From Octopus sinensis (taxonomy: Eukaryota), in assembly GCF_006345805.1 (NCBI RefSeq), contig NW_021835631.1, positions 1 through 26,913 on the forward strand: DNA of 26,913 nt, read 5' to 3'. Position numbers and translations under genes: made by a program. Numbering within the stretch: position 1 is the stretch's first letter; every line of letters begins with the position of its first letter. Below, one piece after another: positions 1-26,913 of this stretch. The notes beneath the pieces are model-generated. The model was not told where the DNA came from and made no database searches. It saw only the letters and a list, made by a program, of their open reading frames with translations.

Positions 1-106
1 GAGGGAAGGAGAGAGAGAGAGAGAAAGAAAAACCAGCCAAGTAAAGTTACACCAGTAAGTTATGTGGGTCAGTGGATCAGTAGAACCAGATATTAGCGGA
101 ACGGAA

Positions 107-108
107 AC

Positions 109-199
<91 letters not shown>

Positions 200-207
200 C
201 ACACACA
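107..207. repeat. (CA)n microsatellite with AAAC interruptions
   Basis: Directly visible. Confidence 0.97.
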
Positions 208-375
208 TGAAAAACCTTCAGATAGGGACACACCCATAAACACCCAGCCCTCCCCCGTCTCCTTGAACCACACAGACACCCTCTACAAAGACGTGGACTA
301 TATACACAAACATACACGCATGCATATATGTATGAACGTATGTATGTATGAATGTATGTATATATGTGTGTGTGT

Positions 376-377
376 AT

Positions 378-410
<33 letters not shown>

Positions 411-570
411 TCACTCACATATACATACATCGATACGCACACATTGAGATTCACGCAAAATATAGAAATGTACGCCAGACACACCAGTACACTCAACAGA
501 CACGCCCCTTATATATACATATATATACATATATATATATGTAATATATATATATATGTATATATATATG

Positions 571-603
<33 letters not shown>

Positions 604-682
604 GTATATATATATATGTATATATATATATACGTTTATGAGTATGGATATATATATATATATGCGCACATATATATATATA
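376..682. repeat. (TA)n/(TATG)n microsatellite tracts with a short unique spacer
   Basis: TA runs at about 376-402 and 510-682. Confidence 0.93.
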
Positions 683-880
683 TGGGGTCTGCCACACACA
701 TTCAGTCTACCTCTGCATGTTTAAACTGGGTGGCAGGAGAGGGGTGGTCGTGCGGGTGGGGTTGTGTGATGGAGAAACTTGAGATGAACCTCCCCCACCA
801 CCCTACCCCCGAAGAAAATTAGGTTAGAATGAAATTGAATCAAAATGCAGAATTCAAATAAAAAAACTACAACAGCAATA

Positions 881-882
881 CC

Positions 883-920
<38 letters not shown>

Positions 921-928
921 CAACGACA
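881..928. repeat. (CCA)n(CAA)n compound trinucleotide repeat
   Basis: Directly visible. Confidence 0.9.
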
Positions 929-1282
929 AGCAAAAAAATAACGGAAAGAAAGAAAAAAACGCCAGACGTCTAAAGAAAGAACAAAAATAATCAAAAGATG
1001 GAAATAAACTTGCTTTATTAGCAAAAATATGTAGTTTAAATGTGTGTTGGGTATTAGTCTGTGTCAAATAGTTGTGATAACAGCACACTGCTCTCATTAA
1101 ATGCTGTCTAAATTACTAATATATAATAGTTTAACCGTTGAATTCGAATTTTATATACTTTCTCCATTCTAGTATAGATTTCGTATGAAAGAAACTTTAA
1201 TGGCGTCGTTCATTTCCTTGCGTGTGTGAAAAAGGGAGACAAATGGGGACAACGTGTGAGCGAGCGAGTGAGTGAGCGAGCG

Positions 1283-1322
1283 TGCGTGTGTGTGCTTATG
1301 TGTGTACGTGTGTGTGCCTGTG

Positions 1323-1356
<34 letters not shown>

Positions 1357-1362
1357 CCTGTG

Positions 1363-1396
<34 letters not shown>

Positions 1397-1414
1397 CCTG
1401 TGTGTGTGTGTGTG
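1283..1414. repeat. (GT)n microsatellite with 40-bp higher-order period
   Basis: GCCT at 1316, 1356, 1396; GTTT at 1336, 1376. Confidence 0.95.
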
Positions 1415-1536
1415 TAAGAGAAAGACAGACAGAGAGAGCGAGAGAGTTTTTGCTACGTCAAATATCTCCGATCATTGTTTATCGATCGAAAGCATTTCTC
1501 CTACCCATTCAGTTCTAATAATGGTTTACCGATTTT

Positions 1537-2235
1537 GGTTCCAGGTCAGCAGTTTTGAGGGAAGGGGAAGGGCTTTAGTCGATTATATCGATCCTAGTGC
1601 CCAGTTGGTACTATATTTTATCGATCCTGAAAGAGCCCAGCAGAGATACCGCTAAGCATTTTGTCCAACTTTCTAACGATTCTGCCGGCTATCAACTTTA
1701 ATAATTTTTCCCCTCAAGGCACAAAGCCTGAAATATTGTTTGAGGGGAATAGTCGATTGCATTGATGCCAGTGCTCAATTGGAACTTATTTTATCGGCCG
1801 CAAAAGGACAAAAAACAAAGTCGACCTCGGTGGAATTTGAACTCAACATAAGGACAGACAAAATGGCGCTAAGCATTTCGCTGGGCGTGCTAACGATTCT
1901 ACCATCTCACCGTGCTAAGCCGTCTTTCTTATTTTGACCTGAGGCCAGAAGTTTTGAAAGGAGAGTATTGACGATTCCATCGACTCCAGTTCTTGATTGA
2001 TTTTTATTTAATCGAGCGTAACAGTATTTGAACTCAGAGCGTAAAGAACTAGCAAAAATAGCGCTAAAGATTTTGTCCGGCGCAATAACGATTTTGTTGC
2101 CTTTGTTTGTGATATAGGCACAAGGGCAGTCATTTTGAGGGGAGGGGTAATCAATAGTTGTTTCGAATTTTGGAATAATGCTAGTAATTTTCGGACGATG
2201 GATGGTCAATTTTATCGGCCTCAATGCTCGGCTGT
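1537..2235 (-). mobile_element. Cluster of 3-4 degenerate tRNA-derived SINE (family A) copies
   Basis: Repeated matches to the 19390-19597 copy (GAATTTGAACTC, GCTAAGCATTT, CTAACGATTCT) at about 1537-1695, 1705-1912, 1938-2102, plus a partial copy at 2117-2235. Confidence 0.8.
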
Positions 2236-2460
2236 TCTTTCACAAGAAGCTTACGTTTTGCTTCACATCACTCGCCGCACGTATTTTCTGTCTGCGTTGT
2301 CCTGTTGCGAGTGATTTCTGGTAATCTGCGTGACAAGTGCTATGAGCTTATCATTGGTGGTCCCTGGAAAACACGAAGGTAATTTTCCGTTGGCTTTCTT
2401 CGAGAGTTTCTTTTTCGAAGACACCTTGTCGGTGAGATCGAGACAACTTTGTCACATTTA

Positions 2461-2963
2461 TTTGGGAATTTAGGGCATAAAGAACGGGAACAAATCGTTA
2501 AATCATTTTGTCTAACGCTCAGTCAACTTCGCCAATCAATCACCTCTAAGTGTTTCTTTATTTCATCGATCCCAGAAGGATAAAAGGTAAAGCTGACTTC
2601 AAGAGAATTTGAACTCAGAACGTAAAAAGGCGGAACAAATACTGCAAAGCATTTTGTCTAACGCTCTAACAACGTCGTAATCATCTTTCATGGACTGACA
2701 CCTTATTTTGCCAACCCATGGAAAATTAAATATAAAGTTGACCTTAGTGGGATTTGAACACAGAATGTAAAAAAGCTGGGACAAATAATTTACAGGGCTT
2801 TGTCCAACGCTCTAACAATTCCGCCATTCGAGTGTCATAGACAGGTTCTTTATGTTATCGACCCTGGGAAGAGGGAAAGTAAAGTTGACCTAGGATGAAT
2901 TTGAACTCAGAGAAAAAGTCCGAAACAATGTCTGGCATTTTGTCTGATACTCTGCCAATTCGA
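2461..2963 (-). repeat. Head-to-tail array of four ~145-bp SINE-A 5' modules
   Basis: Reverse-complement B-box GAATTTGAAC-like motif at 2466 (degenerate), 2605, 2750, 2897, each followed by TTTGTCYAACGCTC-like sequence. Confidence 0.75.
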
Positions 2964-3389
2964 CTCATCGTGTACCAATATGAATCTGGGTCTGAGAATT
3001 TCAGAAAATGGCGAATTGGCAGAGATATAGGGAGGACTCGGCCACAGTTATTGCAGTCTTAGACTTTGTTTCTTTCTAGACTAGATTCAAACACAACAGG
3101 TGACAAGTTTGTTCTTCGTCCGTTCGAGATACCTGTAATATACTGAGGATCACTCGATGTCTGTTCTATATCCTTTCAACTACTGATGACTCATTTTTAT
3201 GAGTCAATACTGAATTTCACTGAAACAAGAGTCATGGATCAATGGGTAGGCTTTTAGCCACATAGACACCGCATAACGATTTCAATCCTCACATAAAGCA
3301 ATTTTGTTCACTTTGGTTATGATATTCGGAATGACATGAAAATCCCAGCATTTCATTTTTCATTCTGGCCAGCATAATTAAATACCTGA

Positions 3390-3559
3390 ATAGGCGCAGG
3401 AGTGGATCTGTGGTAAGTAGCTTGCTTACGAACCATATGGTTCCGGGTTCAATCCCACTGCGTGGCACATTGGGCAAGTGTCTTCAACTATAGCCTCGGG
3501 CCGACCAAAGCCTTGTGAGTGGATTTGGTAAACGGAAATTGAAAATAATAATAATAATA
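3390..3559 (+). mobile_element. tRNA-derived SINE family B, short form with (AAT)n tail and 16-bp TSD
   Basis: Head GGCGCAGGAGTGG, B-box GGTTCAATCCC, CORE-like TTGGGCAAGTGTCTT; perfect ATAATTAAATACCTGA at 3374-3389 and 3560-3575. Confidence 0.9.
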
Positions 3560-4119
3560 ATAATTAAATACCTGATGCTATCCTTGCCTACTCTGTGTGG
3601 AATTTAATGCTAACTCCACCTCTTCCACGTTTCGACACGCCCAGTTCACCATAATTTAAATACCAAGGCTGACTCCACCCATTTTTCGTCTAATTTCCTA
3701 TTCGTTTACTTAGCACTTATTGCAACAAACGCAGACGCGATCCGACGATATCTTCTTTCATCGGTGTTGACCTCCTCCGCCTTCTCTTCCTTTTCTGTTT
3801 ATTTTATATATAAATAATATAAAAAAAAGAACTACTTTTCTCCTCCTACTTTACTTTTATCTACAAGACAAGAGAAACGAGAACAAGGAATACTTAATAC
3901 AAGGACCAACTAAGTCGTTTCTTTAAGAAAATGTTGACTCAAGCCATTTCATATTTATTTTATAAAATCTTGACTCCACCCATGTCACGTTTATCAGAGA
4001 AAGTCTTCAAGATCTTTCATCACCGCTATTCCATATTTAGATCATCAAATCTTGTCCTTGTTCCCGCTGTCGAATCGCCCAGTCTGTGCGCATATATTGG
4101 TGTGTGTGTGTGTGTGTGT

Positions 4120-4156
<37 letters not shown>

Positions 4157-4228
4157 GTGTTCTGACTGCAGACTTTCATTCTAAAACTGTCGTAGTACGC
4201 ATCGAAATGATTTTTCATATTGTTACCA

Positions 4229-4512
4229 GGAAATGCAGCAGCAGAATCGTTGGCATGCCGGACAAAATGCTTCGTGACGTTTCGTCTGCTTTTATGGTCT
4301 CTTATGCTCTGAGTTCAAATTCTGCCGAAGTCGACTTTGCCTTTCATCCTTTCAGGGTCGATAAAATAAGAACCAGTTAAACACTGGGGTTGATGAAATC
4401 GACTTAATCCGTTTGTCTGTCCTTGTTTGTCCTCTGTGTTTAGCCCCTTGTTGGTAGTAAAGAAATAGGTATTTCGTCTGCCGCTACGTTCTGAGTTCAA
4501 ATTCCGCCGAGG
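4229..4512 (+). mobile_element. SINE family A, long-tailed copy fused to the partial body of a second copy
   Basis: GCAGAATCG A-box remnant; B-box GAGTTCAAAT at 4311 and again at 4493; tail GCCCCTTGTTGGTAGTAAAGAAATA joined to GGTATTTCGTCTG. Confidence 0.88.
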
Positions 4513-5355
4513 AGGATTGTAATATGGTATTACTTTATATTTCAGTTAGGAGGGAAGGCAGTGAGTCTTTAAAGTGCTCCCGAAACGGGTGTTATGGAGG
4601 AAGCTATCCTCAAACCAAAGATTTGGATTCTGTAAAGTACCAGGTGGTGGTATTATACACAGTGACGTAATAATTCTTCACTCCTTATAATAACATTGGT
4701 GTCATGACCAGCACAGAAATAAATTTCTTTTCTCTTATCAACACATTTCCTGAATCAACAACATTTCAATAAGTTTTTCAACAGGCACAATGTAAAAGTA
4801 GGCCTCAGCTGTACGCAGAATATGTTCTGTGTCATAAAGAATCGAAATAACAAAATATTTGCTATAAAGTAAAAAACAAACAACATTATCATGTAATTAC
4901 CAAAATATGCAGTTTTCTGGCCGTTAAATAAAAAACAAACAAACTATGGAATGAAGTACAGTATACCGTGTTGACATCTTTATAAACTATTCACTTACAT
5001 TTGCAGTGCATTTCCTTCAAAAGTTAGTTGCACCAGAACAGTACATTTCTCTACTAACACATTATTAAGAGATTAAACCTTTTACTGCACACATCAGATA
5101 TATCCATTCAAATTTTCATTACTCTTAACTGCGGAAAGCAGTTTTATACACATACCAATCTATCGTTTGTTGAGGAATGTAATCTTTGAAACTATTTTTG
5201 CTTAAATATGTCAAGTTTACTGAAGGAGCGTGACTTGCAGAAAATACCAACTCTATTTTTGGTTAGATATATTTAACATCATTACTGGAATAACCGTGAA
5301 ATTTTCATTTTGCAGTTAAAGAGTTAAGAAACCAAAGCAAGATCACCGACAGTAA

Positions 5356-5553
5356 ATGGAGAGATCAGAGACATTAGATACAGAACCGGCGTTTAGAAAT
5401 GGATTAAATTGCTGTGTTATTATTTTTACAGCGGAATCTCAAATTGTACACGCCACTCCAAACCTAAACAAAAGAAATGAACTTGTTTCGACCTGTCTGC
5501 GCACTCCCTGGCAACTTGTCTTGAACTTTAAGATTGACTATCCTGACATATGA
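5356..5553 (+). pseudogene. Possible decayed C-terminus of a Penelope-like (GIY-YIG) retroelement ORF
   Basis: EPAFRNGLNCC...E..I.HATPNLNKRNELVSTC resembles the C-x2-C...LNKRxELVSxCRH end of Penelope-type ORFs; recognised by eye and degenerate. Confidence 0.45.
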
Positions 5554-5791
5554 TGAATAGCAGTTGACGTTAGAGAACATGTGACCATATACGGCCAGTG
5601 AATGGTATTGAAAACACTCAAATGGGATCAGCGAATTTCTTCTCAATCCGTTCGTGTGTACAGATCGATTCACGAAAACTTTAGGTCCGGTTATATAATC
5701 CTGTTTACCTTACGTGTTACGAGTATATAAATATATGCGATTCGACACATCTCCACAAAGGCGTATTGAGCATTTTATTATTTTGTAACGC

Positions 5792-5794
<3 letters not shown>

Positions 5795-5850
<56 letters not shown>

Positions 5851-5917
5851 ACGAACATACACACACAAACGCTCATATATGTATACGTCTATGTATGTAT
5901 GTATGTATGTATGTATG

Positions 5918-5954
<37 letters not shown>

Positions 5955-6050
5955 ATATACATAATACACTTATACATACATGTGTGTATGTATAAGTGTA
6001 TGTATGTATGTATCTATCTATATAGATATGTGTATACACACATGCACACA
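5795..6050. repeat. (CA)n, (TATG)n, (TATC)n compound microsatellite
   Basis: Directly visible. Confidence 0.92.
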
Positions 6051-6060
6051 CAAGTATATA

Positions 6061-6163
6061 CTTTCATATTTTCGATGGTCGATAAAATAAGTACCAGATG
6101 AGTACTAGGATCGATGTAATCAACTTATTTCTTACCCCCAATTTGCTACCCAGAATTTGAAAC
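6061..6163 (+). mobile_element. SINE family A 3' fragment followed by (ATC)n
   Basis: GGTCGATAAAATAAGTACCAG...GATCGATGTAATC. Confidence 0.7.
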
Positions 6164-6606
6164 CATCATCATCATCATCATCATCATCATCATGTTATTG
6201 ATCACTCCATTATTGATGAAAGCGATCTGGAGGCAACAGTCTAAGTTTCGAACCCGTCTACTAACAGACCCCCAATCCCCATGCCTCTGCCTTCCATAAC
6301 ACATCAGTGACACACATAAACATCGGTCAATGGCATTGTTGGAGTTTCTTATTCCCGGGGCAGTGTCTAAGTCCCCTCCCGTGAAAACATAACATAATAC
6401 ATAGCCTCATGCCGCCACTACAATTTGCCGTCGAGGGCGGGTAACCCTCCTCAGCCTCTTTTACCTACTTTTGCACTCCCGACTACAACTACACCTTGAT
6501 GGCAAAGCTACGAAAGTCTGACATCACCGATGTATATAGGAAATATACAGTTAAGAATAATATGAAGTCGCAAGTCAACACGGAAAAGAAAAACCTTCCA
6601 AATAAC

Positions 6607-6692
6607 CCTTTCTGTTCTAGGCACAAAGCCTGGAATTCGGGTGGGAGCGTTATTCGATTAGATCGACCCCAGTGTTCAACTGGTACTTATTT
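6607..6692 (-). mobile_element. SINE family A 3' fragment
   Basis: CTAGGCACAAAGCC...GATCGACCCCAGTGTTCAACTGGTACTTATTT. Confidence 0.75.
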
Positions 6693-6850
6693 AGAAAATT
6701 ACTATTTTTAAATCTCACAACGAGACATATTCAGCAACAGTACTTTGGAGTAAAGATTGTTTGCCAACATAACATGGCAGTCCTGGTTTAGGACGAATGT
6801 TGCTGTAATTTAGCCCCAGGAGATATCGTCTCCAGCTGGCTATATTACAC

Positions 6851-6996
6851 TATATTTTCGAACAAGGGAATCTAGCACCCCCACTCAGCTCAAAACAATA
6901 TCTGCGTATCGCGAAGCGAAATAACATGGAAATCGCGATACAAAGATAGTGTTTTGAGCTGAGTGGGGATGCTAGATTCCCTTGTTCGAAGATATA
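6851..6996. mobile_element. Palindromic MITE-like element with 64-bp arms
   Basis: 6851-6914 is the reverse complement of 6933-6996 with 5 mismatches; 18-nt spacer; TATA at both ends. Confidence 0.8.
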
Positions 6997-7022
6997 AGGA
7001 TACAGATACATATATATACATA

Positions 7023-7100
<78 letters not shown>

Positions 7101-7103
<3 letters not shown>

Positions 7104-7223
7104 GCATGGTTCCGGGTTCAGTGCCACTGCGTGGCACCTTGGGCAAGTGTCTTTTACTGTAGCATCGGATCAACCTAAACCTTGTCCATGGATTTGGTAG
7201 ACGGAAACTGAAAGAAGTCCATC

Positions 7224-7274
<51 letters not shown>

Positions 7275-7485
7275 TGTGTGTGTTTGTGTGTCTGTATTTG
7301 TCCCCCTACCATCGCTTGACAACCGATGGTGGCGTGTCAACGTCCCCGTAACTTAGCGGTTCGGTAAAAGAGCCCGATATATTAAGTACTAGGCTTACAA
7401 AGAATAAGTCGTGCGGTCAATTTGTTCGACTAAAGGCGGCGCTCCAGCATGGCCGTAGTCAAATGACTGAAACATAGAAGAAAAC
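7101..7485 (+). mobile_element. SINE family B, long form with internal (TA)n(GA)n; 5' end missing
   Basis: Matches the 3390 copy, then continues GAAGTCCATCG-microsatellite-GCTTGACAACCGATG...GCTCCAGCATGGCCG...TGACTGAAAC. Confidence 0.88.
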
Positions 7486-7998
7486 ATATATATATATATA
7501 TATATATGGGTGCGTTTGCCCTGCGTGCAACTGTAAGAGAGAGAAAATAAAGCATAATAGACAAGAATATTTTGAAAACTTGTTTGAAGTGAAGTCTGTT
7601 AATTATATAAAGGAAAACAAACCTTAAAAAAACTAAGCAAATAATACAAAAACATGTCTGCTTGGTTATTTCCGTCTACGATGACTTCTCCTCCCGCTGT
7701 AAAGAAGAAAAAAAAAAACTCAAAACAAACAAAAACAGACAAATACCCAAGCAACACAACTATGTGTTTGTGTCACCTGGTACCACAAATCCGGATTACT
7801 TTCGCAATCCGACACGTTTTCTAATTATTTGGTTTAAAATTCACTTTTAGATAAGTACGTGGATTGGTATTTTGGAAGGAAACATTTTAAAAGAAGACTT
7901 CTCCCTTTTTTTTAAAAAAAAACAAACTCTCACTGCTTTGTATCTCTCCTCTTTACCTCTCTCCGCTTTGTTACTCTCTCAGTGTCAGGCTCTTCATT

Positions 7999-8032
<34 letters not shown>

Positions 8033-8153
8033 CTGCCTACGAGTACCGACTGTTGTCAATAAGCTCGATGTTGGGTCATTTGATAGTATGTCTGTACGTA
8101 TGCTGTGTGTCAACACGTGCCTATACAAGTCGATGTGTATATACGGATGCACA

Positions 8154-9220
<1,067 letters not shown>

Positions 9221-9250
9221 TAATCTCACGTATCTCCTCTTATTAATATA

Positions 9251-10089
9251 GAGGTGACTGAAGCGCACACAGCCTTGAAACGTTGTGCCGAAGACACCGT
9301 TGAAAAGCCAAGTTCAGTAATAAGTGAAGTATTAACAAATGCCTCTCGGGTGACACTTGGATCATTGCCAGATGCTTCAGACACGAGGAAAACTATAAAA
9401 CGCAAAAGGGAACCTTAAGCGCCCCACCTCCGTGCCCTGTAGATCTCCAAGAGTACCAGTAAAAAATTTACATTTCTGTGGAAGGAAGAGAAAATTTCCT
9501 GATCGGTGATCAATTGAAATAAAAAGATGTTTTTTCTAATTAGCGCAAAATATGCACAAAAAGATAGCAGCCATGGGTTACACTTCTGTGTACAACAACG
9601 ATGCTACCTTTGCACTAAAAACCAGGATGATATTAAGTTTAGCATTGGTTCCTGTTCCAGATATTGGTACGTATATTGATACCCTCTCTGGGGATATACC
9701 TGAAGAACTTCGAAGACACCTATATTGGAAGTCCAAATCGACGTGGAAATAGTAGAAGACCTTCACTCTTCCCTCATGAAATGTGGAATTTTTAGGAAAA
9801 GACGTCACTCGAGGAAGTCCGGACAAATAACCATGCTGGAGCAGCAAACAGAAGACTCCAAACAGAGCTGGGAATGGAGCACCCCACAATTTGGAGAGTC
9901 ATAAATGGACTACATAAGGGGCAAAGAAACGGAGGGGCATTTTTTGAGCAACTGATTGGCGGTCATCCTCCTCACTCTAAACTGAAGAACTATGTGAAGG
10001 CAGATGATAGAATTCTGCATATTGTTTCTTCTTTTTCAGAACGATCTCCCACAAAATATTAGAAGGGATTTGCATAAAACTTCCAGTAA
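9251..10089 (+). pseudogene. MULE transposase pseudogene (frameshifts, stops, internal deletion)
   Basis: Fragments LKRCAEDTVEKPSSVISE..GSLP..RKTIKRKR; AQNMHKKI..GY..VYNND..F..RMILSLALVP; TNNHA..ANRRLQTELGMEHPTIW..Q..FEQLIGG..K..Y..D.RI..IV, typical of animal MULE transposases. Confidence 0.78.
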
Positions 10090-10325
10090 ATTTCTCATTT
10101 ACATTTTAGCCTTAAATCATATATAAATAGTTTCTCAATTATTTTTGTTCGAATTTTAAAACTTATGTCATGTAATAAATTACTATTTTTATAAATACCT
10201 GATAATGTTATAAAACGAATAAATCATTTATTAATCAATTTTCTTGGTGTGGAGTTGTCTTCGTCTTGAGTCGGCGGCGTTGAGTCGGCGGCGTTAAGTT
10301 GGCGGTGTTGAGTTGTCCTGCACCC
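9251..10325 (+). mobile_element. Degenerate Mutator-like (MULE) DNA transposon with right terminus retained
   Basis: Transposase remnants, then AT-rich 3' region and a terminus with 14-bp repeats TGAGTCGGCGGCGT ending in GCACCC. Confidence 0.75.
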
Positions 10326-10444
10326 ATGCAGAGGTATAATGAAAAAGAAAGAAAGCAAATTAGTCTCCATTATCTCCTCTATATTGAATTAAAATTTCAT
10401 ACACCTATTTGTAGAAATAAGGGAATTATTGAAAATTAAAAACT

Positions 10445-10470
10445 CTCAGTGATTTTTGGGCCACCCTGTA
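10445..10470 (-). mobile_element. Possible isolated Tc1/mariner-type TIR end
   Basis: Reverse complement TA|CAGGGTGGCCCAAAAATCACTG resembles mariner-type termini; no partner TIR found. Confidence 0.35.
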
Positions 10471-11498
10471 TAAACAAGGATAGAAATTCAAATAAATATC
10501 AGTGAAAAGTGTGTGTCTGTAACAAATATTTTTCTACCCGAATATGCTATCCCGGATACAGCAGAACACATGCATGATCTAACCTCTTCTGATTCGTTTT
10601 TCGTTTTTCTCTTCTCCTCTTATTTTCTATTCAGTTTTATTCCCATCCGCATCTTTCTTCAGCTGCGAGTCCTTCATCAGATTGCCGGTCGAACTATCAT
10701 ATTTCTGTTCAGATTCGTGAATGCTGAGAGAAGAGCGGCCCATAATCAGTATTTCCTTGTTCTCCGTTTTAGACCAATAAAATTGCGAGAAAAATTTAGA
10801 GCACAAAAATTTGTTGGCATTTTTCATCCGTTAACTAATCAAATACTGTAAATAATTGTAGAGGAATTTTAAAATTCTATCCTTTCACAGGATTGGTATT
10901 AAATTAAAAAAAAACTAAAAAAAGTGACACCAGCAAAAACAAAAAAAAAATATTGCTACTTGACTCATTATGAAGGATATACACATATATGTGGTCGCGC
11001 GTGCGCGTGTATGCATTTGTGTGTGCGCGTGTGCGCGTTAAGTCGCTCTTGACTGCTACTTGTAACATGCATCGTTGCATGGTCGGGCCATCGGTGACAA
11101 ACACAGTAAAGGGTTCTTGGTGAGTAGGGCGCAAGTTGGTCTGTCAAAGGGCGGCTGTACTCAGAAGAGTCAACGGTCATCATATATATATATACATATA
11201 TATATATACATATATATATGTGTTCTTTTATTCTTTTATTTGTTCAGTCATTTAGCTGCGGCCATGCTGGAGCACCGCCTGTTGACGAACAAATCGACCC
11301 CAGGACTTATTCTTTGTAAGCCTTATTCTATCGGCCTCTTTGCCGAACCTCTAAGTTACTAGGACGTAAACACACCAACATCGGTTGTCAGCCGATGGTG
11401 CGGGGACGAGCACAGACACACAAATACATTCATAAATACATACATACTACATGCATATATATATAATATATATAATACCGGAGTAAACACATAAAAAG

Positions 11499-11534
11499 TG
11501 TCCGACGAACGGGAACGTGAAACTCAGAGTAACA
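11499..11534 (+). ncRNA. Minimal type I hammerhead ribozyme candidate (U4C core variant)
   Basis: TGT-CCGACGA-ACG-GGAA-CGT-GAAA-CTC-A-GAG-TA-ACA: stem I TGT/ACA, stem II with GNRA loop, quasi-palindromic stem III, GUA triplet ending at 11531. Confidence 0.6.
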
Positions 11535-11560
11535 GGTTTTGTTGAATTTTCTGCTGCTTA

Positions 11561-11630
<70 letters not shown>

Positions 11631-11634
<4 letters not shown>

Positions 11635-11783
11635 AAAGTTTACGAAAAAAACAAAAGACGAAGACAGGTGGTGTACAAAACAAACAGAAGTATTAGTATA
11701 ACGCTTAGGAATAGAAAAAGTATTTTATGTTTCGAGCCTACGCTCTTCTACAGAAAGGGACACAGAAAAAACAAGGAGAGAAA
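11631..11783 (-). mobile_element. Short repeat with hammerhead-like motif abutting (TA)n (Penelope pLTR/retrozyme-like)
   Basis: Reverse complement of 26443-26596; contains CTTT-CTGTAGA-A-GAGC-GTAG-GCTC-GAAA. Confidence 0.65.
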
Positions 11784-12779
11784 CATGACGAGCTTCTTTC
11801 AGTTTCCGTCTACCAAATCTATTCACAAGGCTTTGGTCGGCCCGAGGCTATAATAGAAGACACCTGGGGTGCCACGCAGTGGGACTGAAACCGGAACCAT
11901 GTGGTTGGGAAGCAAGCTTCTTACCACACAGTCTACACAACGCCTACACAACACACACACACCACACACACACACACACACACACGCACATATATATATG
12001 GCGACTAAAGGATTTAGGCTAACAGATAACAGCTGTGAGTCCAACATACCCAGGTAGGCTAAATGCTTACCTGGGTATTAAATGAGAAATTTCTTGCGTG
12101 CATAGACTCACATGCACATACACCCACACATATACACACACATTCAGAGACACGACAGAAGTAAACAGACACCCTAATAATCGTTGAAATTTATTTAAAT
12201 CTGAAATTATACATTCAAGTTATTTATTAATTATTATAATGTGAATATCTAAAATTTGGTAGACATGCCCTTCGCATTTTTCAATGCAAAGACCCTATTA
12301 TATAAATATAACTGCGTGTGTATCGTTGGTGATTTTCTTCCGGAGCCCGCATCGAACTGATTGGCCACAGCCGGACTCAGCGTGACCCATCTTATTCTCC
12401 CATGTGATGTCTTTGGTCATCGTCGACAACGACGGACGGACATTATCGTTATTATATATCTATGAATGAATTCATGAGTGAATATATGTATGTAAGTATG
12501 TATGTATGCATGTATGCATGTAAATGTGTGTATACAGGTACATATATACATACATATATACATAATACAGTAGTAGTAGTAGTAGCAGCAGCAGCAGTAT
12601 GGTGACATGCGCTGTAACAGCGCGTCGCCATATGTCAGTGATTCCCTAGACACCCCAGGCAACAATTCTCCAACCCATGTGTCATTTTGGATAGACGTTA
12701 CTAGTGAGGATTTTATGAGGCTGGAGTTCAAATCCTATCTTATCCCTTTAAATATATTTATTTATATTTAGGGCATTAC

Positions 12780-12802
12780 TATATAAATATATATATATAT
12801 CT

Positions 12803-12844
<42 letters not shown>

Positions 12845-12886
12845 TATATATTATTTATTTATTATATATATATATATATATATATA
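12780..12886. repeat. (TA)n-rich microsatellite
   Basis: Directly visible. Confidence 0.93.
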
Positions 12887-13635
12887 GAATTCCTCACGAT
12901 AGGTATAACTTCTTAAAGACAAACACTATAATAAATGTGTTTATTATGGTAGTTTTGACTACCATAATATATCTGCATGGGTAAGATATCTCTAAATACG
13001 AATTTAACAATCGGTAAATATAAAATAAAATTTGAATATTTATTTAAATAAATGACAGAATAACTATTGCCTAGTTATACAGTCTATGCGGAGAGCATCC
13101 GTCAGGCAGTTTGTAATATTTCAAGAAAATTTCAGTTTATGTTGTCAAATATATTTTTCAAAAGTGTGAATGTAGCTGATAAAACTATTATGAAAATCGA
13201 TATGAATCTTCTCAGTGATGCAACGATTAAGAAAACCGCTGCGTTATCTGTAGAGTTTGGCGTATTTTACAATAAGATAAAGTTTCTGGTGTTCCTATAT
13301 ATGAATTGTAATTACAATTGGATAACGTACAGAGATTCGTCTTTCAGGATTTGTAAAACCGTATGTTGATTATAATCTTATTATAACTGTACGTTGATCA
13401 TATCTCCGACGGGATTTTAACTCAAAATAATATTTACTTTAGAAACTGAATCATTAGATGTGCATGTTGTATTACAATGAAATGACAGAGTTCCTGTTGA
13501 AAAATCATTTATCCGTGATTTTCGGAAAACATTGATGTATTGAACAAAAGAAAGTCTTGGTGATACTTGTATGCATAATAAGACTAAATGGGACATTGTA
13601 CCATAACATTTTGGGCTTTTCTTTATTTCCATTTA

Positions 13636-13637
<2 letters not shown>

Positions 13638-13698
<61 letters not shown>

Positions 13699-13712
13699 CA
13701 TCATCATCATCA

Positions 13713-13788
<76 letters not shown>

Positions 13789-13804
13789 TATTATTATTAT
13801 TATT

Positions 13805-13870
<66 letters not shown>
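13638..13870. repeat. (ATT)n/(ATC)n/(GTT)n compound trinucleotide repeat
   Basis: Directly visible. Confidence 0.97.
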
Positions 13871-14352
13871 TTGTATGTAACTAATACCATCCTTAAGCCA
13901 CCCACTCATACTTAATGCTTCATTATAACAAGCAGCAATTTTGTTAAAGGAAGTTATATCAGATTATATACACTGTAAAAATGCACAATATTTGGAACCA
14001 AATTATTCGAAACTGCAAAAGGAAAATTAGAATCTATATTCATGTAGCGTAACTTATTGGGTTTCGTTAGTGGATAACATTTATTCAGCGGATGTTTATT
14101 TCGTATATAACTGTATTTACTTTAATATCTCTTATTGACCGGTGATCAGGGGAATAAAACCCAGAGGGAGATTTGTGAAGCTTCGGCTTCAAATAAAATA
14201 TCATATTAACTTCCTATTATTAATGAGCAAAGACATTTTTCCTATAGATTATTTGTATCGATGACCATTTCACTCCATTATCTGTATATGTGTGCATGTA
14301 TGTGTGTGTGTGTGTGTGTGTGAGTGAGAGAGAGAGAGAGAGGGAGAGAGAG

Positions 14353-14385
<33 letters not shown>

Positions 14386-14389
<4 letters not shown>

Positions 14390-15250
14390 AGTAGCACACA
14401 AACAGCAGATTTAGTTGGAATAATACTTAATGAGATTGACTCAACTCTGCAGTAATTAAGGTTTCGTGGATGTTGGACACGTCCACTTCATTTGATGTTC
14501 GGAGATTCTATCAAACTGCTATTACACAACCCACACTCCTACATCTCTCTCTCTGTCCATCTATCTATCTATTTATCTGTCTGTCTGTCAGACAAGGTAC
14601 ACATAATGGTCTTTACATATTCCTTTATTCTTGTAAATTGGACTTACAGCTGTTCCTGATAAGCATTATAGGTTCGTACATCGATCTGTTTACTCAGTCA
14701 GTCGGCTGAGAAGAATTGAACGACCCAAAAAATCTAATGCTAGCTTCGTCAGTGTCGGCGTCTTAAAATATAGCATTAACGTTTAGTTTGATTGCTAGAT
14801 ATTATGTGTGTGTTGTGTGTGTGTGTGTGTGTGCGAAGTAGCACACAAACAGCAGATTTAGTTGGAATAATACTTAATGAGATTGACTCAACTCTGCAGT
14901 AATTAAGGTTTCGTGATGTTGGACACGTCCACTTCATTTGATGTTCGGAGATTCTATCAAACTGCTATTACACAACCACACTCCTACATCTCTCTCTCTG
15001 TCCATCTATCTATCTATTTATCTGTCTGTCTGTCAGACAAGGTACACATAATGGTCTTTACATATTCCTTTATTCTTGTAAATTGGACTTACAGCTGTTC
15101 CTGATAAGCATTATAGGTTCGTACATCGATCTGTTTACTCAGTCAGTCGGCTGAGAAGAATTGAACGACCCAAAAAATCTAATGCTAGCTTCGTCAGTGT
15201 CGGCGTCTTAAAATATAGCATTAACGTTTAGTTTGATTGCTAGATATTAT
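14386..15250. repeat. Tandem duplication, period 445-447 bp, bounded by (GT)n
   Basis: 14386-14805 matches 14833-15250 except for two single-base homopolymer indels. Confidence 0.95.
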
Positions 15251-15810
15251 GTGTGTGTTTGTGTGTGTGTGTGCGTGTGTGTGTGTGCGTGTATGGGTGA
15301 GTGTGTGATCTTTGTGTATTTATGTGTGTATTTATGTGTGCTGCGGAACAAAGGGCAAGTTCCTGGTCAGCGTCTTGTTCCGCAACACACATTTGAAACA
15401 AATTCTTCAATTCACTTCCTTTGCACTATTAATGTATTTGTAGTCGGCCATGAATATCACACTTCTTACTTTTTCTCCCCTAAAATATAAGCATTTTTTG
15501 TGTCTTATCAAAAGAGATTGATATCATCTATAGCGTTGCAGCTATATATGTTTCCGGTTCCGGTGTGCCACAGATACAGTGTGATCACTATTTCCCGTTC
15601 ATTTTACTTACGTTGTTAATGTCGTTGAATGGCAGACATCTTCACTTTTCCTTACTTTGATTAGATTCATAAAAAATAAATCAATACTACTGGTAGAGTC
15701 CATATCCGTAAATGACCTATTTGAAAGGGTTTCAGCCCTGCACTTTAACTTAAGCAGATAATGGTCTCACCATTCAATAAATGTCCTAATATTATTTTAA
15801 GAAAATGAAA

Positions 15811-15918
15811 GATGGCGAGCTGGCAGAATCGTTCGTGCGACGGGAAAAATGCTTTACTGTATTACTTCCGGTTCCTCGTGTTCTGAATAAAAATCCTATT
15901 GATATCAACTTTGCCATT
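15811..15918 (+). mobile_element. SINE family A 5' fragment
   Basis: GGCGAGCTGGCAGAATCGTT...GAAAAATGCTT...GTTCTGA. Confidence 0.7.
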
Positions 15919-16258
15919 CAGTAGCAACATCAGCATTCGCTCCAAACGAGACGGCCACATTAGGTTGGGAAATAATCGTTACCTAAAAAGAACTGCTACA
16001 GAATATCTCTCGTTGAGAGATTTAGGAACGACAAGATTTCTATTAATAATTATTGTTGTTATTCACTTTCAATCTGCATGTTTGTTACAATCACTTGCCG
16101 AGACACACTCAGCTTCCTGGGCCGAGTGAAGGATAAGAACTGATACAGTTCGATAAAATAAAGTAATGGGTCGATGGTGTCGACAACTCTCCAAATGCTC
16201 AAAGTGGCTGGTCTTACAGGGAGCTGAAGGGCAGAACTTTGGCTTACAGGAAGCTGAG

Positions 16259-16435
16259 AGGCGGGACTTTGACAGAATCGTTGGAACCTCGAGAAACGAA
16301 AACACGCTGCGGCATTTATTCTGGTTCTTTATGGTTCATCCTTTCGGTGCCAATCAAATAAGGTACCAGTCAAGTACTGGGGTTAAAATCATCGACTAAT
16401 CCTCTCCACTTTGTGCCTAGATCAGAAACCGTTAT
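16259..16435 (+). mobile_element. SINE family A, internally deleted
   Basis: GACAGAATCGTT...TTCATCCTTTCGG...AAGGTACCAGTCAAGTACTGGGG...TTGTGCCTAG. Confidence 0.7.
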
Positions 16436-16677
16436 TTTTACAAAAATATCAAGTAGATTCAGTTTGCATAAAGTCTGTTTATTTCACCTCTTTTCTGCTG
16501 GTAATTTATAATGTTCCCATAACTTACAGTTCATAAATGCGTCAATACCAAGTGTGAGATGGTCTTGTCTAACATTTGGTAACCGTAATTTGTTCTATTC
16601 AGCTCGTGGGACAAGGAAATGAGGGAAAGACGGAAGAGGAGAGGGGAGAGTAAATCGCTTTGGAATATCGTCTTTTT

Positions 16678-16980
16678 CACTGGTAGATTCGACTGGTCCC
16701 CTACCCGAAAATTTCAGGCCTTGTGTCGATAATAGAAAGGATGTTGTTTAAGGATGTTGAACGAACCACCCATGTTTCCAGAGGTGAATTATCCAAACCC
16801 CAAAGAATCCTTCTCAACACATGGCTATGATGCTCCCCCACTACTTCTGCTCGTTATCAGAGATGCACATATCGTCAGCCCCTAAGGGACATGCTCAACT
16901 GGTTATGGTCAAACAACTGATAAGCAAATCTGTGGTATTGAGCAGAATATTTGCTGTAGCCCATCTTTTATACCAAGACA
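16678..16980 (+). mobile_element. SINE-A tail followed by a probable interspersed-repeat segment
   Basis: 16678-16740 matches the SINE-A short tail; 16750-16980 resembles a common octopus repeat from memory only. Confidence 0.4.
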
Positions 16981-16989
16981 TCATCATCA

Positions 16990-17070
<81 letters not shown>

Positions 17071-17310
17071 TATGTTTGACTTTTGCTTTACATTTGCACA
17101 AGCTGGCTCCAAGTCTCACCCAGAGACCTCAAGAGACAACAAGTTGGAAGTTCATGTTGGTGTTATGCCTAGGGTACCATATATTTGGTTTTGTACTTAG
17201 TGTTGTACTAGTGAATGCCTAAAAAACCATACGAAAATTATGTTTGTTTTAAAACTTGAGATTACAAAGAAAGTATTTTGCGTAGGCTATTATTATTATT
17301 ATTATTATTA

Positions 17311-17391
<81 letters not shown>

Positions 17392-17395
17392 TATT
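16980..17395. repeat. (ATT)n tracts at 16980-17069 and 17288-17395 flanking an insertion
   Basis: Directly visible. Confidence 0.95.
17070..17286 (-). mobile_element. 3' end of a Dong/R4-like non-LTR retrotransposon inserted in (TAA)n
   Basis: Minus strand reads LRKILSL-stop (17285-17262), like the ..HILRKxL C-terminus of Dong/R4 ORFs, then a ~190-nt UTR running into (TAA)n; (TAA)n on both sides. Confidence 0.6.
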
Positions 17396-18008
17396 CAGAG
17401 AGCGTAACTGAGTTTAATCATTCTATGTTACATGGTATTTTTTTTTTATAAATGGTGGAAAAACATAATGGATGCCAACACGATCGTCCTTTCTAATATT
17501 TAGCAGAAGCAACAGAGTAACTCAAACGCCGAGAGTTTCGCGCATTGGCACTTATCAAACTAGAGTTGTGGATTAATATAACTGGTGGTAATAACATTTC
17601 CCTGGATATTTCTGGAACAAATTAGAAACGAATTACAATGTCAGATGGATAATTTATATTTTTAAAACTGCTTCAGCATTATGTCTTTCAATATGCAAAT
17701 ATATAAATAAATAAAGGAAAATGTGTGCGTCTTTACACACACATAGAAGTGTCTGTTGGTGAAGATAGATACAGCACACATAAACACATACATGTACACA
17801 TATATACTCATTCTCGTACATGGATAATTAAGGGTATACATACACTCACACACATATATACGTACATACATACGAACAGATGTATCTGTATAGTGAAACA
17901 AGGGTATGTATACACAAAGGCGCATAAAGGTGTCTATACACACACACACACATATATACATACATATGCATTTATGCATATATATACACATATATAGATA
18001 TACATATA

Positions 18009-18049
<41 letters not shown>

Positions 18050-18343
18050 CGTACGTACGTAGGAACTAATATTTATATTGGTGTATGTGTGCGCGCCATG
18101 TGTGCGTGCGTGTATTTGTACATATAGATTTGTGCATGTATGCATGCGGACATACGCTCACAACACCACACACCACACACACCACAACCACACGCGCGCG
18201 CAGTTATATAATTTTTAGACCAAAAGCCGCCACAGCGATCAATTTAATCGAAAATTTATTTTTATTTGCCAAATCGTCGTATATATCATCTATACATACA
18301 CACATATATATGCATATGTAAATATACACATGTCTATGTATAA

Positions 18344-18452
<109 letters not shown>

Positions 18453-18747
18453 TAGCTGATTTCACCTTTTGCTTTGGAGTTCATCCAAAGGAAGGGCAGA
18501 GAGACAACGACAGATCAATAACAGATGCACAACAAAAAATCTGAAATGGGATTGTCTGAAGTGAACGGAGCACAGTAGAGTTGCGCAGTCGATGAAAGTT
18601 ATGAATTTATGACGCTTAACAAATATATAAATGCCGGAAATATACTGAATACATGGATAAATTTGAAACAGAACTGCGGACATTAAATTTTTTTTCTTAG
18701 ATATTCAGACTAATAACGCATGACAAGGAAGCATGTTTAACATAATA

Positions 18748-19083
18748 CCTTCTTTACTACTCTAGGCATAAGGCCCAACATTTTTGGGGACCGGGAACCT
18801 GTCCTTTAGATCGACCCAGTATGTAACTGGTACTTAATTTATCGACCCACAAAACGATGAAAGCAAAGTCGACCTCGGCGGAATTTGAACTCAGAACGCA
18901 AAGATAGACGAAATACCTATTTCTTTACTACCCACAAGGGGCTAAACACAGAGAGGACAAACAAGGACAGACAAATGGATTAAGTCGATTATATCAACTC
19001 CAGTGCGTAACTGGTACTTATTTAATCGACCCCGAAAGGATGAAAGGCAAAGTCAACCTCGGCGGAATTTGAACTCAGAACGT
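18748..19083 (-). mobile_element. SINE family A composite: long-tailed copy joined to a short-tailed copy
   Basis: GAATTTGAACTCAGAAC at 18881 and 19065; junction GACGAAATACC|TATTTCTTTACTAC near 18917. Confidence 0.88.
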
Positions 19084-19285
19084 GTTTTCCGTCATACAAG
19101 TCGAGGTTTGCGGACCAAAATTTACAGCCAAAATGTGAAGTCGGCTTATACACCAAAACAGCTCTGGAGGACCAAAAATTCTATGTGAAATGCAGCAAGA
19201 TTTGGAAATATAGTGACGCCACTTGAACATTTACTTTGCATGTTTACACCAGAGACTATGTCGACTTTTATGTTGGAAAATACTG
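19081..19285. mobile_element. ~205-bp MITE with ~24-bp imperfect TIRs (pogo/Tc2-like)
   Basis: CGTGTTTTCCGTCATACAAGTCGA (19081-19104) versus the reverse complement of 19261-19285, CAGTATTTTCCAACATAAAAGTCGA; internal GTCGGCTTATAC repeat. Confidence 0.6.
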
Positions 19286-19389
19286 GTTATCTAATTCATA
19301 ACAACGTCGCAATATTTCATTTATTGTCCCAAAAGCACTGGATTTTTCTTAACAAGCACTTTGAGGCACACACAAAAAGTTGATCTATA

Positions 19390-19597
19390 TTCTTTTCTAC
19401 TCGAGGCCCGAAACTTTGGAGAGGGGACCAGCCGATTACATCGACCCCAGTACGCAACTGGTACTTAATTTATCAATCCCGAAAGGATGAGAGGCAAAGT
19501 CGACCTCGGAGGAATTTGAACTCAGAACGTAACGGCAGACGAAACACCGCTAAGCATTTCGCCCGGCGTGCTAACGATTCTGCCAGCTTCTCCGCTT
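19390..19597 (-). mobile_element. SINE family A, full-length short-tailed copy
   Basis: Minus strand: A-box TGGCAGAATCG, B-box GAGTTCAAATTCC, central GTCGACTTTGCCTCTCATCCTTTCGG..AAGTACCAG (Meta-domain-like, from memory), tail GAGTAGAAAAGA. Confidence 0.9.
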
Positions 19598-19829
19598 TAA
19601 AAAGTTAAATATGTATGGCCACAAATTGGAGAGGAGTTGTTTGAACGTGTTTGACCTGCTGTCGTCACACAAAAACTAGAGATACCAGTCTTAAAGTTAT
19701 GTCTCATTAAAATCAGTGACTAGCGATTTAACAACGCTCGAATAAATAAGAGTAGAAGAATGACACCAGAGTTGAAACACAATCTACTGTCAAACGATAA
19801 CTTGCTCTGCTTTAGGCTCCAGCGTTGCC

Positions 19830-20020
19830 GGCGCTGAATTGGGTGAATCATTAATGCGTCGGAAAAAAACAAAAAAAACTGCGTGGTATTTATTCAAATC
19901 TTGCTGCGGTCAAATAGCTTCCATCCTTTCATTGTCAATAAAATAATGTACAAGTAAAGCACTGGCTTCAGTGGAATCAACTAATTTCTCCATCCTTCAA
20001 AATTGCCGGCCTTGTCCCTC
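19830..20020 (+). mobile_element. Old SINE family A copy
   Basis: ATTCAAATC...CCATCCTTTC...AAGCACTGG...AAAATTGCCGGCCTTGT. Confidence 0.6.
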
Positions 20021-20108
20021 AGTCAGACAAAATACTCTTCTGACTTCACATACCGCTTGCTTCGAACTTTAAATTTTGTCCCATCGATTTTGAGAAACTA
20101 TATATATA

Positions 20109-20340
20109 TATTTCTTTACTACCCGCAAGGGGCTAAACACAGAGGGGACAAACAAGGACAGACAGACGGATTAAGTCGATTACATCAACTCCAGTGCGTA
20201 ACTGGTACTTAATTTATCGACCCCGAAAGGATGAGAGGCAAAGTCGACCTCGGCAGAATTTGAACTCAGAACATAATGGCAGACGAAATACCGCTAAGCA
20301 TTTCGCCCGGCGTGCTAACGTTTCGGCCAACACGCCGCTT
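20109..20340 (-). mobile_element. SINE family A, full-length long-tailed copy ending in (TA)n
   Basis: Complete head and body plus tail GCCCCTTGCGGGTAGTAAAGAAATA followed by TATATA. Confidence 0.9.
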
Positions 20341-21163
20341 TATATTACGTTATTATTCCCCTCGCCTTCGCTAAGGCAGAGGTATAGTTTTTATTATTCA
20401 TTTTGTTCGTGTGTACAATGATGTGCGTATTCACCATTATTTTATTTATTTTATTCAATTTTAGAAAATTTGAAGCATGTCTTCGATAATTCAGGAGCGT
20501 ATTGAACACATTATGTGCGTGACTTTAGGCCCACCTTGTATGTTTGTCTTCATGTTCTTCTGCAGGGGCGGCTGGACTCAGTGTTCACAAGTATAGGTAG
20601 GCACGCCCTAATGAACCAATATCTACATGTTCATTGAATTTTGATGAAGAATCATTCATGGCTCAACGGAGAGGACAGCGACTGTAGCAACACATTCTGG
20701 AGTTCTGAGAGCAAGATAAAGCAAGCAAGATTTTCTGGTTCTCTATTCCATCCGTCTCCATCTCTAGTCGTCTTAACTTAGTCTTGCCACTGGATTGAAG
20801 TTGGTTACGGACGAGAGAATTAGGTTGACAATGTGTCACTCTTCTTCACATTAAACAAATTCACCACATGACGACATGGTTCTCGTGGCTTCGACAGACA
20901 AACACGATTTCTCTTCATATCTGGTGCAAATATGAACTTTTCCTTAAACACGTAATGACGTAATTTTTATGTTTGATACACTTAAGTAGAGTTAATAAAT
21001 ATTTACAAGTTTATATAAGTAATTAATTTGACTTCCGCTATAAAGTTAGATTATATAGATTAAAGCCGTTTCACAGTTTAGGCTATCTGATGTCATCCAC
21101 AGCTTTGATATGTCACTGGATTTCCCTCAGGAATTCTGTAGTGAGTTTATAATGAACGAAAGG

Positions 21164-21693
21164 AACGGAAAATGGAGTTCACTAGAATCTTTATTCTTCA
21201 TAATGATAGTTTCAACCCATCTTGCGTCGGTCCCTTGTGGGTGGAATACAGTACGACTGGTTGTGTTGCACCCTCCGGCGCAGATGCATCTCGTCTTGTT
21301 TTAAAGAAAATTCTCCGTTTCGCTTGGCGTGTTGTCGTCGCCAGAAGGTTGTTGGCTATAATGACACGGGATGGATACAATTTCTGGGTTATAACCGGTT
21401 AATGAGTCTGGCTATGAACTCTAGCCAGACCTATTAACTGATTGTAACCAGTAAATTGTATCTACCTTCTATCAGTATAGCCAACAACCTACTGCCGGCA
21501 ACAACCTGCCAAGCGAAACCGAGTATATTTAGCGAGGTAGCTTCTTTAAAACTAGACACCAGATGAGATGCATCTGCGCCGGAGGATGCAATACAACCAG
21601 TTGTACGGTATCCCACCCACAAGGGACCAATGCAAGATGGGTCGAAACGATCATTGTGAAGAATAAAGATTCTCGTGAACTCCGTTTTCCGTT
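21164..21693. repeat. Long imperfect inverted repeat (arms 251 and 272 bp, 7-nt spacer)
   Basis: 21164-21414 pairs with 21422-21693; centre GTCTGGCTA-TGAACTC-TAGCCAGAC; 7- and 14-bp indels plus scattered substitutions. Confidence 0.93.
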
Positions 21694-21824
21694 TTCAGAC
21701 TTCAGCCCCGGCATCCGAAACTCTGAGTTTTATTATGACAACCAACTAATTATGACATTTTATATTTATAGATAAATTCCTCTATGTACATAATATCAAG
21801 TTTTCATTCATTGTTTTGTTGTCA

Positions 21825-21855
<31 letters not shown>

Positions 21856-21858
21856 TTA

Positions 21859-21896
<38 letters not shown>

Positions 21897-21943
21897 TATA
21901 GATATATATATATATATATATATATGTAGATGTAGATGTAAAT

Positions 21944-22130
21944 GTTTGTGTGTGTGTCTGTTCCCCCACTGTCGTTTGACAACCGATGTTGGTGCGTTTA
22001 CGTTGACAGAATAAGTACTAGGCTTACGAAGAATAAGTCCTGGGGTAGATTTGTTCGACTAATGGCGGTGCTCCAGCGTGGCCGCTGTGAAATGACTGAA
22101 TCATGGAAAAGAATGAAAGAACAAAAGAAT
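21944..22130 (+). mobile_element. SINE family B 3' half
   Basis: TTGACAACCGATGTTGG...GAATAAGTCCTGGGG...GGCGGTGCTCCAGC...AATGACTGAA. Confidence 0.82.
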
Positions 22131-22492
22131 ATACATTACGTTTCCAACTCATTCAGAATGAAGTAAGTGGAATTTTAATTTTAGCGTTCATATTGTTTCT
22201 GTTGGCGGTGAATTTTAATCTGACAGCCACGCGATTTGATGAGCCAGAAGACCCTCCAAGCCGAACTAAATAGATACGTTAGACGGCGAAATTCACTTTA
22301 ACTGACTGACAAATGCACGCGTGCACGAACTTGAGAACTGACTGTTAGAGAATAAATTTAGATTTCTATTTTGATATTTTATGCAAGGCGAATGCATTTG
22401 TGGCATGAGCATCAGATCGCTCTCCCTTAATCTAGCTTTTAGTTTATCTAAGTGGCTATCTGTCTGCCCATCAGCACGTCCACCTTTCAGCA

Positions 22493-22790
<298 letters not shown>

Positions 22791-22791
22791 A

Positions 22792-25345
22792 GCGATTAGG
22801 CACAGCAAAGCACTAGCCATAGATAGAAATAGAGTAGAGGGTGAGCTAGTTAAGAAGCTAGAAGAGGCAATTAGAAGCGGCATCGCATCCGACGTTTTGG
22901 CGGCGAGGTTGGCCCTCGACCAACACTTCAACGCCAAACACGAAGGATGTGCTGTCAGAGCTAGGATGCGTGCTCTAAGGAACGAAGGTGTTGGAGCCGC
23001 GAGAGAGGCCCGGGTGGCAGAGGCGCAACAGGGCAAACAAAGCCACCATTCGGTCCCTGGTAGATGAACAGGGGCGCGAATTGCTCGAGCCAAGTAAAAT
23101 GTGTGAGGCCTTTCAGCAGCATTTTGCCCGACTGTTCGGAACGAGTGGAGGGCAAGAACGTAGGGTGGACTTCAGTGCCTACCTACATAGCCTACCACGA
23201 CTCTCGATAAGAAAGGCAGGGTGCTGCGAAGGTGCCATCACGGCGGCGGAAGTGCAGGAAGCGATGGCAGAATGCTCGAGGGACAAATCACCGGGTTTGG
23301 ATGGTCTACCCTACGAGCTTTACAATTGTATGCCAGACTTGTTTGGAGATCTCTTGGCGGCGGTGTACTGCAACTCGCAGCAAAACGGGAGCATTCCTGG
23401 TTTTGTGAGCCGAGGAGCCGTAACACTGCTGAAGAAAGATCTAAACAAGGGAAATGTAATAGATAACTTTAGGCCCATCACTCTGCTTAATGCAGACTTG
23501 AAAATTTTGGCCAAGTGGCTAGCCAAGAGGTTGGCGCTTGTCATCGAGAAACTGGTCGACAAGGCGCAAACATGCGCCGTGCCAGGCCGGACCATCCATG
23601 ACAACCTCCACCTGATGCGCTACATCATAGACAGAGTAGTTAACGAACCTGGCATGGGTGGGGCGCTGATCAATTTGGATCAATCGAAAGCTTTCGATAG
23701 GGTGGACCATCGATACTTGGAGGCGGTCCTCGGAGCGGCTGGCTTCGGTCCCGTCTTCCGCGGCTGGATAGCCGCCTTGTACAGAGGCATCCGTTCGGTA
23801 ATTCGCGTGAATGGACATCTATCGAGACCCTTCGACATCGCACGTTCGGTCCGTCAGGGATGCCCCCTCTCGTCGCTTCTATACGTATTGACTCTCGAGC
23901 CATTATTGCGGAAGCTGGCAACCTGAGAGGCACCCGCGAGAACTGGGATGCGGGACGAGCGTGTCTGCATATGCGGACGACGTCACCGTCATAGTGTCTA
24001 GCCACGAGCACATCGAGCCAGGTGGCGAGACACTGAAAAACTACGAAGCGGTGACAGAGCGAAAATCAACCGGAAAAGTCAGTGGGCTTGCGACTAGGCA
24101 CCTGGAGAAGCAAGCCCATGCCGTCCACCAGCGCCTCCGTCGTGGGACGCTGACCGACGGCCGGGTTGAGTTGCTCGGGGTCTGGTTTGGTCGGACCTCC
24201 AAGTGGAGAAGAACTGGAACGAGATAACGAGTAGGGGGGTCACTCTCGCCCGGCAATGGGCCGAGAGAAACTGTCCCTAAAGGTCGGGCGGAGGTGGCGG
24301 AACACGTACATCGCGTCCGTCATCTACTACCGCCTGACCGTCGTACCTTGTCCGACGACCCTACCATCACCAAACTACAACGCATTCTCTTTCGCTTCTT
24401 GTGGAAAGGATGCGTCCCGATGGTCAGGCGATCCATTTGCTGTCAACACCCTTTAAAAGGAGGGCTGGGCATGCTGTGGTTGATGATGCGCAGACACGCG
24501 CTGAGACTGCGACATCTCTGGCTCATGTAGACGACGGTGAACAGGTGGGTCGCCGTTTGTGAGGCACGCTTTCCCGCAGCTCGTCTCCATGACCGACTGC
24601 AGTCGTGGATCAAAAAGAGGCCGAGGAAGGGCGAATGGCACCGCGAGTGTCGCGTCGCCCTCAAGCAACTCTGCCGTCCTGGGTCGACTTTTGAGTGACT
24701 TCAACACAACCAAGCATTCTATAGGGGTTTAGTGGAGGGGAGGTACGACGACGAGCTCGGGGCGAACCTGGACGTCGACGAGGAGTACCTGACTCGCCTG
24801 TTCAGGACGACTTTCGGACCAGGGCCCATGGACAACTTCCAGAGATCCCTGGCCTGGCAGTGCTACCGAAAGCGCTACCCGTTGGGATAAGCTCTACAGA
24901 CACGGCTCGAGAAACACGGGGCCGACCTGCCGAGATGCGTCAGAGCGACGAAACCGTTTTCTGCACGCACTCGTGCAGTGTCCAACAATTTCCGACCTGT
25001 GGGCTTATGTCGAACAACTGCTGTCACGTGTGGGACGAGTCGGTTTATCACTGAGTCTATCGTCATATTGTCACGCCTCCTTCCTTCAAACGGGAAGGAA
25101 GAGCTATTTCATCATCCTTGTGGCTATGGCGAAAGAATGTATCTGGTGGACGCGTCTGAAAGAGGATTGAGACAAACACTTTCCTCTCGGTCAATCTTCT
25201 CATCAACTTCTTCAAGTACCACTTGAAAAGGAAAGTGAGAGTAGAGAGGCAAGTTTTGTCTAGCGAATGTTTTAAAAAAAGATGGGTGAATGTAGCAAGA
25301 ATGGCACGTATGAATGACGAAGCCACCTTGAGCATGATCCTATGA
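22792..25345 (+). pseudogene. LINE ORF2 remnant (endonuclease lost, multiple frameshifts)
   Basis: Open frame from the 5' junction (..EGCAVRAR..), RT motifs, YADD at 23970-23981, LLGVWFG, KGGLGM, frameshifted CPRC..ET.LHALVQCP at 24928-24984, stop at 25343-25345. Confidence 0.88.
22988..23926 (+). CDS. Reverse transcriptase domain fragment of LINE ORF2 (not a standalone gene)
   Basis: KSPGLDG, FRPITLLNADLKILAK, GRTIHDNL, NLDQSKAFDRV, VRQGCPLS..LYVL.LEPL. Confidence 0.8.
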   Translation: MLEPRERPGWQRRNRANKATIRSLVDEQGRELLEPSKMCEAFQQHFARLFGTSGGQERRVDFSAYLHSLPRLSIRKAGCCEGAITAAEVQEAMAECSRDKSPGLDGLPYELYNCMPDLFGDLLAAVYCNSQQNGSIPGFVSRGAVTLLKKDLNKGNVIDNFRPITLLNADLKILAKWLAKRLALVIEKLVDKAQTCAVPGRTIHDNLHLMRYIIDRVVNEPGMGGALINLDQSKAFDRVDHRYLEAVLGAAGFGPVFRGWIAALYRGIRSVIRVNGHLSRPFDIARSVRQGCPLSSLLYVLTLEPLLRKLAT

Positions 25346-25705
25346 ACCCAGAATTGAAACAGAGAGTTGCTTATTCGCAAAAAAAAAAAGAAATATAACA
25401 TGTGACTCCATTGACCGAGGTTACCGTGGTCTTTTCCGTAGGCTTTTCTTTCCACGGGTAACCTCACCTGTCCTCCCCTTTCCACTTCATATTGACATTT
25501 CTGTGATAACGATCCCTATTGATCAATTTTTTTTTTCCGCTCCCCCTTTTTTTTTAACCCCCCTTTTTTTTGTCCTCTTTCTCTCCTTTTACGATCCCTT
25601 TTGATCGAAACTCCCCCTTCCTTTTTTTTTTAAAACCTTCAAAAGAAAAGCTCTACCTTGTAATTTGTTCTATCTGTGTGCGCCCCTGTGTGGCTAATAA
25701 AGACA

Positions 25706-25762
<57 letters not shown>

Positions 25763-25821
25763 CTATCTATCTATCTATCTATCTACCACATCTACCTATC
25801 AATCTACCCTATTAGCTATCG

Positions 25822-25860
<39 letters not shown>
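25706..25860. repeat. (TATC)n tract, 3' flank of the LINE
   Basis: Directly visible. Confidence 0.96.
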
Positions 25861-26197
25861 GCCCTGTCTCTGATTTTCTCCTTGCCTCCCTCTCTGGAAA
25901 TTTTTCTGGTGTGTATACATACGTACATACATACTTACACGCATACATACATGCATAAATGCATTCATTCATATATACATACATACATACATATATACAT
26001 AGACACGCAACTATATGCATGGGAATACATATATAAAACAAAACATACAAATCTGTACATATACATACACCCAAAATACCCTGTTGATGTTGCTGAAATT
26101 CCAATGAAGGAGACTTGGATCCAGGTTAGAAACTGGCTCTTTCTCTATTGACAAGATATCTTCAATAAAACTGAATAATGACATACATAGATTCATT

Positions 26198-26402
26198 TAT
26201 ACATACATACATACACACATACATATATACATACATACATGCATACATACATACATACATACATACATACATACATACATCATACATACATCATACATAC
26301 ATACACACACACAACATATTATATATGTGTGGTGTGTGTGTGTGCGTGTGTGTGTGTGTGTGAAGATATATATATATATATATATACTATATATATATAT
26401 AT
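26198..26402. repeat. (TACA)n, (GT)n, (TA)n compound microsatellite
   Basis: Directly visible. Confidence 0.93.
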
Positions 26403-26442
26403 TTCGTCATGATAGATCGCTAGTCACTACACATTCTTTATT

Positions 26443-26596
26443 TTCTCTCTCCTTGTTTCTTTCTGTGTTCCTTTCTGTGGAAGAGCGTAGGCTCGAAACG
26501 TTAAAGACTTTTTCCCTTCCCGAGCGTTAAACTAATACATCTGTTTGTTGTCTACACCACCTGTCTTCGTAATTTGTTTTTTGGTGAATTCTTCCT
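26443..26596 (+). mobile_element. Second copy of the hammerhead-like short repeat abutting (TA)n
   Basis: CTTT-CTGTGGA-A-GAGC-GTAG-GCTC-GAA-ACGT-T-AAAG at 26471-26506; homologous to 11631-11783. Confidence 0.65.
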
Positions 26597-26913
26597 GTAT
26601 ATATATATATATATATATATTATATACGTGTGTGTGTGTGTATGTATATATATATATGTAAGGTAAGCAGAGTTAGCAGTTGAAGTAACCGACTAAGGGA
26701 TAATAGTATCTGTATTTATAATCGGTATCAATTACCTGTGCTATCCCTGGGCATGGTTATGCAGGTACGCTATGCTCAAAGGGTACAGGTAACAACAGAA
26801 TAAACAAAAGTTTATCAGGAATTTAAATAATCAGAAAATGGAGAATACTTTTGATCCACAAACAAACAAATTGAATCATATCGGGAGATTATGTCCATGT
26901 TCTATATTCAAAA

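Follow-up and report, generated by a model that had tools for sequence, protein, structure and literature searches.

Recurrent joining of a long-tailed octopus SINE to fixed positions within heads of its own family

Introduction

Does a short interspersed element (SINE) settle preferentially within members of its own family? The question is raised by an octopus contig of 26,913 nt, hereafter the window (i.e., the whole stretch of DNA that was analyzed), in which the long tail of a SINE twice ends at the same internal nucleotide of a tRNA-like SINE head. A first-pass annotation offered two readings of these loci, namely that a Tx1-tailed SINE inserts specifically into its own family or that a dimeric master copy exists. 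SINEs make up 11.6% of the Octopus vulgaris assembly (PMC13282606).

The SINE family and its junction in the window

The family is short, interspersed and multicopy, with 19 matches to its head-and-core profile in the 26.9 kb window. In sequencing run X1, 360,850 contigs align to one 300-base SINE copy, which is a count of contigs and not a copy number. Two tail types occur within the family, a short one (C, B2 and the older copies) and a long one (A1, B1 and D). The copies that bear on the junction are the following, with joining sites numbered on copy D.

4229..4467, plus strand: A1, full-length long-tailed SINE with a diverged tRNA-like head, a core and a long tail from about 4403 (sequence and profile comparison)
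4468..4512, plus strand: A2, 45-nt SINE head piece running from joining site 1 to just past the B-box-like arm (profile positions 43-89)
18918..19083, minus strand: B1, 5'-truncated long-tailed SINE with no head upstream (profile start at 63)
18750..18917, minus strand: B2, short-tailed SINE body beginning at joining site 1, its 3' end uncertain by about 8 nt
19385..19590, minus strand: C, full-length short-tailed SINE of the same family, representing the type of the host (sequence comparison)
20109..20342, minus strand: D, full-length long-tailed SINE ending in a TA run, with both joining sites intact (the cut of site 1 falls before 20292, that of site 2 before 20325)

The head carries what we take to be A-box-like and B-box-like motifs. 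ARAGORN predicted 0 tRNA genes in the window, and an Rfam search gave 0 matches at the gathering score and, on 19350-20400, no tRNA match up to E 10; SINEBase defines a tRNA-derived SINE as one whose head is at least 60% identical to a tRNA (PMC3531059). A translated frame of the SINE matches predicted proteins of Octopus bimaculoides. Scans of other sequence collections yielded no copies of the SINE: a metagenome scan returned 15 loci, none of which went beyond the motif or a short chance extension, viral scans gave 0 and 0 matches, and prokaryote scans gave 0 and 1, the latter a rumen bacterial record.

Eight profile matches of the same family lie head to tail on the minus strand at 1580-2964, three or four of them being head-plus-half-core units about 145 bp apart, and clustering of the family beside its own copies may be general. 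The window holds other repeats as well. A different tRNA-like SINE family is represented by two plus-strand copies (3395-3545 and 7100-7225), both of which end at simple repeats. An inverted repeat with 136-nt arms that are 90% complementary and 258 nt apart (21164-21299 and 21558-21693) is likely a miniature DNA transposon, and a further repeat is present in two copies of opposite orientation beside TA runs (11646-11771 and 26457-26582, 87% alike over 126 nt).

The junction itself was recovered where the first-pass annotation had placed it: the 23-nt string that spans it is exact at 4457-4479 on the plus strand (locus A) and at 18906-18928 on the minus strand (locus B). With up to three mismatches allowed, the string has these 2 matches in the window; 100 shuffles gave none (mean 0.00, maximum 0). 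The periods between B-box-like motifs, 182 bp at locus A and 184 bp at locus B, are likewise as annotated, and the 12-mer downstream of the junction is indeed internal to the head: full-length copy D has it at 20292-20281 (minus), and copy C has it with a single difference at 19548 (minus). The statement that the long tail joins another SINE body needs narrowing at locus A, where the downstream piece comprises 45 nt only (4468-4512) and no whole body follows. Copy D (20109-20342, minus) is a third long-tailed copy that the annotation did not list; it lacks the junction and has a TA run at its end, which leaves the junction on two of the three long-tailed copies in the window (A1, B1 and D).

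Abundance of the joints in sequencing runs

Four of 24 sequencing runs (X1, X11, X15 and X22) were aligned to copy D (window positions 20070-20369); X18-X20, runs of small share, do not enter the counts. All run counts refer to contigs rather than loci and are minimum values; X1 is possibly the source of the window itself, and X15 is RNA only by guess. Among 19 of 1093 rows of loose ends, those at head position 20292 have the long tail as their consensus, in at least 800 contigs of X1 and at least 412 of X15 (agreement 0.66 and 0.95; median length 11 letters). For the loose ends at the tail end, position 20109, the first letters of the consensus are those of the head site, in at least 1219 contigs of X1 and at least 207 of X15 (agreement 0.42 and 0.58). 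Joints were evaluated in 15 of 408 rows, among which all six that go back link the tail end to the head on the same strand. Site 1 accounts for four of these listed rows (24 contigs in X1, 1 in X11 and 10 in X15) and is nearly missing from the rows listed for X11. In the raw run X22 only 12 reads aligned in 1934 million letters, compared with hundreds of thousands of contigs in the other runs, and one of the 12 shows site 1. Rarity of the junction, which the first-pass annotation had held against its own reading in advance, was thus not observed, the junction being common in contigs of X1 and X15. The fixed junction of the long tail to an internal position of the head is real and frequent.

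The tails do not all end there. More than half of the at least 1219 X1 loose ends at the tail end enter DNA that is absent from this window, with a median of 112 letters; many tails therefore enter other DNA, and the preference is partial. A survey of flanks at the protein level, using mis-predicted proteins, gave 10 matches, of which 5 reach the tail end and 0 carry the junction peptide; it was not counted, its outcome being biased by a stop codon that in this frame stands four codons away from the junction. One more of the mis-predicted proteins, P0125, may represent an old dimer of equal spacing.

A second recurrent joining site is located 33 nt upstream of site 1, with the cut before 20325 in the numbering of copy D, and is represented by two of the listed joint rows (15 contigs in X1, 6 in X11 and 3 in X15). 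Sites 1 and 2 have 6 of 10 letters in common, a level reached by 2 of the 150 other 10-mers of the D head and core. At a further joint, from 20324 to 20278 (depth 850 in X1 and 343 in X15), a new head starts 15 nt past site 1, which is what a 15-bp target duplication would look like; the copy in question may or may not be long-tailed.

Could such joints be by-products of tandem duplication, unequal recombination or deletion among neighboring head-to-tail copies? Same-strand clusters of the family do exist, as the 8 minus-strand profile matches in 1580-2964 illustrate. However, no overlap between the tail end and the site is present that would fix the breakpoint, 11 substitutions and 3 gaps in 93 positions separate the two halves at locus B, whose tails are also unlike, and hundreds of contigs show the joint at one and the same base. 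An origin by recombination is largely excluded and, in our judgment, very unlikely.

Relationship of the two halves

A single dimeric master should have left diagnostic mutations shared by both halves across loci, as the first-pass annotation itself pointed out, and these were not seen. Between A2 and B2, 5 of 45 positions are unlike, and a split at 20277/20279, which segregates in each of the three contig sets, places the two in different groups. Joint rows from 20275 to 20104 with 12 intervening letters and from 20268 to 20104 with 19 correspond to an exact cut before 20292 (5+12 and 5+19), and they carry two other head variants in register, one of which resembles old copies of the window. 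The lengths are unlike too, B2 being a short-tailed copy and A2 ending after 45 nt. Since the downstream halves belong to three or more head variants, all in precise register, and since A2 and B2 are unlike in length and letters, a dimeric master copy as annotated does not hold; because the downstream halves differ in the letters of their head variants, one dimeric master is inadequate. The fixed halves with common diagnostic letters that define a dimeric SINE family from one master are not what was found here.

The A1 head differs from those of C and D at 8-11 of 46 positions, and A2 differs from them at 3-4 of 45 and has retained 5 CpG; the upstream head at locus A appears older than A2, opposite to what one host split in two would show, but not significantly so (p 0.09-0.2). 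At locus B the core of B1 differs from that of D at 6 of 95 positions, and the core of B2 by 10 substitutions and 3 gaps in 93; the evidence that B2 is older than B1 falls short of significance (6/95 vs 13/96, p 0.15). The tails of A1 and B1 differ by 3 substitutions and 1 gap in 72 positions. A profile search revealed no host head upstream of B1, and no flanking duplication of more than 5 nt was seen at either locus; a 6-nt candidate duplication at locus B is possibly part of the short tail. A host head of matching age was found at neither A nor B, nor was a host on both sides together with a target-site duplication; one duplication-like joint was found in the contigs. For the idea that locus B lies within one end of a small DNA transposon that duplicated 6 bp, the arms matched at E 0.19, and the scores were 31 and 30 with and without the dimer. 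The approximately 200 bp directly upstream of B1 (19084-19284, minus) have weak 20-nt inverted ends and are possibly a decayed DNA transposon.

If not one master, a few composite sources, each born from one chance nesting, might have been amplified as dimeric SINEs, with the observed variety due to the number of sources and to gene conversion. Locus B has the appearance of a dimer that existed beforehand and was copied with 5' truncation. A1 and B1 also share a minority letter of the tail, T at D position 20145 (27% in X1, 3.5% in X11 and not present in D), which also fits descent from one composite source. X11 has few instances of this tail letter, of a pair of head variants described below and of the site-1 joints, all of which are common in the other two contig sets, X1 and X15. 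The depth of the head-to-head joint in X1 is far above the approximately 50 of unique flank, and complex SINEs constitute 13% of SINE families (PMC3531059). Against amplification stand the three or more downstream variants in exact register, the second fixed site, and the unlikeness of A2 and B2 in length and diagnostic letters. We consider it an improbable account of the data, and several independent origins at one base would in any case already imply a preference.

The LINE of the window and the shared tail

One LINE copy in the window was examined.

Approximately 22790..25707, plus strand: L1/Tx1-like LINE, truncated at the 5' end and frameshifted, with a (TATC)n array on either side; its last 50 nt resemble the long tail of the SINE

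The long tail aligns to the last 112 nt of this LINE with a score of 42, which 0 of 2000 shuffles reached, and this is the best non-SINE tile among 958; the SINE thus has its 3' tail in common with a LINE. The closest relative of the LINE, P0002, matches LINE-1 ORF2 with E 4e-50 vs R2 with E 4e-24, and full-length relatives combine endonuclease, reverse transcriptase and zf-RVT domains. By these matches the LINE is placed in the L1 superclade, whereas its finer placement as Tx1 is only putative. The best named relative of its reverse transcriptase is from Argonauta (70%). In O. vulgaris, L1-Tx1 families are represented by 80 listed consensus sequences. A relative in Patella (P0113 cluster) has many consecutive locus numbers, reminiscent of a tandem array.

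The label "Tx1-tailed" can therefore be kept in part: the tail does match the window LINE and the LINE is L1-like, but it is a (TATC)n array, and not the SINE, that surrounds the LINE. A partner LINE with the same target as the SINE was not found, the only copy examined having (TATC)n on both sides. Given its place in a microsatellite, the window LINE probably does not belong to the family that acts as partner at the head site; the arrays on both of its flanks suggest a microsatellite-targeting family.

The long tail is itself heterogeneous. Variants at 20119-20167 define a second long-tail type with four co-varying letters, whose share is 12-29% in X1 and X15 and 57-73% in X11; its end is closer to the 3' end of the LINE, and it may be the older form. 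Folding revealed no stable stem-loop in the long tail (z +0.9 to +1.5).

Proposed explanation

Any account must accommodate a junction at a fixed place and in large numbers, downstream halves of several head variants that keep register, the additional site, the tails ending elsewhere, and the likeness of the tail to a LINE. We propose a partial target preference for the own-family head, mediated by an L1/Tx1-like partner, combined with read-through copying of the resulting composites, an explanation to which we assign an about even chance of being correct. It retains from the first-pass annotation the targeting of own-family heads, which was refuted by neither of the two tests that the annotation had named; insertion "specifically" into the family is too strong a wording, given copy D and the more than half of X1 tail ends that lie elsewhere.

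According to this proposal, the long tail would recruit a sister family of the window LINE, whose endonuclease would nick the head at sites 1 and 2, with reverse transcription primed at the nick. Insertion would part the A-box-like from the B-box-like motif of the host, leaving one working promoter, the upstream one. The long tail contains no run of four T, and Pol III would therefore read on into the host. The read-through RNA, if copied onward, would give rise to copies without a host head, as at locus B, or with a short downstream piece, as at locus A. The preference is partial, other copies landing in TA-type repeats. A precedent for read-through comes from R1Bm, in which downstream target sequence helps accurate priming (as cited in PMC7265360).

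The same joints might instead be composites made at the RNA level, SINE RNA having been broken or entered at the edges of hairpin loops and the 3' end of a long-tailed RNA joined to the downstream fragment by ligation or by a template jump of the reverse transcriptase, a route already put forward for U6/LINE-1 chimeras. In the predicted fold of the C head, site 1 falls at the edge between loop and 3' arm of a 13-pair hairpin, and site 2 at the edge between arm and loop of a 6-pair hairpin. This fold is, however, no better than those of shuffles (z -0.85), and covariation among 10 window copies is within the range of shuffles (260 of 500), although the pairing of 75.5% is above that of slid controls (32-63%). 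At 20297 and 20292 the head has two variants whose shares are alike in each of three runs (14.2/14.6, 0.2/0.4 and 23.6/23.0%); if the two are linked, as is presumed, site 1 would be altered and the closing pair of the hairpin kept, U.G turning into G-C, which would speak for the RNA route.

Other features can also be set on either side. Locus B lacks a host head, and A2 extends from the loop edge to just beyond a stretch able to pair with the 5' end of the head, like the 3' half of a tRNA. Joining on the same strand with a complete upstream 3' end is a hallmark of known chimeras; those chimeras, on the other hand, have a variable and not a fixed downstream truncation (both points from PMC11838501). 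Downstream halves of the old type are easier to understand as DNA targets, and around A or B as a whole only 5-nt matches were seen, leaving aside the 6-nt candidate duplication at B. Weighing these points, we regard joining at the RNA level as unlikely.

A further reading is structure-guided homing. Both sites would be loop edges of conserved head hairpins, SINE RNA, either read-through or processed, would guide the joining, and a young, lineage-specific subfamily would escape by a compensatory pair at its own site 1 while disabling the promoters of its relatives. We hold this model to be improbable.

Should the target preference be confirmed, one subfamily would have gained very many harmless landing pads in the heads of its relatives. 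The promoters of its competitors would be split, and the composites would be liable to misfiling as new families or to mis-dating in repeat libraries.

Comparison with known systems

Octopus genomes reportedly contain the tRNA-derived SINEs OK, OR1 and OR2, described by Ohshima and Okada in 1994. Like the present family with its tRNA-like head, those elements are reported to be abundant and tRNA-headed. A 1995 title concerns a site-specific retroelement and bovine Alu-like sequences and may be a precedent.

A literature search, with subscription papers and Repbase reports mostly outside it, returned no description of this junction nor of a SINE aimed at its own family. Nothing on the junction appears in the available parts of PMC4824008, PMC4758252, PMC5786205, PMC3747384, PMC8967140 and PMC13295347, and the available parts of PMC13282606 and its supplement make no mention of nested or dimeric SINEs. 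Tx1-type elements that target other transposons are known, and a SINE that targets its own family, not found in the literature searched, would be the new element here.

Among dimeric SINEs as described in SINEBase (PMC3531059), two units are likewise arranged head to tail in one orientation. Unlike in those families, the second unit here lacks the first part of the head, varies in subfamily, tail and length, and has a second start site. The U6/LINE-1 and Alu/LINE-1 chimeras (PMC11838501) consist, as here, of a complete 3' end joined in sense to a 5'-truncated element. Sense orientation and a complete upstream 3' end were indeed found in 6 of 6 rows that go back among 15 of 408, but the variable 5' truncation of the downstream part was not, two fixed starts dominating the 15 of 408 rows. 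Unlike the U6/LINE-1 chimeras, then, the joints described here have SINEs as both partners and a downstream truncation that occurs at two set positions.

Several LINEs of this broad type have sequence-specific targets, and Dewa targets tRNA arrays. Tx1 inserts into Tx1D in Xenopus, Keno into U2 genes, and Kibi and Koshi into microsatellites, as reported in PMC4494074. Tx1, Keno, Kibi and Koshi are repeat-targeting members of the L1 superclade, and with Kibi and Koshi the window LINE shares its location in a microsatellite. These four are autonomous LINEs with near-fixed targets; the window LINE is only putatively Tx1.

The closest parallel is offered by crocodilians, in which SINEU and Tx1-Mar insert into two regions of Mariner-N4_AMi, and in which tandem SINEU-3, first mistaken for a subfamily, was made by sequential insertion (PMC4494074). 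The same source reports a weaker preference in some families (13-23% vs 90%) and regards an element as target-specific when more than 20% of its copies are flanked by the target (PMC4494074). Target-flanked long tails here number two of three in the window, and the contig counts of the runs are minima and not loci. Since a host on both sides with a duplication and a partner LINE with the same target were both missing, the present SINE is not classed with the Tx1 SINE/LINE pairs. It differs from SINEU-3 and Tx1-Mar in its tRNA-like head, in its landing place, which is its own SINE family and not a DNA transposon, and in that its 3' tail is common with a LINE, no LINE with this target having been found (one LINE in the window). 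It resembles them in that a SINE occupies fixed places of a dispersed repeat, that the preferred regions are two, and that the preference is partial.

What the first reader, a model, noticed from the sequence alone, without database searches (positions are those of the whole stretch)
25656..25707. LINE 3' end matches the tail of the long-tailed SINE: candidate Tx1 LINE/SINE pair
Seen: LINE end CCTTGTAATTTGTTCTATCTGTGTGCGCCCCTGTGTGGCTAATAAAGACATA aligns co-terminally with the SINE tail CCTTGTTTGTCCTCTCTGTGTTTAGCCCCTTGTGGGTAGTAAAGAAATA (minus strand 18966-18918; also 4421-4467 and 20157-20109), 41 of 53 columns identical by hand. Established: shared 3' tails mark SINEs mobilised by stringent LINEs (L2, CR1, RTE), whereas mammalian L1 recognises poly(A). 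Inference: SINE-A swapped tails to use this or a sister Tx1 family and may have inherited target specificity; its copies end in (TA)n or at a fixed SINE site, while this LINE ends in TATC.
Basis: partly seen in the sequence, partly recalled or inferred. Interest (0 to 1): 0.85.

Follow-up and report, generated by a model that had tools for sequence, protein, structure and literature searches.

The report
Octopus SINE wears two LINE tails
In an octopus-like genome, the last 50 letters of a retrotransposon related to human L1 match the tail of an abundant short repeat (SINE), and that SINE's second tail type matches a sister retrotransposon group, so these L1 relatives likely copy the SINE by recognising a specific tail rather than poly(A).

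Summary
The match is real: 41 of 53 columns, ending at the same base; 0 of 3000 shuffles reach it, and it survives removal of the low-complexity part or the AATAAA part. The element is a decayed, 5'-truncated L1/Tx1-type LINE of an octopod lineage. It has no poly(A) and lies in phase inside (TATC)n. Read depth suggests many copies carry the tail.

New here: the same SINE body has a second, short tail. That tail matches the poly(A)-less 3' end of the sister LINE clade, not this LINE; the long tail shows the reverse. This supports tail swapping between two related LINE lineages.

Weak points: 77% identity, about 16 unmatched tail bases and different flanks suggest a sister family is the direct partner. 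The window tails fold no better than shuffles. Tx1 placement, inherited targeting and mobilisation are untested.

A published list of 58 pairs has three L1-clade cases (plants, alga) and no Tx1 case; Repbase was not searchable. Verdict: new variant of a known kind, interest 0.58.

The parts
22791..25707 (+). 5'-truncated, decayed L1/Tx1-type LINE, no poly(A)
   Evidence: tblastn to relatives spans 22792-25342 in several frames; junctions
22792..25345 (+). ORF2 remnant (linker, RT, C-terminal zinc region), broken by several frameshifts; stop at 25343-25345
   Evidence: RVT_1 E=1.6e-20 in the open piece 22979-23926; 72% to P0001, 70% to an Argonauta protein; stop context
25346..25707 (+). LINE 3' UTR, pyrimidine-rich, high copy
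   Evidence: 4,327-24,784 contigs per run laid on 25200-25760 in 4 of 4 runs
25656..25707 (+). LINE terminal segment shared with the long SINE tail; weak GCC/GGC hairpin, AATAAA, end
22493..22790 (+). (TATC)n microsatellite (with a TC-rich stretch), 5' flank of the LINE
   Evidence: sequence, junction
25708..25785 (+). (TATC)n microsatellite, 3' flank, in phase with the 5' flank
   Evidence: sequence, junction
4241..4467 (+). long-tailed SINE copy; tail 4421-4467
   Evidence: B-box-like motif 4311-4322
4468..4512 (+). piece of a second SINE copy starting at SINE position 54, directly after the long tail
18918..19081 (-). long-tailed SINE copy lacking its head; tail 18966-18918, best match to the LINE end
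18760..18917 (-). short-tailed SINE copy starting at the same SINE position 54, directly after the long tail
20109..20345 (-). full-length long-tailed SINE copy followed by (TA)n
19385..19605 (-). full-length short-tailed copy of the same SINE body; A-box-like 19585-19575, B-box-like 19523-19512; hairpin part of its tail damaged
   Evidence: 89% to the long-tailed copy over 170 nt
1700..1915 (-). short-tailed SINE copy; tail matches the sister-clade LINE 3' end
   Evidence: score 36 and 32 against L075 and L099 ends, 0 of 1000 shuffles
16690..16745 (+). short SINE tail; best single match to the sister-clade LINE 3' end
   Evidence: score 42 against the L075 end, 0 of 1000 shuffles; 21 against the window LINE, 93 of 1000
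6605..6692 (-). 3' part of a short-tailed SINE copy

Best explanation
An abundant SINE shares its last ~50 bases with an L1/Tx1-type LINE that ends without poly(A), and the SINE likely took this tail from the LINE lineage so that its RNA would be recognised and copied by the LINE's reverse transcriptase. Shown: the long tail matches the 3' end of the octopod LINE clade in the window; a second, short tail on the same SINE body matches the 3' end of the sister LINE clade; neither matches the other's partner; both LINE types stop just after AATAAA. Inferred: the SINE swapped tails (template switch) between two related LINE lineages; ORF2p binds a specific 3' sequence or small hairpin (CUYGU-type loop) as stringent L2 proteins do; the direct partner of the long tail is probably a sister family of the copy seen here, which would also set the SINE's preferred landing sites.
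For: 41/53 co-terminal identity, 0 of 3000 shuffles, robust to trimming. Summed depth is level from the LINE-only bin 25637-25655 into the shared bin 25656-25674 (1.85M and 1.73M in run X1; same pattern in 4 of 4 runs), so the segment belongs to the family and not just this copy. The long tail is not a generic LINE end: best score 33 in 71 regions behind ORF2 from 66 of 119 related loci. Short-tail profile from 8 window segments: all 50 hits (E<10) in 697,861 bases lie on the sense strand in the LINE-array loci, 48 of them 569-692 nt behind a mapped ORF2 stop; 10 of 10 UTR groups hit there, 5 at 12.5 bits or more, against 0 of 1500 shuffles. Specificity matrix: long tails score 45-54 on the window LINE and 14-21 on five array ends; five short tails score 14-21 on the window LINE and 31-42 on the L075 and L099 ends. 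The two LINE groups are sister clades (100/97 and 99/96; together 100/100). Array LINE ends carry a second hairpin with two-sided changes and no poly(A), also at an array end. 77% over 53 nt lies within the 72-95% over 35-61 nt reported for bivalve pairs (PMC11481361).
Against: Identity is 77% while two SINE tails are 94% alike (61/65); about 16 nt of the long tail do not match this LINE. Window tails fold no better than shuffles (z -0.16 to +0.83), one of three long copies breaks the hairpin, and this LINE copy has a 7-nt loop, not the SINE's 5-nt loop. The first hairpin never varies among 12 array ends, so it shows no covariation; long and short tails are not significantly alike in sequence. 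The short tail lacks the second hairpin and its match is to LINEs of another animal; weaker for L093, L104, L074 (up to 228 of 1000 shuffles). Depth falls to 0.32M at 25675-25693 and the last bases were masked. No genome was held, so other LINE clades could not be screened. Flanks of LINE and SINE differ.
Confidence: 0.75

Rival explanations
1. The tail came from this LINE lineage long ago but is a relic: the SINE is now copied without needing it (relaxed recognition, or another LINE).
For: Only 77% identity and no folding signal in the window tails. No functional data. Crocodilian SINEU is thought to use Tx1-Mar with no shared 3' terminus found for SINEU-1 (PMC4494074).
Against: Neither SINE nor LINE has poly(A); both end at the same base; two separate tails each map to a LINE 3' end; array LINE ends keep structure with two-sided changes.
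Confidence: 0.12
2. The direction is reversed: this LINE family captured a SINE tail as its 3' end (template switch or 3' transduction), so the match says nothing about SINE mobilisation.
For: The SINE family covers about 8% of the window, so capture is easy. Distant relatives lack this tail.
Against: The match stops before the SINE body. The SINE body has two alternative tails, each tied to a different LINE clade, one of them in a host whose fetched contigs show no SINE body match (best E 0.40 and 0.066). Two independent captures of tails only would be needed.
Confidence: 0.06
3. The family in the window is itself the direct partner and hands its (TATC)n preference to the SINE.
For: It is the best tail match in the window; all three flank types begin with TA if the end is drawn two bases earlier.
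Against: 0 of 3 long-tailed copies end in (TATC)n; 2 of 3 end at one SINE position, 1 in (TA)n; tail identity is low for a direct, recent partner.
Confidence: 0.04
4. Chance or convergence: two pyrimidine/TG-rich ends with a polyadenylation-like hexamer look alike.
For: The 5' part of the tail is TGTC-like; low-complexity stretches in the window score up to 43 against it.
Against: Significant with either the low-complexity part or the AATAAA part removed; 91 other AATAAA-type ends score 14 or less.
Confidence: 0.03

Closest known systems
L1-clade SINE/LINE pairs: maize/sorghum ZmSINE2, ZmSINE3 with LINE1-1_ZM; Chlamydomonas SINEX-3_CR with L1-1_CR (PMC3472496 passages; PMC3747384 passages and Table 1)
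   Same: An L1-group LINE shares about 50 terminal nt with a SINE; hairpin with variable stem and conserved loop proposed.
   Different: Those are plants and an alga; the algal pair ends in poly(A) and most plant L1s do. Here an animal lineage, no poly(A), microsatellite or SINE-site flanks, and two tails from two sister clades.
Crocodilian SINEU with Tx1-Mar (PMC4494074, parts 1, 3, 4 of 5 read)
   Same: A Tx1-type LINE inferred to mobilise a SINE; insertion at fixed sites inside another repeat.
   Different: That pairing rests on shared targets and shared snRNA heads; no LINE sharing the SINEU-1 3' terminus was found. Here the evidence is the shared 3' tail and the head is tRNA-like.
Stringent L2 pairs: UnaSINE/UnaL2, ZfL2-1 and ZfL2-2 (PMC4176376, passages)
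   Same: Model for the mechanism: ORF2p binds a 3' stem-loop; stems can be swapped, the loop is specific. The two SINE tails have the same 5-nt loop on different stems.
   Different: L2 clade, shown by assay. Here no assay, and folding support in the window is weak.
Tail-swapping SINE superfamilies of molluscs (PMC11481361 section 13; PMC4824008, PMC5804259 passages)
   Same: One body with several LINE-derived tails, 35-61 nt, 72-95% identity.
   Different: Partners named there are CR1, CR1-Zenon, L2 and Nimb, not L1/Tx1.
Microsatellite-targeting Tx1 families Kibi (TC)n, Koshi (TTC)n, crocodilian (TTCC)n/(TTTC)n group (as described in PMC4494074)
   Same: LINE sits in phase inside a microsatellite.
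   Different: Repeat is (TATC)n; one copy only, so a preference is not shown.

Membership tests
L1 group of LINEs (L1 + Tx1) | ORF2 with AP endonuclease, RT and C-terminal zinc motif; ORF1 upstream | tested here: met
   Window copy: RVT_1, truncated before the endonuclease. Intact sister element L075: Exo_endo_phos, RVT_1, weak zf-RVT (below cut-off), ORF1 with zf-CCHC; zf-RVT above cut-off in P0001 and P0004.
L1 group of LINEs (L1 + Tx1) | ORF2 closer to L1 than to other clades | tested here: met
   L075 ORF2 against solved structures: human L1 ORF2p E=4e-74, R2 E=1e-23. Few LINE clades have solved structures, so this is a coarse test.
Tx1 clade | RT groups with named Tx1 elements (Tx1, Keno, Kibi, Koshi) | not testable with these tools
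   No named Tx1 sequence among the listed hits; the tree has no Tx1 reference.
Tx1 clade | Target-site preference (common, not universal) | tested here: inconclusive
   One copy, in phase within (TATC)n, which covers 3% of the window; sister clade forms head-to-tail arrays.
tRNA-derived SINE (SINE2) | tRNA-related head with A and B boxes | tested here: inconclusive
   A-box-like and B-box-like motifs about 50 nt apart in two copies; strict B-box pattern not matched; no ARAGORN or Rfam tRNA hit.
tRNA-derived SINE (SINE2) | Short, dispersed, non-coding, many copies | tested here: met
   About 220-240 nt; 16 merged segments, 8% of the window.
Deu/Nin or CORE SINE superfamily; octopus OK/OR1/OR2 | Central conserved domain or match to the named consensus | not testable with these tools
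   [quoted passage not shown] A Nin-like body is recalled and also named in note e1-9594145; untested.
Stringent SINE/LINE pair | Shared, co-terminal 3' sequence | tested here: met
Stringent SINE/LINE pair | Conserved 3' stem-loop with compensatory changes | tested here: inconclusive
   Not significant for window tails; first hairpin invariant in arrays; second hairpin of array LINEs has two-sided changes on a hand-anchored count but is absent from the SINE.
Stringent SINE/LINE pair | Tail required for retrotransposition or ORF2p binding | not testable with these tools
   Needs an assay.
Stringent SINE/LINE pair | Shared target sites and overlapping activity periods | tested here: inconclusive
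   Flanks differ in this window (0 of 3 SINE copies in TATC); no genome for age profiles.

The most novel reading that the evidence does not exclude
Coleoid Tx1/L1-type LINEs pick their RNA by a poly(A)-independent 3' code: a small hairpin with a CUYGU loop and an exchangeable stem beside AAUAAA. The dominant octopus SINE has swapped tails between two sister lineages, and with the long tail it gained a partner that inserts at one fixed point of the SINE's own head, so the SINE supplies its own landing sites. This would be an animal L1-group system with stringent recognition and a natural set of tail variants for testing how L1 relatives lost that stringency.
Probability: 0.3. Interest if true: 0.76.

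Novelty: new variant of a known kind. Interest (0 to 1): 0.58.

Why it matters
Whether L1-group elements were ancestrally stringent and relaxed later is an open question (PMC3472496, PMC3747384). The sequence support there is three SINE pairs from plants and an alga. An animal L1/Tx1-type lineage with poly(A)-less ends and two matching SINE tails extends stringency to the sister side of vertebrate L1. It gives matched and mismatched tail/ORF2p pairs for a binding or mobilisation test. It also names a candidate engine for the SINE expansion that marks octopus genomes (SINEs 11.6% of O. vulgaris, 893 of 900 recently active SINE families unclassified; PMC13282606).

Tried and rejected
No whole genome is held. 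A degenerate motif covering both tails found 0 matches in metagenome, viral and prokaryote collections; the RT alignment found no relatives in viral contigs. No RNA holder was listed as such for the LINE; this is no evidence on expression. ARAGORN and Rfam found no tRNA in the SINE head; Rfam hits in the window were microsatellite matches to miRNA models below threshold. Folding of 8 tail pieces gave no signal over shuffles. Pair counts for the first array hairpin showed no covariation. The long tail was absent from distant relatives, so the idea of a universal Tx1 tail was dropped. No SINE body was found in the array contigs. Read-level data for the SINE were not obtained, so its majority tail, tail variants and flank frequencies stay open; 11 of 51 variant rows for the LINE end were not shown, so its majority tail is also open. 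Earlier notes by sequence and by relatives gave nothing.

Full report
Observation. The stated sequences are at the stated places. The LINE end 25656-25707 aligns with the SINE tails at 41/53, 38/52 and 39/53 identities and ends on the same base. With the last 60 nt of the LINE, 0 of 3000 shuffles reach the score for any of the three copies; with the whole UTR, 0, 1 and 0 of 3000. The match holds for the last 34 nt alone (0 of 5000 for each copy) and without the AATAAA-like end (0, 4, 2 of 5000). Of 95 window positions with such a hexamer, the three SINE tails and the LINE end are the top four against the long tail; the LINE scores 54 and the next 14. Against: low-complexity stretches score up to 43 against the SINE tail, so the margin in that one control is modest.

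The LINE. It runs from 22791 to 25707, is cut at the 5' end inside ORF2, has several frameshifts, a stop at 25343-25345 and a 362-nt UTR. It has no poly(A) and lies in phase within (TATC)n. Named relatives are from Argonauta (70%, 55%) and a cuttlefish (49-50%), so the host is taken to be an octopod; that is inference. In a 52-row RT tree the copy groups with five proteins including both Argonauta ones (100/97). The sister clade (22 rows, 99/96) holds the cuttlefish proteins and the array elements described below; both together have 100/100. An intact sister element has endonuclease, RT, a weak zf-RVT hit and an ORF1 zinc knuckle and is far closer to human L1 ORF2p (E=4e-74) than to R2 (1e-23). 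It is an L1-group element. 'Tx1' is plausible but was not tested against a named Tx1 sequence. In 4 of 4 public runs, labelled as four organisms, 4,327-24,784 contigs lay on the 3' region. Summed depth does not drop on entering the shared segment (X1: 1.85M at 25637-25655, 1.73M at 25656-25674), then falls to 0.32M, and the last bases were masked. I read this as the tail belonging to the family; contig depth is not a copy number.

The SINE. One body of about 170 nt, with A-box-like and B-box-like motifs, occurs in 16 merged segments covering 8% of the window. No tRNA model matched it. Three copies carry the long tail. At least eight segments carry a different, short tail: a C run, an A run, then a GGC/GCC stem with a 5-nt loop. 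The long tail has the same loop sequence on a CCC/GGG stem. Two of the three long copies are followed by SINE position 54 of another copy. The two downstream pieces differ at 5 of 45 bases, clustered in one variable spot. This fits two insertions at one site, but a dimeric ancestor is not excluded, and no 5' junction could be verified.

The second tail. A scan of prokaryote genomes returned 46 loci, 44 from one record labelled as a bacterium. Its contigs hold head-to-tail arrays of intact LINEs in AT-rich, microsatellite-rich DNA, so they are animal DNA. The long tail matches none of 71 regions behind ORF2, taken from 66 of 119 loci (best score 33). A profile of 8 short tails gave 50 hits at E<10 in 697,861 bases, all on the sense strand in array loci; 48 lie 569-692 nt behind a mapped ORF2 stop, about 25 nt before the final AATAAA. 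The 48 UTRs long enough to compare fall into 10 groups. All 10 representatives hit at that place (6.6-16.4 bits); 13 of 1500 shuffles reach 6.5 bits, 1 reaches 10, none 12.5. The cross-test is diagonal. Two long tails score 54 and 45 on the window LINE (0 of 1000 shuffles) and 14-21 on five array ends. Five short tails score 14-21 on the window LINE and 31-42 on the L075 and L099 ends (0-2 of 1000), less on L093, L104 and L074 (0-228 of 1000). Array units end at AATAAA plus one or two bases with no poly(A), also at an array end.

Structure. Array ends fold into two hairpins. The second shows two-sided changes at two positions (T-A, C-G, G-C; C-G, T-A, A-T) among 10 ends, on a count I anchored by hand, which favours the structure. 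The first is invariant, so it gives no covariation. Window tails fold no better than shuffles, one long copy breaks the stem, and the window LINE copy has a 7-nt loop. The short SINE tail lacks the second hairpin. A shared hairpin code is therefore a lead, not a result.

Mechanism. Established: SINEs with LINE-like tails use the partner's reverse transcriptase; in L2 elements ORF2p binds a 3' stem-loop, with stems exchangeable and loops specific (PMC4176376, passages). Shown here: two tails, two sister LINE clades, no poly(A). Inferred: tail swap by template switching, tail recognition by ORF2p, and target choice set by the partner's endonuclease. The 77% identity, the unmatched ~16 nt and the different flanks point to a sister family as the direct partner. 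Confidence 0.75 for the overall reading.

Comparison with print. Table 1 of PMC3747384 (58 pairs; passages and table read) lists no Tx1 partner and no cephalopod; only three SINEs have L1 tails (PMC3472496, passages). SINEBase built LINE-derived regions for Bov-B, CR1 and two L2 only (PMC3531059, passages). SINEU/Tx1-Mar rests on shared targets, with no shared 3' terminus found for SINEU-1 (PMC4494074, parts 1, 3, 4 of 5). Bivalve partners are CR1, CR1-Zenon, L2, Nimb (PMC11481361, passages and section 13; PMC4824008, passages). An O. vulgaris annotation lists 13 recently active L1-Tx1 families and does not use the word 'partner' (PMC13282606, part 1 of 3 and passages). Passages of PMC4758252, PMC5786205, PMC5804259 and PMC8967140 added no such pair. 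Ten library searches showed no paper on a Tx1-tailed SINE; most hits were seen only as listings. Not seen: Ohshima and Okada 1994 (citation only), Repbase and Dfam entries, subscription papers, and supplements, including file 1 of PMC4824008 and the O. vulgaris repeat library; any of these could already note the match. Earlier notes of this scan report the same idea in other octopus-like genomes; they are leads, not support.

Verdict. Real feature; new variant of a known kind (stringent SINE/LINE pair, here with an animal L1/Tx1-type, poly(A)-less partner and two tails). Interest 0.58.

Noticed in passing
L074-L114, L117-L126 (G001, record labelled as an uncultured bacterium): Many contigs are animal DNA with head-to-tail arrays of intact L1/Tx1-type LINEs (unit about 6.4 kb, about 10 UTR groups, ORF2 often open); the record is contaminated with host sequence.
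   Followed up: partly
L075:9028-9045 and L120 near 18460 (minus strand): A short motif follows the AATAAA end both between array units and at the array's outer end, like a carried or duplicated target piece; recalls note e1-8665938.
   Followed up: no
window 19530-19565 (-), 4462-4475, 18910-18923: The SINE position where long-tailed copies land lies just 3' of the loop of a long internal hairpin of the SINE head, and the junction forms a 6-bp inverted repeat between tail end and target.
   Followed up: partly
window 1520-2970 (-): Cluster of at least seven old, same-orientation SINE pieces stacked one after another, possibly repeated insertion into or beside earlier copies.
   Followed up: no
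window 19082-19150: The long-tailed copy's head is replaced by unrelated sequence that looks like the end of a DNA transposon (recalled resemblance only).
   Followed up: no
window 14330-14810 and 14811-15260: Near-exact tandem duplication of about 440 nt between (TG)n runs; may be a real duplication or an assembly repeat.
   Followed up: no
window 6800-6990 and 21200-21650: Two inverted-repeat elements (arms about 6810-6900/6920-6990 and 21170-21300/21540-21690), MITE-like by eye.
   Followed up: no
window 3390-3545, 7100-7490, 11230-11400, 11790-11930, 21950-22110: A second SINE family (or two joined ones), with internal TA/TG microsatellites, on both strands; tail not compared with LINEs.
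   Followed up: no
window 9250-10200: Decayed coding-like stretch that may be a DNA transposase remnant; seen by eye, not searched.
   Followed up: no
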